From: an uncultured Bacilli bacterium
GTDB lineage: Bacteria > Bacillota_I > Bacilli_A > RF39 > UBA660
Assembly (NCBI GenBank): GCA_944363935.1
Contig: CALVVT010000073.1
Span: 4,226 to 68,225 of the forward strand
DNA length: 64,000 nt
Reading direction: 5' to 3'
Part shown: positions 1 through 64,000 of the stretch, piece by piece
How the letters are laid out: each line of letters starts with the position of its first letter
How positions within the stretch are numbered: the first letter of the stretch is position 1
The notes under the pieces: model-generated
Database searches by the model: none
The model's input: only the letters and a program-made list of their open reading frames with translations
Told to the model about the DNA's origin: nothing
Position numbers and translations under genes: made by a program

Positions 1-506
1 TTATCTCTACTACCATAATTATAAATAAATTTATTAATTAAAGTACTTTTACCTGTACTAGTACTACCAATAACATAAACATAATTACTCTTTTTTTTAT
101 TCATAATTAAATTATAAAGGTCATCTATTTGATAATTATTTAAACTACTAACAACTATTTTCCCAACAATATTTAAATGACTAGTTATTTTACTTAATAG
201 TTTATTTTCATAAATACCGCGTGGTAATAAATCTCTTTTAGTAAAAACTAAAATAACCGGATTACTAATATTTATTTCTTTTATCGTATGGACATTAAAT
301 AAATCAGTAACTAATAATACTAAATCATTAGTTTTATCAATTTCCCTTAAATATTTTTTTCCATCAATATCGGCTTTCTTATAAATATTATAATTTTGAA
401 TTTCAAAACAACGTTTACATAATTTTTTACTTAAATCTAATGTATAACCAATTTCATTTTCATTTTTATCTTGTAATAAGGCTCCGCAGCCTAAACATTT
501 ACTCAT
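1..506 (-). CDS. yqeH: Ribosome biogenesis GTPase YqeH (N-terminal zinc ribbon plus circularly permuted GTPase); the C-terminus runs off the window start
   Basis: Minus-strand ORF from ATG (rc) at 504-506. N-terminus CLGCGALLQ...CKRCF zinc ribbon, then the P-loop VIGSTSTGKSTLIN near the window edge. No stop before position 1. Neighbour is yqeG, as in the Bacillus yqeG-yqeH arrangement. Confidence 0.8.
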   Translation of the reverse strand, partial: MSKCLGCGALLQDKNENEIGYTLDLSKKLCKRCFEIQNYNIYKKADIDGKKYLREIDKTNDLVLLVTDLFNVHTIKEINISNPVILVFTKRDLLPRGIYENKLLSKITSHLNIVGKIVVSSLNNYQIDDLYNLIMNKKKSNYVYVIGSTSTGKSTLINKFIYNYGSRD

Positions 507-1020
507 AATAATTACCTCTTTTAAATAAGTTATTATTTTCAAGTTCTTTTATTTTTCTTTTTTCAAAAAAACGATTAAATTTAGTAAAAATAACATCTTT
601 ATCAGCTACAGGATTTACTAAAATTGTCGTAATTCCCACTTTATTACCTCCAACTACATCTGTCATTATTTGATCACCGATAATTGCGACTTCTTTAGGT
701 AAATAGTGAAAATCACTTAAAGCTTTTTTAAACTTAAAACTTAAAGGTTTTAAAGCAAAATAATAGTAAGGAACTTCTAAAAATTCGCCAAACTTTTTAA
801 CCTTTTTTTTAGGACTATTACTTAAAATAATTACCTTAAATCCTTTTTGTTTTAAACTAATAATTAAATCTTTAGTTTTTTCAGAAACTCCTAAACTTTT
901 AGAAGAAATTAAGGTATTATCTAAATCAAATAATAAGCATTTAATGCCATCACTATAAAGTTTTGAGTAATTAACCGTATAAATACTTTTTTGATAAATA
1001 TCCGGAATATATTTAGACAT
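499..1020 (-). CDS. yqeG: YqeG-family HAD-IIIA phosphatase
   Basis: 173 aa with the LLFDLDNTL HAD motif I and GDQIMTDV motif. Its stop overlaps the yqeH start. Confidence 0.75.
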   Translation of the reverse strand: MSKYIPDIYQKSIYTVNYSKLYSDGIKCLLFDLDNTLISSKSLGVSEKTKDLIISLKQKGFKVIILSNSPKKKVKKFGEFLEVPYYYFALKPLSFKFKKALSDFHYLPKEVAIIGDQIMTDVVGGNKVGITTILVNPVADKDVIFTKFNRFFEKRKIKELENNNLFKRGNYYE

Positions 1021-1081
1021 CTAATTACCTCCTTCAGCACCTTTATAATACCATATTTACTATATTTTGCCAAATTTTTGT

Positions 1082-1110
1082 TTGCATTTTTCAAAAAAAC
1101 GTGCTAGAAT
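1082..1110 (+). promoter_or_regulatory. SigA-type promoter: TTGCAT, 17-bp spacer, TGcTAGAAT (extended -10)
   Basis: -35 TTGCAT at 1082-1087, TG at 1102-1103, -10 TAGAAT at 1105-1110. It lies about 100 nt upstream of the MFS-CBS gene. Confidence 0.6.
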
Positions 1111-1125
1111 GGTATATGCCTGTTG

Positions 1126-1190
1126 ACACATGTAGTGAATTACCACGTAAATCTGATTACGCAAGGAAACATATACATGTGTTTTTTTTG
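1126..1190 (+). terminator. Leader hairpin plus U-tract; attenuator or riboswitch-like terminator in the 5' UTR of the MFS-CBS transporter gene
   Basis: Perfect 9-bp stem, ACACATGTA (1126-1134) pairing with TACATGTGT (1174-1182). There is an inner CGTAA/TTACG stem and a following T8 run (1182-1189). It sits between the promoter and the RBS GGAGGA at 1198. Confidence 0.5.
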
Positions 1191-1210
1191 GGCTTTAAAG
1201 GAGGAAAATT

Positions 1211-3061
1211 ATGAAAAAACCAATACTTATTTTAATTGTTGCAGCATTTGGAGCTTTTTTAGGAACTTTTAACGAAACCTTTTTAAATATTGCGCTCGCA
1301 CCAATTATGAAAGATTTTAAAGTTGATGTTTCAACTGTTCAGTGGTTAACAACTGCTTACATGCTAGGAGCGGCGATTATGATTCCGATTGCTTCGTATC
1401 TATATCGCAAATTTAAAACTAAACCCCTTTTCTTATTTACGGTATCTTTACTAATTATTGGTAGTTTAGTTTGTGCTTTCGCGCCTAATTTTCCAGTAAT
1501 GCTAACTGGGCGAATTTTACAATCTTTAGGAACAGGAATGCTAACACCAATTGGCATGAATATGGTTTTAAACGTTGTTCCCAAAGAAAAAATGGGATCT
1601 TATATGGGCCTTATGGGAGCTGCCACTACTTTAGGACCATCAGTTAGTATAATTGTAGCAGGACTTTTATTAAGTCTAGCTTCTTGGCACATTTTATTCT
1701 TTGTTTTTGCCGCATTAATGGTTATTTTATTTATTATGGGGGCCGTTATTATTGGTAAAGACGAAAAAAATGAAAATCCAAAATTAGATATTTTATCTGT
1801 TACTTTAATAAGTTTAGCTTTAATCGGTATTTTATATGGTATTTCTACCCTATTTTCTGGAAATATTGTTATAGCGGTAAGTGTAATTATTATTGGCATT
1901 ATTTGTTTAATTATTTTTATCAAAAGGCAAAATAAATTAGATATCCCATTTATCAATTTTAAACCATTAACCGTTAAAAAATTTAGAACTGGTCTTGGTT
2001 TAAATTTAATTGCTATGTTTATTTTACTTGCGCTTAACGTTATTATGCCTTTATTTATCCAAAATGCCCTTAATACTTCTTCATTAAATGCTTCACTCAC
2101 TTTATTTCCAGCTATTGCTGTTTCTTGTATTCTCGCACCTATTGCTGGAAAAATATACGATAATAAAGGTGGGAAAATAATTATTCCATTAGGATATTTA
2201 CTTATTTCTATTTTTATTATCATTATGAGTCTTACAATTCATATAAATTCTTTAATTTTAATATCTTTATTATATATTCCTATTGCTGGCTTTATGAGTT
2301 TAATTATCGGACCGGCTCAAAGTTTTGCTTTAAGTGCCCTTCCTAAAAAACAAAATCCCGATGGTGTTACTTTAGTAACAGCTGGTTTTCAAATTGCTGG
2401 TTGTTTAGGAACATCATTATTTACTGGTGTTTATTCTTTAATGACAAATATAAAAATTCAAAGTAATTATTCTAATTATGCAGCTATGGAGTTTGCTTTT
2501 ATCATTACTTTAATTGTAGCTTTTGTTATTGCTTTTAGTGGCTTTCTATTAGCTTTAAAAGTTAAAAAACTCGAAAAAGAAACTATTATTACTAGTGATT
2601 TAAAACTAGAACAAATTATGAAAAAAGATATATATACAGTTAAAGAAAATGATAGTTTATTAAGTGCTTTATCTTTAATTAGTGAAAAACATATAAGTGG
2701 TGTTCCAGTTACCGATAATCAAGGTAATTTAAGTGGTTTTATCAGTGATGGCGATATTATGCGTTACCTTGAAAAAGCCCATCCATTATTTATTAATGCT
2801 TATTCACTAGCTTTATTAAGTAAAGAAAACACTTTTGACGAAAAACTTAAAAATTTAATGGATTTAAAAGTTAAAGACATTATGAAAAAGAAAGTTCTTA
2901 CTATTGATATTAATACTAATTTAGAAGATGTTTGCCGAATCCTTGAAAGTAAACACCTTAAAAAAGCTCCTGTTATTAAAAATGGTAAAATGATTGGTAT
3001 TATCAACCGGTCAAATATTACCAGTTATGCTGTTAATTCTTATTTACAGTTAGCTAAATAG
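1211..3061 (+). CDS. MFS transporter (DHA2/EmrB-like, 14-TMS type) fused to a C-terminal tandem CBS-domain pair
   Basis: 616 aa. N-terminal ~460 aa are polytopic with an MFS signature region (VQWLTTAYMLGAAIMIP). C-terminal ~150 aa contain two CBS-like modules (ISGVPVTDNQGNLSGFISDGDIM and LKKAPVIKNGKMIGIINRSNI). Confidence 0.75.
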   Translation: MKKPILILIVAAFGAFLGTFNETFLNIALAPIMKDFKVDVSTVQWLTTAYMLGAAIMIPIASYLYRKFKTKPLFLFTVSLLIIGSLVCAFAPNFPVMLTGRILQSLGTGMLTPIGMNMVLNVVPKEKMGSYMGLMGAATTLGPSVSIIVAGLLLSLASWHILFFVFAALMVILFIMGAVIIGKDEKNENPKLDILSVTLISLALIGILYGISTLFSGNIVIAVSVIIIGIICLIIFIKRQNKLDIPFINFKPLTVKKFRTGLGLNLIAMFILLALNVIMPLFIQNALNTSSLNASLTLFPAIAVSCILAPIAGKIYDNKGGKIIIPLGYLLISIFIIIMSLTIHINSLILISLLYIPIAGFMSLIIGPAQSFALSALPKKQNPDGVTLVTAGFQIAGCLGTSLFTGVYSLMTNIKIQSNYSNYAAMEFAFIITLIVAFVIAFSGFLLALKVKKLEKETIITSDLKLEQIMKKDIYTVKENDSLLSALSLISEKHISGVPVTDNQGNLSGFISDGDIMRYLEKAHPLFINAYSLALLSKENTFDEKLKNLMDLKVKDIMKKKVLTIDINTNLEDVCRILESKHLKKAPVIKNGKMIGIINRSNITSYAVNSYLQLAK

Positions 3062-3131
3062 AAAACTTAATTGTTTTCTTTTTTTATTAATATTTACTTT
3101 TTTTAGACATATTTTTTATTAGAGGTGGAAT

Positions 3132-4283
3132 ATGAGAAAATGTTTATTATTACTTTTAATTTTATTAATCCTTCCTATTAAAGCCTTCGCCGAAGAGGAT
3201 TTTAAACTTGCGCCTAATAGTAAAAGTTCTATTTTAATTGAAGCTAGTACTGGCGAAGTAATCTATGAAAATAATGCTGACGAAAAATTAAATCCCGCTA
3301 GTATGACAAAAATGATGAGTATGCTTTTAATTATAGAAGCAATTGAAAATAAAACTATTAACTGGGACGATAAAGTTACAGTAAGTGAAAATGCATCTAG
3401 TATGGGTGGTAGTCAAATTCTTTTAGAAACAGGCGAAGAAATGAGCGTTAGAGATTTATTTAAAGGTGTTGCTATATCTTCTGGAAACGATGCGGTTGTC
3501 GCTTTAGCAGAAACAGTTGCAGGCACGGAAGATGCTTTTATCAGTATGATGAACGAAAAAGCTAAAAAATTAAAACTTAAAAATACTAATTTTAAAACTC
3601 CACATGGACTTGATGCCGCTAATCATTATTCAAGTGCGAGAGATATGAGTATTATTGCTAGAGAACTAGTCAAACACAAACAAGTATTAGAATTTACTAA
3701 AGTTTATGAAGATTATTTAAGAGAAAATACTGATAAAAAAATATGGCTTGTTAATACTAATAAATTAGTTAGATTTTATGATGGCGTTGATGGTTTAAAA
3801 ACTGGTTATACCAAAGAAGCTGGTTATTGTTTAACTGCTACTGCTGAAAAAGATGGTATGCGAATTATTGCTGTAGTAATGGGTGAACCTGACAGTAAAA
3901 CTAGAAATGCCGAAGTTAGTGAAATGCTTGATTATGCTTTTGCCCAATATAAAACTGAAAATTTACTTAATAAAGATATTATCGGAACTTATGAAGTTGA
4001 TAAAGGAAAACAAAGATATGTAAATGTTATTCCGGAAACTAAAGTAAATGTTTTAAAGAAAAAAGCTGAAAAAAAAGGAAATGCTAGTTACGAAGCAAGT
4101 TTAGAACCTTTAAAAGCTCCGCTAAAAAAAGGAGAAGTTGTTGGAAAATTAAAAATTAAAGAAAATGGTAAATATATTAGAACTATTAATTTAATTACAG
4201 ATAAAAAAATAGATAAAGCTAATATTTTTGAATTATATTTACAAAATTTAAAAGATGTTATAACTGGAAAAACTAGCATGTAA
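3132..4283 (+). CDS. dacA: D-alanyl-D-alanine carboxypeptidase (low-molecular-weight PBP, S11 family)
   Basis: Signal peptide; SMTKMM (SxxK), SGN and KTG motifs; PBP5-like C-terminal domain. Confidence 0.85.
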   Translation: MRKCLLLLLILLILPIKAFAEEDFKLAPNSKSSILIEASTGEVIYENNADEKLNPASMTKMMSMLLIIEAIENKTINWDDKVTVSENASSMGGSQILLETGEEMSVRDLFKGVAISSGNDAVVALAETVAGTEDAFISMMNEKAKKLKLKNTNFKTPHGLDAANHYSSARDMSIIARELVKHKQVLEFTKVYEDYLRENTDKKIWLVNTNKLVRFYDGVDGLKTGYTKEAGYCLTATAEKDGMRIIAVVMGEPDSKTRNAEVSEMLDYAFAQYKTENLLNKDIIGTYEVDKGKQRYVNVIPETKVNVLKKKAEKKGNASYEASLEPLKAPLKKGEVVGKLKIKENGKYIRTINLITDKKIDKANIFELYLQNLKDVITGKTSM

Positions 4284-4307
4284 AAAAAGGCCTACTAAAT
4301 AGGTCTT

Positions 4308-4703
4308 TTATCTATGCATACCTTCACTAACTTGATTTTGAAGGGTTTTATCTAATACTTTAGTTACTTTGGCATAAACTAAAGTCCGGCCATTATCTTT
4401 TTCAACTTCGTCTTCCACATAACTACCTTTTGGTGTACAAGTATTTAAAATAACAATATTTGATATTTCATTTTGATCATTAATTAAAGATACATCTCTT
4501 TTAGTAATGGCAGTATCTTCAAATCTATTTATTTTAGCAAGTAATTCTTCTTCTGAACTATAATTACCTGCTTCAGCCTCATAACCACTTAACTCACCGG
4601 CGGCAAAAACAATTGAAACAAACCTTGCTACTCTTTGGACTCTTATTTTCTTTTTTCTAATTTCTTCTATTTTTTCTTTATTCCTATAAGTTATATCTAC
4701 CAA
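4308..4703 (-). CDS. Hypothetical small protein (131 aa)
   Basis: Intact ORF with no family recognised. It is preceded by the duplicated promoter-containing repeat. Confidence 0.4.
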   Translation of the reverse strand: MVDITYRNKEKIEEIRKKKIRVQRVARFVSIVFAAGELSGYEAEAGNYSSEEELLAKINRFEDTAITKRDVSLINDQNEISNIVILNTCTPKGSYVEDEVEKDNGRTLVYAKVTKVLDKTLQNQVSEGMHR

Positions 4704-4723
4704 TTATATCACCTCTTGCTTAT

Positions 4724-4783
4724 ACTATAACACATTTCCCTTATAAATAAAAGTTTTTTTAAAGAAAAAATCCATACTTTACA
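4724..4783. repeat. 60-bp direct repeat, copy A (58/60 identical to copy B at 7002-7060); contains an extended -10 promoter on the minus strand
   Basis: ACTATAACACATTTCCCTTATAAATAAAAGTTTTTTTAAAGAAAAAATCCATACTTTACA. On the minus strand it reads ...TTTATAagggaaatgTGtTATAGT. Confidence 0.85.
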
Positions 4784-4894
4784 ATGAAAAGCATAATTTT
4801 ACTATTATACAAAAAAAGGGCTTTTTTTACCCTTGTCATACATTTGTTAGTACAATTCTTAAATGAATGTACATACTTTTTTTCGTTAATTAAA

Positions 4895-6937
4895 TTACTT
4901 TTTTAATATTTTTGGCCTTTCTAAACATAACATAGGTTGATTATACACTATCAATTGATGTTGAGCTCTAGTACATACAACATAATATAAATTTCTTTCT
5001 TCTTCTGTATAATAATTATCAGGTTTAGTATATGCTATAACGCCGTCAAATTCTAATCCTTTAGCTATATATGAAGGCAAAATAGAAATTTTGTTTTTTT
5101 CTATAGTATTTTTGACAAATATATTCTCTGAAGAATTAGCCACAAGTCTTTTGTGAAGATTAATTATCTCTTTATCGTCTTTTGTAATAATAGCTATTGT
5201 TTGCATACCATCATTTTTCATTTTCTTCAAATCGCTAATAATATCATTTATATCATTACTTTCTCTTTTTAAAACAGAAAAACCGTTTTTACCTCTAATT
5301 GAAGTGATATTATTAATATTTAAAATTTTACTAGCAAATTCAATTATCTCTGAACTAGATCTATATGTTTTATTTAATTCTATATAATTAGCTTCATTAT
5401 CAAAAATGATTTTTAATTCTTTTAATGATTTATATGTACTATCAGGATTTATAGATTGGTTAATATCACCTAAAATAGTGAAAAAAGCTTTAGGAAAAAT
5501 TTTCTTTAATATCCAAAATTGTAATGAAGAATAATCTTGAGCTTCATCAACAACCACGTGTTTAACTTCACTATTATATGGAAAATCATTTAACTGAAAA
5601 TAGATGTATATAATTCCCGTAATATCATCATAATATAATTTATTATTCTCTCTAATAATATTTTTCTCTTCTAAAAATCCTTTAAAAATATGAACAGGAT
5701 CAAGGTCAATATTTATTTTTTCATTTAAAATGTTTTTAATCTTTGTTTTATATTTCTTTAAAGGAACATTAATACTATGACAAATGTATTCAGCAATTTT
5801 TTCTATTCTTTCGGTAAAAGGTAATTTTTTATACTTAATCATTAATAAATCGTTTAATTCTAAATGATTAAAACAAAAGCCATTTAAAGTAATTCCTGTT
5901 TTAAAAATATGCTTTTTTAAATAACTATCAAGATATTTATCTAATTCTTCTTTTGTGTATAGGTTTTTTACTATACTCTCATTTCTTAATTCGTTATATT
6001 TACGTTTTAAAAAATCTGAAAATGTTTCTAACTTTTTATATTTTTTTAAATAAGTTTTTGCAATATCACTAAAAGTAGTATTTAAAACATTTTCTTCACC
6101 TAATTCAGGTAAAACGTCAGAAATATATTCTGAAAAAACATTATTAGGAGAAAATATTAAAATATTTTTAGAAGTTAAACCTTTTTCTTTATATAATAAA
6201 TAAGCAATGCGGTGTAGGGCAACAGAAGTTTTACCACTTCCCGCAATCCCTTGAACAATTAAATATTTATCTTTCGTATTCCTAATAATTTGATTTTGCT
6301 CTTTTTGAATTGTTGTAACAATATTTTTCATTTTATCACTTGAGTGAGAAGATAAAACTTCTTGCAACATATCATCATCAATATTAATATCATTTTCAAT
6401 AATTCTTTTTAATTTACCATCTTCGATTTTATATTGTCTTCTTAAGGTAATTTCACCATCTATCACTCCCATTGGAGCTTCATAACTAGCTTTTCCAACC
6501 GTATAATCGTAAAAAAGGCTAGAAATTGGTGCTCGCCAATCAAATATATAATTTTTATTTTCATTATTAAGACCATATAATCCTATATATACCTTAATTG
6601 TTTCATCCGGTAATTTAAAATCTATTCTTCCAAAATAAGCCTTATCTAATATTTTTTCATATTTAAATACTTTTTTAATTTTAGCATTAGTAATTTCTAC
6701 TTTAGCATCAGTGTCATTTAATAAATTACCATACTCAAGATCACTTAAGCTTTTACAATCATTCCATATATATTTTTTCAATTCGAAGATTTCCTGTTTT
6801 TCTTTGGTAATTTTAACATCAATTTCTTTAATAAATTTTTTTGCCACTTTTTTCACTTCAGTTAAATATTTATTTTCCTCTTTTAATGTATTATTATTAA
6901 CATTCATAGCATCACCTGTTAAATAATATTTTAACAC
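4895..6937 (-). CDS. helD: HelD-like UvrD/Rep superfamily helicase (DNA helicase IV / RNA polymerase recycling factor family)
   Basis: 680 aa. Walker A GIAGSGKTSVALHRIAYLL, DEAQD box (VVVDEAQDYS), UvrD-type C-terminal motifs and a HelD-like N-terminal domain. Confidence 0.75.
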   Translation of the reverse strand: MLKYYLTGDAMNVNNNTLKEENKYLTEVKKVAKKFIKEIDVKITKEKQEIFELKKYIWNDCKSLSDLEYGNLLNDTDAKVEITNAKIKKVFKYEKILDKAYFGRIDFKLPDETIKVYIGLYGLNNENKNYIFDWRAPISSLFYDYTVGKASYEAPMGVIDGEITLRRQYKIEDGKLKRIIENDINIDDDMLQEVLSSHSSDKMKNIVTTIQKEQNQIIRNTKDKYLIVQGIAGSGKTSVALHRIAYLLYKEKGLTSKNILIFSPNNVFSEYISDVLPELGEENVLNTTFSDIAKTYLKKYKKLETFSDFLKRKYNELRNESIVKNLYTKEELDKYLDSYLKKHIFKTGITLNGFCFNHLELNDLLMIKYKKLPFTERIEKIAEYICHSINVPLKKYKTKIKNILNEKINIDLDPVHIFKGFLEEKNIIRENNKLYYDDITGIIYIYFQLNDFPYNSEVKHVVVDEAQDYSSLQFWILKKIFPKAFFTILGDINQSINPDSTYKSLKELKIIFDNEANYIELNKTYRSSSEIIEFASKILNINNITSIRGKNGFSVLKRESNDINDIISDLKKMKNDGMQTIAIITKDDKEIINLHKRLVANSSENIFVKNTIEKNKISILPSYIAKGLEFDGVIAYTKPDNYYTEEERNLYYVVCTRAQHQLIVYNQPMLCLERPKILKK

Positions 6938-7001
6938 ATTTATAAATTTTATAAAACTAATTGTCAGACAATTTATTCAAAATACATTTTATAAAGTAAT
7001 A

Positions 7002-7060
7002 ACTATAACACATTTCCCTTATAAATAAAAGTTTTTTAAAGAAAAAAGCCATACTTTACA
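7002..7060. repeat. Direct repeat copy B (pairs with 4724-4783); it ends exactly at the alaS stop codon
   Basis: Same sequence as copy A apart from one T-run length difference and one T/G substitution. Confidence 0.85.
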
Positions 7061-8812
7061 TTATTCAAGTATAGCTTTAATTCTTCTAACACCAGCACTA
7101 CTAGCTTCTTCTTTCTTTATTTTAAAATGTCCAAGTTCACTAGTATTTTTAACATGAGGGCCTCCACATAATTCTTTAGAAATATTTCCAATACTATAAA
7201 CTGTAACAATATCAGGATATTTGTCTATAAACATACATTCAGCACCTGATTTTAAAGCATCTTCTTTACTCATTTCTTCACTAGTTACTTCTAATCCTTC
7301 TTTAATCCAATTATTTACTAACTGTTCTACAGCTTCTTTTTCTTCGTCAGTTAATTTATGATCACAAGCAAAGTCAAAACGCATTCTTTCTTTAGTTATA
7401 TTACTACCTTTTTGATGGACACTATTACCAATAACTTGTTTTAAAGCCGCATTCAATAAATGAGTTGCTGTATGATATTTAGTTTCAATAATACTATTAC
7501 CTGATAAACCACCTTTAAATTTACCAGCGGCAGCGGTTCTTGATTTTTCTTGATGCTCCTTAAATTTTTCTTTAAAACCTTCTGTATCGACAATAATATT
7601 TTCTTCTTTAGCAAGTTCTTCAGTAAGTTCAATTGGAAAACCATAAGTATCATATAATTTAAACGCTAAATCTTTATTAATTTTATTATCAGTTAAATTT
7701 TTCTTTATTTTTTCAAACTCTTTTAAACCTTTTTCTAAAGTTCGATTAAATTTATTTTTTTCGTTTTTTAAAACTTCTAAAACAACATCTTTATTTTCTT
7801 TAATCTCATGATAATAATTTTCATATTTAGTCATGATTAATAAAGCTATTTCTTTATCCCAGTCACTATTAATATCGATATTTAATTTTTTCGCATGTCT
7901 AATAGCTCTTCTTAAAAGTCTTCTTAAAATATAACCTTGATCGGTATTACTTGGTTTTATACCAGCAGGGTCAGCAGCAATAAAGACAGCGGTTCTTAAA
8001 TGATCAGCTATTATTCGCATTGATTTTTCATGACCTTGATAAGGTAAATTAGTAATTTCTACAATTTTATCAATAACATCTTGCCAAATAGAACTTTGAT
8101 AGTTATCATTTACCCCTTCTAAAACAGCCGTTATTCTTTCAACTCCCATACCAGTATCAACATTTTTACTTGGAAGTTCAGTAACATTACCATCTTCGTC
8201 TTGATAAAATTCCATAAAGACATTATTCCAAATTTCAACCCATCTATCGTCTTCAGGATTAAATTTTTCAGGAATTTCGTCGTCACTTCTAAAGTAAAAT
8301 ATTTCAGTATCGCCTCCACAAGGACCACTAGTTCCAGCTATCCAGAAATTATCTTCTCTTCCTAAATAAGCAATTCTCTCTTCTTTAATTCCAAGACTTT
8401 TCCATTTATTTGCAGATACCTCATCCCGTGGTATTTTTTCGTCGCCTTTATAAACAGTAATAGCTAGTTTTTCTAAAGGAATATTTAAAACTTTAGTTAA
8501 AAATTCAAAGCTGTATTCAATACTTTCATTTTTAAAATAATCTCCTAAACTCCAGTTTCCTAACATTTCAAAAAATGTATGATGGGTTGTATCTCCAACT
8601 TCGTCTAAATCATTGGTTCTAATACATTTTTGATAATCACAAAGTCTCGTTCCATAAGGATGATGCTCTCCCATTAAATAAGGAACAAGAGGCTGCATTC
8701 CTGCAGTATTAAATAATACTGAAGGGTCATTTTCCGGTACAACTGGGGCTGAAGGAATCTGTTTGTGACCTTTACTAACAAAATATTCTATAAATAAATC
8801 TTTAATGTTCAT
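7061..8812 (-). CDS. alaS: Alanine--tRNA ligase, short form: catalytic domain plus editing domain, no C-Ala domain
   Basis: HHTFFEMLGNWSLGDYFK, DTGMGVERI and YDTYGFP match the AlaRS catalytic core. The C-terminus has the editing HTATH...CGGPH zinc motifs. The protein stops after GVRRIKAILE at 583 aa, whereas canonical AlaRS is about 870 aa. Confidence 0.8.
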   Translation of the reverse strand: MNIKDLFIEYFVSKGHKQIPSAPVVPENDPSVLFNTAGMQPLVPYLMGEHHPYGTRLCDYQKCIRTNDLDEVGDTTHHTFFEMLGNWSLGDYFKNESIEYSFEFLTKVLNIPLEKLAITVYKGDEKIPRDEVSANKWKSLGIKEERIAYLGREDNFWIAGTSGPCGGDTEIFYFRSDDEIPEKFNPEDDRWVEIWNNVFMEFYQDEDGNVTELPSKNVDTGMGVERITAVLEGVNDNYQSSIWQDVIDKIVEITNLPYQGHEKSMRIIADHLRTAVFIAADPAGIKPSNTDQGYILRRLLRRAIRHAKKLNIDINSDWDKEIALLIMTKYENYYHEIKENKDVVLEVLKNEKNKFNRTLEKGLKEFEKIKKNLTDNKINKDLAFKLYDTYGFPIELTEELAKEENIIVDTEGFKEKFKEHQEKSRTAAAGKFKGGLSGNSIIETKYHTATHLLNAALKQVIGNSVHQKGSNITKERMRFDFACDHKLTDEEKEAVEQLVNNWIKEGLEVTSEEMSKEDALKSGAECMFIDKYPDIVTVYSIGNISKELCGGPHVKNTSELGHFKIKKEEASSAGVRRIKAILE

Positions 8813-9347
8813 AATCCACCTCTTCTAAAATTTTTCTGGTTTTTAAAATTAAATTTTCGGTATTTCCATCGTTTTCAAGCAAATAATCATAATTTTGATA
8901 ATTATCCAAAGCATGCTCGGTAATATGTTTTTTTTGTTTTTCGGTTAAATTATTTTCAAAACCAGGTCTTTCTACTTTTATAATAAATACATCTTTAAAT
9001 TTACTTTTAGGAATGTCTAACTCATTAGGAAATCTGCCACCAGATATAACGATAACATCAAAGAAATAACTATAAACAACAATATCTTCACATAATCTAT
9101 TTATAAAGAAATCTTTATTTATTTTTTCTCTTACTATATCTGTCCCAATAGTTTGTAAAAGTTCCCTAGGTTTTGTTTCATCCCTACCATCCCAATTAGT
9201 AATTTTCATAGCATAATTTTTTATATAATCAGAAAAACCTAATCTTACTACTTTTTTATTTTTATTTTCATAATAATTTACTATTTCTGTTGCCACAGTA
9301 TCTTTACCAGTTCTAGCTTTACCAGCTAATAAAAATATTTTTGTCAT
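8802..9347 (-). CDS. P-loop NTPase, deoxynucleoside monophosphate kinase-like
   Basis: N-terminal LAGKARTGKDT Walker A typical of dNMP-kinase-like proteins. It overlaps the alaS start by 11 nt and is the first ORF after the T-box leader. Confidence 0.5.
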   Translation of the reverse strand: MTKIFLLAGKARTGKDTVATEIVNYYENKNKKVVRLGFSDYIKNYAMKITNWDGRDETKPRELLQTIGTDIVREKINKDFFINRLCEDIVVYSYFFDVIVISGGRFPNELDIPKSKFKDVFIIKVERPGFENNLTEKQKKHITEHALDNYQNYDYLLENDGNTENLILKTRKILEEVDYEH

Positions 9348-9361
9348 AACTTTCTCCTCTC

Positions 9362-9525
9362 AAAAGAAAAACCACGGGCTATTTCTAGGAACGAAAAGCC
9401 GTGGTACCATCCTAATTAAACTTAATTATGATAACGGTTTTACCCGGAAATGTTTACATTTCTCTCGAAAATAGCTTCAGTTAATTTTATTTACTAGTTT
9501 TCACCGGCCACTAGCTCTCTATAAA
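9362..9525 (-). promoter_or_regulatory. T-box riboswitch leader (probable Ala specifier GCU) with terminator/antiterminator
   Basis: Minus strand reads AGAGAGCUAGUGG ... GAA-GCU-A ... then the T-box motif AAUUAGGAUGGUACCACGG (fwd 9399-9417). The terminator is CCACGGCUUUUCGUUCCUAGAAAUAGCCCGUGG (fwd 9372-9404) followed by U5CUUUU (fwd 9362-9371). Confidence 0.85.
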
Positions 9526-9537
9526 ATAAATATTAAC

Positions 9538-10719
9538 TTACTCTTTTTTCTCAACGATTTCTTTATCAGCAGTTATATCGTCTAAAGTATAATCTAAAAG
9601 TCCATACTTTTTATTGAAAAACTGAAAAATTGTTTTAATAGCTGCAAGGATTGGTGTTGATAAAAGCATTCCAATTATTCCGAAGAAATAACCAAACACA
9701 AGTAATCCTAGCATAATAACAATAGCATTTAATTTAGTCGTTTTTGACATAATAAATGGTTGTAATAAATTACCTTCTAAAAATTGAATAACAACTACGA
9801 TAATTAAAGTTAAAATTCCAATAGTCGGACTTTGCGTAAGACCAACAATTACTGCTGGAGCACCACCAATATAAGGTCCAATATAAGGAATAATATTAGT
9901 AAGTCCACAGAAAAATCCGAATAAAACAGGAGCTTCTAATCCAACTATCCAAAAACCAATCGATGTAAGTACAAATACGGCTCCACAGTCAATAAGGGCT
10001 CCAGTTACATAACTTCTTAAAGAATCATTAACTTCACTTGTAAGTTCAATTCCAGTTTCCCGATATTTAGCTGGTAATAATTTTAAAATACTTTTCATAC
10101 CTCTAAAATTAACCATTAATAAGAAACCGATGATTAAACCAATTGCAAAAGTTCCGATTCCAGAAAATAAACTTGAAACAAAATTAATTAAAGTATTGGG
10201 AAGTGCACTAGATATACCAACAGCAATGTCTTCGAATTTATCAAAAAATTGATTTTTAAGTTCATTAGCATCGATATAATCTAAAGTTTTTAAATAATCA
10301 AATATATTTAAAAACCAACCTTTTATCGAATTAAATATATCTGGAGCAGCTTTAGCAAAATCCATTATTTGACCAGCTAATAAAGGAATTAAAGCTGACA
10401 TAACTAACGCTACAATTACAAATAAAATAATATAAGTAATAATAGTTCCAAATACTCTTTTAATATGTTTTTTTTCTAAAAATGAAACAAATGGTTCAAA
10501 AAGCCAAGCGACAACTAAACCAATAATTAAAGGGACTAATATTTTAATAATAGTTCCAATAAACTCTAAAATTTGGGTTTCTTTAAATAATCTTATAACA
10601 ATATAAATAACCAGAAAAGCCAAAAGTAAATAAATTACTTTTAATACTCTAGCCGATAAGCTTGCTACTTCGTTTATTTTTTTGGTATCAAGCCCATCTA
10701 ATTTATTTTTTTTAAACAT
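9538..10719 (-). CDS. AI-2E family transporter (PerM/UPF0118)
   Basis: 393 aa polytopic membrane protein with AI-2E-like topology and a conserved C-terminal half. Confidence 0.6.
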   Translation of the reverse strand: MFKKNKLDGLDTKKINEVASLSARVLKVIYLLLAFLVIYIVIRLFKETQILEFIGTIIKILVPLIIGLVVAWLFEPFVSFLEKKHIKRVFGTIITYIILFVIVALVMSALIPLLAGQIMDFAKAAPDIFNSIKGWFLNIFDYLKTLDYIDANELKNQFFDKFEDIAVGISSALPNTLINFVSSLFSGIGTFAIGLIIGFLLMVNFRGMKSILKLLPAKYRETGIELTSEVNDSLRSYVTGALIDCGAVFVLTSIGFWIVGLEAPVLFGFFCGLTNIIPYIGPYIGGAPAVIVGLTQSPTIGILTLIIVVVIQFLEGNLLQPFIMSKTTKLNAIVIMLGLLVFGYFFGIIGMLLSTPILAAIKTIFQFFNKKYGLLDYTLDDITADKEIVEKKE

Positions 10720-11261
10720 TAAATACTTAAAAGTTCCTTTTCTTTTTCTTTTAATTTTTCGTCAATTATTTTATTATATTTATTTATAAGATCTTGAACA
10801 TCGTCACTTAACCCTTTTTTATCGTCTTCGGGAATTTCCATTTTTTTAATGTCGTTATTAGCTTCTTGTCTAATATGTCTTAAACTAATACGGCCATCTT
10901 CAGCTAAAGATTTTACTTCTTTAACATATTCCTTTCTAGTATCTTCTGTTAAAGCAGGAATATTTAAAATAATTGCTTCGCCATTATTATTAGGCGTAAG
11001 ACCAATATTAGCCTCAAATATTCCTTTTTCAATAGCCGTTAAACTACTACGATCGAATGGTTTAATCATTAAAATTCTAGCTTCTGGAACAGAAATGGTT
11101 GCGAGTTGTTTTAAAGGAGTATCAGTTCCATAATAATTAACCATTACCGCATCTAATATTGCCGGATTAGCTCTACCTGCCCGGACATTAGTAAAACGTC
11201 TTTCCATTGCTTTTACAGCTTCTTCCATTTTTTCTTCGGTAATCAATAAAATTTCTTCCAT
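10719..11261 (-). CDS. frr: Ribosome recycling factor
   Basis: 180 aa; VRAGRANPAILD and GLTPNNNGEAI motifs match the RRF family. Confidence 0.9.
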   Translation of the reverse strand: MEEILLITEEKMEEAVKAMERRFTNVRAGRANPAILDAVMVNYYGTDTPLKQLATISVPEARILMIKPFDRSSLTAIEKGIFEANIGLTPNNNGEAIILNIPALTEDTRKEYVKEVKSLAEDGRISLRHIRQEANNDIKKMEIPEDDKKGLSDDVQDLINKYNKIIDEKLKEKEKELLSI

Positions 11262-11333
11262 AATTTTCTTTCCTTTCTTATATTATTATAATATATATGT
11301 TTATCCTCTGCAAGTAAAAAATACTTTTTTCTT

Positions 11334-12281
11334 TTATTTTATCTTTTTTTTGGTAGCTACTTTTTTTAATTTACTTAAAGCTTTTTGTTCATATAAACGT
11401 GTTGTACTAATATTTCTTTTAATAACTGAAGAAACTTCTTTTAATTTTTGACATTCACCATAAAACCCATAACGAAGTTTCAATATTTCTCTTTCTTCGT
11501 CAGTTAATAAATCACTATTAAGTAAATTATCAACTTTTTCATTTAACAATTTGTTTTCGACTGTTAAACTAATATTTTCTTCACTAGCAAGAAAATCACC
11601 AAGTTCTTTTTCTTCTTCGATAACTGGTTCATTTAAACTAGAAAATTTAGAGATATAAATATTATAACTTTCTATCTCGTCATTAGAAAGGCCAAAAGAT
11701 TTTAAAGTAGCTTGATTGGCTTCTTTACCAGTAATTTGGTAATATTCTTTAACTTTTCTCACTATTTCATTAAATTTAGCTATTTTATTTTTAGGGAAAT
11801 GAATCATTTTTCTATTATTAATAAAACTTTTTATTTGTGACTCTATACATATAACTGCATAACTAGAAAATTTTAAATTTCTTTTTAAATCAAAGTTTTT
11901 TAAAGCTATCATAAGTCCAATATTACCAGTACCAATTAAATCAATTAATTCTATACTATCATTTTTATGGCATTCTTTAGCTATTTTTATTACTAATTTT
12001 AAATTATTTTTAATAAATTCTTCCCGGGCCATAAATGATTTTTTTATAGCTTTCATTAATACTTCTTCTTTATTTTCGGCTTTTTGATATTCAGTTAAAA
12101 AATCAGGATTAACTTCTAAATAATACGCTAAATATTCCTTTTTTTGTTCTTCACCTACTTCACTTAAAAAAGATAACTTTAAGTTTTTTAACATATACTG
12201 TTCTTCTTCTTTAGTATATATTTTATGCCCTCCATTATTAACAATAAAATCTTTTAAAATATCTGTACTAAAATATTTCAT
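11334..12281 (-). CDS. Sigma-70 family RNA polymerase sigma factor (group not resolved)
   Basis: 315 aa. Region 2 (LIDLIGTGNIGLMIALKNFD..YAVICI) and region 4 HTH (EREILKLRYGF...TTRLYEQKALSKLK). Confidence 0.7.
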   Translation of the reverse strand: MKYFSTDILKDFIVNNGGHKIYTKEEEQYMLKNLKLSFLSEVGEEQKKEYLAYYLEVNPDFLTEYQKAENKEEVLMKAIKKSFMAREEFIKNNLKLVIKIAKECHKNDSIELIDLIGTGNIGLMIALKNFDLKRNLKFSSYAVICIESQIKSFINNRKMIHFPKNKIAKFNEIVRKVKEYYQITGKEANQATLKSFGLSNDEIESYNIYISKFSSLNEPVIEEEKELGDFLASEENISLTVENKLLNEKVDNLLNSDLLTDEEREILKLRYGFYGECQKLKEVSSVIKRNISTTRLYEQKALSKLKKVATKKKIK

Positions 12282-12352
12282 AAACCCTCCAACTTGGCTT
12301 ATATAATAACAGTTTTCCTTTATTTCGTCAATAGAAAAAAATAGGCTTTAAC

Positions 12353-13477
12353 CTATTTTAAATATTCTTTTAACTTTCTAAAATCAGGACTATCGTCAAG
12401 ATTAGTTTTAGCTAGTTGTTCAAACAATTTCTTTTGATCTCGTGATAATTTCTGCGGAATTTTAACATCGATAATAACATACATATCCCCTTTTCTAAAA
12501 GAATTTATCGCACTAATACCTTTACCTCTTAACCGGTGTTTATCGCCAGATTCACTACCAGCAGGAATTGTTAATTTAACAACACCATCTAATGTTGGAA
12601 TTTCTTTTTTACAACCTAAAGCTGCTTCTGAAATGGTAATTGGTAAAGTTAAATAAACATCATTACCTTCTCTTACAAATAAATCATGTTTTCTAACATA
12701 AAATTCTAAATAAACATCTCCATTAGGGCCACCATTACTTCCAGCTTCGCCTTTACCAGCTATTCGCAGCTGATTACCAGTATCAACACCAGCTGGAACT
12801 TTTACTTCTAATTCTTTACGAACTCTTACACTACCAGTTCCATGACATTTAGAGCATTCTTTAGCATAAGTAGTTCCTTTACCCTCACATTTATCACAAG
12901 TAGTTCTAGTCATAAAAGTCCCAAATAAAGTTTGTTGTTGGGCAGTTATAGTTCCCGAACCACCACATTTATCACAAGTTTTTTCGTCAAAACCACCTTT
13001 ACCATGACAAGCTTCACAAGTATCATTAACATCTAAAGTAATAGTTTTTGTCGTTCCTTTTACTGCTTCTTCAAATGTTAAATCAACTCTAATTATTTTA
13101 TCTCTACCTTTACGACCTCTAGCTTTTGAAGACGAAAAATCACCAAAACCAAAATTACTAAAACCACCAAAACTTTGACCAAATAAATCACTAAAAATAT
13201 CGGAAAAATCAAAATCACTGAAATCATAACCACCGGCACCATTGTTATTAAAGGCAGCATGTCCAAACTGATCATATTGCTTACGTTTATTTTCGTCAGA
13301 CAAAACCGCATAAGCTTCTTGAGCTTCTTTAAATTTTTCAGCGGCATCTGGTTCTTTAGATACATCAGGGTGGTATTTTTTCGCAAGTTTTCGAAAAGCA
13401 CTTTTTATTTCTGCAGAACTTGCATCTTTAGAAACACCTAGGACTTCATAATAATCTTTTTTATTCAACTTTCTCAC
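12353..13477 (-). CDS. dnaJ: Molecular chaperone DnaJ
   Basis: J domain (DYYEVLGV...KYHPD), G/F-rich linker and four CxxCxGxG zinc-finger repeats. Confidence 0.95.
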
Positions 13478-15261
13478 CTCCCATTATAAAGGTCTTCAAA
13501 CTCATTTAAATATTTTTCAAACATATCAACTGCACTTTGAATAACTTCTGGTTTTGTTAAATCCACACCAGCTACTTTAAGTTCGTCAAGTGGATACATT
13601 GTACTACCAGTTTTTAAAAATTGCAAGTAATTTTCGACAGCATTTTCTTTATCACTTAAAATATCATTAACTATGTGGCAAGCAGCTGATAGACCAGTTG
13701 CATATTTATAAACATAAAAATTGTAATAAAAATGCGGAACTCTTTGCCATTCGTATGCGATATCTTCGTCAACCAAAGTATTTTCACCAAAATATAATTT
13801 ACATAAATCATAGTAAATTTTATTAAACTCTTCGGTAGTCAATACTTCTTCATTATCGGCTTTTTGTCCTATAATATTTTCAAATTCAGCAAACATTGTT
13901 TGTCTATAAATGGTTGATTGAAATAACCCTAAAAGTTCATTTAAAATATATAATTTTTCTTCTTTAGTTTCCGCTTTTGCTAACAGATTATTAGCTAATA
14001 ATAATTCATTAACAGTTGAAGCAACTTCAGCTACAAAAATCGAATATCCAGAATACTGATATGGATTTTTATTAGCATAATAAGTATGCATAGAATGACC
14101 TAATTCGTGAATTAAAGTAGAAACATCACGATATTTTCCCATATAATTAGTTAATATAAAAGGATTACTATCATAAGCGCCCCCAGAATAAGCTCCACTT
14201 ACTTTATTTTTATTAGGATAAAAATCTATCCAGCGTTCTTTGAAAGCTTTTTTTACAGTATTTACATAATCTTCCCCAAATACCTTAACAGTATCAATAA
14301 TAACATCATAAGCTTCTTTTAAGCTATATTTTTTATCATTTTTATTAACTAAACTAACATACATATCATATAAATGTAATTCGTCTAATTTTAAAACTTG
14401 TTTACGAAGTTTATAATAACTATGTAATTTATCTAAATTCTCATGAATAACATTAATTAAATTATCATAAACTTCTTCACTAATATTATCGGCAAATAAA
14501 GCGGCTTCTCTACTACTTTTATATTTATTTACTTTACTAATTACCGCTAAAGACTCAAAATGATTTTTTAAAATTAATGCATATGTATTATTAAACTGTT
14601 TATAAGTCTTGTAAAGTTTTGAAAAAGCTTCTTTTCTAATACTTCTATCATTGTCGCTTAAAAAATTAATATAACTTGATTCATTTAAAACTTGCTCTTT
14701 GCCATCTTTTAAAACAAAACCAAAAGACATATCACTATTTGATAAAACACTTGCAAGTTCGTCATTATCAGCAAAAGCTTTAGATATAGTAGCCATTAAT
14801 TTTTCTTCTTTTTTTGATAAGATATGTTTTTTATAACGATATTCTTGTTTTAAAATAAACTCATAATCTTTTTTTAAAGCTGGCAGTTCTTCATAAAATT
14901 TAACAATTTTTTGATAATCTACTTCCATTAAATTAGGACCAAAGCTACTAGTTTTTTGATTAAATTTATTAAGTAAATCTATAACTATTTGCTTATATCC
15001 TTGATATTTAGTATTAGTTATATCCTCGTCGGCTTTTTGAAAAACATATTTATAAATTTTTTCTAGTTTTCTATTTATTTTATAATTATTTTCTAAAGCG
15101 TTATAAAGATTGCTTGCACTATCTAACATATTATCAAAAGTTAAAACGGTAATTTCTTTTTTTACATCCTCAATGTCTTTATCAAGTTCAGTTTCACTTT
15201 TATAAATTGTGCTTAAATCCCACTTATATTTTTCTTCAATTTCATCTCTTGTTTTTTCCAC
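13474..15261 (-). CDS. pepF: Oligoendopeptidase F (M3B metallopeptidase)
   Basis: 595 aa with the HELGHSMH zinc motif and PepF-like architecture. It sits between dnaK and dnaJ. Confidence 0.85.
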
Positions 15262-15308
15262 AGTTTTCTCCTTTTCTTTATAATGAGAAAGTTCTAGTTT
15301 CCTAGAAC

Positions 15309-17129
<1,821 letters not shown>

Positions 17130-17142
17130 TCATTCCTTTCTT

Positions 17143-17670
17143 TTATTCACTAACTTTGACCATCGCTGGTCTTATTACTTTATCTTTAAGTAAATAACCT
17201 TTTTGTAATACTTCAATAACCATTCCTGGTTTTTCACCTTTTTCAGTAAGAACTGCTTGGTGATAAATTGGATCAAATTCTTTATTATCACCATCAATAG
17301 CTTTTACACCATATTTTTCTAATGTTTCTAATAAATGACAATAAATCATTTTAAATCCTTCTAAAAATTTTGATAATTCGTCTTCAAGATTATCGTCGTC
17401 AAGTTTAATTGCTCTTTCAAAATTATCAATTGATGGAAGTATTTCTTTTACTAAATCTTCATTAGCATATTTTAACATTTTTGTAACTTCCTCATCTTTT
17501 CTTTTACGATAATTTACATTATCAGCCTGAAGACGAAGTAAAGCTTCTTCTAATTCTTGGATTTTTTTTATATTTTCGTCACATTTACAAGCTTTTTCTT
17601 TTTTATGTGTTTTTTTAACCTCTTTTTTTTCTTCTTTTTTAGGTTCTTCTTTTACTTCTTTTTCGTCCAT
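17143..17670 (-). CDS. grpE: Nucleotide exchange factor GrpE
   Basis: Coiled-coil N-terminus plus the GrpE C-terminal beta domain (GYLLKDKVIRPAMVKV). Confidence 0.9.
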   Translation of the reverse strand: MDEKEVKEEPKKEEKKEVKKTHKKEKACKCDENIKKIQELEEALLRLQADNVNYRKRKDEEVTKMLKYANEDLVKEILPSIDNFERAIKLDDDNLEDELSKFLEGFKMIYCHLLETLEKYGVKAIDGDNKEFDPIYHQAVLTEKGEKPGMVIEVLQKGYLLKDKVIRPAMVKVSE

Positions 17671-17674
17671 TTTT

Positions 17675-18667
17675 TCACCTAATTCCTATATTATTTTTTA
17701 TGTAATTAAGTAAAGCTTCAGCTTTGCCGTACTCCATTCTTTTTGGCCCAATTAAAGCTATTGTTCCTTCTTCACCATCTTTATAATATGAAGTTTTTAT
17801 AATAGAAACATCGTCGTCTAATAAATTTTCGCTACCAATATATATTTGAATACTATCGTCATTAGATTTTATCGATTTTATTAAATTAGAATCGTCAAAC
17901 TTATTTAATAGTTCTCTTATTTTATCGGCATCGTTAAATTCTGGCTCCATTAATAAATTACCAGTACCACTTACTTTAACTTTCATTTTAGAACTAAATT
18001 CACTAAAAGCATTATAGAAAGCTTCATACAAAGCTTCATACTGGTCAGTATAAGAAGCTATTGCTGGTTTTACTTCAAATTCTAATACTTCTGGAACTTC
18101 GGTAAGTGGAAGGCCTACGATAAATTTATTAATGATATCAACCGTTTTTTTGACTTCTGTCCTATTAATAAACTCACTAATAAAAATAGGTTTGTTTTCA
18201 ACATGGCCTTTATCAGTAATAATAATTGCTAAAAGCTTATTATCACTAATTGGTACGACTTCTACTTTAGCAACTTTATTATCTTTAGACGAGCTACCTA
18301 AAACAACAGTGGTATAATGCGTTAGTTCTGATACAATTTCCATACTTTTCGTAATCGCATCAGATAAAACTAAACTATTATTTTTAAATATTTTTTGAAG
18401 TTTTAAAACATCTTTTCCAGTAAGCTCTTCCGGATCCATTAAATTATCAACGTAATAACGATAACCTAAATCACTAGGAACTCTTCCAGAAGAAATATGT
18501 GTTTTTTCAAGTAATCCTTCTTTTTCTAAAGCTGCCATTTCATTACGAATAGTTGCACTTGAACAATTCATAATATCTTCTAATGCTTTTGAACTAACTG
18601 GTACTACTGTTTTAATATAATCTTCAACAATTAGTTTTAATAAATTTTCTTGTCTTGGTGTTAACAT
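17675..18667 (-). CDS. hrcA: Heat-inducible transcription repressor HrcA
   Basis: 330 aa with an N-terminal wHTH (MLTPRQENLLKLIVEDY) and HrcA architecture. It is the first gene of the hrcA-grpE-dnaK operon. Confidence 0.9.
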   Translation of the reverse strand: MLTPRQENLLKLIVEDYIKTVVPVSSKALEDIMNCSSATIRNEMAALEKEGLLEKTHISSGRVPSDLGYRYYVDNLMDPEELTGKDVLKLQKIFKNNSLVLSDAITKSMEIVSELTHYTTVVLGSSSKDNKVAKVEVVPISDNKLLAIIITDKGHVENKPIFISEFINRTEVKKTVDIINKFIVGLPLTEVPEVLEFEVKPAIASYTDQYEALYEAFYNAFSEFSSKMKVKVSGTGNLLMEPEFNDADKIRELLNKFDDSNLIKSIKSNDDSIQIYIGSENLLDDDVSIIKTSYYKDGEEGTIALIGPKRMEYGKAEALLNYIKNNIGIR

Positions 18668-18680
18668 TACATCACCTCTT

Positions 18681-18753
18681 TTAGCACTCTTTTCTAACGA
18701 TTGCTACTACATTATAACATTATATGTTAGCACTGTCAATAATATTCTGCTAA
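18681..18753 (-). promoter_or_regulatory. hrcA promoter (TTGACA-17-TATAAT) flanked by and overlapping two CIRCE-like inverted repeats
   Basis: Minus strand has -35 TTGACA (fwd 18734-18739) and -10 TATAAT (fwd 18711-18716). CIRCE-1 at fwd 18681-18707 reads GTAGCAATC-N9-GAGTGCTAA on the minus strand. CIRCE-2 at 18727-18753 reads TTAGCAgaa-N9-cAGTGCTAA. RBS GAGGTGA follows. Confidence 0.8.
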
Positions 18754-18784
18754 AAAATAAAAGTTTTACAAAAAAAAAGGAAGT

Positions 18785-19111
18785 TTATTCTTTCCTTTTA
18801 TTTTTTCTATAACCGTCACCCACTATTTTCATAACATCAACACTAAATTTATCCATGTTGATTACTCGCGAAATAAAATCTTCAGACATACCTTCTTTTT
18901 CTAAATTATGGATAACTTCAGCAAATACAGTTTTAATGCCGTCATTACATCCAATCAAATAACCAAGCTGATAACCAACATCCTTAACTTTAGCGGTATA
19001 CGTTTCAATTTCACCTGTATCATCTTTTTCTATACAATTAAAATCTGGAATAACTTTTAAGTTAAACATTATTCTTTTAACTTCTAAATTTTTTAAATCT
19101 TCTTTTTTCAA
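18785..19111 (-). CDS. Hypothetical protein (108 aa)
   Basis: Intact ORF with an RBS; no family recognised. Confidence 0.4.
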   Translation of the reverse strand: MKKEDLKNLEVKRIMFNLKVIPDFNCIEKDDTGEIETYTAKVKDVGYQLGYLIGCNDGIKTVFAEVIHNLEKEGMSEDFISRVINMDKFSVDVMKIVGDGYRKNKRKE

Positions 19112-19151
19112 TATTCTTTATCTCCCTTCTGTTTAAGTAAAAGGAAAAGTA

Positions 19152-19496
19152 CTAATGACTTTTCCCTGATAAAAATGTAACTTTTTCAGCTATCACTTCG
19201 GTAAAATATTTTGGACCTTCTTCCGTTTCATAATTTGAGGTTTGGATACGACCTTTAATGCCAACTAAATCTCCTTTCTTACAATACTCACTCGTACTTT
19301 CAGCCACTCCTTGCCATAATTTACAGCCAATAAAATCAGTATCATACTGGCCATCAATATTTTTATATGAGCGTGGTACGGCTAAAGTTACGCGGGATAC
19401 TTTCTTTCCAGATTCGGTTTCATATAGTTCAGGGTCATTGACAAGGCGACCTACTAATACGGTCTGATTTAACACTCTATCACCTCCCTTCGCCAT
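19152..19496 (-). CDS. ssb: Single-stranded DNA-binding protein, short SsbB-like form lacking the acidic C-terminal tail
   Basis: 114 aa OB fold (TVLVGRLVNDPELYETESGKKVSRVTLAV...). The length is typical of competence-type SsbB in Bacillota. Confidence 0.8.
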   Translation of the reverse strand: MAKGGDRVLNQTVLVGRLVNDPELYETESGKKVSRVTLAVPRSYKNIDGQYDTDFIGCKLWQGVAESTSEYCKKGDLVGIKGRIQTSNYETEEGPKYFTEVIAEKVTFLSGKSH

Positions 19497-19643
19497 TAAT
19501 ATTACATTATTAAGTGAAAACCATCAACAAGCCATTTTTTAATTTTTGGCTTGTTTTTATTATAAAAAAGGTAATATTTTATATAGGCAATTATATATAT
19601 TTGTTTAAAAAAATACCCTTAATTCATAAAAATTAAAGGTATT

Positions 19644-19694
19644 TAAAAAAGTACGGCTAACCCGAGAAAAACGACGATAAATTGGGTTAGCCGT
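19644..19694 (-). terminator. Rho-independent terminator (12-bp GC-rich stem plus U-run) downstream of the small family gene
   Basis: TACGGCTAACCC (19651-19662) pairs with GGGTTAGCCGTA (19683-19694) around a 20-nt loop. The minus strand is followed by CTTTTTT (fwd A-run 19644-19649). Confidence 0.7.
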
Positions 19695-19854
19695 ATATAT
19701 TTATACTTATTAGATAGTATTTATTATTATATATTATATTTATAGATACTATATACTAGTATCTGTATATAATTAATATATAGTATTATATGTTCTATTA
19801 TATAGAGATTATATTGTTAGCTGGTATTATCAGAGTTCTCTAATAACTAAAAAT

Positions 19855-20250
19855 CTATGATAACTGGTATGGATTATTTTGACTCCCATTACCTCCAGTT
19901 ATTTTAACCGCTTCATTATTACTATTAGTAATACCAATAGTTTCTAATTTCGCATCAAATGTTCCTTTATTTTCGACAATAATACTATATTCTACATAAT
20001 CTCCTTTTTCATATAAATTAGCTTCTAAACTTGCTGATAAATCATTATAAGTGTTTTTAACATTTTCTCCCGTTCCATTTGTATCAGTTACGTCGGCACT
20101 TATTATTTTAATATCCCAAGTACTACTAATATCAGTTGTCCCCGTAATATTAATACTTGTTTTAAAAGCCGCATAGCCTATCCCCATTAAACATAAAATG
20201 CATATTAAAATAAATATAACAATTTTATTTCTTCTTTTTTCCCTATACAT
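19855..20250 (-). CDS. Small secreted protein of the GIGYAAF family (TasA/SipW-cognate-like signal; C-terminal GNGSQNNPYQLS)
   Basis: 131 aa, MYREKRRNKIV..LMGIGYAAFKTSINITGTTDISSTWDIKI. Paralogous to 38317-38664, 32982-35899 and 60137-62094. Confidence 0.75.
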   Translation of the reverse strand: MYREKRRNKIVIFILICILCLMGIGYAAFKTSINITGTTDISSTWDIKIISADVTDTNGTGENVKNTYNDLSASLEANLYEKGDYVEYSIIVENKGTFDAKLETIGITNSNNEAVKITGGNGSQNNPYQLS

Positions 20251-20391
20251 AGTTCCTCCATAAAATTATTATTCACGTCGCTTATTTTATAATCATATAA
20301 ATTATAATTTAAAAAGCCCTTATAATCCACGACATTTTGTATCGTGGCACTAAAATTATTTATATGAAATAATATTTTTATTGGTGATACT

Positions 20392-20580
20392 ATGATAAAA
20401 CAATATAGAGAAAAATGTGGGTTTACTCAAGAACAATTAGCTGAAATTTTAGAAATAAGTTGGAGACAACTTCAAAGAATAGAAAAAGATGAAACTAAAA
20501 CTAAAATAAGCACATTAAAAAAAATAATTAAAGTTTTAAATATACCCGACGAAGAAATAATTAAATTAATGAAAAAATAG
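20392..20580 (+). CDS. XRE-family HTH transcriptional regulator (62 aa)
   Basis: GFTQEQLAEILEISWRQLQRIE helix-turn-helix. Divergently transcribed from the family gene 19855-20250. Confidence 0.75.
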   Translation: MIKQYREKCGFTQEQLAEILEISWRQLQRIEKDETKTKISTLKKIIKVLNIPDEEIIKLMKK

Positions 20581-20602
20581 CTATCAATTTTCCTGATAGC
20601 TT

Positions 20603-22294
20603 TTAATTTCTATTAGTATGTATTTTTTTTACTTTATTATTTAAAACTTTTAACATTAAATCAAAATCAATAATTTCTAAATTAGTAATTGGGTGAAATT
20701 CCCTATTTCTAATTATTCTTTTCTTATAATACCTCATATGTCTAGAATCTTTTATAGTTTTTCTAGTTTTTAATATTCTTAAATTTCTAATTGTAAGTAC
20801 TACATTTCGTAAATCCTGTGGTTTAGGTATAACTTTCACCTTTGGTTCTTTTATTTTCGGTGCTTCTGTTACTATTGGTTTTACTTCTGGTACTTTTTCT
20901 ATCACTTTAGGTGCTTCTGTTACCACTGGTTTTACTTCCGGCACTTTTTCCATCACTTTAGGTGCTTCTGTTACCACTGGTTTTGCTTCTGGTACTTTTT
21001 CTATTACTTTAGGTGCTTCTGTTACCACTGGTTTTACTTCCGGCACTTTTTCTATTACTTTAGGTGCTTCAGTTACCATTGGTTTTGCTTCTGGTACTTT
21101 TTCTATCACTTTAGGTGCTTCTGTTACCACTGGTTTTACTTCCGGCACTTTTTCTATCACTTTAGGTGCTTCTGTTACCACTGGTTTTACTTCTGGTACT
21201 TTTTCTATCACTTTAGGTGATTCAGTTACTACTGGCTTTATTTTAGCTTTAGAATCTGATTTGATATTAGGAATTTCAGTAAACACTGATGGCTTTGGTA
21301 CTTCTTTAATAACTTCTTTCTTTAAAGTTTCCATAGGTTTCATTAAATCTGGTTTACTATTAAAAATATTATCTTTTTTAACTGGTAACTTTTCTTTAGA
21401 ATTTACTATATTTTTATTAATAAACGTTTTTTTGTTATCTTTTACTTCTGATTTTAACTCTTCTTTAACTTCATTAATTTCCAAAGTTTCTGGCTCTTTA
21501 ACTAAAGAAACTGAACTCTTTTCTTCTAATAAAGGAACAGCAGTTTCTTTAGGATTAATGTCTAAAATTTCAGGTTTTTCTTTTTTAGAAAGTTCGTCTA
21601 AACTTATTAATTTAGCTTCTAAAACAACATTTTTGTTAGCTTTTTTTTCGTTTATTTCTTCATTAATAATATCTTCATTACTAATTTTTTCATCTTTTAA
21701 AATATTGTCTTTTTCGTCAAGCATTTCAGTAATTCTATTAATAATTGTAATAACACATACAGAAACAATCTGTAAAAGAAAAACTCCCATTAATAACTGC
21801 ATTAAAGTTAAAACATCACTATTAGAATATAACGCATTTTCTCTATAAATATTAATGTCATTAGACTGTATAGTTACTAAAACTAAACAAAATAAAGTTT
21901 GAACAATAGCAAAACCTGTAAAATTAATTATTCTAACTACTTTAACTAATTTTTTATAAAAAACTGTAATTAAACAAATAATAGCTGATAAAATAATAAC
22001 AACAAATAAGGTAATAAAATTAGGAAAATAAAGGGTCATAAAAAAGCCATTTACAACATTATCAAATAAATCAAATAAAGTACTACCACCGATAAATAAA
22101 ACAACGGCAATAACGATAATATAAATAAGTAAAATTATTTTTTTTACATCTTTTTCCTTTTTAGTGGTATCTCTTTCTAAAAACATAACAACCATAGGTA
22201 CCATTAAAATAATTAAGAAAAAAGGATGGGCGATTATATTATCAAAAAGTATTTGTAATTTTTCTAGTAATGAAAGCTCTTCCAATTTTACCAC
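20603..22294 (-). CDS. Polytopic membrane protein with a C-terminal Pro/Lys/Glu-rich 17-aa tandem-repeat region
   Basis: 563 aa with N-terminal multi-TM segments. The motif KPVVTEAPKVIEKVPEV repeats about 8 times, encoded by 51-bp tandem DNA repeats. Confidence 0.6.
   Translation of the reverse strand: MVKLEELSLLEKLQILFDNIIAHPFFLIILMVPMVVMFLERDTTKKEKDVKKIILLIYIIVIAVVLFIGGSTLFDLFDNVVNGFFMTLYFPNFITLFVVIILSAIICLITVFYKKLVKVVRIINFTGFAIVQTLFCLVLVTIQSNDINIYRENALYSNSDVLTLMQLLMGVFLLQIVSVCVITIINRITEMLDEKDNILKDEKISNEDIINEEINEKKANKNVVLEAKLISLDELSKKEKPEILDINPKETAVPLLEEKSSVSLVKEPETLEINEVKEELKSEVKDNKKTFINKNIVNSKEKLPVKKDNIFNSKPDLMKPMETLKKEVIKEVPKPSVFTEIPNIKSDSKAKIKPVVTESPKVIEKVPEVKPVVTEAPKVIEKVPEVKPVVTEAPKVIEKVPEAKPMVTEAPKVIEKVPEVKPVVTEAPKVIEKVPEAKPVVTEAPKVMEKVPEVKPVVTEAPKVIEKVPEVKPIVTEAPKIKEPKVKVIPKPQDLRNVVLTIRNLRILKTRKTIKDSRHMRYYKKRIIRNREFHPITNLEIIDFDLMLKVLNNKVKKIHTNRN
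20858..21238. repeat. 51-bp tandem repeat, about 7.5 copies, inside the coding sequence
   Basis: Unit GGTGCTTCTGTTACCACTGGTTTTACTTCCGGCACTTTTTCTATCACTTTA with minor variants. Confidence 0.85.
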
Positions 22295-22324
22295 CTCACA
22301 CTACCTTTACTATATCATAAATAG

Positions 22325-23971
22325 CTATTTTTTGTCTACTTGCCGAGAAAATTTTTGTTTAATTATTTGAAAGAAATTAGGGCCTAAAATATCAGTAATT
22401 GTCTTTGATTTATAAGCAGCAAAGAAATATATAATAATGCCAATAATTCCATATAAAATAATAAATAAAATAGAAATAAATCTTGATTCTGATACATTTG
22501 GAATAAATAAATTAATAATAGCTAAACTAACAATCATAATTAACGTACTTAAAACTACTTTTAAGAATGTTTTAACCGTCTTGAAATAATTTATTCCTGT
22601 TTTCGTTTTAACTCTGTAAAGTAAATATAAACTCGCACAAGTATCGATAAAGATATTTAATGTAATTGTTGCATAATATGCTTCTAATCCTAAAGTATTA
22701 AATAGATGCATAAACGGAACATTTAAACAGATTTTAACTATTAAAGAACCTACTAACGCGATAATAGAATCTTTAGTATTATTTAACGTTTGATTAGTAT
22801 TAATCATAACGGTAAATAAAGAAAGCGGTATTTGTGATAAAATTAATAAAGCAAAAATTGATGTATTTAATTCATTATATCCATAAAACACCGTCCAAAC
22901 ACTACCAGCCATAAAACTAATACCCGCTGAAAGTGGAATTGTTACTAAAAATAATACCCCTAATGCTTCCGTGATTTTATTATTTACTTCCTTAAAGTTT
23001 TTAATAGCATAACTACTAGCAATCGCTGGAATTAAGCTTGTAATAATGCCTGTCGCAATTGACATAACTATCATATTAAGTTTAGAACCCCAAGTTGATA
23101 TAACACTAATAACATTTTCACTGATAGCTGTTGTATATCCTAAAGACGATAAAGCTTTAACAACTGTGAAAACATCAACCATTGTAAATGCTGATTGTAA
23201 AACAGAAATTATTACAAATGGTAAAGCATAAAAAATTATTTTCCTTACAATATCTTTAGAAGTTATCTTTTTTTCAATCGGTGTTATTTTTTCTTCTCTT
23301 TTTAAGTCTTTTTTATTTTTTCTAATCTTATTTGCTACATAAAAATATGCCGCAATCGCGCCTACTGTCGCGCCAAATACAGCAACACCTACTGCTGTAT
23401 TTAAAGATAAATGAAAGACTTTTAAAGCTAAAAAAGAACCTGCTAAAATAACAATAACTCTAACTACTTGTTCTAAAATATTAGCTACCGAAGAAGTTGT
23501 CATTATTTTATGTCCTTGTAAATAACCTTTAGAAACACTTAAAAATGGAACTATTAATATAGCTGTAGAAATAACTCTAATTACCATTGCAACATCTTCT
23601 ATACTGTTTCCACCTTTAACATCACCAATTATTAAATAAGCAATTTGTGGTGCGAAAACAAATAAAGCAATAAAGGAAACAACACATAAAACAGAAATTA
23701 TTTTAAGACCTATTTTAAAAGTTCTTTCTTTGGTATTATAGTATTCTTTTGCATTAAATTCACTAATAACTTTACTCATAGCAACAGGAATACCAGAAGT
23801 GGCTAAATTTAAAAACATATTATATATTGAATAAGCATAACTATATAATGCTCCTCCTTGTACCCCTATTATAGCGTAAAAAGGTATTACATAAATAAGA
23901 CCAATTATTTTACATATAACAATACCAAAGGTTGAAATAGCTGCTCCAGCTAAAAAGCCTGTTTTTTTCAA
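22325..23971 (-). CDS. MOP-superfamily polysaccharide/lipid II flippase (MurJ/SpoVB-like)
   Basis: 548 aa, about 14 TMS, N-terminus MKKTGFLAGAAISTFGIVICKIIGLIYVIPF typical of MurJ/SpoVB family. Confidence 0.65.
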   Translation of the reverse strand: MKKTGFLAGAAISTFGIVICKIIGLIYVIPFYAIIGVQGGALYSYAYSIYNMFLNLATSGIPVAMSKVISEFNAKEYYNTKERTFKIGLKIISVLCVVSFIALFVFAPQIAYLIIGDVKGGNSIEDVAMVIRVISTAILIVPFLSVSKGYLQGHKIMTTSSVANILEQVVRVIVILAGSFLALKVFHLSLNTAVGVAVFGATVGAIAAYFYVANKIRKNKKDLKREEKITPIEKKITSKDIVRKIIFYALPFVIISVLQSAFTMVDVFTVVKALSSLGYTTAISENVISVISTWGSKLNMIVMSIATGIITSLIPAIASSYAIKNFKEVNNKITEALGVLFLVTIPLSAGISFMAGSVWTVFYGYNELNTSIFALLILSQIPLSLFTVMINTNQTLNNTKDSIIALVGSLIVKICLNVPFMHLFNTLGLEAYYATITLNIFIDTCASLYLLYRVKTKTGINYFKTVKTFLKVVLSTLIMIVSLAIINLFIPNVSESRFISILFIILYGIIGIIIYFFAAYKSKTITDILGPNFFQIIKQKFSRQVDKK

Positions 23972-23983
23972 GTTAAATCACCC

Positions 23984-24153
23984 TACCTATAAACTATTAA
24001 AGCGGAAAAACAATAAACTTGTTCTTCGGAAAATATACTAACACTTACAGCATAATGAATATCAATTATTTCAGGATTTTCCTGAACAATAAAGTTGTTA
24101 ATCGCGCTTTCTAAATCTTTTTCGTGACCTTCGTCAAACACTTTTACTTTCAT
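23984..24153 (-). CDS. Cse60/YteV-like small protein (not in the supplied ORF track)
   Basis: Minus-strand ORF MKVKVFDEGHEKDLESAINNFIVQENPEIIDIHYAVSVSIFSEEQVYCFSALI with RBS GGTGA. It matches the Cse60 family pattern (M-KVK-FDEEHEKDLE...IDIKY...YC-SA). Confidence 0.6.
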
Positions 24154-24238
24154 TATTATATCACCATTTTAATTTTATACAAAATATATAGCAAAAAAAG
24201 TCAAAAAAAGATTTAACTTTAATATTTAATTAAATCTT

Positions 24239-24351
24239 TATAAATATCTACTGTTCAATTGTGTACGCTACTGTTCAATTGTGTACGTTACTGTTCAATT
24301 GTGTACGCTACTGTTCAATTGTGTACGTTACTGTTCAATTGTGTACGCTAC
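24239..24351. repeat. 20-bp tandem repeat array (~5.6 copies) with strictly alternating C/T at one position
   Basis: CTGTTCAATTGTGTACG(C/T)TA x5 plus a partial copy. Each unit contains the CAATTG palindrome. It lies in the intergenic region between the Cse60-like gene and the AlbA_2 gene. Confidence 0.9.
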
Positions 24352-24370
24352 TGTTCAATTTATTTATTAA

Positions 24371-24973
24371 TTAATATTTAATTATATACTTACCATATTT
24401 ATCATTTTTAGATGTTCCGGTCCAAACAATTAAATCTTCCACTATTAATTTGTTTAATAAATTAATTGCTGAAGTTTTTTTACGATTAATTATTTCAGCA
24501 ACTTCTGCTTCAAAATTTCTTTCGCCTTTTTCATATTCCAAACTTCTCACTTGTATGGAATTAAGTTTTATCGAAGAATCACCTTGTCTTAAATAAACTT
24601 CATCTTTATTATTACGAACAATAAAATTCATAACAGGATTTATATGAAATAAAATAATAGTATCTTTTTCATTTTTATTATTTAAAACATCAATTAATTC
24701 TATATTATAATTAGGTGTTGGTTTTAAATAATTAGTAACAACTTTTTGACATTCATTTAATTTATTAATACCATAAATATTAAAGCCTTCAATAGTACCG
24801 TCGTCTTTAATTCCAATTGCAATCACACCACCATTAGCATTTGCAAAAGAAGCAATTTCATTAGCTAATTCTTGATTACTAATTTTAGCACTTTTGCGAT
24901 CAAAATATAAATTTTCTTTAGTATTTGTTAAATAATCAATTGTAATACTAGGATCAAATTTTGAAATAGACAT
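24371..24973 (-). CDS. AlbA_2/Schlafen-like putative DNA-binding domain protein
   Basis: 200 aa; LYFDRKSAKIS...IASFANANGGVIAIGIKDDGTIEG matches the AlbA_2 (divergent AAA-4) domain signature. Confidence 0.6.
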   Translation of the reverse strand: MSISKFDPSITIDYLTNTKENLYFDRKSAKISNQELANEIASFANANGGVIAIGIKDDGTIEGFNIYGINKLNECQKVVTNYLKPTPNYNIELIDVLNNKNEKDTIILFHINPVMNFIVRNNKDEVYLRQGDSSIKLNSIQVRSLEYEKGERNFEAEVAEIINRKKTSAINLLNKLIVEDLIVWTGTSKNDKYGKYIIKY

Positions 24974-25078
24974 TTTATCACCTTTTTCTTATTAAGAGTA
25001 TACCATTAATTTAGCTATTTTACTTACTAAAATTTAAAAAAAAATTAAAAAAATTCTAGAACCAATTCCAGAATTTTA

Positions 25079-26296
25079 TTAACGACTATAAAATCTACTA
25101 CCTTCACCTGGAAGCTGGGTAAGCCAAGTTCTAGGATCCATGTGTGGCCCTCTACTTAAAGTAAAGAAATCTTTTAAATAACGGCCTTTAAATAATTTAA
25201 AATCCAAATGAGAACCAGAAGTACAACTATCATAACTAGGATTACCACCTTGCGTACCTATTTGAGTTGTATAATTAACTGTTTGTCCACTTGATACTGT
25301 AACCGTTTTTAAATGATAATAAACAGTTGTATAATCCCTACCATTAACATTGTGCAGGATATAGACAATATTTTTTCCGCAAGATTGATTTCGAGATATT
25401 GTTATAACCCGGCCAGCAGTTATCGCATAAACTGGGGCTCCTTCATAATTAGATATATCGATAGCATTATGATTATTACCATAATAGTTTTGCGTTACTT
25501 TACCTTGTGTAAGAGGAATATAAAATCCATTACTACCTCCACCAGTTACACTACCACCACCAGAAGATCCACTAGAACCTCCATCTCCAGTTGTTACTCT
25601 AGGTGGATTAAGTCTATTTTCACAAGTTTGCATATCTTCATTACCACGGCAACCCATACTTTTTAAAGTATTAACATAACTCATTAAGTTTTGATATTCA
25701 GCCTGATAAGTTTGAACATTATCATTAAGTTCGTCTATTTCTTTTGAAAGTTTATTAACAAGTTCTTGTAATTCTTTATTCTTTTCGTTTAATTCATTTT
25801 GTTTTTGAGAAAGTTCTTTTTGTTTACTTTCATGATTTTTAATCATTTTATTATACTGGCCCATAAGTTCGTCATTATAATCAGAAAGTTGTTCCGCTAC
25901 TGAAATTCGGTAAATAAAATCCGTAAAATCTTTAGCCCCAAATATATATTCTAAATAACTCATTTCTCCTTCAGATACTTGAACAAAAGTCATAATTTGT
26001 TTTATTTCTTTATCTTTAGTATCGATTGTTGTTTCTAATTCTTTAATTTCTTTTTCTAAAGAAGATATATCATTTTGCACAGTTTTTATTTCATTTTGAA
26101 TTTTATCTTTTTCCGCCAAAGCTGCTTCTTTTTCTTCTTCTGTCATTTCTTTTTTAGCTGTAGTACTCCGTTCTTGATTTAATTTTGCTTCCGCTTGGGC
26201 GATATATTCGTCTAAAGTTTCAGCTTTTATTACTAATGGAAAACAAATAAAAGTTAAAATCATTATTAAACTTATTATCGTAATTCTTTTTAACAT
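25079..26296 (-). CDS. Secreted coiled-coil protein with a C-terminal M23 (LytM) peptidase domain
   Basis: 405 aa. Signal peptide, about 200 aa of coiled coil, a Gly/Ser linker, then M23 motifs (HNAIDIS...YYHLK...GSHLDF). Confidence 0.8.
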   Translation of the reverse strand: MLKRITIISLIMILTFICFPLVIKAETLDEYIAQAEAKLNQERSTTAKKEMTEEEKEAALAEKDKIQNEIKTVQNDISSLEKEIKELETTIDTKDKEIKQIMTFVQVSEGEMSYLEYIFGAKDFTDFIYRISVAEQLSDYNDELMGQYNKMIKNHESKQKELSQKQNELNEKNKELQELVNKLSKEIDELNDNVQTYQAEYQNLMSYVNTLKSMGCRGNEDMQTCENRLNPPRVTTGDGGSSGSSGGGSVTGGGSNGFYIPLTQGKVTQNYYGNNHNAIDISNYEGAPVYAITAGRVITISRNQSCGKNIVYILHNVNGRDYTTVYYHLKTVTVSSGQTVNYTTQIGTQGGNPSYDSCTSGSHLDFKLFKGRYLKDFFTLSRGPHMDPRTWLTQLPGEGSRFYSR

Positions 26297-26375
26297 CTAA
26301 CCACCTGCCTCTATAATAAAATTATAGCATATTTTCATTAAAAATACAAAAAAAAGACTTTAATTACTAAAGTCA

Positions 26376-27569
26376 TTAACGATGGCTAAAATAGGCCCCT
26401 TCACTAGGTATTTGCGGAGCAACTGTTCTTGGATTAATTCTTCCACTATTAGGATTTCCACCATTAGCTACTCTATTTTCCCAACTATTACCAGCATTAT
26501 CAAATAAATTTAAATGAACATGGATTCCGCCAGAACATCTATCACCAGTATTACGGCCAGCCATTGAACCTATTTTCGTCATATAAGAAACGTTTTGACC
26601 AACTCTAACTGACCAACTAGAAAGATGCCAGTACGAAGTAATATAAGAGTGACCATTAATATTATGTTTTACATAAACTATATGATTTCCACAACTTGGA
26701 CTATAAGTAAGTAAAATAACCTGCCCATCAGCAATTGGATAAACTGGGTCTCCGGCTGTACTATTAGAAAAATCAATACCAGTATGATTTTCACCGCCAC
26801 CGTAAGAACGCCAACCATAATCACTAGTAACATAACCTTTTGATATTGGCATATAAGTTCCGTTTACACTGACTAAATTTCCCCCTCTTAAACAACTAGA
26901 AACAGTTTCATTACCACTACAACCTCTGGCTTTCATACTATTAATTAAACTTATTTGGGTTTTATATTCTTCTTCTTTACTAATAATACCAGATTGTAAT
27001 TTTTCAATTTCTTCACTTAATTTTGCTTCTAAAACAGTAAGTTCTTGTTGTTTTTTAGCAAGTTCATTTTGTTTATTAGATAAATCAACTTGCTTTTGTT
27101 CTAGATTTTTAACGTCATTATCATATTCTTCAATTAATTTATCATTATAATCAGAAAGCTGTTCAGCGACAGAAACTCTATAGATAAAATCTGTAAAGCT
27201 ACTAGCCCCAAATATATACTCAAGATAAGTTGAAGAACCTTCAGAAACTTGAACAAACTTCATTATTTCTTTAATTTCTTCGTCTTTCTTTTCAATTGAT
27301 TTTTGCAGTTTTTCAATATCTTTTTCTATTTGTTTAAGTTCTTCATTAATACTAATAATTTCTTCTTCAGCAGCTTCTTTATCTTTAATAGCTTTTTCTC
27401 TTTCTTGTTCAGTTAAAGATTTTTGTGATTTAGCAGCATTATAAGCATCACGATTAGCTTTAGCTTGAGCAAGTAATTCATTTAAAGTTGCTTCTTTAGC
27501 TAATACGGGAAAATTAAAAGCTAAAAAACTAAAAACTAAAACAAATAAAACTAATAAACATTTTTTCAC
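26376..27569 (-). CDS. Secreted coiled-coil protein with a C-terminal M23 (LytM) peptidase domain; tandem paralog of 25079-26296
   Basis: 397 aa with the same architecture (FVQVSEG..YLEYIFGA..; HTGIDFS..WHLS..HVHLNLF). Confidence 0.8.
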   Translation of the reverse strand: MKKCLLVLFVLVFSFLAFNFPVLAKEATLNELLAQAKANRDAYNAAKSQKSLTEQEREKAIKDKEAAEEEIISINEELKQIEKDIEKLQKSIEKKDEEIKEIMKFVQVSEGSSTYLEYIFGASSFTDFIYRVSVAEQLSDYNDKLIEEYDNDVKNLEQKQVDLSNKQNELAKKQQELTVLEAKLSEEIEKLQSGIISKEEEYKTQISLINSMKARGCSGNETVSSCLRGGNLVSVNGTYMPISKGYVTSDYGWRSYGGGENHTGIDFSNSTAGDPVYPIADGQVILLTYSPSCGNHIVYVKHNINGHSYITSYWHLSSWSVRVGQNVSYMTKIGSMAGRNTGDRCSGGIHVHLNLFDNAGNSWENRVANGGNPNSGRINPRTVAPQIPSEGAYFSHR

Positions 27570-27573
27570 ACTA

Positions 27574-28221
27574 TCACTGCTCCTTTAATATTTTTACAGC
27601 TTTCTTATAATCTGGCATGTATTTGGCAACAGTTTGCCAAAATTCTTTAGAATGATCAAAATGAACTAAATGTGAAAGTTCATGAACAATTACATAATCA
27701 ATTTCATGAATTTCATATCTAATTAATTTAGAGTTTAATGTAACTGATGTATCTCTTTTATTACACACACCCCATCTAGTTTTCATTTTCCTAGTTTTTA
27801 ATTTAGGAAAAGGAATGTCTTCTTCAAACAAGTTATATTTTATTTCTAATCTCTCGTTAAATATTTTTAGCATTTGTTTATGGAGCCATTTTTCTAAATA
27901 AGCATAAGATGGTGTATATATTTTACTACCATCTATTTCAACGCTTTCAAAAGGTACGATCACAACATCGTACTTTTGACCTAAATAATAAAATTCTTGC
28001 TCGCGTTCGTATTTTACTTTAGCGGTTGTTAAAGCTTTTTTTAAATATTCTTTTTCATTATCAAGAATCGCTTTTATTTGCCATTTCGGTGTCAATATAT
28101 TAGTTGTTACATAAATATTTAAATCGTCTTTGACTTTTATATAAGTATTTTTATTGTTTTTTTTCGTAACAACGACTTTATATTTTTCATTATCTAATTT
28201 ATAGTAAAACTCATATGACAT
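27574..28221 (-). CDS. YgjP-like (DUF45/M48-type) zinc metallohydrolase
   Basis: 215 aa; C-terminal IVHELSHLVHFDHSKEFW HExxH-type motif typical of the YgjP/DUF45 family. Confidence 0.65.
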   Translation of the reverse strand: MSYEFYYKLDNEKYKVVVTKKNNKNTYIKVKDDLNIYVTTNILTPKWQIKAILDNEKEYLKKALTTAKVKYEREQEFYYLGQKYDVVIVPFESVEIDGSKIYTPSYAYLEKWLHKQMLKIFNERLEIKYNLFEEDIPFPKLKTRKMKTRWGVCNKRDTSVTLNSKLIRYEIHEIDYVIVHELSHLVHFDHSKEFWQTVAKYMPDYKKAVKILKEQ

Positions 28222-28233
28222 AACTATTCACCA

Positions 28234-28677
28234 CTATTCTTCTACATACTCAACATATTCAGCACTAGCTACTTCGTCATTAGTAAGTGGTAAATCAACA
28301 GAAGAAATAATTTCTCTACTCTCTCCAGGATTTAATGGTTCACCTAAATAAGCAAGTAAAGTAACAACCTCATTCCCATCTTTATCCTTTAAAAGAATAC
28401 CAAAATCTTCAATATTTTTAATTTCATTTGTATTATTAACAACATCAGCATAAAAAACTGATAAATCACCTTGAACTTCAAGTCTAATATTATTGATTTC
28501 TAAATCGTTATAAGCACTATCTTGAATTACTTCTTCATTAGTATTATTAACAATTTTTTCTTCCTTTTTATTATTTTCTTCTTTATTATTGTTTAAATTA
28601 ACAATAACTCCCACTACTAAAGCAATAATAACTAATATTACCGCTATAATAATAGCTAATATTTTTTTATTTTGCAT
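28234..28677 (-). CDS. Membrane-anchored hypothetical protein
   Basis: 147 aa with an N-terminal TM anchor and an acidic C-terminus. Confidence 0.4.
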   Translation of the reverse strand: MQNKKILAIIIAVILVIIALVVGVIVNLNNNKEENNKKEEKIVNNTNEEVIQDSAYNDLEINNIRLEVQGDLSVFYADVVNNTNEIKNIEDFGILLKDKDGNEVVTLLAYLGEPLNPGESREIISSVDLPLTNDEVASAEYVEYVEE

Positions 28678-28762
28678 CGCCTAGCCTCCTTCTACTTTCT
28701 ATAACACATTATATCATTTTTAGAAAAAAAAGCAAACTAAAAGAGTGAAATTTCACTCTTAA

Positions 28763-30322
28763 TTAAAGTACAGTTAAAATTGCACATACTAATAAGATAA
28801 TTAGGAATACTAGTAAAGCAAATTTCCAAATGTATTTAAACCATTGTTTATAAGATACATCAAAGAAACTTAAACCAGCAATTAAAACTACACTAGTTGG
28901 GAATATTAACATTGCAACTGCATAAACTGATTGAATTAATAAACCAGCAACTGATAATGCTGATGCATCAAAACCAGTAACATATGTAGCCATACCAGAT
29001 AGTAAATAATATAAATCATTATAGAAGAAACTTCCAAATAATGAAGCAATAGCTGTTGTAATTACATTAAAGCCATCTGATAATTCGAATGTTTTAGCAA
29101 ACATTGTATCAACAAGTGTTCCAGTTCCACTATATGAAGCTTGATAAAGTACATATAGAATTACACTAGCAAGACCAGCATAAATAGCAGTTGGCATCAT
29201 TTTTTTCATGCCTGAAATAAATGCTTCGACATAGTTATGTAAACTTAAACGATATAACCAAGCAATAACTGCTGAAGCAATAATCATCATGATAACAAAT
29301 TCTGTATTACCCCAATAACCTATTTGAGTAATACCGCTAAATAAGTGTTCGAAAATTGCAAAATCACCTATTTTAACACCCATAATATCTTCATATAAAT
29401 CATTAAAGAAATTAATATCAAATGAATAGTACCAGTTATACATACCAACAAAAGTAACAATAAACATTAAAGTAAATATTACTGCAAGTGGGGCGATACT
29501 GATAGCTTTTTCACTGTTAACTTTTTTAACTGATTTACTAATAGCCATAGCTTTAGTTGTTTTTTTAGTAGTTTTTTTCGCAGGTGTTTTCTTGGTTGTT
29601 TTTTTAGCTACTTCTTTTTTCGCTGAAGCTTTTTTAGCCGGAGCTTTTTTAACTTCTTTTACTTCTTTAGGTTCTTCTACTTTTTTAACTGTTTCTTTTA
29701 CAGTTACTGGTTTAGTAAGATTTTTACTAAATTTAAGTACAAAAACGATAAAGATAACTGTAATCACTACTAATAAAATAATTTTCGCAACTAATTGGTT
29801 TGTCATATCAAGTGATAAGATATTTTTAGTATAACCTGAAATATTAAAACCAAAAGTTGAAGCTGCTGAGCCAATTAAAATTGAACCAACAGTTGAAGCC
29901 ATAGCCACTACTTTGGTAAAGTTTAATTTAAACAATACCATAGCTGATAATGGAACTAAAACAAATAAAGGTACAATAAGTCCTGTTACTGAAGAAAGTA
30001 AAACATAGAAAATTATTGTAATAACTAAAAATGTTTTAGCTTTTTTACTAAATTTACCAGCTAATTTGTCAGTTAATTTATCTAATGCTCCTGTTTTACT
30101 CATAACTCCGTATAAACCACCAATTACCGCAAAAACAACGATATAAGTAGCAAATACAAGAACGGTTGAAACAGGAATACTAAATAAATCAAAAATTCCA
30201 ACTGCATCGATACCATTTGTTTCTAATTCTCCACTAGTATAGGTACCTACTGGAATAATCCAACTTAAAATAACAAAAATTAAGAAAGATATTCCGATAG
30301 CTTTTAATAAATTCCTTTTCAC
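28763..30322 (-). CDS. YfcC-family (AbgT/DcuC-like) membrane transporter with a Lys/Ala-rich insertion loop
   Basis: 519 aa polytopic protein with a YfcC-like N-terminus (IPVGTYTSGELE). The central loop is KKAPAKKASAKKEVAKKTTKKTPAKKTTKKTTK. Confidence 0.5.
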   Translation of the reverse strand: MKRNLLKAIGISFLIFVILSWIIPVGTYTSGELETNGIDAVGIFDLFSIPVSTVLVFATYIVVFAVIGGLYGVMSKTGALDKLTDKLAGKFSKKAKTFLVITIIFYVLLSSVTGLIVPLFVLVPLSAMVLFKLNFTKVVAMASTVGSILIGSAASTFGFNISGYTKNILSLDMTNQLVAKIILLVVITVIFIVFVLKFSKNLTKPVTVKETVKKVEEPKEVKEVKKAPAKKASAKKEVAKKTTKKTPAKKTTKKTTKAMAISKSVKKVNSEKAISIAPLAVIFTLMFIVTFVGMYNWYYSFDINFFNDLYEDIMGVKIGDFAIFEHLFSGITQIGYWGNTEFVIMMIIASAVIAWLYRLSLHNYVEAFISGMKKMMPTAIYAGLASVILYVLYQASYSGTGTLVDTMFAKTFELSDGFNVITTAIASLFGSFFYNDLYYLLSGMATYVTGFDASALSVAGLLIQSVYAVAMLIFPTSVVLIAGLSFFDVSYKQWFKYIWKFALLVFLIILLVCAILTVL

Positions 30323-30443
30323 TTTTCTCTACCTCCCAGTGTAATTATATCAAAAAATCCTTATAATATAAAGTTTTTTTGAAATTTTTCATAAAATTTT
30401 CAAAAAAAAACACAGTCTACCCCATTAATTGCTGTGATAATAA

Positions 30444-31550
30444 TTAAAATTTATTTTTATATAAAAAATATTTAGTATTAGCGACCATAAAATAACCATT
30501 ATAACTAGCTAATACTTGTTTATAATTAGATTTTTTTTGTTTTTTCAGTCGTTTTAATTTTCTTTTCACTCGTTTTTTAGTTTGATTATTAAGTAAAATT
30601 AATAATTTTTTTTCTTTAAGTTTAAACTTATATCCTAAAAAATTTACCCCTTTATTTAAATCATATATTTGGGTTTTTTTATTTAAAGATAACCCTAATT
30701 TTTGAACCTTTCGATTAATCTCTACTAAACACTCTTTTAAAAATTCTTTATTATGATGAATTAAAATAAAGTCATCCATATATCTTATATAATATTTAAT
30801 TTGTAATTTTTCCTTAATAAAATGGTCTAGTTCATTTAAATAATAAATGGCTAAAATTTGACTCGTTTCATTACCAATTGGCAACCCTTTACCTTTTTTA
30901 TATCTAGGCAAATAATTTAGTTCTTGAAACTTACAAAAAATATCTGGGATGCTTTTCTGTCTTAATTTTTCTTTTTCTTTAGCTATTAAATTATCAATCT
31001 GATTATTAATATATTTAGCGTCAGTACTGTCGATAATATTTTTTAAAACATCAATTATTTCAAAATCAGGAATATCTTTAATTAATTTTTGTAATAAAAT
31101 TTCATGATTAATATTATAAAAATACTTACTAATATCACATTTTAAAACGTATATTTGATCATAATTTTGTTTTAATTTATTAATATATTTTTTTATATAA
31201 TAAATACCTGCTTTAGTACCTTTACCACTTCTAGTAGCAACATTTGTTTCCACTAATTTAGGAATTAAATAAGGAATTAAAACATATTTACTGATCAAAT
31301 GATTAACTATTTTATCTAAAATTCTTTCACTCATAACTATTCGGTATTTCGGTTCAGATATTAAAAATAAACTATATTGTCCGTGAGTATAAGTTCGAGA
31401 CTTTAATAAGTACAAAATTTTAGTTATATTAGAAGAAAAAGCCAGTTCAAATCTAACTAACTTTTGCTGATGACAGGTATTTAAACGAATTTTATAATAA
31501 ATTTTCAGTATTTTATCTATTGAAAGAAGATTATCATAAGTTATTTTCAT
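30444..31550 (-). CDS. Diversity-generating retroelement reverse transcriptase
   Basis: 368 aa RT domain. Motifs: EPKYRIVMSERILDKIVNHLI, the DGR-specific GLPIGNETSQILAIYYLNELD (I/LGxxxSQ in place of the group II QG) and YIRYMDDFIL (YxDD). There is no maturase or endonuclease domain. Confidence 0.9.
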   Translation of the reverse strand: MKITYDNLLSIDKILKIYYKIRLNTCHQQKLVRFELAFSSNITKILYLLKSRTYTHGQYSLFLISEPKYRIVMSERILDKIVNHLISKYVLIPYLIPKLVETNVATRSGKGTKAGIYYIKKYINKLKQNYDQIYVLKCDISKYFYNINHEILLQKLIKDIPDFEIIDVLKNIIDSTDAKYINNQIDNLIAKEKEKLRQKSIPDIFCKFQELNYLPRYKKGKGLPIGNETSQILAIYYLNELDHFIKEKLQIKYYIRYMDDFILIHHNKEFLKECLVEINRKVQKLGLSLNKKTQIYDLNKGVNFLGYKFKLKEKKLLILLNNQTKKRVKRKLKRLKKQKKSNYKQVLASYNGYFMVANTKYFLYKNKF

Positions 31551-32182
31551 TAACTTTTAATACTTTCTAAAACATATTTATCGTTAATTTTTTTATAATT
31601 ATAAGTTTTTAAAGTTCCATTATCTAATATGTTATTTAAATTATCTTTATTATATTCACCGATATCATTATTATCTAAATTATAAACATTATTATCTTTT
31701 ATATAAGCAATTTTTACATTTAATTCTAATTTATTATTATCATTAGTATAACCATATAATTTAGACACATATTTATTTTCACAAGAATACTTTTCTCTAG
31801 TAATAACGTCATTATCTAAATTATAAATATAACCATTATAAACATAATTTTGAACATTTGGCGCTTTAACATCACCAAGGATTTTTTTAGTACTTGTTTG
31901 ATAATCTTTTAAAGAAATTTTATCTTTTAATAAATTATCCTTATTCATTTGACCAAAAATTAAATCTAAAAGACTTTTATCTTCTAATTTATCGACATTT
32001 CCATCATTAATAACCGAGCATTCATTAACAGCAATCGCATCATACAAATCTTCAGCAACCTCGTGTTTTACTAAATTGCTAAAAGTTTGCGCTAGTTCTT
32101 TATTTTTTACTATCAATATTAATACTGTAATTAACACTATAATAATCAATAAAATAATAATTATTACTTTTTTATTCTTCAT
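31550..32182 (-). CDS. Membrane-anchored hypothetical protein encoded between avd and the RT
   Basis: 210 aa with an N-terminal TM and an Asn/Asp/Tyr-rich ectodomain. It is translationally coupled to avd (11-nt overlap) and to the RT (shared nucleotide). Confidence 0.5.
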   Translation of the reverse strand: MKNKKVIIIILLIIIVLITVLILIVKNKELAQTFSNLVKHEVAEDLYDAIAVNECSVINDGNVDKLEDKSLLDLIFGQMNKDNLLKDKISLKDYQTSTKKILGDVKAPNVQNYVYNGYIYNLDNDVITREKYSCENKYVSKLYGYTNDNNKLELNVKIAYIKDNNVYNLDNNDIGEYNKDNLNNILDNGTLKTYNYKKINDKYVLESIKS

Positions 32183-32525
32183 TACTAGTCTCCCTCTTTC
32201 TTAAACCATTAATCATTTTTCTTATTTCAATTAAAAATCTACCAATAACTGTAAACTGGTGATAACTTATTATTTTTTTATCCAATGAAACTTTTGTATA
32301 AAAGTCAAGCATCGAAAGTTCTACTGATAAATCTTTTAAATATTTATCTTTAATTCGTATACTAGTATTAATGTTATAAGCAAAAATGTTTTTAATTAAA
32401 GAATAACATGTTTTTTCAATATTGTTTTTTAATACAATTTCTTTTTTAGGATAATTAATAAGTAATTTATTAATATAATTAATTGTTTTATAAGAATTAT
32501 TTAAAATTTTAAAATTATAATTCAT
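32172..32525 (-). CDS. avd: Accessory variability determinant (Avd-like four-helix-bundle protein)
   Basis: About 118 aa starting at MNYNFKILNN with RBS GGAGA (the ORF track extends it to 32558). The size, basic composition and position between TR and RT match DGR Avd. Confidence 0.65.
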   Translation of the reverse strand: MNYNFKILNNSYKTINYINKLLINYPKKEIVLKNNIEKTCYSLIKNIFAYNINTSIRIKDKYLKDLSVELSMLDFYTKVSLDKKIISYHQFTVIGRFLIEIRKMINGLRKRETSNEE

Positions 32526-32767
32526 TTTTTCTCCTTCAATAAGTGTGGCTGGAGACAAAAAGTCTCCACCACTAATATAGCGATAGTTATATAAATACTT
32601 TAATAGTCATATAACGTCTATATTATCTTTTTAGGCTTTAATCCAAGGAATTAACCTTGTTTCCAATCTAAATTAGATTATTGCTTTCGCAACTACTTCC
32701 TCTGGTTATGAGCCGTAGCCAAATAACATCACGGTTCATTAGTAAATAATCACTAATTGTAGTAGGA

Positions 32768-32877
32768 AATTGGGCGGACGCCGTTGCTATTCCAAGTATT
32801 AGTGTTAGTGAGCTCGCCCGTGGCAGTCACGTACATCTCATTAGCATTGAACCAATTGTTGAAGTTCGACGGCGACA
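32768..32877 (-). repeat. DGR template repeat (TR)
   Basis: 110 bp, 95/110 identical to the VR. On the coding (minus) strand it encodes SPSNFNNWFNANEMYVTATGELTNTNTWNSNGVRPI, rich in AAC/AAT codons, and ends in GGCGTCCGCCCAATT. Confidence 0.92.
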
Positions 32878-32919
32878 AAACTGTACAAACTTATAAGGTT
32901 AATCCCTGTATGCGACGTT

Positions 32920-32949
32920 GGGCCAAAAATGAAGAGTCATTTTTGGCCC
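32920..32949 (-). promoter_or_regulatory. Perfect 13-bp stem / 4-nt loop hairpin between the target gene stop and the TR
   Basis: GGGCCAAAAATGA-agag-TCATTTTTGGCCC with no U-tract. A second 11-bp hairpin overlaps the stop codon at 32973-32999. Confidence 0.7.
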
Positions 32950-32981
32950 ATCTGCTCGCTATTTTGTTTTCGTAGTTGTTT

Positions 32982-35899
32982 CTACGAAACAACAAATGGG
33001 TCTTCAATTGTTCCGCTTCCAGTTACTGTTAGATTTTCAGAATTTAGATTGATAACTGGGCGGACGCCGCGGCTATCCCAAGTACCAGTGAAAGTGAGCT
33101 CGCCCGTGGCAGCCACGTACAGCTCATAAGCATAGAACCAATTGCTGAAGAACGACGGCGACATGGTCCAGTATGTAGTTCCCGTATATAAATAATATAA
33201 AGAATTTACTGATCCATTTATTCCACCAGCCATATTTACTTCGTCAGCAGTGATTAAACCAACTGAATAATTTAATTTCTTATTTCCTCTATTTACACTA
33301 AAACTATCGTTTTCTTCACACATTAAGGTTGGTCCAAGTTTTCCTTGAGAGGCCCAATTCAAAAATCTTTCATATCCATATATTGTTGGATTTATTCCAT
33401 ACCCTAAATTATTATAAGTTCCACTATTTTTAGAAGATTTATTTCGGTTATTACAGAATACTGCATCTTTACTTATTTTATCATTAACACTTGTTAAATT
33501 ACTTTGATACCAACTATCTAGATAATCTTTCATAGTACTATCATTTACATTACTATGTGCTTCTTCCAAACTTGTCGTTCCATAAGCTTTTGCTTTTACT
33601 GTCATTGAAGTACTACTATTATATTTTGTTGTATAAAATAGTCTTTGACATGAAGCTGAAGCCGAAGTACTAAAACAGGTATAATATCCTACTTCATTAT
33701 TTGAAAGGGTTCCTGTATGTAAATCTCCTGATAATTTATAACCTCTACTGTTTTTATCAAAGGTATAACTTGTTCCAAAATAATATTTCGCACTGCTTGA
33801 AAGACTTGTATAAACAAACGTCATATCACCACTATCTGTTTCCACAAAATTATTAGCGTTTCCATACATATATCCTACATAAGTATTGTCATTGGTATAT
33901 GAATTAAAAGCACTTGTTCCTACCTGTCTATTACTACTTGCTTCACCATTGGTATAAGGTGTGGTTCCATCATATATCATTCTTATACTTCCATCACCAT
34001 TTACTCTGATTATTCTCCAGTACATATTATTAAATTTTACATAGTTTCCCCCAACACTTCCGCGGTAATAATATGTCGTTCCATCATTATCACTTCCAGC
34101 ATACATTCCAACTCCAGTTGTATCATAACTAGCGACTGACTGGGTATAATCATATTTTGTCATATTATAAGTTATCTGACCAGTTGAACTATTTGTACTT
34201 GTCGTTACATTAGTTATTTTGTATAAAGTCGTACAAGAAACATTTGTAGTTAAACAAGTATAATAATCTCCACTACTATAATCTATGCTTGATGGATCTT
34301 TTAAACTATAGCCTGTTAAAGTATATATTCCTGTTGTTTTATTAAAAGTATAGCCTGTTCCAATATTATCATAATATATATGACTATGAACCGTTGTATT
34401 ACTTGCATGAACTTCATTATATGAAGCACTTGGACTTGTAACCATAAAGTTTGGATTACCTTTACCTTCTATCTCTTGTTTAGCTAGTTCTATATTACTT
34501 TCTTTAGCTTCACTGGCTATTATACAATCTCCAAAATTATCTATATCATTATGTTCACAAAATGCTGCATGTCTTATTGTTGTTGTTTTGGCCATCGTTT
34601 CTGATATATTTCCAGCTTTATCTTTTACATATACTGTTACTAAATAATCGCCTTCTTCAAGAGTAGTAAATGTATAGTTTGGATTACTAGTTTCAACATA
34701 ACTTTTACCCCCATCTTTACTATAATAGTATGTAGATACTCCGCTTTCTTTATCATTTGCATCTACTTCAATAGTCATTGTGTCATCGTCTGGAGTTACT
34801 ATTACATTTGTTACTTCTGGAATATTACTATCAACATTATAATTATCTGTACATTTAATTTCTTCATTTCCTACTACATCTACGGCTTTTACACAGACTT
34901 TTTGACTATCTTTATTACTAGTTATTTGAACCATCCCTTTATTATCTGTAAGTTCTAGTTCTTTATCTGGAGTACAATCACTATTTCCTATACAGTATAA
35001 AGCTTTAGCTACTTTATCATTATCACTAACTTCAACATTTATATCAAGTCCCTTATACCAATTATTTTCACCTTTTATATTATCTCCCATTACTAATAAT
35101 ACTTTTGGTTTCGTTTTATCTAAAGTTTTAAATTTTGTACTAGAAAATACTACTTCTCCTTCTTCGTTTTCAGCTTTAACATAAAGCATATATTCTGTAT
35201 TTGGTTTAAGATTATGAATAGTATAACTATTATTATTTGTCTCATACCATTTATCATTATCTAATGAAAAATAGTATTTAATAGCATTTTCGGCGGTTAT
35301 TTTACTTGTTACACTTGTTTCATTTGGATTTACTTCTAAATCACTTATTTTAAATCCTTCTACTTCTATACTATCTGCATCTGAAAAATTAGTACTATTT
35401 CCTTTTTGAACATACTCTAATACTGTAGAAAAACTAAACTTTGTTTGTTCAGGTTGACTAGTTATATCTTCATTATATTTTAAAATAACATTAAACTTTT
35501 TTTCTGTTTCCGATAACAATTCTTCTTTAGCGGTTATCCCTTCTACCGAATATATAAGAACGTTTTGTTCTGGCGCATTTATTTTAATACTATCTAAAAC
35601 AGCATCTAAAGTTCCTTTATTTTCAACCGTTATTTCATAAGTTATACTATCTCCTGGCGCATAAAAGTTAGCTGTCATATTAGCCGTTAAATCATTCCAA
35701 TTTGGCTCTGTAGCATTTTCAGCATTGCCTTCGGTCTTTATAGTTTCAACATTTGTTATTCTAATATCCCAAATACTTGTTATATTACTGGTACCGTTAA
35801 TATTTAGTTTACTACTAAAAGCGGCATACCCTATTCCCATTAACATTAATAAACAGCATAAACCTAATATAACTACGTTGTTCTTTTTTCGTCTATGCA
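32982..35899 (-). CDS. DGR target: large secreted surface protein of the GIGYAAF family with repeated beta-rich modules and a C-terminal VR-bearing (C-type-lectin-like) domain
   Basis: About 972 aa from MHRRKKNNVVILGL (RBS AAGGAGG; the ORF track starts 34 nt upstream at 35933). N-terminus LMGIGYAAFSSKLNINGTSNITSIWDIRITN. The VR is 24-60 residues from the C-terminus. Confidence 0.85.
33055..33164 (-). repeat. DGR variable repeat (VR) at the 3' end of the target gene
   Basis: Encodes SPSFFSNWFYAYELYVAATGELTFTGTWDSRGVRPV. The 15 substitutions relative to the TR are all at TR coding-strand adenines (for example AAC to TTC, AGC or CGC, and AAT to TAT, GGT or GAT). It ends in the GC-rich GGCGTCCGCCCAGTT. 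Confidence 0.92.
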
Positions 35900-36002
35900 T
35901 AACATACCTCCTTATTTTATTTAAGTATAGCACATTTGTTGGGGGTAATGCAAGTATCTTATTTAGAAAAATATTATTTTATAAAATTATGGTGGTGGTA
36001 CT

Positions 36003-36212
36003 ATGATAAAAATAAATATCGAAGAACTTCTTAAAGAAAATGGAAAAAGTAAATATTGGCTTCGCCAAAAGATGAACATAACTTCCAGAAACCTTAATAA
36101 AATTATTAGAGGTGAAACTAATTCTATTTCTTTCAAATATATTGAAGAATTTTGTTACTACTTAAACTGTACTCCAGGAGATTTAATAACTATTGAAAAA
36201 GACAGGCCCTAG
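36003..36212 (+). CDS. XRE/Cro-type HTH regulator (69 aa), divergent from the DGR target gene
   Basis: KYWLRQKMNITSRNLNKIIRGET helix-turn-helix. Confidence 0.7.
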   Translation: MIKINIEELLKENGKSKYWLRQKMNITSRNLNKIIRGETNSISFKYIEEFCYYLNCTPGDLITIEKDRP

Positions 36213-36219
36213 CCTGTTT

Positions 36220-38016
36220 TTACATTACTAAATTATATATTTGGGTACTTAAAATACAAATAATTATTCCAGTAATTGTTGGAATCACAATAGATAAAAA
36301 TGTCCATTTTAGACTACCAGTTTCTTTTTTTATCGTTAAAACTGTCGTTAAACAAGGAAAATGAATAAGTGAAAACAAAATAACATTAATAGCGGTTAAA
36401 GTCGTCCAACCATTTTCTATAAATAACGTTTTTAAAACATTTAAATCAGGAGTTTCGATAAGCTGTCCTAGAGAAAGATAACTCATTATGATAATTGGAA
36501 TAACTATTTCATTAGCTGGAAAAGCTAGAAGAAAAGCTAAAAGAATAACTCCATCTAATCCCATTACTTTAGCAAATGGATTAAGAAAATTAGAACATAT
36601 TTCCAGTAATGTATTTCCATTTATCATAACATTAGCCATTAACCAAATAATAATACCAGCGGGAATGCTTGCTAATACTGCTCTTTTTAAAACAAAAATT
36701 GTTCTATCAAATATTGACCTAATAATTATTTTTAGAATTTCTGGTCTTCTATACGAAGGAAGTTCTAAAGTAAAAGAAGAAGGTATTCCTTTTAATAATG
36801 TTTTCGATAATATTTTAGTAACAACGAAAGTAATAAAAATTCCTAAAACAATAAATAAAGTTAAAATTAAAGCTTTTAATAAACTAGTTCCTGTAGTTAC
36901 TAAAAACATTGTAATCATAGAAATAATTAATGGAAATCTACCATTACAAGGAACAAAAACATTAGTTAAAATAGCCATTAACCTTTCTCTTGGAGAATCA
37001 ATTATTCTTGCTCCAGTTACCCCTACTGCATTACAGCCAAAACCCATAGCCATAGTTAAAGCTTGCTTTCCACATGATGCACATTTTTTAAAACATTTAT
37101 CAAGACAAAAGGCAATTCTCGGTAAATAACCTAAATCTTCAAGTAAAGTAAATAATGGGAAAAATATTGCCATAGGTGGTAACATTACAGATACGACCCA
37201 AGCTAAAACTCTAAATAGGCCATAAACAAGCATATTTATAATAGTAACTGGAATATGTAAAAACTCTAAAAAATTTAATAATGGTTTTTCAAAACTAAAA
37301 AGAAAATTATACAAAATATCAGAAAAATAATTAGTAAATACAATAGTTAACCAAAAAATAAATAAAAGCATTAATAACATTATAGGAATACTTAAATATT
37401 TACTAGTAACTATTTTATCAATTATCCTATCTTTTTTAAAACAATCTTTATTATGATATGTTACTACTTCTAAAGCAATTTCTCTTGCTTTATTAGATAT
37501 TTCAAAAGTATTTAACTTACTTTTAGAATTATTTTTATTAATTTTTGAAATACTTTCTAATAAATTATCTAATCCTTTTTTCTTTCTAGCAATTACTGGA
37601 ACAATTGGTATTTTAAGGATTTTTTCTAGTTTTTCATAATTTATTTCTATTTTTTTCTTTTTAGCTTCGTCAATTAAGTTTATACATAAAATTACTTTAT
37701 TAGTAACATTAAGAACTTGAAGGGCTAAAATTAAATTACGTTCTAATGCACTAGCATCACAAACAACAATTAAAGCATCATAATTATTACTATGAACAAA
37801 ATCTCTTGTAACTTCTTCTTCTTTTGAATGAGCTTTTAAAGAATAAGTTCCTGGTAAATCTTCAATTAAATAAGTTTTTCCTTGATATTTTTTTACACCA
37901 CTAGCTTTAACAACTGTTTTTCCTGGCCAATTACCTGTGTGCTGGTGCATACCAGTTAAAGCATTAAAAATAGTACTTTTTCCAACATTAGGATTACCAA
38001 TTAATCCAATTTTCAT
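36220..38016 (-). CDS. feoB: Ferrous iron transporter FeoB
   Basis: N-terminal G-domain (GNPNVGKSTIFNALTG) plus a polytopic permease domain; 598 aa. Confidence 0.95.
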   Translation of the reverse strand: MKIGLIGNPNVGKSTIFNALTGMHQHTGNWPGKTVVKASGVKKYQGKTYLIEDLPGTYSLKAHSKEEEVTRDFVHSNNYDALIVVCDASALERNLILALQVLNVTNKVILCINLIDEAKKKKIEINYEKLEKILKIPIVPVIARKKKGLDNLLESISKINKNNSKSKLNTFEISNKAREIALEVVTYHNKDCFKKDRIIDKIVTSKYLSIPIMLLMLLFIFWLTIVFTNYFSDILYNFLFSFEKPLLNFLEFLHIPVTIINMLVYGLFRVLAWVVSVMLPPMAIFFPLFTLLEDLGYLPRIAFCLDKCFKKCASCGKQALTMAMGFGCNAVGVTGARIIDSPRERLMAILTNVFVPCNGRFPLIISMITMFLVTTGTSLLKALILTLFIVLGIFITFVVTKILSKTLLKGIPSSFTLELPSYRRPEILKIIIRSIFDRTIFVLKRAVLASIPAGIIIWLMANVMINGNTLLEICSNFLNPFAKVMGLDGVILLAFLLAFPANEIVIPIIIMSYLSLGQLIETPDLNVLKTLFIENGWTTLTAINVILFSLIHFPCLTTVLTIKKETGSLKWTFLSIVIPTITGIIICILSTQIYNLVM

Positions 38017-38240
38017 AATTCTTCCACCATTATATTTTCGGTATCTTCTTTTCTAATAGCAATAACTGCTCCTTTAATCATATAAGCTACCATATCTTTT
38101 CCCGGACTAATCAAAACTGGTTTAATTATAGTTCCTGGAATAAGACCAATATCTAAAAATCTATTTTTAATATTTTCATTTGCTTTTACTTTAATAACTT
38201 TAGCTTCTTTATCTAAATTTAAATCATTTAAAGATATCAT
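38013..38240 (-). CDS. feoA: Ferrous iron transport protein FeoA
   Basis: 75 aa from MISLNDLNL with RBS GGGTGA. SH3-like FeoA domain (VIKVKANENIKNRFLDIGLIPGTII). The ORF-track version 38013-38357 is an upstream over-extension. Confidence 0.85.
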   Translation of the reverse strand: MISLNDLNLDKEAKVIKVKANENIKNRFLDIGLIPGTIIKPVLISPGKDMVAYMIKGAVIAIRKEDTENIMVEEL

Positions 38241-38316
38241 AAAAATCACCCACACTCTCATTTTAGTATATGAAAAAAATTTATTTTGGGCATAAAAAAA
38301 GAAGAATTTAAGTTCT

Positions 38317-38664
38317 TCAATTTTGTAATTGATAAGCATTATTTTCTGAACCATCACCTGATATAATTTGTACTTCTGGAGATAATGTTACTGTATATAA
38401 GGCATAATCTCCGGGACTTACTAAATTAGTACTAAATGATGCTGTAAGTCCATTCTCATTATCATAACTTGGTTCTACTGCATTAGTTGCTTTTCCATGT
38501 AAGTTACTTTCGATATTAGTTATTCTTATATCCCAGTTACTACTTATATTACTAGTACCAGTAATATTAAGCATACTACTAAAAGCGGCATACCCTATCC
38601 CCATTAATAATAATATTGAACATAATCCTAGTATAATTAAATTATTTTTCTTTCTCCTATTCAT
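38317..38664 (-). CDS. Small secreted GIGYAAF-family protein (about 115 aa)
   Basis: MNRRKKNNLIILGLCSILLLMGIGYAAFSSMLNITGTSNISSNWDIRITNIE...SGDGSENNAYQLQN. The start was chosen at the M with an RBS (the track start 38727 is an extension). Confidence 0.75.
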   Translation of the reverse strand: MNRRKKNNLIILGLCSILLLMGIGYAAFSSMLNITGTSNISSNWDIRITNIESNLHGKATNAVEPSYDNENGLTASFSTNLVSPGDYALYTVTLSPEVQIISGDGSENNAYQLQN

Positions 38665-38881
38665 TTTGATTTTCCTTCCCGTCATTATAATAATAACAAG
38701 TATTTTTATACTTCCTATTATTACCATTTATTTAATTACTATACATTTACTTACACTATAACATTTTATATTACTTTTTGTAACATAAAATGTATTATAT
38801 TTTTAATGTAAAATTTACTCCCCTTAATTTTAAAGGAATTATATAGTGTAAAGTTGACAGAAAAAAAGATAAGCATTTAAC

Positions 38882-41269
38882 TTATCTCACTACAATATTT
38901 ACAAGTTTTTTAGGTACAGTTATTACTTTAACAATTTCTTTACCTTCAGTATATTTTTTAACATTTTCACTTTCTAAAGCAAGTTTTTCCATTTCTTCTT
39001 TACTAATATCACTAGAAACATCTATTTTACCACGAACTTTACCATTTACCTGTACCACCATTTCAAAAGTATCATTAATTGTTTTATTTTCGTCATAAAT
39101 TGGCCAAGGACTTTTAGCAAGAACTTCACCTAATTTATTTATTTCGTTAATTTCTTCAGTAATGTGTGGTGCGATTGGATTTAATAAATGAACTAAAACT
39201 CTTAAATCGTCTTTACTTACACTGTCATAAGTTTCATAATCATTAAGTAAAATCATTAAAGCTGATACTACTGTATTATATTTCATAACTTGTAAATCAT
39301 TAGTAACTTTTTTTATTGTTTGATGGACTAAAGTTTCATTAGTATAACCTTCTTTATCATTTAAATGTTCACCTAAACGCCAAATTCTATCTAAAAATTT
39401 CTTACACCCTTTAAGACCATTTAAACTCCAAGCGGCATCTTTTTCATAGTCTCCAATAAACATCTCATAGGTTCTTAATGCATCGGCCCCATATTCGTTA
39501 ACAATATCGTCAGGATTAATAACATTACCTTTAGATTTACTCATTTTTTCGCCATTAGGGCCTAAAATCATACCATGAGAAACCCTAACATCAATTGGTT
39601 CTTTATTAGGAACAAGCCCAATATTATATAAAAATTGATTCCAAAAACGAGCATATAATAAATGTCTAGCAGTGTGTTCCATTCCACCATTATACCAGTC
39701 TACTTTACCCCAATAATTTAAAGCTTCTTTTGAGACGAATTCTTTATCATTATTTGGATCCATATAACGAAGGAAATACCAACTTGAACCAGCCCAGTTT
39801 GGCATAGTGTCAGTTTCTCTTCTAGCTTTTCCACCACATTTTGGACAAGCTACATTTACCCAATCTTCAATATTAGCAAGCGGACTTTCACCATCTTCAG
39901 TTGGTTCATAATTAGCCACATCAGGAAGTTTTACTGGAAGTTCTTCGTCAGGAACTGGTACCCAACCACATTTTTCACAATGAATTAAAGGTATTGGTTC
40001 TCCCCAAAATCTTTGTCTTGAAAAAATCCAATCTTGAAGACGATAATTTACTTTTTCCCGGCCAATTCCTTTTTCTTTTAAATAATCAAGCATTTTATGA
40101 ATTGCTTCTTCTTTATTAGTAATTCCATTTAGAATACCAGAATTAATCATTTTTCCATCGTCAGTATAAGCATTATTACTAATATCACCTTCAATAACAG
40201 GAATAATATCAATATTAAACTTTTGCGCAAAAGCGTAATCTCTTTCGTCATGAGCTGGAACAGCCATTATCGCGCCTGTACCATAACCCATCATAACATA
40301 ATCAGAAATCCATATTTCTATTTCTTTATTAGTAACAGGATTAATAGCGTTTATTCCTTCTAATCTAACACCTGTTTTTTCTTTTGCTAGTTCAGTTCTT
40401 TCAAATTCAGTTTTGGTTTTCGCGTATTCCTGATATTTTATAACTTCTTCCATATTAGTTATTTTATCTTTTAAAGTATTAATAATTGGATGTTCAGGAG
40501 CAACAACCATAAAAGTTACTCCATATAAAGTATCAGGTCTAGTTGTATAAACAGTTAAAGTTTCATTTAAAACTTTAAAATCAACTTCAGCACCTTTACT
40601 TTTACCAATCCAATTTATTTGCCCAAGTTTTACTCTATCGGCAAATTTAGTATCGTCAAGTCCAGTAAGTAAATCTTCAGCATAGTCACTCATTCGAAGT
40701 AACCATTGTTCTTTTTCTTTTTGAATAACTTTACTTCCACATCTTTCACAAACACCTCCAGCCGCATCTTCATTTGAAAGTCCTGTTTTACATTTAGGAC
40801 ACCAGTTTATATTCTTTTTAGCTTTATAAGCCATACCATGTTTATAAAATTGTAAAAACTGCCACTGGGTCCATTTATAATACTCTGGATCGGTTGTTGC
40901 GAATTCTCTACTCCAATCAAAAGATATCCCTAAATTTTGTATTTGTTTTTTAAATGTTTTTATATTTTCTTTAACAGCATCTTTAGGATGGATATGATTT
41001 TTTATCGCATATTGTTCTGCCGGAGCACCAAATGCATCCCATCCCATTGGAAATAATACATTTAACCCCGCCATCCGTTTCATTCTGGCAACAGCATCTA
41101 AAGCTGTATAACTACGAACATGACCAACATGAAGACCAGAACCAGATGGATAAGGGAATTCTACTAATACATAATATTTTTCTTTTTTATCACCTGTAAT
41201 TGCTTTAAATGTTTCATTTTCTTCCCAATATTTTTGCCATTTTTTCTCTACTTCTTTAAAATTATACAT
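38882..41269 (-). CDS. leuS: Leucine--tRNA ligase
   Basis: 795 aa with HVGHVRSY (HIGH) and KMSKSKGN (KMSKS) motifs plus the CP1 editing domain. Confidence 0.97.
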   Translation of the reverse strand: MYNFKEVEKKWQKYWEENETFKAITGDKKEKYYVLVEFPYPSGSGLHVGHVRSYTALDAVARMKRMAGLNVLFPMGWDAFGAPAEQYAIKNHIHPKDAVKENIKTFKKQIQNLGISFDWSREFATTDPEYYKWTQWQFLQFYKHGMAYKAKKNINWCPKCKTGLSNEDAAGGVCERCGSKVIQKEKEQWLLRMSDYAEDLLTGLDDTKFADRVKLGQINWIGKSKGAEVDFKVLNETLTVYTTRPDTLYGVTFMVVAPEHPIINTLKDKITNMEEVIKYQEYAKTKTEFERTELAKEKTGVRLEGINAINPVTNKEIEIWISDYVMMGYGTGAIMAVPAHDERDYAFAQKFNIDIIPVIEGDISNNAYTDDGKMINSGILNGITNKEEAIHKMLDYLKEKGIGREKVNYRLQDWIFSRQRFWGEPIPLIHCEKCGWVPVPDEELPVKLPDVANYEPTEDGESPLANIEDWVNVACPKCGGKARRETDTMPNWAGSSWYFLRYMDPNNDKEFVSKEALNYWGKVDWYNGGMEHTARHLLYARFWNQFLYNIGLVPNKEPIDVRVSHGMILGPNGEKMSKSKGNVINPDDIVNEYGADALRTYEMFIGDYEKDAAWSLNGLKGCKKFLDRIWRLGEHLNDKEGYTNETLVHQTIKKVTNDLQVMKYNTVVSALMILLNDYETYDSVSKDDLRVLVHLLNPIAPHITEEINEINKLGEVLAKSPWPIYDENKTINDTFEMVVQVNGKVRGKIDVSSDISKEEMEKLALESENVKKYTEGKEIVKVITVPKKLVNIVVR

Positions 41270-41613
41270 TATTTACCTTCTTTCTTTTTATAATGACTAC
41301 CAATTATATTATAAATAATATAAATTGATGGCATTAATATAATAAATGCTAACATAAGTTTTAATATAAAATTATCAACTATTCCAACAATTGCCACTGT
41401 AGCTCCAATTATAAAAGCATTTGTAAGGGCCACTGTATTAGCAAAACTTTTAAGATTTAATTTATCAATATCTAATTTAAACTTTATTTTAAAATATTCT
41501 AATTGTTTACTTGACTTAAATTTTTCTAATCCTTTTTTTCTTAAAACAATAATAAATAAATATAATAAATAAATAATTAGAAAACAAAAAATAAACGTTA
41601 AAATATAAAGCAT
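41269..41613 (-). CDS. Small integral membrane protein (114 aa)
   Basis: Three predicted TM helices and RBS AAGGAGGAAGG. It lies between fic and leuS. Confidence 0.5.
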   Translation of the reverse strand: MLYILTFIFCFLIIYLLYLFIIVLRKKGLEKFKSSKQLEYFKIKFKLDIDKLNLKSFANTVALTNAFIIGATVAIVGIVDNFILKLMLAFIILMPSIYIIYNIIGSHYKKKEGK

Positions 41614-41635
41614 AATCCCTTCCTCCTTAATTTTA

Positions 41636-41690
41636 AATTCGGCTTACGTTCGGCTTATTTTCGGCTTAAATTCGGCTTAAATTCGGCTTA
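41636..41690. repeat. Five tandem copies of a ~10-11 bp unit (minus strand TAAGCCGAAtt) immediately upstream of the small membrane gene RBS
   Basis: Forward sequence is aaattcggcttacgttcggcttattttcggcttaaattcggcttaaattcggcttaag. Confidence 0.85.
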
Positions 41691-42779
41691 AGTATGTTCT
41701 AATAAATATTTTATATATTTTTCAGTCAAAATATAATCAACATTTCTTTTCTGATTCATGTCATAACGAGTTAAAAATTCTTTTTGCATCCATTTCTTTA
41801 ACCAATTATTTGCTGTATCCAAACTTATTTTAAAATGAGAAGCTATATCTTTAGCTTTTATTTTTCCATGATTAATTATAAAATTGGCAACCCATCTTTC
41901 TCTTTTATCTAAAGTATTAAATAAATTTACTTCATTTTGACTTTTTTCATAGATATTTTTAATTCTTTTTTCTACAATATCAAAAGTTTTTGACATTACA
42001 GAAACAAAATACTCAAGCCAAGCAGTAATATCAGCTTTATTTCTTCCAAAATAATAGTTATGATGCAATCCCATTTGTAAAGAATTATAATATTCTTCAA
42101 TATTTTTGTCATAATATTCTTCTAAAACATAAAAGCCTCTTAAATCATAATCATATAACTTCAAAATATAATTAGCAAGTAATCTTGCACATCTCCCATT
42201 TCCATCCCAAAAAGGATGAATAGTTAAAAACTTATAAGCAAAAATACCTGCTTTAATTGGTACTGGAATATCATTACTTTCATTAAGCTCAATTATCATA
42301 TCCTTTATTAAAGAACTAACGTCAGAAGCTTCTGGTGGTAAGTATACTATCTTTTTAGTCAATGAATCTTCCACAACATTTTGACCATCTCGAAAATTAT
42401 TTTTATATGTTATTTTTTTACCGATAACTAAATTATGTAATTTTAAAATTAAATCTTCAGTAATAGGCTCTTTTTTGTCACTTAAATCATTTAAATACAT
42501 CAAAGCATTATAATAATTTCTTACCTCTAAAACATTTCTTTCATGTGATTTTATATTGTTTTCAATAACTTCCTTAACTTCATTTAAATTTAAACGATTG
42601 CCTTCTATTTTTGTAGAATAATGAACTCTTTTTACAATAGTTTCTTTTTTTATTTCTTCTTCAATAGATAACGGTAATTTCAATAATTTAGTTATTTCTT
42701 TAACATTATTTATCTTTATTAAATCATTAACTAACTTATTAGTATAATGCCATTTTATATCCATTTTTTCACTAACCAT
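41688..42779 (-). CDS. fic: Fic/DOC-family protein (putative AMPylase) with a C-terminal wHTH
   Basis: 363 aa with the Fic motif HPFWDGNGRCARL. It sits directly downstream of the leuS-type T-box leader. Confidence 0.85.
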   Translation of the reverse strand: MVSEKMDIKWHYTNKLVNDLIKINNVKEITKLLKLPLSIEEEIKKETIVKRVHYSTKIEGNRLNLNEVKEVIENNIKSHERNVLEVRNYYNALMYLNDLSDKKEPITEDLILKLHNLVIGKKITYKNNFRDGQNVVEDSLTKKIVYLPPEASDVSSLIKDMIIELNESNDIPVPIKAGIFAYKFLTIHPFWDGNGRCARLLANYILKLYDYDLRGFYVLEEYYDKNIEEYYNSLQMGLHHNYYFGRNKADITAWLEYFVSVMSKTFDIVEKRIKNIYEKSQNEVNLFNTLDKRERWVANFIINHGKIKAKDIASHFKISLDTANNWLKKWMQKEFLTRYDMNQKRNVDYILTEKYIKYLLEHT

Positions 42780-42791
42780 AACTCACCTCTT

Positions 42792-42985
42792 TAACAAAAA
42801 AGTATTATGAGTATAAGGACGAATAAATCGTGGTACCACCTTACTTTCATAATACTATGATTATCTCAAAAGCTTAACGTGCTTTACCCGTCATATACTT
42901 ATCATATATGCTGCTCATAAGTAAGTTCATAGCCTTTCTTTAAAAGTTTCCACCAACCACTTTCTCTCTATAAAAGAAATAACTA
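42792..42985 (-). promoter_or_regulatory. T-box riboswitch leader (probable Leu specifier CUU)
   Basis: Minus strand reads AGAGAGAAAGUGG ... AUGAA-CUU-A ... then the T-box motif AAGUAAGGUGGUACCACG (fwd 42829-42846). The terminator stem is AGUAUUAUGA/UCAUAAUACU (fwd 42801-42856) followed by UUUUUUG. Confidence 0.85.
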
Positions 42986-43048
42986 TTACTACTCTTAATC
43001 CTCGCTTTGCTTATTTAATTATAGTATAAAATTAAAGGTTAATCAAGG

Positions 43049-44362
43049 TTATTTATTAATTTTTTTACTATTTTTTCTATTTCTAGAAACCACTTCGTCT
43101 AAAGGTCTACTTTCATAAGTTAAAACATTATCATTTATATTTTCATAATTAATTGTATCATTATCTTTTTCTTTGTCATTAAAATAAGTTTTAGAAATAA
43201 AATATCTTTGTTCCTTTGATTTAAATAAATCTAAATAGTCTTTCATAATAACATCTTCACTAGCATTATAACCATATTTATCGTTAAAATAACTTATAAA
43301 ATACGAATTACCTTTTTTATGTATTTCTTCTATATAATCAGGACTATCTAACTCTAAACTTAAAGTATCTAAAAATTCATTAGCTTTATTTTCGTCTAAA
43401 TTAATTGCTAGTAATTCATTTTTTAAAAATGAAATATCCTTATTTAAATAACTATCTAAAACTACTTTAGGAGGCAAAATTTCACATAAAGTTCTTATAA
43501 TTCTAGCCTTATCACCATAAGCATTAGTATCCCGAAAGCCAGTATATTCTCTAGCTAATAATATGCTCATTCCATCATTTAATAAAAAATCTTCACCAGT
43601 ATAACAAATAGCTTTAAAAAGTTCTCTAAATATATAATATTTTTTTCTGTTTTCATTACTTTCATAACAATAAATTCGGTATGGGCTATCACATTTACCT
43701 TTTTTGCCATTTCCCATTTCAGCACTTTCATAAACAATTCTCCCATATCTTAAAGTTGCTAGAGCATTAGCAAAACTATCTTCTTCAGTATAATCATTTA
43801 AAAAATTAATAACTGGTTTTAGCATTTCTTTTTCTTCTTTAGTTAAAAAACTATTTTCATTTAAATAAACTTCAGCGATTTCTGCTTTAGTATAAGTATT
43901 ATCTATTTTTTGAACTTCTTTTTTTATTGCCATATTAATAGCTAACCATGAACAAATTTCCGGAAAAATATAATCAGCATTAACTATATCATTAGGATTT
44001 TTATAATATGTAATATCGCAAGGAAAATCGAAGGTTACTTTAGTAAATTTATTAGGCCTATTAATTATCTCGGAATACCTAACCCTAATAAGACTTATTT
44101 GTTTAAGAGCAAAAGCAAAATAATTTTCGTCACAAGTTTCTAAAAGAGGATAAATTAATCTAATTACATCTCTAACATTATTATCAATATTTTTATTGTT
44201 ATTTAAGTATAATTCGAAAATAGTTTTACGTTCTTTTCCTTCTTTTAAAAGAACAGCAACCTCTTCTTCAACCGTTAAATCATTACTGCAACCTCCAAGT
44301 AAAATAGAAAGTCCAGCAACCCCAGCTAATTTCAAGAAATCTCTTCTTGTTATATTAGTCAT
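43049..44362 (-). CDS. Tat-signal lipoprotein, function unknown
   Basis: Start at MTNITRRDFLKLAGVAGLSILLGGCSN (twin-arginine motif plus lipobox LGGC) with RBS GAGGGA. The track ORF starts 33 nt upstream. Confidence 0.6.
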   Translation of the reverse strand: MTNITRRDFLKLAGVAGLSILLGGCSNDLTVEEEVAVLLKEGKERKTIFELYLNNNKNIDNNVRDVIRLIYPLLETCDENYFAFALKQISLIRVRYSEIINRPNKFTKVTFDFPCDITYYKNPNDIVNADYIFPEICSWLAINMAIKKEVQKIDNTYTKAEIAEVYLNENSFLTKEEKEMLKPVINFLNDYTEEDSFANALATLRYGRIVYESAEMGNGKKGKCDSPYRIYCYESNENRKKYYIFRELFKAICYTGEDFLLNDGMSILLAREYTGFRDTNAYGDKARIIRTLCEILPPKVVLDSYLNKDISFLKNELLAINLDENKANEFLDTLSLELDSPDYIEEIHKKGNSYFISYFNDKYGYNASEDVIMKDYLDLFKSKEQRYFISKTYFNDKEKDNDTINYENINDNVLTYESRPLDEVVSRNRKNSKKINK

Positions 44363-44437
44363 AGTATCCCTCTTTTCCTTGCCATATCTTAACATAACTC
44401 CTATCTTTGTGTCAATTTAAAAAACGCTATAAAAGCG

Positions 44438-46837
44438 TTAAATCTGATCAATATATTCAAGTAATTTTAAGAACATTTTAATAAATTTCTTATCCAAACC
44501 TAATTTAGCTAATTTTCTAATTTCAATTCTCTTTTTCTTAATTTCTAAAGAACCAAATAAAATGCTATCTATTTTTTCTTTCATTTCCGTTGATATTTGC
44601 AAATCACTAATAATTTCTTCAATCTCTTTATTAATTAAATGAACAGCATCTATTTCAATGTCTTTACCTTTACAACTAACTGTAAACTGACCAGTTGTAT
44701 TAATATCTGGAACTTCTACTATAAAGTCTGGACCATCGACATAAGTTTTAAACGATACTTCGTCACGGTTACTATAAACTTTAACATCGTCAGTTCTTTT
44801 GGTATTTCTAAAAATAATTTTATAATTCCGTTTATCCGGAATAATTCCACTCTTACCTTCTTTAGCTCTAATAATAACACTGTAATTATTAGGTAAATAA
44901 TTATACTCTATTTCTGTTAGCAAATAAAAATCTTTGCGGTATAAATCACTTTCACCATCGTCTTCAAATAAAGTATAAGAATTACTTTTACCTGGGAATA
45001 TTTGAATCTCCATATCCTTTGGTGGCGTTGTATCATTTATGTGCTCGTTCTTACCCATTGGAATAATAGCACCGGCTTTAGCAAAAACTGGATACTCTTC
45101 GTCCCTAAAGAAAGAAACGTAATTTTTACCACCAGGGAATTTTTTGCCGGTTACAAAATCATACCAAATACCTTCGGGAATATAGAAATTATGGACCGAA
45201 CGGTTCATGACATAATCTTTTTGAGTTACAATTGGACAAACAAATAAGGCATTACCAAAATAATATTCCTGGGAATATAAAACATCGTCATAAAGGTCTG
45301 GATTAGTATAATATAATGGTTTTATAAGCGGTGTTCCAAACTTATGATATTTATAAACTTCACTATAAATATAAGGGATTAATTTATGCCGAAGACGCAA
45401 ATAATCACTGACAATAGTATAGGTTTTAATTCCCCAGCGCCAAGGTTCTCTTTTATAATACTTACCTTTATCAGCTCCAAATTTTAAAATTGGCGAAAAA
45501 CAACCTAATTGAACAAATCTTATATAAAGTTCATTATCTTCAGTTCCTTTATAATATCCCCCAATATCATGAGCCCACATACTAGCGCCGGTATTAAAGG
45601 TAGTAATATTAAATTTATTAACATCTTTTAACGTTTTCCAACTAACAACTGTTTTTCCAGAATACAAAACTGGATATCGATGTGGGGCCAAAGCAAAATT
45701 TTTGGCTAAAACCATTGGCCTACGCTTATAATCACGCATCATATCATAAAATTGATAATGCTTAAGTAAAGCATAATCACTTATTTTGGATTTTTTAAAC
45801 ATATCAAGCCAGTAAAAATCAACACCTAAATTATCAAGCGGGTGAATAAATAATTTTAAATAAGTATCAATTACTTTAGGATCATAAACATTAAAAGGAA
45901 TATGATTATTTTCTTCGGTTAAATATTTTAAAGCTTCGGTATAATTATCGTCAATATTATAAAAGCCTTCAGTTGGGTCAATATTAAGACCCATTCTAAT
46001 ATTTTTACCATGCAAATAATTAATCATTGCCCCCGGATTTTTAAAATACTCGTCGTTAAAAGTAAAACCTGTTTTTAAATGTTTATCTTTTTCATAAATT
46101 CTTTTATGCCAGTCTTTATCTAATAAAACAATAGAAAGCGGTAATTCTTTACGTTCAAAATTATCTACAAGTTCCTTAAGTTCTAAATCGTCATAATCAT
46201 TATTTCTACTCCACCAATTTCCTAAAGCATATCTAGGAATTAAAGCTGGATACCCCGTTAAGTCATAATAATCAGTTAAAGCTTTTTCAAAATCTTTATT
46301 ATACATAAATAAATAAATATCAATTTCTTCAGCTTCTCTTGGACTAATAGTTCCATCTTCATTAAAAATTTTATGATTACTGTCGTCGATTGAAGCAATT
46401 CCTTCTGCCGAATATAATCCGTGTTCTTTTAAGTTTCCTTCGTCAAAAGTTGTTGGCGGCGTCCCAAAATTTCTAATTTCTGGATGGCCATAATACCAAG
46501 CTCTATCGGTACCTAATAATGAAACTTTTAAATTAACAGCAGGATTTACTTTATTGCCAAGAAATTCTCTTTTTTTTAAATAAGTTAAATGAAAGTATTC
46601 AGTTTCTATTTCGATTGTACTCGCGCCTTCATTAACTCTAAATTTCGTTTTAGGCATATCCCTTTGCCAAATAAGTTCAGTTGGGGCATCAGTAAAAATA
46701 CCAGCTTTACTATACTCAAGCCGAATAACTCTTGGTGATAAAACCGTAAACCGGTAATGCTCTCCTTTAATAACATTATCAGCTGTAGCTACCGCTTTAG
46801 CAACATTTAATTTAAATTGTTCACCTAAATTATACAT
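44438..46837 (-). CDS. Glycoside hydrolase, family 31-like
   Basis: 799 aa; VDFYWLDMFK and WAHDIGGY resemble the GH31 catalytic-region motifs (WxDMNE, HDIGGF). The fit is not perfect. Confidence 0.5.
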   Translation of the reverse strand: MYNLGEQFKLNVAKAVATADNVIKGEHYRFTVLSPRVIRLEYSKAGIFTDAPTELIWQRDMPKTKFRVNEGASTIEIETEYFHLTYLKKREFLGNKVNPAVNLKVSLLGTDRAWYYGHPEIRNFGTPPTTFDEGNLKEHGLYSAEGIASIDDSNHKIFNEDGTISPREAEEIDIYLFMYNKDFEKALTDYYDLTGYPALIPRYALGNWWSRNNDYDDLELKELVDNFERKELPLSIVLLDKDWHKRIYEKDKHLKTGFTFNDEYFKNPGAMINYLHGKNIRMGLNIDPTEGFYNIDDNYTEALKYLTEENNHIPFNVYDPKVIDTYLKLFIHPLDNLGVDFYWLDMFKKSKISDYALLKHYQFYDMMRDYKRRPMVLAKNFALAPHRYPVLYSGKTVVSWKTLKDVNKFNITTFNTGASMWAHDIGGYYKGTEDNELYIRFVQLGCFSPILKFGADKGKYYKREPWRWGIKTYTIVSDYLRLRHKLIPYIYSEVYKYHKFGTPLIKPLYYTNPDLYDDVLYSQEYYFGNALFVCPIVTQKDYVMNRSVHNFYIPEGIWYDFVTGKKFPGGKNYVSFFRDEEYPVFAKAGAIIPMGKNEHINDTTPPKDMEIQIFPGKSNSYTLFEDDGESDLYRKDFYLLTEIEYNYLPNNYSVIIRAKEGKSGIIPDKRNYKIIFRNTKRTDDVKVYSNRDEVSFKTYVDGPDFIVEVPDINTTGQFTVSCKGKDIEIDAVHLINKEIEEIISDLQISTEMKEKIDSILFGSLEIKKKRIEIRKLAKLGLDKKFIKMFLKLLEYIDQI

Positions 46838-46849
46838 TATATCATCCCC

Positions 46850-48262
46850 TTATATTTCTTCTATTTTCATAAAATTAGTATGTTTTACTTTTTTAAATGG
46901 AAAACCACCAGTAATAATAACTTTGTCTCCTGTTTGTAAATTTAATACCTCCGCCGCTATTTTTTTAGCTTCAAGAGTTAATAAGTCAAAATTCTCGTCG
47001 TCCATTTTTACCGAATAAACACCAAAATAAAGGGCGAGGCTTTTAGCAACACTAACATTTTGCGCGATTGCAATTATTGGCGCTGTTGGTCTAAATTTAC
47101 TCATGGTTTTAGCTGTATAACCCGAATTAGTCATAACAATAATAGCTTTACAATCAAGTTCTCTAGCTCCTAAAACCGCACTAGAAGCAATTGTATTCGT
47201 AATATTTTTAGTAAAGTTTTCTAAAGTTTGTTCAAAAAAATGTTTATAATCAATATTTTCTTCAGCAGCTCCTATAACTTTTGCTATAGAATTTACGGCT
47301 TCTAAAGGATGCGAACCCATAGTTGTTTCTGAAGTTAGCATTAAAGCATCAACTCCGGTAGTTACCGCCCCAGCAATATCAGATACTTCAGCTCGGTCTG
47401 GTTCAACAGCTTCTTCTTTAAAGCTAGTCATTTCCGCACTGATAACACTTATTTTTCCTTGTTTTTGACAAGTTTTAATTACTTTATGTTTAATACTAGG
47501 AAGGTCTTCAATAGGCATTTCTACAGCAATATCATTACGGGATAAAATTAAACCATCAGCTGCTTTTATAATATTATCCATATCTAATACGGCATTTTTA
47601 TTATCGAGTTTAGCTAAAAGAACAATATGATTATTACCAAGTTCAATTAACAAATCATTAACTTCTAAAACATCGTCACTATTAGAAATATTAGAAACAC
47701 TTAAGTAATCAACTCCTATTTTATGAGCAAACAAAATATCTTCCCGGTCCTGACTAGTTAAAAACTTTTTATTTAAAGAAATATTCGGAATATATAATTT
47801 CGAATTATCTTTAACGGTTCCACCCTTAATAACTTCACAAACTACATAATCAAGCCCCTTTTCAACTACACGCATTTCAACGGCCCCTTCAGCTAATTTA
47901 ATTATCGTATGAAATTTAAGGTCGTCGATTAAACCTGGGTAATTAACACTAAAATGAGTCATATCGCCAAGCATTTCCGTAATATAAATTCTTATTTTAT
48001 CACCGCTCTTAAAAGTAGCTTTTCCAAGAGTAAACGTTCCAGCCCGAAGACAAGAGCCTTCTAAATCCATCATAATTCCAACATTAGTTTTTAACTCATT
48101 GTTAATTTTATCGACAGTTAAAGTTACTTTTTTACAAAAATCATAATTCGCGTAACTCATATTAAACCGAACAACATCTACACCACTTTTAATCATTTGT
48201 TTTAATAAATCTTCTTCGTAGTTACTAGGACTAATAGTCGCAATTACTTTTGTCTTATTCAT
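46850..48262 (-). CDS. pyk: Pyruvate kinase
   Basis: 470 aa with KTKVIATISPS...VRFNMSY and the PK barrel plus C-terminal domain. Confidence 0.85.
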   Translation of the reverse strand: MNKTKVIATISPSNYEEDLLKQMIKSGVDVVRFNMSYANYDFCKKVTLTVDKINNELKTNVGIMMDLEGSCLRAGTFTLGKATFKSGDKIRIYITEMLGDMTHFSVNYPGLIDDLKFHTIIKLAEGAVEMRVVEKGLDYVVCEVIKGGTVKDNSKLYIPNISLNKKFLTSQDREDILFAHKIGVDYLSVSNISNSDDVLEVNDLLIELGNNHIVLLAKLDNKNAVLDMDNIIKAADGLILSRNDIAVEMPIEDLPSIKHKVIKTCQKQGKISVISAEMTSFKEEAVEPDRAEVSDIAGAVTTGVDALMLTSETTMGSHPLEAVNSIAKVIGAAEENIDYKHFFEQTLENFTKNITNTIASSAVLGARELDCKAIIVMTNSGYTAKTMSKFRPTAPIIAIAQNVSVAKSLALYFGVYSVKMDDENFDLLTLEAKKIAAEVLNLQTGDKVIITGGFPFKKVKHTNFMKIEEI

Positions 48263-48343
48263 TTTTTAGCCTCCTATATTATAATTATATCAAGTTTTTT
48301 ATTAAAAACAAAATAATTTTAAAAAAAAATACTAAAAATAGTA

Positions 48344-48946
48344 TTATTTTTCAAGATATTGTAAAGTGTTTTCATTTACTTTATCTAACTTTATTTCTTC
48401 GCCAGTTTCATCACTAGTAAAATAAAGTGTATCGTCACTAACGGTAAAAGTAAATGTTGTTTCATTATTATCACTATCAGTAGTTTCATTTTCAGTATTA
48501 TCAGTTACATTATCTAATACGCTATTATCTTCTGATGTTGTTTCATTATCTGCTGTAAAAGTTATTTCGTCACCGTCTTTAGTATAAGTACCAGTATATT
48601 CTTTAGTATCGTTATAAACTAACGCTAGAGAAGCGGTATTATCGTCATTTAAAATAAGTTCAACCGTTCCGGTACTTTCTTCATCACCATAAGTTTCCAT
48701 TCCAGTATAAGCTCCAACTTCGTCAAACTCGTCTTCGGTAACTTCAGGAACTACTTCTGGAGTTTCATTAGGAATGGCTTCTTCTTCATTATCTAAAGTA
48801 CTGGTGTAAATAAAATAACCTAATACAGCAATAATAGCAATTACTAGTATAGCAATAATAATATTACGTGATGTATCATGTTTTTCTTCCATATTTTCAA
48901 TCCTTTCTATAAAATTATTATAAACAAAATTTTTTTTATTATACAA
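48344..48946 (-). CDS. Membrane-anchored acidic Thr/Glu/Asp-rich hypothetical protein
   Basis: 200 aa with a single N-terminal TM. Confidence 0.4.
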   Translation of the reverse strand: MYNKKNFVYNNFIERIENMEEKHDTSRNIIIAILVIAIIAVLGYFIYTSTLDNEEEAIPNETPEVVPEVTEDEFDEVGAYTGMETYGDEESTGTVELILNDDNTASLALVYNDTKEYTGTYTKDGDEITFTADNETTSEDNSVLDNVTDNTENETTDSDNNETTFTFTVSDDTLYFTSDETGEEIKLDKVNENTLQYLEK

Positions 48947-48966
48947 AAAAAGAATAAGTTTAATCC

Positions 48967-49590
48967 TTATTCCATGGCTGCGACTTCTAATTTATCATTA
49001 CTATGAATTAAAGTAATGGTTCCAGTTTCTTGATATCCCATATCGTCGTCATAAGTGATTTTAAAATCAAAAACATAAGCATTATCGTCAGTTTCCTCAC
49101 CATAAGTAAATGAAGTATTTTCCGCTTTTTCAGCTGAAACACTACTAACTACTGGAAGCGTTTGTTTTCTTTTACCATAAACATCACTTTCAACGATTTT
49201 ATACATTGAAGAGCTAGCTAGTTTAACAAAATCGTCTCTAAAATCTTTATATACAAACTGAAGTCCACCGACATCATTCTTTGTAATTTTATTATCTAAA
49301 TTAAAGAAGTCAGCTAAAAACATTCTCGCAACTAAAGAAGCGTACTTGTCTTCGTCTACTTCGTCAGCCGTTAAAACATCTTTAAGTTGTTTAAATAAAT
49401 TTTTATAATATTTAGTGGCATTTTCACTTAAAGTATAATCATAACCTTCAATTGTATCGACATTTTTAATTTCAGCTACTTTTTCTTCTTCTTTATTAAA
49501 GAAAATAAAGTAAGCAGCTACCCCAACAGCAATTAAAATAATCAGGGTTAAAATAATTATCGGTTTCTTTTTTATTCTTCTTTTTTTCAT
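48967..49590 (-). CDS. Membrane-anchored hypothetical protein
   Basis: 207 aa with an N-terminal TM. It overlaps the stop of the ltaS-like gene by 4 nt. Confidence 0.4.
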   Translation of the reverse strand: MKKRRIKKKPIIILTLIILIAVGVAAYFIFFNKEEEKVAEIKNVDTIEGYDYTLSENATKYYKNLFKQLKDVLTADEVDEDKYASLVARMFLADFFNLDNKITKNDVGGLQFVYKDFRDDFVKLASSSMYKIVESDVYGKRKQTLPVVSSVSAEKAENTSFTYGEETDDNAYVFDFKITYDDDMGYQETGTITLIHSNDKLEVAAME

Positions 49591-51719
49591 TTGTTTTCTC
49601 CTTTTATTTCTTCAGATTCTCTTGTTTTTTTAATTAAATCGTGAACGATAATATCATTAGATACGGTAACTTCTTGTTCAGCTCTAGCTGTATATTTTTC
49701 AATATAATCTGAACTAATAATGTCACCTTCTTTTAACAATATTCCTTCACCATTTTGATTATCATAATACATTTTATTAGTAATCCAGCTACCATTTGGG
49801 AAAACAACAAAATGATCGTCTGTATTAAACATGTCATGACCTAATGCATAATCACTATGAATACCAAGCATATTTCCAAGGGTTGGTAAAATATCATACA
49901 TGCCCATAACATCTTTTATTTCTTTTTGATATTTATGATCTTTTGTCCAAATAATAAATGGAACTTTACGATTAAGTTCATAATCGTATTTCGTAAATTC
50001 GTCATATTTTGGATCGTCTTCGTCTAATTTACTATCAGTTTCTGGATCATAATTATAATAATAATCGTATTCTGATCTTTTTATTTTGGCATCATGATCA
50101 CCGTAAATAACTAATACTGTATTATCAAGTAAGCCTTCTTTATCAAGTTTATCGACAAACTCACCTATAGCAGCATCTGCATAATGAGCGGTTTCAAAAT
50201 AATTACCTAAAATAGTATCAGTTAAATAATCGTTAACTACTTCTTCTTCAGTTCCTGTTTCTTCGTTTACTTTTTTATGTTTATAAGTTAAATCCAAGGT
50301 TTCTTGACCATCTAAAGCTGTAAACGGTGTATGATTAGTAAGCATTATTAACACACCATACCAATTATCATGTTTATTATTAATTTTTTTAATTTTATCT
50401 GTAGCTTGACTAAAGAATGATTTATCGTTCAAACCAAGGCCTAAAATATCTTCGTCTTTAATTTCAAAATCATTAGTATAACTATAAAATTTATCATAAC
50501 CTAATTTTTTATGCATAACTTCTCTATTCCAAAAGTTTGGTTTATTCGCATGCATACTAAAGGTATAATAGTTATTACCTTTTAAAAGTTTAGGAATTGT
50601 TACATATTCTCTATCCCAGTAACTAACGAAAACAGTTCCGCTACTTGCCGGCAGTAAAGAGGTATTAAATGTAAACTCACTATCACTACTAGTTCCAACA
50701 CTTTCCTGGGCATAGAAATTAGAAAAGTAAAGACCTTCACTAGCTAATTTCTTTAAATTAGGAGCGATTTCAGTACCATTAATTTCGGTGTCTAATAAGA
50801 AATTTTGAATACTTTCAGCATGAATAACAATAACATTTTTACCTTTAAACACATCAGTATATTTATTATCGCTTTCTTCTGAAGGATACTTTTTATAATA
50901 GTCTCTAAATTCTTTAGCAGCCGCATCATAACCAAATAAAGGACTTATTTGAGGTTTTAAACTAGCAACTAAATCATTAGCTTGATAAATATAAATACCA
51001 AACTTCATTACGACGTATTCTCTATTCCACTGTTTATAAAGTCTACTAATATCAGTTCCCGTTACAGTTAGTAAAAAGCAAACGAGGATTATTACTCCTG
51101 CCGCTAGAGCCTGCGCGAATTTAGTTTTTCTTTTTTCATTTTCAAAGTTATTAAAATGTCCTCTTTTTTTCAAACTATAGTTTAAATAAAAGAAAATAAT
51201 TGGTCCCCATATATAACAAAAATCTTTAATTTCAACAACATTTTCTAAAGCATCGCCAACGCCAAATATTTGAACGGAAGTAGCGATTAATGAAAATGAT
51301 GTAAATGATACATAGTTAGAATAATACATGGAATTAATTAAACAAACAAGGGTTAAAATAATTTCCCAAGTTATTAAATATTTAAATCTATTTTTAGGTT
51401 TAAATAAATATGAAAATGAAGCTATAATTAAAATAAATGCTGCATCAGCTAATATTGGGCTAATGGAAGCATAATTTTTAACGGTAAATGCCCGTAATAA
51501 AATACTATTTATTAAGTTAGAAATAACAAAAAAAGTAAACATAGGATTATTTTTTACAAAAACTTTAGTATTATGTGGGAAATTCTTAATAAATTTTTTC
51601 GAATTATCCGGTAAATTTTTAATAAATACTTTTGTTTTATTAGGTAAAGCTTTTATAAAACTTTTAGCTTTTTTTGGTATTTCTTTTATTTTTAATTTAT
51701 TTTTCTTTTCTTTTGCCAT
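49587..51719 (-). CDS. LTA synthase family protein (LtaS-like sulfatase-fold phosphoglycerol transferase)
   Basis: 710 aa with five N-terminal TMs and an extracellular sulfatase-like domain (VIVIHAESIQNF...). There is an unusual K/N/P-rich N-terminal repeat (FIKNLPDNSKKFIKNFPHNTKVFVKN). Confidence 0.75.
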   Translation of the reverse strand: MAKEKKNKLKIKEIPKKAKSFIKALPNKTKVFIKNLPDNSKKFIKNFPHNTKVFVKNNPMFTFFVISNLINSILLRAFTVKNYASISPILADAAFILIIASFSYLFKPKNRFKYLITWEIILTLVCLINSMYYSNYVSFTSFSLIATSVQIFGVGDALENVVEIKDFCYIWGPIIFFYLNYSLKKRGHFNNFENEKRKTKFAQALAAGVIILVCFLLTVTGTDISRLYKQWNREYVVMKFGIYIYQANDLVASLKPQISPLFGYDAAAKEFRDYYKKYPSEESDNKYTDVFKGKNVIVIHAESIQNFLLDTEINGTEIAPNLKKLASEGLYFSNFYAQESVGTSSDSEFTFNTSLLPASSGTVFVSYWDREYVTIPKLLKGNNYYTFSMHANKPNFWNREVMHKKLGYDKFYSYTNDFEIKDEDILGLGLNDKSFFSQATDKIKKINNKHDNWYGVLIMLTNHTPFTALDGQETLDLTYKHKKVNEETGTEEEVVNDYLTDTILGNYFETAHYADAAIGEFVDKLDKEGLLDNTVLVIYGDHDAKIKRSEYDYYYNYDPETDSKLDEDDPKYDEFTKYDYELNRKVPFIIWTKDHKYQKEIKDVMGMYDILPTLGNMLGIHSDYALGHDMFNTDDHFVVFPNGSWITNKMYYDNQNGEGILLKEGDIISSDYIEKYTARAEQEVTVSNDIIVHDLIKKTRESEEIKGENK

Positions 51720-52088
51720 ACTTCACCTCGTACTCCACATAATTATATCACTTTTTGACATTAAAAAAAAGTAGTTTACGCTACTTTTACATTAACTTAA
51801 AATTGTTTAGTTAAACAAAACACTGCATATAAAGGTACTGATTTTATATTATTTTCAAAGCCAAAATTTTTGGCTGATACTCTAATACTATATTTAGGAT
51901 TATATTTAAGTGCATATTCTTTTAAACTTTTAAAACGTTTTTGTATATAATTTTCGTACAAAATGTACGAAAAAGATGGTTTTACCCATCTTATAAGGAG
52001 ATTATTACCTTTAATGCATAGCAAATTTTATAAAAATGCCTCTGCACTAGTAGCCTATAATGAGTATATACCGGTAAATATATACCCA

Positions 52089-52925
52089 TTATTTATCTTG
52101 TACATCTTTAATCATATTATACTTTTTATTTTCGGTATATATATTAGCATTAATCGCGATTCCTAAAATTAAAACAAACGCTAAAAAGTAAATCCAAATC
52201 ATCATTGCAATTACTCCGGAAATACCACCATAAAACATTGTATAATTAGCAAAATTAGAAATATAATATGAGTAAACAGCAGTAATAATTACCCAGCCTA
52301 ATGTCGTAAATAAAGCTCCGGCATTCATATATTTACTTGGTATTTTATCATTAGGAGCCACAGCATAAAGTAATTTAATAGTAAAGAAAATAAGCATAAT
52401 AGCAATTGGCCACTTTAATAAAATAAAGAATAAATAGAGTTTATCAGCGACACTAGCAAAAACTTCAGCACTTAAAAATGTTTTTACAATTACATTACCA
52501 TAAGCAAGAACTAATACGATAAATATTAATAAAACCATTAATAGTATTATCATAAAAAAGGCTTTTATTCGTCTTTTTAAATAATTATCATTAGATATGC
52601 CAAATAATTCATTAGAAGCAATAATTAAAGAGTTAGTACCATTAGAAACTAAAATAAAACCAACAATCATAAAAAAGGCTACATTGCCATTTATTTCACT
52701 TTCGGTAATAAATGGCAAAACAATATCTAAAACTTCTCTAGGAATAACATCGTTAACGATAGAGATAAAAGCTTCGGAAAACATTTCAATATTAGAACCT
52801 ATAAAGCCAATTAAAGTTAAAAGCGGAAAAATAGCTAAAATAAGAAAAAAGGCTAATTGACCGGGTAAAACTTTCATTTCTGGCTTCATTATTAAAGCAA
52901 ATATTTTTTTGAAAAAGTTTCCCAT
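52089..52925 (-). CDS. YihY/BrkB family membrane protein
   Basis: Start at MGNFFKK with RBS AGGAGG. Six TMs and a YihY signature region. Confidence 0.7.
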   Translation of the reverse strand: MGNFFKKIFALIMKPEMKVLPGQLAFFLILAIFPLLTLIGFIGSNIEMFSEAFISIVNDVIPREVLDIVLPFITESEINGNVAFFMIVGFILVSNGTNSLIIASNELFGISNDNYLKRRIKAFFMIILLMVLLIFIVLVLAYGNVIVKTFLSAEVFASVADKLYLFFILLKWPIAIMLIFFTIKLLYAVAPNDKIPSKYMNAGALFTTLGWVIITAVYSYYISNFANYTMFYGGISGVIAMMIWIYFLAFVLILGIAINANIYTENKKYNMIKDVQDK

Positions 52926-52935
52926 AATTAGCCTC

Positions 52936-54963
52936 CTAACCGCGTTCTTCTTTATTATGACGCATGGCAATAGTAGCTTCGTTTACGGCATCGTCAACGG
53001 TTTTAATTTCGTCAACAATCATACTATAACCAATAGCTGCTCCAAAACCATGAGTTAATTTTTTAAATTCTTTATTTAATTTTCTAATATAAGCAATTAT
53101 TTCTTTTTCGTCACCACCAAGAACAAAGATTAAAAATTCATTTCCACTTGTTCTAATAAGTTCACTATTAGGTATTTGATTATTAATTAAAATACCAGCT
53201 GCTTCAACAATAACTTTATCACCTTCAGCATGCCCAAAATTATCGTTTATATACGCAATATTATTTAAATCAATAACAATTAATGCCTGTGGATATATTT
53301 CACTAGCATCCCATTTTTTAATGTTTTCATTTAAATAATTACGATTTTTAAGTGATGTTAAGTTATCAACATAACGTAATTTTTCAATTTTTGAGAATCT
53401 AGCATTATGATCTTTACGGTGTTTTATAATTCTTGAAGCTATTAATACTACTAATAAAATAACTAATAAAGCAAATACTGCTATTAAGATTTGTCCTAGT
53501 CTATTACTATCGTCATAGTTAAGAATTTTCGCATAACTATCATTAATTACTGCTTTACTATCAGTATAAGTTAAATAAAAGTTAAAGTAATTATAAAAAG
53601 TTTCATTAGCTTTATTATCTCTTACTGTATAAGTATAATCACTATCTAAACTAAAACTATAAATATTTTTAAATTTATGGAGTTTTGTTCTAATATAGTA
53701 ATCGTAATTATAATAATCAATTGCTGCTACTTCATTATTATCTAAATTTTTGATTAAATCTTCGATGTTATTATAAGTTTCTGTTTTTATTCCACTATCT
53801 TTTAAATAAGCATCTATTTGACTATCTTTAATTGTTAAAACTTTAGTATTTTCAAGAGAGTTAAGAGAATTTACAACTATACTATTACCTTCACCAGTAA
53901 TGATATTAACAACTTCGTCATATACTGATACAGTATTTTTAACATCGTTTTTAAAATTACTAATATTAGTATTATTAAAGATAAAATCAAGGTCTCCATT
54001 ATTAAAGTCTTCTACTAATGTATCAGTAGCTGAATAACGTTTATAATTTATTTCAATATCTGCACTTTTAGCAAAATTATTAACAAAACTATAATTAAAA
54101 CCTTGAAGGCCTTTTTTAGTTGTTAAATCAAATGGACTATTTAAAACAAAGCCATAGGTATATCTTTTACTTCTAAATTCAACTTGTTCTTTTTCTTCTA
54201 TTTCTTTAGCATCAAAATAAGTTTCTGATAAATGGCTATCAAAAGAACTATTAAATTTACTTTGCCATTTTTTATAATATTTTGTTAGAATGTTATTTAA
54301 TGTTTTATTATCCCCTAAAGTAATAACATAATCTTTACTATATTCATTAAAGTTATAGGCAATATATAAATTATCATTACTAACAATTGTTTCTAAATTA
54401 GCTAGTTTAGGAACAGCTATAGCATCGATATCAGTTGTATTCATAGCAGCAAACAAACTAGAAATGTTTTCATATTGTTTATATAAAACATTAGTAGCTT
54501 CACTTAAATAATTATTTATTTTTTGTTCGTCGTCTTTTAAAACACCTATTGTCATATTTTTAATACTACTTGCTTTAGCATAATTAGTATTAACTTTAGT
54601 TACTAAAGCATAGTTATCTTGATAAAACAATATATCATTTTTACTTACTTTATCAGTTAATTCTAATGCATAATCACTAGTATCAGAAGAAGATAATTTA
54701 TTAAATTCTAAATCGGTATCTTTTTCTAAATCGTCTAAAAAGTCAAATATTACACCAGTACCTGAAGTACTTAATACTGGAATATCAGATGGAACCGAAA
54801 AATCGATTAAATTATTTCGATTATCTTCAATCCATTTTTGTTCTTCAGCAGTTAAAGTGGTACTAGTACTTCTAAAATTAAAGTAATAAAAAGCACCAGC
54901 ACCACCTAAAACTATTAAGATTAAAACAATTAATAATATTTTTTTCTTACTCATTTGGTTCAC
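52936..54963 (-). CDS. Membrane sensor protein with a large extracytoplasmic domain and a C-terminal degenerate GGDEF domain
   Basis: 675 aa with an N-terminal TM, a ~450-aa periplasmic region and a second TM. The GGDEF fold has RTSGNEF in place of RxGGDEF. Confidence 0.7.
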   Translation of the reverse strand: MNQMSKKKILLIVLILIVLGGAGAFYYFNFRSTSTTLTAEEQKWIEDNRNNLIDFSVPSDIPVLSTSGTGVIFDFLDDLEKDTDLEFNKLSSSDTSDYALELTDKVSKNDILFYQDNYALVTKVNTNYAKASSIKNMTIGVLKDDEQKINNYLSEATNVLYKQYENISSLFAAMNTTDIDAIAVPKLANLETIVSNDNLYIAYNFNEYSKDYVITLGDNKTLNNILTKYYKKWQSKFNSSFDSHLSETYFDAKEIEEKEQVEFRSKRYTYGFVLNSPFDLTTKKGLQGFNYSFVNNFAKSADIEINYKRYSATDTLVEDFNNGDLDFIFNNTNISNFKNDVKNTVSVYDEVVNIITGEGNSIVVNSLNSLENTKVLTIKDSQIDAYLKDSGIKTETYNNIEDLIKNLDNNEVAAIDYYNYDYYIRTKLHKFKNIYSFSLDSDYTYTVRDNKANETFYNYFNFYLTYTDSKAVINDSYAKILNYDDSNRLGQILIAVFALLVILLVVLIASRIIKHRKDHNARFSKIEKLRYVDNLTSLKNRNYLNENIKKWDASEIYPQALIVIDLNNIAYINDNFGHAEGDKVIVEAAGILINNQIPNSELIRTSGNEFLIFVLGGDEKEIIAYIRKLNKEFKKLTHGFGAAIGYSMIVDEIKTVDDAVNEATIAMRHNKEERG

Positions 54964-55411
54964 CTACATTTGACCAAGATACTTTTTTAGCTTCTTTAGG
55001 GTGATAACCAATTACAGGATATATTTCACTATCTTCTTTAGTATTTAGATATATTTCAACATCATAATATTTTTTTAATTTATTACTTAAACCATCTAAT
55101 ACTGCATCAGATACTCCTTTAGCGGTATTAATATCAGTATCAGCATTAACTGTTACAATAAAGTTTAGAATTCTTCCTTCATTATGATAATCGACATCTG
55201 TTACAAAGTCATTACTACTTACAGCATCTTTAATATCATTTACTGTACTTTTAGATACTTTATAATCTTCAATATCTTCTAATCTATCACCATATTTATT
55301 ATTTCCAAAAAGGGGAATGATAAAAAATATGATAAAAAATAATAATAAAAGTAAAATAAATATTCCTGCTACTATACAAACTTTTTTATGTTTTTTTATA
55401 AAGTCTTTCAT
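54947..55411 (-). CDS. Membrane-anchored hypothetical protein
   Basis: 154 aa with an N-terminal TM. Confidence 0.4.
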   Translation of the reverse strand: MKDFIKKHKKVCIVAGIFILLLLLFFIIFFIIPLFGNNKYGDRLEDIEDYKVSKSTVNDIKDAVSSNDFVTDVDYHNEGRILNFIVTVNADTDINTAKGVSDAVLDGLSNKLKKYYDVEIYLNTKEDSEIYPVIGYHPKEAKKVSWSNVGEPNE

Positions 55412-55467
55412 ACCTTCACCTCTTATAAAATTATACTATATTTTAGTTCTATTTACAACTAATGACA

Positions 55468-55851
55468 TTAACTTTCGTCTTTAGATTCGTCATAATCAAA
55501 CTCAAACTGATTGTGACTAACTTCATAAGTTATTTTAACTTTGCCATTCATTTTACTATCATCACTTTTTTTAGGATTTAAAACTTTGTCTTCAGCTATA
55601 TAACCACCATCTATTAAAGTAGATATAGAAACTGATGTTTTAAAATTCTCTTCAGCTTTTAATGTATCAGTATCAGTTTGATCAAGAGCCCACTCTTCAG
55701 CGGCTTTTTCAATTAATTTAACTTGGTCTTCATAAGCTTTATTTCTTGAACCTTGAATTACTGAATTAATAGCTGGAAAAACTACTACAGCAATTAAAGC
55801 TAATATAGAAATAACTGCTAGAAGTTCAATTAATGTAAAACCTTTTTTCAT
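55468..55851 (-). CDS. Type IV prepilin / ComGC-like pseudopilin
   Basis: MKKGFTLIELLAVISILALIAVVVFP is a classic class III (prepilin peptidase) signal with the hydrophobic N-terminal helix. Confidence 0.85.
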   Translation of the reverse strand: MKKGFTLIELLAVISILALIAVVVFPAINSVIQGSRNKAYEDQVKLIEKAAEEWALDQTDTDTLKAEENFKTSVSISTLIDGGYIAEDKVLNPKKSDDSKMNGKVKITYEVSHNQFEFDYDESKDES

Positions 55852-55935
55852 AATTTCACGTTCCTATTCTATTTAAATTATAAAATATTTAAGACTTAAA
55901 GTCAATAAAACGTCAAAAAAAGTAGCTAATGGCTA

Positions 55936-56244
55936 CTAAAATTTCTTTTTTACAAATGTTTTAATTATTAAAACTTCAAAAACAATGTAAACTACTATGT
56001 AAACAGCTAGTAAAACATCATTAAATACTCCTAAATCAAAACTTTGTAAAAGTTCTAATATATTAGCAGGAATTAAAGTTAAAAAATCAAAAGCATCGTC
56101 TCTTAAAATATAAGTTTTTAAATAAGTGAATATTCTTAAAAATATATCAATTATAACAATAAAATATACAGCAGCATTAAAACTTTTATAAAAAACTATT
56201 ATTGCTAGTAAAGCAATGATAAAAATCATTAATTGAACAGTCAT
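55936..56244 (-). CDS. Small membrane protein
   Basis: 102 aa with three TMs. Confidence 0.4.
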   Translation of the reverse strand: MTVQLMIFIIALLAIIVFYKSFNAAVYFIVIIDIFLRIFTYLKTYILRDDAFDFLTLIPANILELLQSFDLGVFNDVLLAVYIVVYIVFEVLIIKTFVKKKF

Positions 56245-56942
56245 TTTGTACCTCCTATTATTTCGTCATATTCATGAGTAAAATCATTTAATTTATTAAT
56301 ATTATAGTAATTAATTTCTAATAAATAAGAATTAGTGTTTATTCCTTTACTAATATAATAATTAGTTAAATCAATAATTACTTTATTAATTTTATTATCT
56401 TTTTGATATAAATCAATTACTATATTATTTCCATTACTAACAGTATTTTCATAAAGTTGAGTAAAAGTTGTTAAAGGAATACTATATTCTTTATATCCTT
56501 CTTTTTCTATATCTTCAGCATTACTAATTAAATTGTAAATCATTTCATTATTGATTTTTAAAAGTTCTGGTTCTGTACTTGGTGTTAAATCTGGTATTTT
56601 ATACAAAACACTATTTTTATAGTACTTTTCATTATCTAAATATAAAATATATTTATCGTCATAAGCCATTCCATTTAAAGATGTATCTACTGTTTTATAA
56701 CTAAATTCATAAGACTGCATATCCTTAAAAGTTTCTAGTGGACTTGTTTTAGTATTTACTTTTTCTACTCTTGTAAAATTTAAATTAACAAATAAAATTG
56801 CTAGAAAGAATAAGATTCCCCAAATACCTAAAACAATTAAAGCATGTTTTTTAGGGTCATGCCAAGCCTCTTTAAATTTTTCCCATTTTGTTTTTTCTTT
56901 TTCTTCAGCCTCTATTTTTAATTCTTCTATTTCGTCATTCAT
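56241..56942 (-). CDS. Membrane-anchored hypothetical protein
   Basis: 233 aa with an N-terminal TM after an acidic cytoplasmic head. Confidence 0.4.
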   Translation of the reverse strand: MNDEIEELKIEAEEKEKTKWEKFKEAWHDPKKHALIVLGIWGILFFLAILFVNLNFTRVEKVNTKTSPLETFKDMQSYEFSYKTVDTSLNGMAYDDKYILYLDNEKYYKNSVLYKIPDLTPSTEPELLKINNEMIYNLISNAEDIEKEGYKEYSIPLTTFTQLYENTVSNGNNIVIDLYQKDNKINKVIIDLTNYYISKGINTNSYLLEINYYNINKLNDFTHEYDEIIGGTK

Positions 56943-57895
56943 TATTTTAAAACCTTTCTAATTAAATCATGTCCTTTAGCAAAATCACTAGCGTTTACTT
57001 TTTTCTTACCTTCAAGTTGTACTTCAGTGAAAACAACTTCGCCATTAGAAACTTTTACGCCAAAACCATCTTTATAAATATTAGTAATTGTTCCAACTTT
57101 TTTATCGGCAAAAAGATTGTCCGTCCGATAAGCTTTCCAAACTTTTAACCTTTTATTGTCAAGTAAACAATAAGCCCCAGGAAAAGAATTTAAGCCTCTT
57201 ATTTTATTAATTATATTTCTTGCAGTATCGTTAAAATCAAGTTTTTCGTCTTCTTTACTAATATTAAAACCATAAGTAACTTCTTCTTCATTTTGTTTTA
57301 TTCTTTGATTAGTTCCATTTAAAATACTAGGTAAAGTTTCTAATAATAAATCTCTTCCAACTATTTGTAATTTATCGTGTAAAGTACTAGCAGTATCATT
57401 ATCCGTTATTTCGACTTCTTTCGCGCTGATAATATCTCCACTATCCATACTTTCAGCCATATACATAATAGTTACCCCGGTTTTTTTATAACCATTTATA
57501 ATAGCTCTATGGATAGGTGCGCCTCCTCTTAATTTAGGTAAAAGTGAAGCATGAACATTAATACAACCAAGCCGAGGAATTACTAATAAATCTAAAGGAA
57601 GTATTTGTCCATAAGCACAAGTTATAATTAAATCTGGTTCTAACTGATTTATTTCTTGCAGAATATCCCTTATTTTAGCCGGTTGTAAACATAATATATT
57701 ATTTTCTAAAGCAACTTCTTTAACAGGAGTTGGTTTAACTTCACCTTTTCTTCCAACGGGTTTATCGGGTTGGGTTACAACAGCTCTTACTTTATAGTTT
57801 GCAATTAACCCTTTTAAAATAGGAACACTAAATTCTGGAGTACCCATAAAAATAATAACGGGGTCTTTTTTTATATTTATTTTATCAAAGTCCAC
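56942..57895 (-). CDS. fmt: Methionyl-tRNA formyltransferase
   Basis: FMGTPEFSVPIL, HASLLPKLRGGAPI and the C-terminal Fmt domain. Confidence 0.92.
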   Translation of the reverse strand: MDFDKINIKKDPVIIFMGTPEFSVPILKGLIANYKVRAVVTQPDKPVGRKGEVKPTPVKEVALENNILCLQPAKIRDILQEINQLEPDLIITCAYGQILPLDLLVIPRLGCINVHASLLPKLRGGAPIHRAIINGYKKTGVTIMYMAESMDSGDIISAKEVEITDNDTASTLHDKLQIVGRDLLLETLPSILNGTNQRIKQNEEEVTYGFNISKEDEKLDFNDTARNIINKIRGLNSFPGAYCLLDNKRLKVWKAYRTDNLFADKKVGTITNIYKDGFGVKVSNGEVVFTEVQLEGKKKVNASDFAKGHDLIRKVLK

Positions 57896-57936
57896 TTTAT
57901 CACCTATCTTTCTAAATTATATTCTAGCATATTTTT

Positions 57937-60072
57937 TTAAAGTTTTAAAGGATTTAAATCAATATCAATCATTATTTTACTTTTAACATATTTATTTTTA
58001 ATAAATATAAGTTCTGGAAGTATTTCTTTAGTATTTTGATACTTTATAATTGTTTGAACATAATAAACATTATTTACTTTAGGCATTATATTAGGACTTG
58101 GTCCAAGAATAATATAATTTGGAAATTTATTTCTTAAATAATTAGTGATTTTTTCGGCTTCTTTATTTACTTCTATTTCATTTTTTCCACTAACACTTAT
58201 TTTCGTTAAATTAAAATATGGTGGATATTTTAAAGCTTTTCTAATTTTCATTTCTTCTTTATAAAATTCTAAATAATTATGATTAGAGGCACAAACTAAA
58301 CTATAGTGATTAGTATTAAATGTTTGGATAATAACTTCTCCTGGTTTATCACCTCTACCAGCTCTTCCAGCTACTTGATTTAAAAGTTCAAAAGTTCTTT
58401 CACTACTTCTAAAATCAGGAATATTTAAAGTACTATCTCCATTTATAACGCAAACTAATGTAACATTTGGAAAATCAAGACCTTTAGCTATCATTTGTGT
58501 TCCTAATAAAATACTATATTCATTATTTTGAAAGCTATTGATAATTTTTTCATGTGCACCTTTTCTTTTAGTAGTATCAACATCCATTCTAATTACTTTG
58601 TCTGTAAATTCTTCTTTTAAAAGTTCTTCTAATTTTTCAGTTCCCATTCCTAATGCATTAATGTTTTTACTTTTACAAATTGGACAGGTATAAAGTTTAG
58701 GAACCGTATAATTACAATAATGACATTTCATACTATTAGTGCTTTTATGATAAGTAAGTGGGATATCACAATTAGGACATTTATGAGTAAAGCCACATTC
58801 TTTACAAGTGATTATAGTTGAAAAACCTCTTCTATTAAGTAATACTATTACTTGTTCATTTTTAGCTAATCTTTCTTTTATTTTTTCTTTAACTAATGAA
58901 GAAAATACTCTATTACCTTTTTTAAATTCATTTTTCATATCAGTTAAATATACTTTTGGTAAATTTTGATTTACTCTTTTAGTCATAGTAAGTAAAGTAT
59001 AAACATTCATTTTAGCCCTAGTAAAACTTTCTATACTTGGAGTAGCACTGGCTAAAACTAAAGGACAGTTATGATATTTACTTCTTTTAATAGCTACATC
59101 TATAGCATTATATTTAGGCGTATTTTCCTGTTTATAAGTTGAGGAGTGCTCTTCATCTATTATAATAATTCCTAAATTAGTAAAAGGTGCGAATATAGCG
59201 CTTCTTGCTCCAATAACTACTTTAGCTTCCTTCCTATATACTTTACGCCATTCGTCATATTTTTCTCCGTCATTTAAGCGACTATGCATAATCGCTACTA
59301 TTTTTCCAAACCTTTTTTTAAAGGTATTAACAACTTGCGGAGTTAAACTTATTTCGGGAACTAGTAAAATAGCTTCTTTACCTTCTTTTATTATTTTTTC
59401 TATTAATTTTATATAAACTAATGTTTTACCACTACCAGTAACTCCATATAATAAATAAGGATTAAATTCATTTAATTTTACTCTATTAATTACTTTTGTT
59501 TGTTCTTCTGTTAAAGGATAATCGTTATTAGTTATTTCTTCGTCTTCATTAATTCGGTATACTTCTTTTTTTATTTCTTTAACAATATTATTTTGAATTA
59601 ATTTATTTACGGCATAACTTGATATTTTATTAAGATAGGTTTTATCATTTTTTCCTTCTTTTATCAAATCATATATTTCTTTTGTTTTTCCGGTTAAATT
59701 TTCTTCTTTAACTATTTCTAATACTGTTATATATTTTTTATTAACTACTTTATTATTTTTAGCTTTTAAACCACTAGGAAGCATACTTTGATAACAGCTA
59801 ATTAAAGGTGATAATGTTTTTTTACTGATGTATTTACCTAGTTCTAACATTTCTTTATTAATAACCGGGTTTTCGTCAATTATTTCTTTTATTTCTTTTA
59901 CTTCATAAGTTTCATTAAAATCATTATATACTTTTAAAACAAAGCCCTCGATTATTCTTTTTCCAAAAGGTACTCTTACTCTTACACCAACTTTAGTATC
60001 TTTAGGAACTTTATAAGTAAATGTTTTATCGATATTTTTAGCCATTATCTCTACTAATACATCTGCATACAT
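57937..60072 (-). CDS. priA: Primosomal protein N' (PriA helicase)
   Basis: 711 aa with GVTGSGKT Walker A, DEEH and the Cys4 zinc-binding cluster (CKECG...CPNCD...CHYCN...CPICKS). Confidence 0.92.
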   Translation of the reverse strand: MYADVLVEIMAKNIDKTFTYKVPKDTKVGVRVRVPFGKRIIEGFVLKVYNDFNETYEVKEIKEIIDENPVINKEMLELGKYISKKTLSPLISCYQSMLPSGLKAKNNKVVNKKYITVLEIVKEENLTGKTKEIYDLIKEGKNDKTYLNKISSYAVNKLIQNNIVKEIKKEVYRINEDEEITNNDYPLTEEQTKVINRVKLNEFNPYLLYGVTGSGKTLVYIKLIEKIIKEGKEAILLVPEISLTPQVVNTFKKRFGKIVAIMHSRLNDGEKYDEWRKVYRKEAKVVIGARSAIFAPFTNLGIIIIDEEHSSTYKQENTPKYNAIDVAIKRSKYHNCPLVLASATPSIESFTRAKMNVYTLLTMTKRVNQNLPKVYLTDMKNEFKKGNRVFSSLVKEKIKERLAKNEQVIVLLNRRGFSTIITCKECGFTHKCPNCDIPLTYHKSTNSMKCHYCNYTVPKLYTCPICKSKNINALGMGTEKLEELLKEEFTDKVIRMDVDTTKRKGAHEKIINSFQNNEYSILLGTQMIAKGLDFPNVTLVCVINGDSTLNIPDFRSSERTFELLNQVAGRAGRGDKPGEVIIQTFNTNHYSLVCASNHNYLEFYKEEMKIRKALKYPPYFNLTKISVSGKNEIEVNKEAEKITNYLRNKFPNYIILGPSPNIMPKVNNVYYVQTIIKYQNTKEILPELIFIKNKYVKSKIMIDIDLNPLKL

Positions 60073-60136
60073 CTTATCACTTCCTTATTAAATTCTACCA
60101 TTATAAGAGAAAAAAATCTAGCATTATTACTAGATT

Positions 60137-62094
60137 TTATAGACTTAACTGGTACGGACTTGAACTTGAACCATTCCCCGAAGTTATTTTGACATTTGGG
60201 GATAAGGTTGCTACAGGGCGGACGCCGAATGAAAAACCGCTACTTCCAGTAGTTGACATATTTCCTTTAGAAGTTATATAAATTGCAAAGGACACATATG
60301 GGTTTATTGTCCAATAATTTGTGCTATTAAATAAATAGTTTGTTAAATTACATTCATCATAATTATTACGTAACAAATTATTATTACTACATTTTTCAGT
60401 ATTAGAATTTGCCCGTAAATAATCACTAAAATTAATTAGTCCTACCTTTCCTTCCCATATATCACTATTTTCAATTGGAATAATTTCTTTTAATTCATAA
60501 TTAAACATCCCATTTTCATTTCCTATACCATAACCGTAATTAATTATTTGGTTTTGTGATAACAAGGTTAATTCATTACTATAATATTCTGTATTTAAAT
60601 ATGTATTTAATGTTGCTGTCCTCCATCTATCAGAATCCGCTTCATTCCATACCATATTATTAATAATATCTTTTTTTACTATTTTTATAGTGTTATCATT
60701 TGTATTAATTCGCACTATTCTCCATAGCTCATCATTAAAATTAATATAATTGTTTGGATTAGTTCCCCGATATGTATACACATTCTCTTCATATGAGTCT
60801 TTATATAACCCATCTCCACTTGTCACTAGTTGGAGACTATCAATAAATTCTTCCACTGTTTGTGGTATTGTTATATTATATGATGCACTTTCCATATTAA
60901 CACCATCACTTACTCTGGCTACTAATGTACCACTTTCCGTAAATTCTACTTCTTGATTTTGAGTTGCTGCAGTCCATGTACCATTATCTTTTTGATACTC
61001 GTATGTTAATCCTTCTCCTTCTGGATATGTTATAGTAACAGTTTTTCCATTATCTGTTTCTTCTTCACTAAAGGTCGGTACATTTAATTCTTTCGTACTT
61101 ACATTATATTCTTCACTTTCTACTTGTAGGTTATCTCTATTGGTTACTCTTACTTTTATTTTATGACTTGTATTTTGAGTAAGTCCTGTAAAGGTATATG
61201 TATTACTATCACCTGTTATATATTCCTCATTATCTATTTTATATTCGTATTTTACTATTTCTCCATCTTCTTCTATAGCTGTAGTTACAACGGTTATAGA
61301 ACTCGTTGTACTACTGGTACTTACATTATTTATAACTGGAGGCGTTGTATCTATTTTTCTAAATATCGCATAAAGTGTTACATTATTACTTGGCATACTT
61401 AAACTTTCTAAACCTACTGTTGCTCCTTTATCCGTATTCCATCCCATAAATTCATAGCCTGCTTTAGTTGCTGTATATTCTAAATTAACATTACTTCCTT
61501 CGGCTACATAATCATTTATAGCATTTGTGCTTTCTCCGCCATTAGTACTATAATCATAAGTTACATAATAATCATTAGCTGGTAAAGGATTATCACTATC
61601 TTGAGCTACATCTATACTTATATCTAAATCGACACTTATATTTTCTTCGATACTTGTTACATCACTATTAAATTCTACTTTAACTTGTAACTCTTTTGTT
61701 TCTTTACCTTTGATTACATCTCCTTTAGTTAGTCCTGATAAAGTAAAGGTTATATACTTATTTTCTTTATAATAAGTATTTATTTTCTCTATTCTCGCAT
61801 CTACACTTCCTCTATTTTCTATAGTTACTGTATATAATGCATAATCTCCAGGTCTTTTTAAACCAGTACTAAATGATGCATATAGTCCATTAGTATTATC
61901 ATAACTTGGTTCTTCGATATCTTCAGCTCCATGTAACTCACTTTCTATATTAGTTATTCTAACATCCCAGGTACTTGTTATATTACTTGTTCCTGTTATA
62001 TTTAATTTACTACTAAAGGCTGCATATCCTATTCCCATTAATACTAATATAGAACATAGCCCTACTATAATTAAATTATTTTTTTAGTTCGCAT
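60137..62094 (-). pseudogene. GIGYAAF-family large surface protein; paralog of the DGR target. The signal-peptide region is frameshifted at an A7 tract, a candidate phase-variable switch
   Basis: ATG (rc 62092-62094) with RBS GGAGGA gives MRTKKII then a stop. One extra A in the A7 run (fwd T7, 62079-62085) would give MRTKKNNLIIVGLCSILVLMGIGYAAF..., in frame with the 633-aa ORF. The C-terminus has FGVRPV and GNGSSSSPYQLSL. Confidence 0.7.
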
Positions 62095-62134
62095 AAAGCG
62101 TCCTCCTACTTCCTATTATATTTTTTTATCTTAT

Positions 62135-62449
62135 TTGAATTACATCACATGCGTGGACTATTTGTCCATATATAAAAATAAGATTTTTCGAGATAATAAA
62201 GATAGGTGGTGGCGGATTATGAAACATGATGATAATTATTATTATAATATTATTAGAAATAATATTAAAAAATATAGAAAAAAAGCTAATTTAACTCAAC
62301 AAGAACTAGCTGATAAAGCTGGTATAACTATGAACTATATTGCTAAAATAGAAAGTCAAAAAATGCAAAGAGGTTTTAGCATTGTTATACTTGGTAGAAT
62401 AGCTGATGCTTTAAATATAGATATTAAATTATTATTTGAAAATAATTAA
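62135..62449 (+). CDS. XRE-family HTH regulator (104 aa), divergent from the frameshifted family gene
   Basis: LTQQELADKAGITMNYIAKIE helix-turn-helix. Confidence 0.75.
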   Translation: MNYITCVDYLSIYKNKIFRDNKDRWWRIMKHDDNYYYNIIRNNIKKYRKKANLTQQELADKAGITMNYIAKIESQKMQRGFSIVILGRIADALNIDIKLLFENN

Positions 62450-62508
62450 AATAGGATAGCCTTTAAACTATCCTATTTTTATATATAATTATAAAAAAAA
62501 GAAGAAAA

Positions 62509-63762
62509 TTAATCTTCTTTTAAAACATCTATAGCTTTACGCATTTTTAAATCGTATTTAACCATATCTAAACCACCAAAAGTTTTAAGAAATTCGTCTT
62601 TTTCCATGCCATAATTTTCAGCTAATTCTTTAGCTCTTTCTTCAGCTTCTTTATCAGAAACTTCAATTTTTTCTTGTTTAGCGATTTCTTCAAGCATTAA
62701 ACGTTCTTTAACTCTTTTTTCAGCACCTGGACGCATTTCTTCTCTTAATCTTTCTTCGTCGCCACCAGTAATTTTAAATAAAGTTTGTAAATCTAATCCT
62801 TGAGATTTCATGTATTCACTATATTGTGATACCATTCTACTAGTTTCTTCTTCAATCATAACTCCTGGAATTTCAACTTTAGTGTTTTCCGCTGCTTTAT
62901 TAAGTAATTCGTCAATATATTTATTTTCAAATTCAGCATCTTTACGACTAATAATATTTTCAGAAATATAAGCTTCTAAAGCCTCTTTAGTATCAACACC
63001 TTCAATACCTAAATCTTCAAAGAAATCTTTATCAAGTTCTGGAATATGAACTTCTTTAACCTCATGAACTTTAATTTTGAAGACAGCGTCTTTTCCTTTA
63101 ACATCTTCCGAATGATAATCTTCTGGGAATTTAACATTAATTTCTTTTTCGTCGCCTTCTTTAAGACCAATTAATTGTTCTTCAAAACCAGGAATAAATG
63201 AACCGCTACCAATTTCTAATTCATAGTTTTCTGATTTTCCACCATCAAAAGCTTTACCATCGACAAAACCTTCAAAATCAATAATCGCAATATTGCCATT
63301 TTCAATTGGTCCTTCTTTTAAAACATCTTCGGCAAATCTTTGTCTAGTTTGTTCAATTGTTTCTTTTATTTCTTCTTTAGTAGCTTTAGCTACTTCTTTT
63401 TTTACACCTAAACCTTTATATTTACCTAACTTAACTTCTGGTTTTAAAGTTAAAGTAAATTTAAATTTAATTTTATCGTCATTAACATCCGCTAGTTCCA
63501 TATCCGGTTGCGCTACAACGTCTTCTAAAATATCTTTAGCTTTATCTAACATTTTAGTATAAGCTTCTGATAGAACTAAATCACCAGCTTCAATGTAAAT
63601 ATCCATTTTACCATATTTTTTAATATACATATCTTTAGGTACTTTACCTTTTCTAAAACCATCTACTTTGGCTTCTTTTAATTTTTTAGTATAAGCTTTA
63701 TCTAAAGCTTCTTCCCACTTTTTACCTTTTATTTCAATTGTAATTTCTTTTGTGTTTTTCAT
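62509..63762 (-). CDS. tig: Trigger factor
   Basis: 417 aa with an N-terminal ribosome-binding domain, a PPIase-like middle (GFVDGKAFDGG) and C-terminal arms. Confidence 0.92.
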   Translation of the reverse strand: MKNTKEITIEIKGKKWEEALDKAYTKKLKEAKVDGFRKGKVPKDMYIKKYGKMDIYIEAGDLVLSEAYTKMLDKAKDILEDVVAQPDMELADVNDDKIKFKFTLTLKPEVKLGKYKGLGVKKEVAKATKEEIKETIEQTRQRFAEDVLKEGPIENGNIAIIDFEGFVDGKAFDGGKSENYELEIGSGSFIPGFEEQLIGLKEGDEKEINVKFPEDYHSEDVKGKDAVFKIKVHEVKEVHIPELDKDFFEDLGIEGVDTKEALEAYISENIISRKDAEFENKYIDELLNKAAENTKVEIPGVMIEEETSRMVSQYSEYMKSQGLDLQTLFKITGGDEERLREEMRPGAEKRVKERLMLEEIAKQEKIEVSDKEAEERAKELAENYGMEKDEFLKTFGGLDMVKYDLKMRKAIDVLKED

Positions 63763-63802
63763 ATTATCTTCCTTTCTTCTATATAGTATACCATAAATTT
63801 AA

Positions 63803-64000
63803 CTAAATCCAAACACCAAAACCAATAGACATCATACATAATATAAGACCAACTGTCCAGAAAAGTCTTACAATATCAACTTCACTCCAACCAAGTTTTT
63901 CAAAATGATGGTGAAGTGGCGCCATTTTAAAGACTTTAGTGTGAAATTTTTTTATCGCTATTAACTGGATTATAACACTTAAAGTTTCAACAATAAATAC
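63803..64000 (-). CDS. mraY: Phospho-N-acetylmuramoyl-pentapeptide transferase MraY, C-terminal fragment (5' end beyond the window)
   Basis: Minus-strand translation ...FKMAPLHHHFEKLGWSEVDIVRLFWTVGLILCMMSIGFGVWI then stop matches the MraY C-terminus. Confidence 0.75.
   Translation of the reverse strand, partial: VFIVETLSVIIQLIAIKKFHTKVFKMAPLHHHFEKLGWSEVDIVRLFWTVGLILCMMSIGFGVWI

Follow-up and report, generated by a model that had tools for sequence, protein, structure and literature searches.

A conserved hairpin behind the target gene of a DGR family from gut Bacilli, a candidate target-site signal far from the variable repeat

To our knowledge, the only cis-elements known for DGRs are the IMH and a nearby GC-rich hairpin, and the way in which the cDNA is integrated into the variable repeat (VR) is still unsolved. 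A DGR in the 64-kb stretch of DNA analyzed here (the window) raises the question of whether a hairpin that lies far from the VR can belong to this class of signals. A sequence-only reading had described two strong hairpins (A and B) between the VR-bearing end of the target gene and the template repeat (TR), and had proposed them as a candidate DGR target-recognition structure. Their placement is correct, with the VR at 33163..33054, the stop codon at 32984..32982 and the TR at 32877..32768. The proposal itself held for hairpin A, which is conserved, covarying and tied to the target, although it departs from known target hairpins in three descriptive traits and its role in homing is argued by analogy. 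It did not hold for hairpin B as drawn, which adopts another register in some lineages.

The window DGR is complete and was recently active, and it is encoded entirely on the minus strand, as are all of the features described below. It combines the parts that define a DGR, i.e., a DGR-type reverse transcriptase (RT), a TR/VR pair with adenine-specific mismatches and an ORF whose 3′ end holds the VR. The target gene (32982..35933, 983 aa) contains PKD/fn3/Ig-like repeats, and its VR (33054..33163), which terminates in the GC-rich, IMH-like GGCGTCCGCCCAGTT, is followed by a 23-codon tail and the TAG stop codon. The cassette further includes the Avd accessory gene (listed ORF 32172..32558, with the ATG at 32525 as the probable start), whose product matches the bAvd domain (PF22296, 1.6e-12), and the RT gene (30444..31550, RVT_1 match). 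All 15 mismatches of the 110-nt TR/VR pair are located at TR adenines. In a strain with a 99% identical RT, 20 of the 110 VR positions differ, 19 of them at TR adenines. Between this strain and the window the stretch bearing both hairpins is identical, and the whole interval from the VR end to the TR shows a 1-nt difference. The TR (32768..32877) is present in one copy in the window, and many relatives possess 2-8 alternative TRs arranged in tandem; in the full-text literature on such arrays we found only TR variants between strains, and no arrays. The motif GGGATTAACCT (32896..32906; family consensus GGGnYTAATCT) lies ~20-30 nt 5′ of the TR. It accompanies the TR units rather than hairpin A, and precedes units inside the arrays (e.g., L007, L018 and L006). 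On the 3′ side of the TR, a structured spacer RNA (32705..32757) is formed by SL1, ATTAGTGA-TTAT-TTACTAAT (32738-32757), and SL2, GTTAT..ATAAC (32705-32727). In its predicted consensus structure 8 of 11 pairs covary and many are G.U, and it was used as an internal RNA-level control for hairpin A.

Hairpin A (32919..32950) consists of 14 perfect pairs, 6 of them G-C, and a 4-nt loop at 32933-32936. The 13-bp stem described earlier, GGGCCAAAAATGA-agag-TCATTTTTGGCCC at 32920-32949, is exact, and an extra T-A pair (32919/32950) extends it, the sense strand reading T GGGCCAAAAATGA CTCT TCATTTTTGGCCC A. The hairpin begins 31 nt past the stop codon; its distance of 103 nt from the VR end agrees with the displacement of about 110 nt that had been noticed, and it ends 41 nt before the TR. 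Folding yielded -21.6 kcal/mol as RNA (z -7.6) and -15.9 kcal/mol as DNA for either strand (z -8.7 and -7.2), and none of 200 shuffles folded equally well. It is the longest perfect inverted repeat of the window. A scan of positions 30000-34000 against Rfam 15 returned nothing relevant, its sole match being a chance-level sroH elsewhere. In the place of a canonical hairpin near the VR, the C-terminal coding tail offers just weak folds that have large loops and are not conserved. A small ORF starting from the ATG in the 5′ arm of hairpin A (MTLHF...) was also considered, and rejected: in L038, L042, L050, L061 and L073 this ATG is swapped for compensated GCG/CGC or other pairs, and the peptides read from it show no similarity past the hairpin.

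More than 40 related DGRs of gut Bacilli contain the hairpin, once per element and at the same relative position. Both checks suggested by the sequence-only reading, conservation among related loci and covariation, thus come out in favour of hairpin A. The covariation set comprised 42 distinct sequences, one per locus, and the TR and VR were mapped in 35 loci. All 14 pairs were changed on both sides, with 141 compensatory cells, and 89.8% of the cells were paired, against 65% after shuffling and 36-53% when the arms were slid; the sequences compared are related, and the shuffle statistics, like the Fisher test, therefore overstate their independence. Across the relatives the stem measures 11-14 bp (median 13). 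Four of its outer pairs occur in the four Watson-Crick types each, with zero unpaired cells, and the sequence of the inner 7 bp is conserved to more than 85%, so that a conserved core, AAAATGA-CTCW-TCATTTT, is framed by a covarying outer stem. The loop has 4 nt in 42 of 42 sequences, with an invariant C at the third position; the sense loops are CTCT (23), CTCA (14), CTCC (2), ACCT (2) and CCCT (1), the last two variants occurring in more distant relatives. Its orientation is kept in ~75 of 76 cases, and in L122 the loop is inverted. The sequences flanking the hairpin are unalignable among the relatives. Kissing of the CTCT/CTCA loop with the conserved spacer-RNA tract GAGAGGAAG was discarded, because in the spacer alignment the loop did not consistently co-vary with AGAG/TGAG. 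A covariance-model search of 842 kb returned one match of at least 32 bits per locus, always on the target strand, and detected neither a second copy in the window nor a copy after any TR unit. The 20-nt core had 120 matches in metagenomes. Where the stem extended to at least 10 bp and enough upstream sequence was available, 32 of 39 matches were located 13-55 nt after a DGR-target C-terminus on the same strand, compared with 1 of 66 for short-stem chance matches. No match to the core was obtained in a viral contig collection, and the idea of a phage origin was dropped.

Hairpin A is linked exclusively to the 3′ end of the target gene. In the relatives the target stop codon, which closes a tail of 22-29 codons behind the VR, precedes it by 2-37 nt, and the VR end does so by 79-109 nt (median 93) in the 35 mapped loci. 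L022 had looked like a case in which the hairpin stays at its usual distance from the VR in spite of an early stop, but this stop proved to be a frame-calling artefact, the usual C-terminal tail being readable. The distance from the hairpin to the matching TR, in turn, ranges from 34 to 2206 nt in the mapped loci. Furthermore, the hairpin is oriented like the target, also in loci with a convergent RT (L136, L114 and L173), and the targets of L106 and L112 keep it with neither a TR nor an RT within 4-10 kb. Variable spacing from the TR and presence at targets with no TR in reach are not what marks the flank of a TR-RNA, and since targets remote from any TR retain hairpin A, we conclude that it is not an element of this RNA. 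Not every VR-like sequence is accompanied by it, however: three loci from metagenomes (L108, L101 and L124) have a further target-like gene in convergent orientation, whose VR-like C-terminus may or may not be diversified, and which is devoid of hairpin A.

A stable stem-loop right behind a stop codon resembles a Rho-independent terminator, and in the window no other terminator precedes the TR. If hairpin A were an intrinsic terminator of the target gene, it would be an atypical one, and we regard this as highly improbable. As the sequence-only reading had stated, no coding-strand T-tract follows either hairpin, and a terminator scan of the window flagged neither of them, whereas the organism uses canonical terminators (e.g., 36217..36202, after feoB). 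No canonical T-tract was present in the tails of the 35 mapped homologues, the closest case (L017) being T-rich only from 6 nt past the stem. In seven loci of at least three hairpin types (L013/L014; L106 and L112; L101/L108/L124) a separate canonical hairpin-plus-T-tract terminator is located 2-130 nt behind hairpin A. In addition, hairpin A covaries through Watson-Crick pairs only, and its loop and inner stem are conserved among elements that share no more than 50-70% RT identity, which terminators do not show. The lack of a T-tract, the separate terminators and the tie to the VR-bearing gene fit a target-site structure, and argue against a simple terminator. A second way of placing the function in the transcript is that hairpin A works at the RNA level, within the 3′ untranslated region of the target's mRNA, be it as a 3′-end stabilizer, as a processing site at which target mRNA and TR RNA are parted or as a 5′ protective hairpin for the TR transcript. 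No promoter-like site was predicted on the minus strand between target and TR in the window; hence the hairpin, which lies shortly behind the stop codon and upstream of any canonical terminator, is probably transcribed too, and could act as RNA. A read-through RNA would carry this very stable fold 41 nt 5′ of the TR. We nevertheless consider such a role rather unlikely, because G.U pairs occupy 1 of 504 cells in hairpin A, compared with 55 of 286 in the genuine RNA hairpin that these elements carry 3′ of the TR, and this practically pure Watson-Crick pairing points to a constraint on DNA. Moreover, a generic stabilizer does not need a loop and 7 inner pairs that are conserved amid unalignable flanks, and the hairpin is kept by targets remote from any TR.

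Another possibility is that the palindrome is read as duplex DNA, as an operator for a dimeric regulator or another host DNA-binding factor, apart from homing. The perfect palindrome with its conserved inner half-site (AAAATGA/TCATTTT) would suit such a factor. However, the outer five pairs vary through all four Watson-Crick types, which indicates selection for complementarity and not for a recognized sequence, and the asymmetric 4-nt centre keeps one orientation with almost no exception. No candidate DNA-binding gene travels with hairpin A either: the remaining ORF of the cassette (210 aa, between avd and the RT gene) carries a membrane anchor at its N-terminus and matches no family, and is an unlikely hairpin-binding protein. 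The operator thus appears to us a very improbable explanation. That the two inverted repeats arose by chance in intergenic DNA rich in AT is scarcely credible. For hairpin A this is refuted by the expected number of stems of at least 14 bp in first-order Markov simulations (0.017 per window), and by the conservation and covariation in more than 40 loci. What speaks for chance concerns only hairpin B in the register first drawn, whose 8-bp core folds with -7.6 to -8.2 kcal/mol (z -2.5), a value equalled by 4 of 200 shuffles, and whose 3′ arm, CTACGAAA, was not found in the relatives; the description of this second hairpin as strong did not stand.

The explanation that we favour, and hold to be probable, is that hairpin A is the cis-acting target-site hairpin of this DGR family, the functional counterpart of the stem-loop 3′ of the VR in Bordetella phage BPP-1. 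That it forms in DNA and, by analogy, that it promotes homing is what we infer, with the Watson-Crick-only covariation and the activity of a DGR of this layout as indirect evidence. The inverted repeat would act at the DNA level, extruded as a sense-strand hairpin or as a cruciform. The plus-strand GC skew (-0.2) and the minus-strand location of 49 of 50 large ORFs, two indicators that are confounded with each other, place the target co-directional with replication, and the sense strand would for this reason be the lagging-strand template. DGR editing is favoured in this co-directional orientation, in which a stem-loop has been suggested to extend the open state (PMC12875486). A sequence- and strand-specific reading might involve the loop of 4 nt and the 7 pairs next to it, the outer stem contributing stability only. 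In this way hairpin A would promote integration of the adenine-mutagenized cDNA into the VR ~100 nt upstream, and would mark the single recipient repeat as opposed to the donor TR or, in many relatives, to 2-8 TR-like units. A stronger version, which we put forward only tentatively, is that hairpin A represents a second class of DGR target signal: a sequence-specific licence, made of the CTCW loop and the seven conserved pairs, that the RT-Avd-RNA complex may read on one DNA strand, ~100 nt from the integration site, and that may designate one recipient among up to nine near-identical repeats (the VR plus the TR array). If this were so, hairpin A would be a recognition element and not a mere helix-opening device, and the family would offer a natural system for studying the path of DGR cDNA to and into its target.

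The likeness to the BPP-1 hairpin/cruciform (Guo et al. 2011, PLoS Genet, PMC3240598; "SL" in PMC12875486) was drawn from sequence comparison, whereas the BPP-1 hairpin has been tested functionally. Both structures are located 3′ of the VR and are absent after the TR. In BPP-1 the loop's size and sequence are critical and the stem sequence is free (PMC3240598). Similarly, hairpin A occurs once per target, with a loop of strictly 4 nt that is conserved in sequence and strand-specific, and the structure of its stem is kept while the outer sequence varies; its inner 7 bp are conserved in sequence, unlike those of BPP-1. Characterized and catalogued DGR hairpins have a GC-rich stem of 7-10 bp and a GRNA loop on the sense strand, and lie 4-34 bp from the VR (PMC3240598). 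Hairpin A differs in all of these respects, since its 11-14-bp stem has an AT-rich conserved core, its sense loop is CTCW (on the antisense strand the loops, such as AGAG and TGAG, are non-GRNA too), and it is displaced ~100 nt from the VR end, beyond a coding tail and a stop codon. In BPP-1, spacer insertions lowered the activity progressively (PMC3240598). Lineage-specific variants have also been described in nanoarchaeal DGRs (Paul et al. 2015, PMC4372165), in which hairpins with highly constrained GRA triloops lie inside the target gene; these overlap coding sequence, as hairpin B does, but differ from the hairpins of the window in loop and position and belong to archaeal elements. Group IIC introns (discussed in PMC3240598) resemble the model proposed here in that a retroelement machinery uses a DNA stem-loop, probably single-stranded, as an insertion landmark. 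They insert themselves shortly after a generic U-tract terminator hairpin, whereas here the cDNA would replace a homologous repeat ~100 nt upstream of a hairpin that is element-specific.

In a large survey a GC-rich hairpin near the VR was found in only 34% of DGRs (PMC5758913). The present family demonstrates that a strongly selected hairpin can escape the usual search, being AT-rich, with another loop motif and ~100 nt away past the stop codon, and the prevalence of target hairpins may therefore be underestimated. The tandem TR arrays of the relatives sharpen the donor-versus-recipient question, and the natural compensatory, loop and distance variants could be used to discriminate between a recognized hairpin and mere DNA opening. 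In addition, a compact, portable element of ~30 nt could matter for engineering DGRs of low-GC Firmicutes in targeted mutagenesis.

Hairpin B had been drawn over the stop codon, and an inverted repeat with a 1-nt bulge does exist there (32964..32992, arms 32964-32975 and 32982-32992; sense TTGTTTCGTAG-aaacaa-CTACGAAAACAA). This weak register (CGTAG/CTACG) is specific to the window. A second register, which overlaps the first and is mutually exclusive with it, is formed by GTTGTTTC-GTA-GAAACAAC (32975..32993; -7.4 kcal/mol as RNA and -6.1 kcal/mol as DNA), with the last codons of the target as its 5′ arm and the TAG extending from the loop one base into the 3′ arm. The same fold is conserved at the same position in L001, L002, L004, L005, L006, L012, L020 and L039, with one compensatory change in L012. 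In this register hairpin B forms a second structure at the stop codon that is weaker and confined to certain lineages, and its role may be auxiliary. Stop-overlapping hairpins of other sequence were observed in the L086 group, L101/L124, L108 and L116.

Hairpins A and B are enclosed by a complete diversity-generating retroelement (DGR) on the minus strand of the window, to which all coordinates given without a locus handle refer. Its target gene (35933..32982) encodes a 983-aa protein with PKD/fn3-type repeats and bears the 110-nt variable repeat (VR, 33163..33054), after which 23 codons and a TAG stop follow. The template repeat (TR, 32877..32768), present as a single copy in the window, lies 104 nt past the target stop, and 3′ of it are avd (32558..32172, PF22296), a 210-aa ORF with an N-terminal membrane anchor (31550-32182) and the reverse transcriptase gene (RT, 31550..30444). 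The 210-aa ORF had no Pfam or NCBIfam match; it overlaps both avd and RT by a few bases, and near-identical strains have it too. All 15 TR/VR mismatches are at TR adenines. In L201, a strain whose RT is 99% identical, 20 of the 110 VR positions differ from the window, 19 of them at TR adenines, and the stretch with both hairpins is identical, with 1 nt different between the VR end and the TR; hence, the DGR has recently been active with exactly this layout. The flanking genes (feoB and a DcuC-like carrier), the 27% GC content and the location of 49 of the 50 large ORFs on one strand indicate that the window is bacterial chromosome. The closest relatives are metagenome-assembled genomes of uncultured gut Bacilli or 'Tenericutes'.

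The perfect stem with a 4-nt loop described by the sequence-only reading was borne out for hairpin A (32919-32950), and it is slightly longer, with 14 perfect pairs. Its folding energy is -21.6 kcal/mol as RNA and -15.9 kcal/mol as DNA on either strand, and none of 200 shuffles folded as well. Among the perfect inverted repeats of the 64 kb it is the longest, and stems of at least 14 bp are expected 0.017 times per window; hairpin A is real and far beyond chance. As had also been claimed, both hairpins lack a downstream T-tract on the coding strand; a terminator scan passed over both, and Rfam contained no relevant family at either.

An RT alignment yielded 80 loci from species-representative genomes, and a self-comparison script detected adenine-biased TR/VR pairs in 42 of them, in the order VR-bearing target, TR, RT. 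Conservation at the same relative position and covariation had been named as checks, and both were found. In 35 loci with mapped repeats the hairpin A core, AAAATGA-CTCW-TCATTTT, is located 2-37 nt past the target stop, 79-109 nt (median 93) past the VR end and 34 to 2206 nt from the matching TR. Within non-coding sequence that is otherwise unalignable, conservation is 85-100% in the loop and the seven pairs next to it, and the outer stem varies freely (e.g., GGGCC/GGCCC, GAGTTC/GAACTC, GCCACC/GGTGGC and CGTGTGG/CCACACG). When 42 distinct sequences were aligned without gaps, each of the 14 pairs was changed on both sides, with 141 compensatory cells, and four of the outer pairs showed all four Watson-Crick types with zero unpaired cells. 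Paired cells amounted to 89.8%, versus 65% after shuffling and 36-53% when the partner was slid; a few divergent members came from perfect-stem searching, but pairing was no criterion for the outer stems of the motif-detected majority. In more distant relatives the inner stem is replaced, with the structure and a similar loop retained (AAAGCGA-CTCT-TCGCTTT, TTCGCAA-CTCT-TTGCGAA, AAGACG-CCCT-CGTCTT and TTGCAAA-ACCT-TTTGCAA). A covariance model built from this alignment (cut-off 32 bits) found one match per locus in 842 kb, all on the target strand and none after any TR, and no second match in the window.

When a metagenome collection was scanned with the 20-nt core alone, the 120 matches formed two populations. 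Among the 66 whose stem ended at 7-9 bp, one adjoined a DGR-type target, and that one was a real DGR; the matches of this kind are chance occurrences. Of those with a stem of at least 10 bp and at least 200 nt of upstream sequence, 32 of 39 were found 13-55 nt after a DGR-target C-terminal domain on the same strand. The viral collection gave no match to the core. In a variant cassette (L136:1469-3728, L114 and L173), the RT is encoded on one strand and the target, hairpin A and the TR lie on the other, with the hairpin still oriented as the target is; in L136 the TR/VR mismatches are all at adenines (19 of 19). Hairpin A as a flank of the TR transcript was rejected, since in L106 and L112 a target with a VR-like, adenine-poor segment carries it although the next 10 kb and 4.4 kb downstream, respectively, contain neither a TR nor an RT. 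In these two loci a canonical terminator (hairpin plus T-tract) lies 15-20 nt behind hairpin A, and separate ones are also found behind it in L013, L014, L108, L101 and L124; a terminator role was thus rejected too, in agreement with the earlier remark that it is not an obvious terminator. The hairpin-side search, the orientation, the TR-less targets and the separate terminators together indicated that hairpin A is part of the target gene's 3′ end.

It is possible that hairpin A acts as RNA, and it is probably transcribed in the window, since no promoter-like site was predicted between the target and the TR. The conserved two-hairpin spacer structure 3′ of the TR, which by analogy with the BPP-1 spacer must act as RNA, served as an internal control. 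In the window it spans 32705-32757 and consists of TTCCTACTAC, SL1 (ATTAGTGA-TTAT-TTACTAAT), SL2 and then GAGGAAGTA; in its consensus from 26 loci (SL2 plus a 2-bp outer helix), 8 of 11 predicted pairs covary and G·U pairs are frequent. It is without an Rfam family and is presumably an RT-Avd recruitment and priming element. Its second hairpin covaries, and its cells comprise 217 Watson-Crick, 55 G·U and 14 mismatched ones; the corresponding numbers for hairpin A are 490, 1 and 13 (nominal P 2e-25, which overstates independence because the sequences are related, although the contrast is still large). Since a G·T pair formed by one DNA strand leaves the complementary strand with an A·C mismatch, Watson-Crick-only covariation would be expected of a structure that has to form as DNA, possibly in both strands. 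The 4-nt centre has one orientation relative to the target in ~75 of 76 cases, which argues for strand-specific recognition; the exception found is L122 (1446-1471), with TGAG on the sense strand of the adjacent target gene. Likewise, complementation of the loop abolished function in BPP-1 (PMC3240598). Taken together, hairpin A appears to be under selection as a base-paired, strand-specific and probably DNA-level element of DGR target genes. GC skew is -0.2 on the plus strand throughout the window and positive on the target sense strand in 39 of 39 related loci, which, with gene orientation, places the target co-directional with replication. This orientation, with the sense strand as lagging-strand template, is the one favoured in DGR editing, and the stem-loop has been proposed to prolong the open state (PMC12875486). 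Because skew and coding bias are confounded, the replication orientation is consistent with the DNA-level model and is not a test of it.

In BPP-1 a hairpin/cruciform 3′ of the VR is required (Guo et al. 2011, PMC3240598); its stem counts by structure and not by sequence, loop size and sequence are critical, and an inserted spacer progressively lowers activity. Hairpins of phage DGRs have GRNA loops on GC-rich stems of 7-10 bp and lie at a distance of 4-34 bp (PMC3240598), and nanoarchaeal DGRs have GRA triloops (PMC4372165). Among 372 DGRs, Wu et al. (2018) identified high-confidence GC-rich inverted repeats behind the IMH in only 34%, with little to suggest that these act as terminators (PMC5758913). 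The proposal of a target-recognition structure stood for hairpin A insofar as it shares the BPP-1 logic, i.e., it follows the VR and not the TR, its stem is structural and its 4-nt loop is fixed and strand-specific. However, it does not fit the description of the GRNA class in stem (not GC-rich, 7-10 bp), loop or distance (not ≤34 bp), and is therefore a variant of the known target hairpin outside that class. By this analogy, its most likely role, held with moderate confidence, would be that of a family-specific target-site hairpin for mutagenic homing. The ~100-nt distance from the VR fits poorly with the spacer experiments in BPP-1; it would be tolerated if hairpin A stalled lagging-strand synthesis or opened the DNA, rather than positioning a complex. 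Against a homing role may count L108:1873-2307, L101:325-804 and L124:367-774 (all minus strand), where hairpin A is missing from a second target-like gene, convergent with the first, that has a VR-like C-terminus and an IMH-like end; this second gene has only a bidirectional canonical terminator, ~65-100 nt past its VR, in common with the hairpin A-bearing gene.

For hairpin B, around the target stop codon, the inverted repeat is real and its alleged strength is not (8-bp AU-rich core, -7.6 to -8.2 kcal/mol, z -2.5). The register originally drawn (32964-32992) has a 3′ arm, CTACGAAA, found in no relative. An overlapping register of near-equal energy, GTTGTTTC-GTA-GAAACAAC (32975-32993), competes with it, has the stop codon in its loop and is conserved at the same place in L001, L002, L004, L005, L006, L012, L020 and L039, with GTAA, ATAA or GTA loops containing the stop; L012 has one compensatory change (synonymous GTT-to-GTG with A-to-C). 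Stop-overlapping hairpins of unrelated sequence are found at this position in the L086 group (atttcttc-GTA-gaagaaat), in L101, L124 and L108 (12-13-bp stems) and in L116 (8 bp). The lineages with such a hairpin are those with hairpin A >35 nt past the stop, and most lineages have none. Judged from these comparisons, hairpin B is a lineage-restricted second structure, weaker than claimed and partly conserved in another register.

At least two TR-like units besides the VR were observed in 16 of the 42 loci with mapped repeats, and in 12 of these as tandem non-coding arrays of 3-8 units downstream of a single VR and hairpin A: L027:3020-5470 (8 units, period ~334 nt, the spacer structure in each), L006:2832-4493 (8 at ~160 nt), L032:482-3690 (7 at ~400 nt), L022:2588-4205 and L002:3165-3779, among others. 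Identity to the VR-matching unit ranges from 65 to 94%, and each unit has 21-35 adenines, save an adenine-poor one in L002. In the arrays examined, a single unit, at variable position, fits the present VR with mismatches that are all, or nearly all, at adenine sites. An array thus resembles a collection of alternative templates serving one target; the searchable literature yielded no account of arrays of this kind. The first unit past hairpin A is adenine-depleted in L002 (3165-3278; 16 A versus ~31 in sister units) and in L053 (518-636; 18 of 33 mismatches to the TR at TR adenines), and both are VR-like in look, though non-coding; they may come from off-target homing into a template unit or from recombination. 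The TR start is preceded, at ~20-30 nt, by a motif, GGGATTAACCT (32896-32906; consensus GGGnYTAATCT), which in relatives is found before each TR unit of an array and might mark the 5′ boundary of the template RNA. In addition, seven substitutions relative to L201:1-610 cluster at 33171-33225, 8-62 nt upstream of the VR/TR homology boundary; the window's TR cannot account for them, and there is hardly any difference in the next 100 nt upstream or in the 250 nt downstream. A small hairpin, GGAGAC-TTTTT-GTCTCC (32550-32566), lies ~25 nt upstream of the probable avd ATG (32525) and contains the TTG start of the listed avd ORF.

What the first reader, a model, noticed from the sequence alone, without database searches (positions are those of the whole stretch)
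41269..42985. A Leu-type T-box leader drives fic (AMPylase) and a small membrane protein ahead of leuS
The T-box (specifier GAA-CUU-A, T-box motif and terminator) is followed, with no intervening terminator I can see, by a 363-aa Fic protein (HPFWDGNGRCARL), an 11-bp x5 tandem repeat, a 114-aa membrane protein and then leuS. Placing a Fic-family enzyme under control of uncharged tRNA-Leu is unusual and would link its expression to amino-acid starvation. Fic could also be a toxin-like or regulatory module inserted into an essential operon.
Basis: partly seen in the sequence, partly recalled or inferred. Interest (0 to 1): 0.7.

Follow-up and report, generated by a model that had tools for sequence, protein, structure and literature searches.

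The report
Defence-type Fic gene parked in leuS leader
A leucine-sensing T-box leader that normally sits directly in front of the leucyl-tRNA synthetase operon here also carries an optional SoFic-type Fic (AMPylase) gene, so the gene is probably made only when tRNA-Leu is uncharged; it always comes with a conserved 11-bp repeat array that looks like its own DNA-binding site.

Summary
The order is promoter-like site, Leu T-box (Rfam 124.6 bits, specifier CUU), terminator, fic, 11-bp x5 array, mem, leuS. I found no second T-box and no terminator in between.

Comparison changes the meaning:
- In about 30 related uncultured Bacilli, the same T-box abuts mem-leuS directly. That is the ancestral operon.
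- fic is an insertion. Conspecific contigs (identical Mem) either carry it or lack it.
- The closest species has a YhcG nuclease gene in the same slot.

The protein is a class II Fic with a C-terminal winged helix. It matches the PADLOC SoFic anti-phage model (E 1.7e-45).

The repeat belongs to fic, not to leuS:
- All 13 genomic contexts of this Fic clade carry 2-7 copies of TAAGCC(G/A)AA-NN, usually starting at the stop codon.
- Copy number varies between strains.
- fic-less strains keep the array.
- An Asp/Asn switch at the start of the putative recognition helix tracks a G/A switch in the repeat.

T-box control of fic therefore follows from the anatomy. It looks like opportunistic hitch-hiking by an accessory cassette. 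A functional link is hinted at, because three contexts adjoin aaRS genes, two of them behind T-boxes. No transcript data exist.

The parts
43018..43046 (-). Promoter-like site TTGATT-17-TATAAT just upstream of the T-box
   Evidence: 10 of 12 matches. The same arrangement occurs in L001. Promoter-like sites in this region as a whole occur at chance frequency, so this one is only positional evidence.
42812..43011 (-). T-box leader, full length
   Evidence: RF00230, 124.6 bits (gathering score 93), E 3.4e-27, model positions 1-219.
42922..42928 (-). Specifier GAA-CUU-A (Leu codon CUU at 42925-42923)
   Evidence: Alignment and sequence. Relatives have CUU or CUC at the same place.
42796..42856 (-). 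Terminator hairpin plus U6. It is the antiterminator (AAGG/UGGUACC bulge/ACGA-UCGU/CCUU) extended at its base by AGUAUUAUGA:UCAUAAUACU.
   Evidence: -18.6 kcal/mol, z -4.22. Also.
41688..42779 (-). fic: class II Fic AMPylase with C-terminal winged helix, SoFic-like, 363 aa. Its SD (AGAGGTGA) is at 42783-42790, about 5 nt after the U-tract.
   Evidence: Pfam Fic 1.5e-16. (PADLOC SoFic 1.7e-45, residues 40-358). (NCBIfam SoFic 48 bits, far below its cutoff)..
42600..42617 (-). Inhibitory motif S55-T-K-I-E59-G60, of the form (S/T)xxxE(G/N), N-terminal to the Fic core (class II)
   Evidence: Translation. The residues are invariant in the 35-sequence alignment.
42183..42218 (-). Fic active-site motif H188-PFWDGNGRCA-R199
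   Evidence: Conserved: ten positions invariant, H188 and R196 at 90% or more.
41724..41912 (-). [quoted passage not shown] The putative recognition helix starts at D321-TANNW.
   Evidence: MarR, FeoC and HTH hits at 298-340. (pLDDT 88-90, H-H-H-E-E topology). (MarR-family matches). (D/N covariation with the repeat).
41636..41690 (-). Five tandem 11-bp units TAAGCCGAA+NN. The first TAA is the fic stop codon, and the array puts a TAA in all three frames.
   Evidence: The array is conserved in all 13 contexts of the fic clade. Copy number is 4-6 in fic-carrying conspecific strains. The array is retained in fic-less strains.
41269..41613 (-). mem: 114-aa protein with three hydrophobic segments, no family assigned. 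Its SD (AAGGAGG) is at 41622-41628. It is the conserved partner of leuS.
   Evidence: It lies directly upstream of leuS in about 30 related loci. Only 18 database relatives were found.
38882..41269 (-). leuS (leucyl-tRNA synthetase, 795 aa). Its start overlaps the mem stop by 1 nt.

Best explanation
The T-box is the ancestral Leu-tRNA-sensing leader of a two-gene operon, mem-leuS, in this lineage of uncultured gut Bacilli.

In this species an accessory cassette sits between the T-box terminator and the mem ribosome-binding site. The cassette has its own Shine-Dalgarno sequence, a SoFic-type class II Fic-wHTH AMPylase gene, and a 3' array of 11-bp repeats. No room is left for a promoter between the terminator and fic.

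Transcription starts at the promoter upstream of the T-box. It passes the terminator only when uncharged tRNA-Leu stabilises the antiterminator. It then runs through fic and the unstructured array into mem-leuS. Fic synthesis is therefore tied to leucyl-tRNA charging. That tie is a consequence of where the cassette landed, not a dedicated circuit.

Inserts that carried a terminator would cut off leuS, which is presumably essential, and would be lost. That explains why the terminator that follows the array at other loci is missing here.

The array is most likely the cognate double-stranded DNA site for the Fic protein's own winged helix. One monomer would bind per helical turn. Binding could tether the enzyme or switch its activity, as DNA does for CbFic2, or it could block read-through transcription.

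What is shown and what is inferred:
- Shown: the anatomy, the insertion and its polymorphism, the family assignment, and the array-fic linkage.
- Inferred: co-transcription (about 0.75), DNA binding by the winged helix at the array (about 0.45), and a defence or toxin role (about 0.5).
For: Leader and operon:
- The T-box and terminator are intact.
- The fic start lies about 17 nt after the U-tract and has an SD.
- No second T-box was found, and no terminator between fic and leuS. The spacer RNA has z +1.48. Strong terminators follow the array in L081 (z -5.25) and L104 (z -4.9).
- Relatives have the T-box core 395-563 nt (mostly 400-470) from the leuS start, with only mem between. The Leu specifier is conserved.

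Insertion and polymorphism:
- Contigs with an identical Mem protein carry fic in L133, L135, L138 and L141. They lack it in L134, L136, L137, L139 and L142, where the T-box core lies 115-131 nt from the mem ATG.
- fic alleles at this locus are intact, with dN/dS of about 0.07-0.35 at dS up to 0.12.
- L001 has a YhcG nuclease gene plus one repeat unit in the slot.

Family:
- PADLOC SoFic at 154 bits.
- Full-length Foldseek alignments to 4RGL, CbFic2 and SoFic.

Array:
- It is present in all 13 contexts.
- D321 goes with GCCGAA arrays (27 loci, 12 contexts). N321 goes with GCCAAA arrays (23 loci).

Literature:
- SoFic binds DNA through its wHTH and AMPylates EF-Tu (bioRxiv 10.64898/2026.07.09.737422).
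- CbFic2 is switched by DNA binding (PMC10628234).
- EcSofic is toxic and is neutralised by something encoded just downstream (PMC12249575).
Against: - No transcript data exist.
- Promoter-like hexamers occur inside fic, for example 42112-42084 with 11 of 12 matches, although at chance frequency. They could feed mem-leuS independently.
- The D/N versus G/A covariation amounts to essentially one evolutionary switch.
- An operator at the 3' end of its own gene is unusual. SoFic and CccR bind their own promoters.
- Distant Fic-wHTH homologues lack a 3' array.
- The AF2 model is poor overall (pLDDT 63.8).
- fic-less strains keep perfect array units, so the array can persist without its presumed binding protein.
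Confidence: 0.65

Rival explanations
1. Adaptive coupling. This Fic clade is functionally tied to tRNA charging or translation, so its placement behind T-boxes and next to aaRS genes is selected. Uncharged tRNA would be the intended trigger for an enzyme that modifies a translation factor.
For: - Three of 13 distinct contexts directly adjoin aaRS genes: leuS here, thrS in L081 and pheST in L117.
- Two of them lie behind T-boxes. The L081 T-box scores 80.8 bits, E 3.7e-18, with a Thr ACU specifier.
- With an assumed 3% background, P(>=3 of 13) = 0.006. Leaving out the ascertained case, P(>=2 of 12) = 0.049.
- Two further contexts lie in rpsP or trmD-rplS neighbourhoods.
- SoFic AMPylates EF-Tu (bioRxiv 10.64898/2026.07.09.737422).
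Against: - Ten of 13 contexts are not next to an aaRS gene. They include defence or mobile-element neighbourhoods: Xre plus a second Fic, Zeta toxin, Shedu SduA_C, RhuM, Endonuclease_NS.
- fic is dispensable within the species.
- The enrichment is borderline once the ascertained case is removed, and the background rate is my estimate.
- Small genomes are dense in translation genes.
Confidence: 0.2
2. Independent expression. mem-leuS is driven by a promoter inside fic or the array, and the T-box now controls only fic or is a relic.
For: - Promoter-like sites on the minus strand inside fic: 42112-42084 (11 of 12), 41983-41955 and 41834-41805.
- A TTGATT-17-TATATA element lies in the last 60 nt of fic (read).
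Against: - The number of promoter-like sites equals the number expected from shuffles (39 against 39.6).
- In fic-less conspecific strains the same T-box lies 115-131 nt from the mem ATG, with only the array between. It is therefore the leuS leader, and it is kept intact in fic-carrying strains.
- There is no terminator after fic, although other loci have one.
Confidence: 0.15
3. The array is a landing pad. The 11-bp array would be a recombination or attachment site into which promoterless genes (fic, yhcG) are inserted. fic-less strains with an array would then be empty sites.
For: - Array-only alleles occur in conspecific strains, with copy number from 3 to at least 10.
- L001 has a different gene (yhcG) followed by one unit in the same slot.
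- fic always ends exactly at the first unit.
- In L087 and L094 a long duplication of the target 5'UTR flanks fic.
Against: - Naive sites in other species have no array.
- The array is never seen on the left side of fic.
- No recombinase gene was seen next to fic in the contexts listed.
- Another yhcG copy (L063) has no unit downstream.
- The array has no hairpin potential.
- The D/N-G/A covariation points to recognition by the Fic winged helix.
- The 9 nt before the array in fic-less strains resemble the last codons of other fic alleles, which suggests deletion.
Confidence: 0.1
4. The array is a neutral by-product of slippage with no function.
For: - Copy number varies freely: 2-7 across contexts, 3 to at least 10 within one species.
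- Distant homologues lack the array.
Against: The 9-nt core is nearly invariant: positions 1-3, 5 and 8 are invariant in 61 units. This holds across cassettes whose proteins differ by about 30%, in 13 unrelated flanks. The 2-nt spacer and all surrounding non-coding DNA differ. The start of the array at the stop codon is also conserved.
Confidence: 0.1

Closest known systems
T-box riboswitch leaders of aminoacyl-tRNA synthetase genes (Rfam RF00230), e.g. Bacillus leuS
   Same: It has full-length Stem I with a Leu specifier, a T-box sequence with a UGGU bulge, and a terminator with a U-tract. It lies upstream of leuS. In Bacillaceae loci the T-box core is about 100 nt from leuS.
   Different: Two extra genes (fic and mem) and a repeat array lie between the leader and leuS. 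The predicted terminator is the antiterminator extended at its base using the Stem III 3' arm. As I recall the canonical design, the terminator instead competes for the antiterminator's 3' strand.
SoFic single-gene anti-phage defence / class II Fic-wHTH AMPylases: SoFic, EcSofic-AS1, CbFic2, CccR (bioRxiv 10.1101/2022.05.11.491447; PMC12249575; PMC10628234; PMC9755527; bioRxiv 10.64898/2026.07.09.737422)
   Same: It has the same N-terminal inhibitory helix motif, HxFxDGNGRxxR core and C-terminal winged helix. It matches the PADLOC SoFic model over nearly its full length. It is an accessory gene, often found among defence genes.
   Different: - Sequence similarity to S. oneidensis SoFic is low (NCBIfam 48 bits against a cutoff of 550).
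- There is no AS1-like small ORF downstream. Instead there is an 11-bp array with stops in all three frames.
- The candidate DNA site lies at the 3' end of the gene, not in the promoter.
- Here the gene sits in a riboswitch-controlled essential operon.
Iteron or direct-repeat operators bound cooperatively at one site per helical turn, e.g. ParR on the 11-bp parC iterons of plasmid R1, or PhoB/OmpR winged helices on direct repeats (my own knowledge, not checked here)
   Same: It has head-to-tail repeats with an 11-bp period, a conserved core, a variable spacer, and a variable number of units next to a gene for a winged-helix protein.
   Different: Binding has not been shown. The array begins at a stop codon and is transcribed as part of an mRNA.
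Integron gene cassettes (promoterless ORF plus a 3' recombination site, expressed from an upstream host promoter)
   Same: The unit is a compact SD-ORF-3' element. It is found in many unrelated sites, co-oriented with and apparently dependent on upstream host transcription.
   Different: There is no attC-like imperfect palindrome (array RNA z +1.48). No integrase was seen. Only one gene family carries this end.

Membership tests
T-box leader (RF00230) | Covariance-model score above the curated gathering score over the full model | tested here: met
   124.6 bits against 93, model positions 1-219.
T-box leader (RF00230) | Specifier loop GAA-codon-purine that matches the regulated amino acid | tested here: met
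   GAA-CUU-A upstream of leuS. Relatives have CUU or CUC.
T-box leader (RF00230) | Antiterminator bulge UGGN to pair with the tRNA NCCA end, followed by an alternative terminator and U-tract | tested here: met
   The UGGUACC bulge is present, and the hairpin of -18.6 kcal/mol is followed by U6. The way the terminator competes with the antiterminator differs from the textbook layout.
T-box leader (RF00230) | Read-through induced by uncharged cognate tRNA | not testable with these tools
   Needs in vitro transcription or reporter assays.
Fic/Fido AMPylases (PF02661) | Fic domain plus catalytic motif HxFx(D/E)GNGRxxR | tested here: met
   Pfam 61.5 bits against a cutoff of 24. The motif is H188-PFWDGNGRCA-R199, with ten positions invariant and H188 and R196 in at least 90% of 35 homologues.
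Class II Fic (auto-inhibited) | Inhibitory motif (S/T)xxxE(G/N) on a helix N-terminal to the Fic core in the same chain | tested here: met
   S55-TKI-E59-G60, invariant in the clade.
SoFic-type defence protein | Near full-length match to the SoFic family model | tested here: inconclusive
   PADLOC SoFic E 1.7e-45, 154 bits, residues 40-358. The NCBIfam SoFic equivalog gives only 48 bits against a cutoff of 550. Foldseek aligns the full length to SoFic and CbFic2, but TM is about 0.3 on a model with pLDDT 63.8.
SoFic-type defence protein | C-terminal winged-helix DNA-binding domain | tested here: met
   HTH-family Pfam hits at residues 298-340, below their cutoffs. The model has pLDDT 88-90 and H-H-H-E-E topology there. 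MarR-family structures match the C-terminus.
SoFic-type defence protein | Protection against phage, or toxicity by AMPylation | not testable with these tools
   Needs an experiment.
Sofic-AS1 toxin-antitoxin pair (PMC12249575) | Small protein-coding gene (about 47 aa) immediately downstream of the Fic gene | tested here: not met
   The 74 nt after fic are the array, with TAA in all three frames. mem follows, and it is the conserved partner of leuS in species without fic.
Integron-like gene cassette | 3' attC-type imperfect inverted repeat and an integrase in the vicinity | tested here: not met
   The array has no fold (z +1.48). No integrase family appeared among the called neighbours.

The most novel reading that the evidence does not exclude
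The fic gene and its 11-bp array form a two-part module in which a DNA repeat, not a protein, is the partner of a SoFic-type AMPylase. The winged helix would load onto the array, one protein per helical turn. That loading would hold the enzyme inactive or set its activity, acting as a cis-acting 'DNA antitoxin' or sensor. Parking the module in T-box or aaRS leaders would make uncharged tRNA the signal that raises its dose. This reading fits three observations: fic is never seen without the array, the array survives without fic, and in E. coli an ill-defined element just downstream of Sofic neutralises it.
Probability: 0.18. Interest if true: 0.8.

Novelty: new variant of a known kind. Interest (0 to 1): 0.6.

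Why it matters
- It gives a natural case of a defence or toxin-type enzyme whose expression is gated by a tRNA-sensing riboswitch because it sits in the leader of an essential operon. Natural fic-plus and fic-minus strains of one species are available for comparison.
- It identifies a conserved and testable DNA element, TAAGCC(G/A)AA at an 11-bp period, as the likely ligand of the winged helix in a large gut-bacterial clade of SoFic-like proteins. How SoFic-type AMPylases are held in check and activated is an open question.
- It shows that the ancestral leuS operon of these Bacilli includes an unknown small membrane protein.

Tried and rejected
- Exact look-up of the window's Fic protein found nothing, although an identical cluster representative exists.
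- My first regular expression for the T-box core was wrong and found almost nothing. It was corrected.
- Rfam at gathering score missed the thrS T-box in L081. It was recovered at 80.8 bits with the E-value threshold. No T-box was found in L117 upstream of fic-pheST.
- A viral-contig scan for three array units gave one hit. It lies on an unrelated contig with a large-virus-like capsid ORF and is not a fic locus.
- I tested whether the array is a general end of yhcG genes. The only other full-length yhcG copy in the fetched loci (L063) has none.
- I tested whether distant Fic-wHTH genes share a 3' array. A gut phage contig (33% identity) and a Streptococcus prophage MloA (27% identity) do not.
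- No phage record holds a close relative; all hits are below 60% identity.
- The AF2 model was only moderately confident, so the fold search supports the architecture and not the details.
- GC3 of fic (0.135) is the same as that of leuS (0.146), so composition gives no sign of recent foreign origin.
- mem has no family in Pfam, NCBIfam, PADLOC or PHROGs.

Full report
**1. What is there**

All features are on the minus strand. Rfam finds a full-length T-box at 42812-43011 (124.6 bits, gathering score 93, E 3.4e-27). A promoter-like TTGATT-17-TATAAT lies just upstream at 43046-43018. The specifier reads GAA-CUU-A.

The 3' end folds into a hairpin of -18.6 kcal/mol (z -4.2) followed by U6. About 5 nt after the U-tract comes AGAGGTGA, and then the ATG of a 363-aa ORF at 42779-41688. 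Its stop codon TAA is the first triplet of five 11-bp units TAAGCCGAA+NN.

Twenty-two nt after the array, behind an AAGGAGG, starts a 114-aa ORF with three hydrophobic segments (mem, 41613-41269). Its stop overlaps the leuS start by 1 nt (leuS 41269-38882).

Nothing separates these genes:
- There is no second T-box.
- There is no terminator-like site between fic and leuS, except a weak 5-bp stem inside fic.
- The fic-mem spacer RNA is less structured than its shuffles (z +1.48).

The T-box reaches 26 nt beyond the stated end coordinate.

**2. The ancestral arrangement**

A scan of one genome per species with LeuRS returned 80 loci. The nearest are uncultured gut Bacilli, including relatives labelled CAG:822 or Tenericutes.

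mem is found directly upstream of leuS in about 30 of them. fic is found in none. Rfam places a T-box 30-40 nt upstream of mem in L002-L006, L008-L010, L014 and L057. The T-box core lies 395-563 nt (mostly 400-470) from the leuS start throughout this group, against about 100 nt in Bacillaceae.

The junctions read 'terminator-U6, about 8 nt, SD, mem'. The specifier is CUU or CUC. The conserved unit is therefore T-box|mem-leuS, and fic is an insertion into its 5'UTR.

**3. The slot is variable**

The closest species (L001, LeuRS 89% identical) has a different gene between the same T-box and mem. It is a 320-aa YhcG/DUF1016 PDDEXK nuclease (Pfam 7.5e-52), followed by a single TAAGCCGAA unit just before the mem SD.

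Contigs whose Mem protein is 100% identical to the window's, and so come from the same species, fall into two classes:
- fic present: L133, L135, L138, L141, with 5, 6, 4 and 5 repeat units.
- fic absent: L134, L136, L137, L139, L142, with the T-box core only 115-131 nt from the mem ATG.

The fic-less alleles still carry the array, with 3-4 units. The L140 contig starts inside an array of about ten units. In these alleles the array is preceded by 'aaaatctcaaaa', which resembles the last codons of other fic alleles. I read this as deletion of fic with the array left behind.

Where fic is present it is intact and under purifying selection. dN/dS is about 0.07-0.35 at dS up to 0.12, which is comparable to leuS in the same strains. 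fic-less strains are interleaved with fic-carrying strains by leuS divergence.

**4. What the protein is**

- Pfam Fic domain.
- Catalytic motif H188-PFWDGNGRCA-R199.
- N-terminal inhibitory motif S55-TKI-E59-G60, which makes it class II. Both motifs are conserved in a 35-sequence alignment.
- A C-terminal winged helix, supported by weak HTH-family hits at 298-340, an AF2 model with pLDDT 88-90 there although 63.8 overall, and MarR-family structural matches.

Foldseek aligns the full length to 4RGL, CbFic2 (8CIL) and SoFic (3EQX). The PADLOC model for the SoFic anti-phage system matches residues 40-358 at E 1.7e-45. The NCBIfam SoFic equivalog is far below its cutoff (48 against 550 bits).

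So this is a SoFic-like protein, not an orthologue of the Shewanella enzyme.

The literature on this family says:
- SoFic was reported as a single-gene defence system (bioRxiv 10.1101/2022.05.11.491447).
- EcSofic is toxic and is neutralised by a 47-codon gene just downstream, by an unknown mechanism (PMC12249575).
- SoFic AMPylates EF-Tu and binds its own promoter through the wHTH as a dimer (bioRxiv 10.64898/2026.07.09.737422).
- CbFic2 is switched between AMPylation and de-AMPylation by DNA binding (PMC10628234).

**5. The repeat belongs to fic**

About 1,400 homologues exist. The listed ones are 68-74% identical to the window's protein. I obtained DNA for 13 distinct genomic contexts.

Every full-length copy is followed by 2-7 units of TAAGCC(G/A)AA plus two variable bases:
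- In 17 of the 19 loci tabulated, the first TAA is the stop codon. In the other two the ORF runs 22 nt into the array.
- Across 61 units, positions 1-3, 5 and 8 are invariant. Positions 10-11 vary.
- The surrounding non-coding DNA is unrelated between contexts.
- Copy number differs among near-identical loci, for example 3, 4 and 5 in L093, L088 and L087.
- Because 11 mod 3 = 2, three units put a stop in every frame.

Where nothing follows in the same direction, a strong terminator comes after the array (L081 z -5.25; L104 z -4.9). In the window and in L117, where aaRS genes follow, there is none.

**6. A hint that the winged helix reads the array**

The helix-turn-helix segment ends in a family-invariant TANNW. 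The residue before it is Asp in all 27 loci (12 contexts) whose units are GCCGAA. It is Asn in all 23 loci of the one clade whose units are GCCAAA.

L094 sits in the same genomic context as the Asn clade. It has Asp and mainly GCCGAA units.

From general knowledge of protein-DNA contacts, Asp tends to contact cytosine and Asn tends to contact adenine. A G:C to A:T change is therefore the expected partner of an Asp-to-Asn change. This is essentially one evolutionary event, so it is suggestive only.

An 11-bp period is about one helical turn, as in known iteron or direct-repeat operators (my knowledge, not tested here).

**7. Is the link to tRNA charging meaningful?**

By anatomy, Fic can only be made from T-box read-through transcripts, unless an internal promoter exists.

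Among the 13 contexts, three adjoin aaRS genes:
- T-box(Leu)|fic|mem-leuS, in this window.
- T-box(Thr, ACU; 80.8 bits, E 3.7e-18)-thrS|fic|terminator, in L081.
- hydrolase|fic|pheS-pheT, in L117.

With an assumed 3% background, P(>=3 of 13) = 0.006. After removing the ascertained case, P(>=2 of 12) = 0.049.

The other contexts include Xre plus a second Fic, a mobile block with Zeta toxin or Shedu SduA_C, RhuM, Endonuclease_NS, and housekeeping clusters such as rpsP and trmD-rplS. In three loci fic itself is cut at about residue 200 by a block that carries a phosphoesterase and a cytosine methyltransferase-like gene.

I conclude that hitch-hiking on host transcription is the main pattern. A specific affinity for aaRS operons is possible but unproven.

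**8. Mechanism proposed**

The promoter fires and the T-box decides between termination and read-through. Read-through yields one mRNA that encodes Fic, Mem and LeuRS. The array is transcribed and does not terminate.

The insertion is tolerated because it brought no terminator. It is lost often because Fic is dispensable.

As DNA, the array probably binds the Fic winged helix. The consequence is unknown. It could tether the enzyme, switch its activity, or act as a roadblock.

**9. Verdict**

The finding is a new variant of known kinds: a T-box operon carrying a SoFic-type cassette, and a SoFic-like clade with a conserved 3' iteron array. Interest is 0.6.

Noticed in passing
window 7061-9563 (-): The second T-box (9384-9563, 114.2 bits) has an Ala specifier (GAA-GCU-A). 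It is followed by a 181-aa phage-type dNMP kinase-like ORF (8802-9347; Pfam DNMK 4.7e-17, PHROG 139 5e-41). That ORF overlaps the start of a short alaS (7061-8812, 583 aa). The layout, T-box | extra gene | aaRS, is the same as at leuS.
   Followed up: partly
window 42796-42862 (-); L001, L002, L004, L006 leaders: The predicted leuS T-box terminator is not a helix that competes for the antiterminator's 3' strand. It is the antiterminator itself, extended at its base by pairing of the Stem III 3' arm (AGUAUUAUGA) with UCAUAAUACU just before the U-tract. Stem III and the basal stem are therefore the mutually exclusive pair. The arrangement is conserved in relatives, with a U-G change in L002.
   Followed up: partly
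window 41269-41613 (-) and about 30 related loci: The 114-aa three-segment membrane protein is translationally coupled to leuS. It is conserved between the T-box and leuS across this Bacilli lineage and has no family in Pfam, NCBIfam, PADLOC or PHROGs. Only 18 relatives were found in the 5.8-billion-protein index.
   Followed up: partly
L087 3900-3997 and 5135-5170; L094 5135-5230: In the commonest context, fic plus array is flanked by a long direct duplication of the terminator, promoter and 5'UTR of the downstream ABC-transporter operon (aaagtagatgaaatattctactttttttgatataat...). fic there uses a copy of its neighbour's promoter.
   Followed up: no
L112, L113, L114, L116 about 4570-6650: fic is truncated near residue 195-205 by an inserted block that encodes a calcineurin-like phosphoesterase and a cytosine-5 methyltransferase-like protein.
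   Followed up: no
L143 480-509 (MT835702.1, gut phage contig): A distant Fic-wHTH gene (33% identity) has no 3' array. It does have three direct 11-bp repeats (ATAGTGAAAAA) about 60 nt upstream of its start, next to a TATAAT.
   Followed up: no
L001 482-1111 (-), L104/L113/L116 1965-2318, L063 3279-4181: DUF1016/YhcG genes or N-terminal fragments recur close to the leuS T-box or to fic in several of these genomes.
   Followed up: no
L117 621-1800: A split IS605-family TnpB (OrfB_IS605) with a structured-looking 3' flank lies just upstream of the hydrolase-fic-pheST block. No T-box for pheS was detected there.
   Followed up: no
window 20855-21240 and 24248-24360: Two strong tandem repeats were seen: 51 bp x7.6 (score 632) and 20 bp x5.7 (score 212). 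They were not examined.
   Followed up: no

Follow-up and report, generated by a model that had tools for sequence, protein, structure and literature searches.

The stretch of DNA analysed here (the window) comprises 64 kb with a G+C content of 27.3%, and comes from an AT-rich gut Bacilli genome. Its minus strand contains p633, a member of a multi-copy family, whose leader codons are interrupted by a frameshift and which lies divergent from a small HTH gene. The features of the locus are the following:

62219..62449, plus strand: XRE-type HTH gene (76 aa; HTH_3, E 1.8e-13), divergent from p633
62101..62107, minus strand: Shine-Dalgarno sequence AGGAGGA of p633, read directly, with a 6-nt spacer before the ATG
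62092..62094, minus strand: authentic ATG start of p633, which aligns with the starts of the intact alleles and of homologs
62079..62085, minus strand: run of exactly seven A (A7; T7 on the forward strand), the site of a 1-nt loss
62071..62094, minus strand: remnant frame of 7 codons, MRTKKII followed by TAA (62073-62071), with sequence and translation checked
60137..62083, minus strand: p633 gene body in the -1 frame, to which P0002 aligns by tblastn (62083..60140)
60137..62038, minus strand: mechanical 633-aa ORF (MGIGYAAF...), starting at an internal ATG with no Shine-Dalgarno sequence in front
60110..60136, minus strand: hairpin AATCTAG-TAATAATG-CTAGATT with a T run, directly after the p633 stop, found by eye

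From the ATG preceded by the Shine-Dalgarno sequence, the minus strand between 62094 and 62071 reads ATG CGA ACT AAA AAA ATA ATT TAA, and thus encodes only MRTKKII before a stop, in agreement with the original prediction of a gene frameshifted inside its signal-peptide codons. The frame of the gene body is open after an in-frame TAA (62086-62084) and continues down to the stop at 60139-60137; upstream of the internal ATG (62038) it encodes KNNLIIVGLCSILVL, open from 62083. With one base added to the A7 run, an ORF of 652 codons is obtained that starts MRTKKNNLIIVGLCSILVLMGIGYAAFSS and has no stop other than the terminal one, so the claim that one inserted base restores the family leader in frame with the 633-aa ORF is also correct, and a change of +/-1 in the tract toggles the complete ORF, as it would in a contingency locus. 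The sequence MRTKKNNLIIVGLCSILVLMGIGYAAFSS matches the leaders of the three window paralogs and those of dozens of homologs from the database, and judging from these matches the p633 leader is a real frameshifted leader and no chance resemblance. As read by eye, the restored leader has a KK n-region, a hydrophobic core and an AAF motif; the product of the 633-aa ORF would miss both the n-region and the greater part of the h-region of the signal peptide. A signal peptide of the SipW/TasA type found no confirmation, with no NCBIfam match at E <=0.01. Downstream of the gene, the hairpin at 60110..60136 looks like p633's own terminator, its G-C pairs being too few for the terminator consensus scan to pick it up. 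Nothing notable was found among inverted repeats in the HTH/p633 intergenic region, and the promoter scan, with 18 sites vs 18.4 expected, gave no information in DNA so rich in A+T.

The p633 product is a predicted secreted or surface-displayed multi-domain protein, formed by the Lys-rich hydrophobic leader, a beta-rich N-terminal domain, a Listeria-Bacteroides repeat, Fn3/Ig-like domains and an alpha/beta C-terminal domain. Profile matches were obtained to Flg_new (E 1.9e-10) and Flg_new_2, with weak matches to fn3 and Big_7, and the PDB sequence search returned the InlB B-repeat alone. For the AlphaFold model (pLDDT 86) the fold matches are Fn3 tandems, which dominate the Foldseek search with the full-length p633 model to the point that the N- and C-terminal domains were not resolved. 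There was no match of p633 to DUF6273 at E <=0.01, although many of its homologs carry this domain. The combination of an HTH gene and a surface-protein gene recurs as a module, being found also for the window paralogs p983 (HTH at 36003..36212) and p131 (HTH at 20392..20580), and for most homologs elsewhere.

One of these paralogs, p983 (983 aa), is intact and is the target of a diversity-generating retroelement (DGR), with the following elements:

30444..31550: reverse transcriptase, adjoining the p983 DGR
32172..32558: Avd gene (bAvd, 48.3 bits, above the Pfam cut-off; DivGenRetAVD, E 8.7e-14)
32768-32877: template repeat (TR), 110 nt
33054-33163: variable repeat (VR), at the 3' end of the gene (residues 924-960)

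All 15 differences between the TR and the VR of p983 are located at TR adenines, as in a DGR target. With its TR/VR pair, Avd and reverse transcriptase, p983 resembles the DGR variable-protein families with C-type-lectin-like (DUF6273-type) C-termini (PMC10743442). When the C-terminal region of p633 was compared with the TR, only the G+C-rich 11-mer GGCGTCCGCCC matched, at the equivalent 3' position, which does not make p633 a DGR target, and the p633 frameshift is unrelated to DGR mutagenesis.

Conspecific strains were located via the trigger factor gene (tig) next door, using eight protein clusters 99-100% identical to it; in the flanks, the contigs of these strains share 98.5-99.3% identity with the window. 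Among these strains the tig-priA interval is polymorphic, with four haplotypes:

Haplotype (a), in L017, L021 and L023: the module of HTH and family gene (window 62414..60154) is deleted
Haplotype (b), in L018, L019 and L024: a family gene 91% identical to that of the window, without the HTH
Haplotype (c), in L020: a different HTH, where the contig ends
Haplotype (d), in the window: the HTH and p633

The deletion in haplotype (a) has left a scar: a 23-nt filler with some 36 nt from the 3' end of the HTH on one side and the final 17 nt of the family gene on the other. The three contigs of haplotype (b), whose tig flanks are 98.7-98.8% identical to the window, keep the AGGAGGA Shine-Dalgarno sequence at the aligned position, and their leader is intact: ATG (or GTG) CAA ACT AAA AAG AAT AAT TTA ATT ATA GTA GGG... 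In the alignment, the A7 site is AAAAAAAT in the window and AAAAAGAAT in the intact alleles; from the ACT codon to a T/C difference in the AAA TTA / AAA CTA codons, the window and L018 differ only in the missing G. Among other genomes, the closest leader is that of L008 (protein P0014, MRTKKNNLIIVG), which reads ATG CGA ACT AAA AAG AAT. Since the intact alleles L018, L019, L024 and L008 are all interrupted by this G, the ON state in nature is A5-G-A2 and not A8, in disagreement with the original prediction that the run "should be A8", and every intact allele that we found has AAAAAGAAT. On this alignment, the A7 is best described as the remainder after a 1-nt loss, with the homopolymer as a product of the lesion. 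An uninterrupted in-frame A8 allele was not present among the available contigs and proteins, which form a small sample. The synonymous divergence between the window allele and L018 (dS ~0.30) is much higher than the ~1% difference of the flanks, indicating allele replacement by recombination at the tig-priA locus.

The same interrupted pattern is found across the family. At the DNA level we collected 14 other distinct leaders (p983, p136, p131, L001, L002, L007, L008, L009, L010, L011, L013, L014, L018 and L019; the leader DNA is identical in L011 and L012, in L014, L015 and L016, and in L018 and L024), which are all in frame, with A6 as the longest A run, usually broken by a G. The A runs of the window paralogs are shorter or interrupted, as had been noticed from the sequence: p983 has A6 followed by G (CGAAAAAAGAAC), p131 has A6 (GGGAAAAAAGAAG) and p136 has A3-G-A5 (AGAAAGAAAAAT). 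No ON state in the form of an uninterrupted mutable repeat conserved in orthologs was found in L018, L019, L024, L008 or the 14 leaders. In about 120 matches to family proteins there were 16 that begin exactly at the internal Met. Recurrent loss of the leader was considered as their origin and rejected, as the DNA for P0028, P0065 and P0085 has intact in-frame leaders with TTG or ATG starts, which suggests that the database proteins starting at the internal Met are mostly gene-calling artefacts. Another family protein deposited from the internal Met is P0012, for which, as for the window ORF and P0001, a look-up of encoding contigs returned no record. The sole database protein ~100% identical to p633, P0001 (a cluster of one), is the 633-aa form deposited from the internal ATG and sits on one 85-kb NCBI contig; neither a full-length 652-aa version of the window allele nor an A8 version was found in the protein collection by the family search and the cluster look-up. 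The closest relatives after P0001 are ~70% identical overall and lie in other genomic contexts, and P0002, P0011 and P0014 were for this reason rejected as same-locus orthologs. A scan of GTDB with the N-terminal 379 aa retrieved only relatives of <=81% identity, with the window's own species not among them, and in JGI metagenomes a degenerate MGIGYAAFS pattern matched one distant locus, which has an intact leader.

In order to find the haplotype of the window in other samples, an exact look-up of its 76-aa HTH protein was performed, which returned five ENA contigs. Three of these (L025, L028 and L029), from three different samples, extend 269 nt past the HTH start and span the leader, and they are base-for-base identical to the window over positions 61950-62225, A7 included. 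Over their full length they are 99.9-100% identical to the window, with 0-1 SNP per 0.6-2 kb. The four A7 assemblies thus represent near-identical strains, independently sequenced but probably not independent evolutionary lineages. At the consensus level there is no variation in tract length, with A8, A6 and A9 unseen in the four window-type assemblies, which show the majority base only, so that a minority A8 subpopulation would be invisible in them.

Runs of this length are commonplace in the window. The motif AAAAAAA matches 150 times, against 246 +/- 22 expected from dinucleotide-preserving shuffles, and there are 119 A/T runs of >=7 in the 64 kb. A7 runs are therefore ordinary here, and depleted rather than enriched; the p633 tract is neither longer nor commoner than the background, as a contingency tract would be. 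The other long A/T runs that we inspected are located within or next to ORFs that remain intact over >=120 aa.

Downstream of the A7 we found neither a second inactivating lesion nor relaxed constraint, and the 633-codon frame is fully open. Between the window allele and L018, dN/dS is 0.21 (423 codons), and the substitutions polarised with three outgroups are almost evenly divided: the window branch has 20 synonymous and 11 nonsynonymous changes, that of L018 has 21 and 12. The open frame and the equal branch counts suggest that the lesion is young relative to the divergence of the alleles, or that the gene is still under selection. A fully open, constrained 633-codon frame is also what would be expected of a reversible OFF state, or of a gene expressed through slippage.

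Of the four family loci that the window contains, two (p131 and p136) are stumps, and only p983 is full length. In p131, residues 1-118 of ~1000-aa homologs (94-96% identity) are joined in frame to the last 17 residues of those homologs, and in p136 residues 1-94 of P0095 (98% identity) are joined in frame to the final 22 of ~700-aa homologs; both are remnants of in-frame head-to-tail deletions. Together with the deletion of the module in L017, L021 and L023, these stump paralogs indicate that the gene is dispensable and that the family is decaying.

In our view, the A7 of p633 is probably a recent, lineage-fixed loss-of-function allele of a gene for a dispensable accessory secreted or surface protein. 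The ancestral leader at the locus would have been ATG CGA ACT AAA AAG AAT AAT TTA, from which one base was lost, either by direct deletion of the G or through a synonymous G-to-A change that gave a transient A8, followed by a slip to A7; the sequence data fit both routes to AAAAAAAT equally. Translation from the ATG at 62094, the only start preceded by a Shine-Dalgarno sequence, ends after 7 codons, leaving the remaining 633 codons with no ribosome-binding site of their own. Since the internal ATG has no Shine-Dalgarno sequence, and a product started there would have neither the n-region nor most of the h-region, no exported protein is expected; we infer both this absence of p633 protein and the order of the mutational steps. 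Replication slippage of +1 could in principle turn the A7 into an A8 that encodes the same protein; such a reversion would be rare, an ordinary homopolymer mutation at ~1e-7 per cell by analogy with inlA of Listeria. The evidence argues against a dedicated switch, and the A7 does not appear as an evolved high-frequency one. With a single lesion, a presence/absence polymorphism and sister copies that are stumps, p633 resembles the young pseudogenes or null alleles of accessory surface proteins, but it differs from decaying pseudogenes in having no second lesion and no relaxed constraint. The pseudogene that the original prediction gave as an alternative is thus the reading that fits best, as a null allele, although a second inactivating lesion has not yet appeared.

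The closest precedent is the frameshift in the poly(A) tract of inlA of Listeria monocytogenes. The 5' tract of this gene is found as A7, which is in frame, as A6, which gives an 8-aa product, and as an interrupted in-frame allele, A2GA4 (PMC2831843; Orsi, Bowen and Wiedmann 2010). In Listeria the uninterrupted in-frame A7 is common, and the frameshift had at least two origins (PMC2831843). The rates reported are ~5.5e-7 for A6 to A7, ~3.9e-8 for A7 to A6 and <3e-10 for deletions in A2GA4 (PMC2831843). These tract rates are far above the point-mutation rate, yet orders of magnitude below the 1e-3 to 1e-4 of the vaa adhesin (see below), and by analogy a low reversion rate would be expected for p633 too. 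Both inlA and p633 are surface-protein genes of Gram-positive bacteria, in which the Lys-rich n-region of the signal peptide is encoded by an A run, and both proteins contain Listeria-type repeat domains (Flg_new / InlB B-repeat in p633). In both a change of 1 nt leaves a stump of 7-8 aa, and G-interrupted in-frame alleles occur in the same species. The p633 stump of <10 aa, arising from a frameshift in A-rich n-region codons, is of the inlA null-allele type, as is its coexistence with the G-interrupted in-frame alleles of L018, L019 and L024 in one species. Unlike in inlA, the in-frame A8 allele of p633 is unseen, and the broken allele comes from one near-clonal lineage only.

A slipped-strand switch, as originally proposed, would have A7 as its OFF state, with A8 (or A5) cells arising often and being selected when the surface protein is useful. 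It is consistent with the position of the tract at the 5' end, within the signal-peptide codons, with the restoration of the exact protein by +1, and with an intact ORF that shows no relaxed constraint. In addition, a variable multi-copy surface family with a DGR-diversified member is plausibly under fluctuating selection, and both inlA (PMC2831843) and vaa offer precedents. For the poly-A of the Mycoplasma hominis vaa adhesin, the summary in PMC524362 gives A8 as ON and A7 or A9 as OFF, with switching at 1e-3 to 1e-4. Like p633, vaa encodes a variable surface protein and has its poly-A near the 5' end of the coding sequence, and the A7/A8 arithmetic is shared too; however, the normal ON state of vaa is the uninterrupted tract and its switching is observed in culture, whereas in p633 the ON state is interrupted and no length variation was seen. 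Also, unlike the host of vaa, the organism of the window is no mycoplasma, as it encodes cell-wall synthesis genes (a PBP5-type carboxypeptidase and M23 peptidases). An A8 ON state gains no support from the alleles, as the natural ON alleles are interrupted by a G, which leaves no mutable homopolymer in the ON state, and all four window-type assemblies have A7, with A8 seen nowhere. The contingency locus that was predicted fares no better, given that no family leader examined exceeds A6, that A7 runs are depleted and A/T runs of >=7 so numerous in the window, and that irreversible deletions also inactivate this same locus and the family. Taken together, a switch of this kind is unlikely.

A related proposal is that a stable G-interrupted leader has turned slippery, so that A7 and A8 now toggle appreciably, perhaps for want of mismatch repair. 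By analogy with vaa of M. hominis, A7/A8 switching could be fast in a genome without mismatch repair, but we regard such toggling as quite improbable in p633.

We find it very unlikely that p633 is expressed through leakage, with the RNA polymerase adding an A, or the ribosome slipping by -1 on AAA AAA, to produce some full-length MRTKKNNL... The body does lie in the -1 frame, so that the family sequence would result from a P-site tRNA-Lys slip on AAA AAA A or from an A8 transcript, and transcriptional insertions in A/T runs rise exponentially with run length (PMC5574713). However, seven As are short, as slippage typically matters from nine (PMC1088944), and the register T AAA AAA departs from the canonical X XXY YYZ. 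Downstream, no stimulatory structure is present (z-score of -0.33 for a 106-nt fold vs shuffles), and the frameshift is not conserved, with all relatives being in frame, which indicates that it is not programmed. The signs of programmed -1 frameshifting or transcriptional slippage (register, a run of ~9 or more, a stimulator and conservation) are thus absent from the p633 tract.

An error of sequencing or assembly, with A8 or AAAAAGAAT in the true genome and an intact gene, is hardly credible and we reject this alternative of the original prediction: the contig of the window is a draft, and single-base homopolymer errors are a known sequencing artefact, but three more assemblies from three different samples have the identical A7, the many other A/T runs of 7-9 that we inspected in the window leave their long ORFs unbroken, and four concordant independent assemblies rule out a one-off error.

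Taken alone, the loss of one base in p633 matters little, since this pattern is already documented for Listeria inlA. It serves as a caution that a frameshift within a homopolymer need not stem from, or act as, a homopolymer switch. If toggling were true, one member of a DGR-associated surface family would be bet-hedged in its expression, and an uncultured lineage of gut Bacilli would offer a first case in which phase variation by a homopolymer is superimposed on a family targeted by a DGR. The context of the lesion is more interesting, as within a single species an HTH-linked, multi-copy secreted family is being reshuffled and deleted, with one of its paralogs hypermutated by a DGR.

The tig-priA interval (window 60154-62474) exists in at least four haplotypes within one species whose flanks are 99% identical, as seen when the window was compared with the conspecific contigs L017, L018, L019, L020, L021, L023 and L024. 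These comprise the window form, a form with a different HTH gene, a form with a family gene but no HTH gene, and one in which the module is deleted and stubs of both ends remain. Between tig-priA alleles dS is ~0.30, whereas the flanks differ by only ~1%. A second A7 run lies on the minus strand ~27 nt upstream of the start codon of p633, the paralog with the frameshifted leader (62121-62127), and is directly followed by a TATAAT-like hexamer. This run is unchanged in the window, in the loci with the window-type haplotype (L025, L028 and L029) and in three divergent alleles (L018, L019 and L024), so these sequences show no sign of promoter-spacer variation.

Most family genes are paired divergently with a small XRE-type HTH gene, which is also found at family loci L008-L012 of other genomes and in the window at three positions:
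62219-62449, plus strand, XRE-type HTH gene
36003-36212, plus strand, XRE-type HTH gene
20392-20580, plus strand, XRE-type HTH gene

The HTH gene and the family gene form a conserved two-gene module that occupies unrelated chromosomal insertion sites in different genomes. No operator for the XRE-type HTH was identified. Elsewhere in the window, a 563-aa membrane protein (20603-22294, minus strand) contains 16-residue repeats of the form PVVTEAPKVIEKVPEVK arranged in tandem, and three proteins match defence-related profiles:
41688-42779, minus strand, Fic-domain protein (SoFic model, E 1.7e-45)
24371-24973, minus strand, 200-aa protein (hit to part of a pAgo-associated model, E 5.6e-11)
4895-6937, minus strand, UvrD-like helicase with GajB/RTasHel-type similarity

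The shortened paralogs p131 and p136 (19855-20250 and 38317-38664, minus strand) are in-frame head-to-tail fusions, in which the leader and first 94-118 residues run directly into the C-terminal 17-22 residues of full-length homologs; the junctions (slash) fall at short shared motifs, ..VKIT/GGNGS.. and ..YTVT/LSPEV... Many deposited family proteins, including P0028, P0065 and P0085, begin at an internal Met (MGIGYAAF or MVVGYAAF); the DNA behind such proteins (loci L011-L016) retains an intact in-frame leader starting with TTG or ATG, and the start-site miscall is systematic for the family.

A complete diversity-generating retroelement (DGR) adjoins the intact paralog p983 (30444-33163, minus strand), and all 15 differences between its template repeat (TR) and variable repeat (VR) fall at TR adenines:
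33054-33163, minus strand, VR (p983 residues 924-960)
32768-32877, minus strand, TR
32172..32558, minus strand, Avd gene
31550..32182, minus strand, 210-aa ORF with a hydrophobic N-terminus
30444..31550, minus strand, reverse transcriptase

The G+C-rich 11-mer GGCGTCCGCCC, which encodes GVRP, has just three copies in this window of 27% G+C, and is also present in two homologs (L001 at 5951, L010 at 4890):
32772-32782, 3' end of TR
33058-33068, 3' end of VR
60216-60226, p633, at the spot equivalent to the TR and VR 3' ends

Outside GGCGTCCGCCC, the remaining C-terminal region of p633 gave no match to TR. p633 may once have been targeted by the DGR, or an IMH-like element may be common to the two.

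Follow-up and report, generated by a model that had tools for sequence, protein, structure and literature searches.

Is a gene that ends in the same GC-rich element as the TR and VR of a DGR a second target of that DGR, a former target, or a gene that was never diversified? The question arises in a 64,000-nucleotide stretch of DNA from an uncultured Bacilli bacterium (the window), which carries a DGR with its target gene and, far from both, a paralog of that target. A sequence-only reading of the window had taken the paralog for a homologous lectin-like C-terminus that is not a homing target, either a decayed VR or an ancestral scaffold, and had suspected turnover of DGR targets within the gene family.

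The resident DGR and its target

The resident DGR and the gene that it diversifies are made up of the following features.

30444..31550, minus strand: reverse transcriptase (RVT_1, 1.1e-18)
31550..32182, minus strand: 210-aa ORF without Pfam match
32172..32558, minus strand: bAvd (Pfam, 1.6e-12)
32771..32877, minus strand: TR; all 14 VR differences lie at TR adenines
32982..35933, minus strand: DGR target gene, 983 aa
33057..33163, minus strand: true VR, 107 nt, at the 3' end of the 983-aa target gene

The cassette is complete, with a reverse transcriptase, Avd and one TR that differs from its VR at adenines only (14 of 28 A positions, 0 of 65 non-A positions). The homology between TR and VR begins at a 5' boundary element, TGTCGCCGTCG, which occurs in the window only at these two sites, and it stops directly after a GC-rich core of 12 nt, CGGCGTCCGCCC in gene sense, past which 9 of 21 nt agree. 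The IMH of BPP-1 has a GC-rich core, as nearly all DGRs are predicted to have (PMC3240598; Wu et al. 2018, PMC5758913), and since the TR-VR homology ends right at the 12-nt core, the latter sits where the BPP-1 IMH has its GC-rich first part.

Within 34 bp of the true VR there is no GC-rich hairpin with a GRNA loop. The nearest perfect hairpin (14-bp stem, 4-nt loop) is found at 32919-32950, between the target stop codon and the TR and about 108 nt from the VR end, and an 8-bp hairpin at 32968-32993 overlaps the stop codon of the target gene. Neither fits the BPP-1 cruciform consensus in distance, loop sequence or composition, and both could be terminators. The 210-aa ORF, which lies between avd and the reverse transcriptase gene and has a hydrophobic N-terminal segment, is without counterpart in the other fetched DGR loci.

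A related locus, L005 (OZ007022.1), encodes an Avd 75% identical to that of the window and carries, in region 14700-16320, an ortholog of the window target with its VR end at 14847. Both hairpins have counterparts there with changed stem bases. Downstream of the VR lie four TR-like units (ends at 15264, 15418, 15788 and 16047) that share a 5' end, ACGCCGTCGAWCTTCA, and a 3' end, CTACGGCGTCCGCCCAATTTCC, and differ in their interiors. TR1 is the only one that is the cognate of the neighbouring VR, 8 of their 9 mismatches being at A, and TR4 is nearly A-free; for TR2 to TR4, neither the paralog nor any other fetched head proved to be a cognate VR. The spacer of about 210 nt between TR and avd in the window (32558-32770, minus strand) is conserved in L005 at 15420-15680 and again at 16050-16315, with the common pattern AATTTCCTACTAC..ATTAGT..TTTACTA.TGAACCG…; it is presumably a structured part of the DGR RNA after the TR, and in L005 the unit of TR plus spacer appears to have been duplicated.

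The paralog: a shared core without a cognate VR

The paralog lies on the same strand, and its features are as follows.

60137..62038, minus strand: callable ORF, 633 aa, from an internal Met start
60680..62094, minus strand: conserved stalk (signal-peptide leader, N-terminal domain, Flg_new, Ig/Fn3-like region, DUF6273 start)
62079..62085, minus strand: A7 homopolymer in the leader; A8 would restore MRTKKNNLIIVGLCSILVLMGIGYAAF
60140..60853, minus strand: divergent DUF6273 (C-lectin-like) head, aa 396-633
60230..60313, minus strand: VR-equivalent, 28 codons beginning with the W of YWTINP and ending just ahead of TTC; AT-rich, GC3 0.21, not cognate to the TR
60212..60229, minus strand: FGVRPV, codons TTC GGC GTC CGC CCT GTA
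60216..60227, minus strand: IMH-like GC core CGGCGTCCGCCC, the same 12 nt that close the resident TR and VR at their 3' ends
60140..60211, minus strand: C-terminal tail after GVRPV, ATLSPNVKITSGNGSSSSPYQLSL

The core is identical at 12 of 12 nt in TR, VR and paralog. The paralog copy, at plus-strand positions 60216-60227, lies about 5 nt from where the sequence-only reading had put it (60221-60232); the count of three occurrences made in that reading is right, since the plus-strand 11-mer GGGCGGACGCC, with at most one mismatch, is found in the 64-kb window at exactly three sites, 32772 (TR), 33058 (VR) and 60216 (paralog). The analogous placement about 30 codons from the stop was also correctly seen, the Gly of GVRP being the 29th codon before the stop in the paralog and the 28th in the true target.

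Such a match might arise by coincidence from conservation of the protein motif alone, as the first two positions of the codons for G, V, R and P, eight in all, are bound to be G or C in seven cases when Arg is CGN. The codons chosen speak against this origin. In the window, GGC, GTC and CGC have frequencies of 0.109, 0.041 and 0.030, which gives GGC GTC CGC a joint probability of 1.3e-4 once G-V-R is given; with the preceding TTC for Phe (0.106) it falls to 1.4e-5. Four rare C-ending codons stand here in succession in a gene whose GC3 is 0.14. In addition, GGGCGGACGCC appeared in 0 of 100 dinucleotide-preserving shuffles, and in the whole 64-kb window, with a GC content of 27.3%, the 12-mers with at least 11 G or C are confined to the TR, VR and paralog sites. 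Because of the codon probability of 1.3e-4 given the amino acids, the match is one of DNA and not a by-product of GVRP conservation, and a coincidental GC element, the objection that came with the first reading, is hardly credible.

Upstream of the core the likeness to the TR ends. In a codon-guided alignment, 39 of the 56 aligned non-A positions differ between paralog and TR, with 15 nt in gaps, which bears out the earlier remark that the two differ at many non-adenine positions. By blastn the TR does not match the paralog, the stretches shared upstream of the core are only two chance A-rich 8-mers, and a search of the window did not find TGTCGCCGTCG in the paralog. The VR-equivalent is 5 codons shorter than the window VR and 3 codons shorter than that of the closest VR-bearing relatives. 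With the core and the 125 nt upstream of the element as a blastn query, no TR-like partner was found in the window and the loci fetched at that stage.

Downstream, 7 of the 21 nt after the core are identical between paralog and VR, and no GC-rich hairpin follows the paralog core, the sole inverted repeat being imperfect and AT-rich (60104-60147). The hairpin weighs less here, as the true VR is also without a canonical close one. In BPP-1, homing requires of its recipient a full IMH, a hairpin and 5' homology over 8 bp or more (PMC3240598). The paralog has two features of a recipient, the identical core and its place in the last 30 or so codons, and lacks the 8 bp or more of 5' homology to TR-derived cDNA needed for upstream integration, so that of the three BPP-1 requirements it retains the GC core only (PMC3240598). 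The paralog is therefore not a VR cognate to the resident TR; the adenine-only differences that would have made it a second VR of that TR are not what the alignment shows.

The paralog might still be an active VR of another, AT-rich TR outside the window, the two TRs being alike only in their 3' GC core. The core is, after all, the sequence in which the TR of this DGR lineage ends, multi-TR systems exist in the lineage to judge from the four-unit array of L005, and the sequence examined covers 64 kb of an 85-kb contig. Against this, the cassette of the window has a single TR, the paralog is without the GC-rich 5' boundary element, its VR-equivalent has a GC3 of 0.21 compared with 0.55-0.87 in the 35 VR-like heads of the family survey described below, its leader is frameshifted, and the window and the loci fetched at that stage hold no TR-like match. 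We consider such an outside template unlikely.

A mosaic of stalk and head

The true start codon of the paralog, an ATG at 62092-62094 behind the RBS GGAGGA, is out of frame with the main ORF. One further A in the homopolymer would restore MRTKKNNLIIVGLCSILVLMGIGYAAF, a normal signal-peptide leader typical of the family, and in the other family genes of the window the A runs at this position are interrupted. The frameshift could reflect a pseudogene, a phase switch or an assembly error, and is consistent with gene decay. A recurrence of the frameshift in homologs, which would suggest phase variation, found no support: the homologs checked are in frame, and one of them (P0147) merely starts with TTG.

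Pfam finds the Listeria-Bacteroides repeat (Flg_new) and weak Ig/Fn3 signals in the paralog. Its head matches PF19789 with 20.4 bits, below the cut-off of 23.5, with an E of 5e-4 and a match that runs from position 4 to 170 of the 172 in the profile; in an alignment of the head with 26 homologs, 26 of the 27 members match this profile, and most of the best among 914 homologs of the C-terminal 240 aa carry DUF6273/PF19789. In the PDB, the AF2 model of the head (pLDDT 92) strongly matches one entry only, 9qa6 (E=2.5e-7), the IgA peptidase of T. ramosa, which has DUF6273 as its N-terminal domain (PMC12402451); classical C-type lectins give weak matches. According to published work, DUF6273 is a C-lectin-like domain found in DGR targets, and the VR lies at its C-terminal end (PMC10743442, PMC11792537). 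The paralog and the DGR target, 31% identical over 71 aa at their C-termini, belong to this same DUF6273/C-lectin-like family, and the first description of the paralog as a homologous lectin-like C-terminus and no homing target holds. Extra conservation of the tail at the DNA level, as of a conserved IMH, was also looked for; its synonymous codon identity is no higher than that of the domain.

The two parts of the protein have different relatives. Over the N-terminal 395 aa, more than 10 proteins (P0122-P0136) share 86-94% identity with the paralog, and the stalk (62094-60680) has 86-89% nucleotide identity to loci L085, L086, L089 and L090. This similarity ends abruptly at about 60672-60680, right after a conserved NPNNY..WRI motif, and the flanking DNA is unrelated. 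The middle of the head (aa 442-603) has at most 45% identity to any homolog found, and 22-29% to the heads of proteins with the same stalk or the same tail. The 87 nt from the element to the stop are closest to those of the VR-bearing L073, L085 and L048 (nucleotide identity 0.67-0.76, for a family median of 0.485), and GC3 is 0.40 in the last 30 codons as against 0.14 gene-wide (p=0.0014). The paralog, a mosaic gene, belongs to a large family of secreted proteins whose members recombine.

One and the same stalk bears a VR-like head in L085 (TCG CCG ... GGC GTG CGC CCA), partly decayed heads in L087 ORF2 and L090, and fully AT-adapted heads in L089 (CAA ATT AGA CCA) and L086 (AAA GTT CGT CCA); the heads are therefore exchangeable cassettes. 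The stalk module of about 1.4 kb stands in L085, L086, L089, L090 and the window in unrelated genomic contexts and before unrelated heads, with a common breakpoint, which suggests, from these comparisons, either a cassette-like exchange of heads or a concerted evolution of stalks. As a positional ortholog of the paralog L086 was rejected, its flanking genes being different, and no head among the homologs found is orthologous to that of the paralog. Metagenome contigs, scanned for the same gene with an exact 21-mer, gave no match, and a degenerate 20-mer gave chance matches in GC-rich genomes only.

Two mini genes of the family, at 19855..20250 and 38317..38727 (both minus strand), hold nothing but the leader and N-terminal domain, joined directly to the extreme C-terminal tail, and end in …ITGGNGSQNNPYQLS and …IISGDGSENNAYQLQN, respectively. 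They look like internal deletions, from YTVT… to …TLSP.., in which the stalk and the whole DUF6273 head are gone. Small, divergent genes of the Xre-type HTH class precede three of the four family genes of the window (62219-62449, 36003..36212 and 20392..20580, all plus strand), an arrangement seen also in L087, L088 and L089.

Probable former targets in the family, and known systems

From uncultured Bacilli MAGs, in which a genome has many paralogs, 79 loci were fetched; the survey of GC3 covered 89 genes of the family. Outside the VR-equivalent, GC3 is about 0.17 everywhere; within it, GC3 is 0.55-0.87 in 35 genes, which we call VR-like, and at most 0.30 in 38 of the 89. A neighbour-joining tree built on the domain outside the VR has VR-like and AT-rich heads intermixed throughout. 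Because the two states are so mixed, gain or loss of DGR targeting is frequent in the family, and the turnover of targets suspected at the outset is now well supported, as both kinds of head are interspersed in the tree and stand on the same stalk.

The paralog groups in the tree with genes of the MAG E0_DP__bin64. Four of these (L048, L068, L070 and L073) have GC-rich VRs with a common core, and since all four are built on one fixed non-A scaffold (ATG TCG CCG ... GGC GTC CGC CCA), a single TR serves at least four VRs in that genome. In the same clade, L029 and L019 have become AT-ameliorated at nearly every former GC third position and have kept GGC GTC CG[CT]: L029 has lost 8 of 9 GC-rich synonymous sites upstream and 0 of 3 in the core, L019 8 of 8 upstream and 1 of 3 in the core, and in the paralog 4 of 4 core codons end in C. 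Across the AT-rich heads, the core codons have a GC3 in excess (0.25 vs 0.16, p=0.012), and the core Arg is CGN in 11 of 17 compared with 26% expected (p=9e-4). This is the pattern expected of slowly decaying VR fossils, and fits the idea that many AT-rich heads may be former VRs of different ages.

The locus L024 (Firmicutes CAG:822) has an intact-looking DGR (Avd 7516-7860, reverse transcriptase 7829-8935, TR at about 6716-6818) with a family gene directly upstream, whose VR (region 6360-6830) differs from its own TR by many non-A mismatches, mostly C to T or A, and by a 3-nt indel. L024 shows an intermediate state of VR decay. The head of L053, from another genome, matches the L024 TR better, with 19 of 31 mismatches at A.

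Alternatively, the head of the paralog could be an ancestral scaffold, never diversified, with a core older than DGR targeting and a TR and VR derived from such a gene. AT-rich heads are indeed common (38 of 89 genes), and most members keep xVRP in their protein sequence. On the other hand, codons at 1.3e-4 would neither arise nor persist in a native gene at 27% GC, the core is the exact end of the TR, and the fully AT-adapted heads of L089 and L086 encode the conserved xxRP with common codons. We give this origin slightly less credence still than a template outside the window. Since these rare GC codons are those with which the resident TR ends, the evidence favours, without proving it, a former VR or a recombinant relic over a never-diversified scaffold; of the two origins first offered for the paralog, the decayed VR thus stands in this widened form, and the ancestral scaffold is disfavoured.

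It is likely, in our view, that the core is a fossil of the 3' boundary of a VR, in a gene that the resident DGR has ceased to diversify, and that the core most likely has no function today. Both the descent from a once-active VR and the present lack of function are what we infer from the comparisons above. The paralog would once have been a VR of this DGR lineage, and homing would later have stopped. The AT-rich head may then have decayed in place after the end of homing, or it may have been swapped in by recombination with a 3' junction just upstream of TTC GGC GTC CGC; the latter variant rests on the 87-nt tail, whose protein motif is conserved family-wide.

That three to four rare codons are intact beside a fully ameliorated stretch of 28 codons is unexpected under uniform, neutral, AT-biased decay, and an intact core beside an ameliorated stretch is found also in L029, L019 and L043. 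Such uneven decay could reflect selection on the core, or its repeated refreshment, rather than passive survival. One might accordingly speculate that selection keeps the core as a latent homing site, or that abortive or short-patch DGR events at the IMH core refresh it; stalk-shuffled heads could then be recruited again when a matching TR arises, for example from multi-TR arrays of the L005 type. The core has stayed intact while other GC-rich synonymous sites were ameliorated in L029, L019 and the paralog, and it matches the resident TR exactly. These three genes belong to one clade, however, and are not independent cases; the core has been lost in most AT-rich heads; the 21 nt past it are not VR-like in the paralog and no GC-rich hairpin follows; and in the BPP-1 model the core alone is insufficient (PMC3240598). 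We hold a latent or refreshed site to be improbable, to the same degree as a template outside the window, and retain the fossil of a VR boundary as the preferred reading; such a remnant is nothing unusual in a gene family that shuffles fast.

The gain and loss of DGR targets is thus visible at codon resolution in a large family of surface proteins from uncultured gut Bacilli. In a genome of 27% GC, the GC-rich IMH core is a readable fossil of past homing, by which former targets could be counted. The mosaic of stalk and head suggests that head swapping and DGR mutagenesis jointly vary these proteins. If the core is selectively retained, it would be a minimal recognition element that keeps paralogs recruitable, which would be relevant to the engineering of DGR targets.

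The likeness of the core to the IMH of BPP-1 and other DGRs lies in a GC stretch that is identical in TR and VR and marks the 3' limit of adenine mutagenesis (PMC3240598, PMC5758913), in its place within the last 30 or so codons of a C-lectin-type target, and in the divergence of TR and VR right past it. The core differs from that of BPP-1 in its length, 12 nt and not 14, and in the paralog it is all that is retained, the 21-nt part, the hairpin and the 5' homology being missing altogether. Several paralogous targets of one retroelement lineage are known from the multi-target DGRs of Treponema denticola, Stenotrophomonas and Legionella (reviewed in PMC5758913), to which E0_DP__bin64, with at least four VRs on one fixed scaffold, compares; unlike in those systems, the window holds one cognate target, the paralog being a former target or none. 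DUF6273 targets are known from gut phages and Faecalibacterium prophages (PMC10743442, PMC11792537). They have the same family of head domain, with the VR at the DUF6273 C-terminus and a reported C-type-lectin-like fold, but the window genes are chromosomal and encode multi-domain surface proteins with signal peptides, not phage tail proteins, and the head of the paralog is below the Pfam cut-off and is not diversified.

The closest parallel in kind is with the cyanobacterial CLec paralogs of DGR variable proteins, such as all3226 of Nostoc PCC 7120, which have remnant TR-VR homology (PMC7517822). There too, paralogs of the target are dispersed and show graded residual homology to the TR, and they have been read as duplicates past diversification (PMC7517822). 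In the window, by contrast, the remnant is the 12-nt core, the genome is that of an uncultured Bacilli bacterium at 27% GC, and the paralog is a mosaic of stalk and head and no simple duplicate. Target paralogs with remnant TR-VR homology, multi-target DGRs and DUF6273 targets are thus already known; specific to the present case are a remnant shrunk to the IMH core, its legibility at the level of codons owing to the low GC content, and the mosaic of stalk and head.
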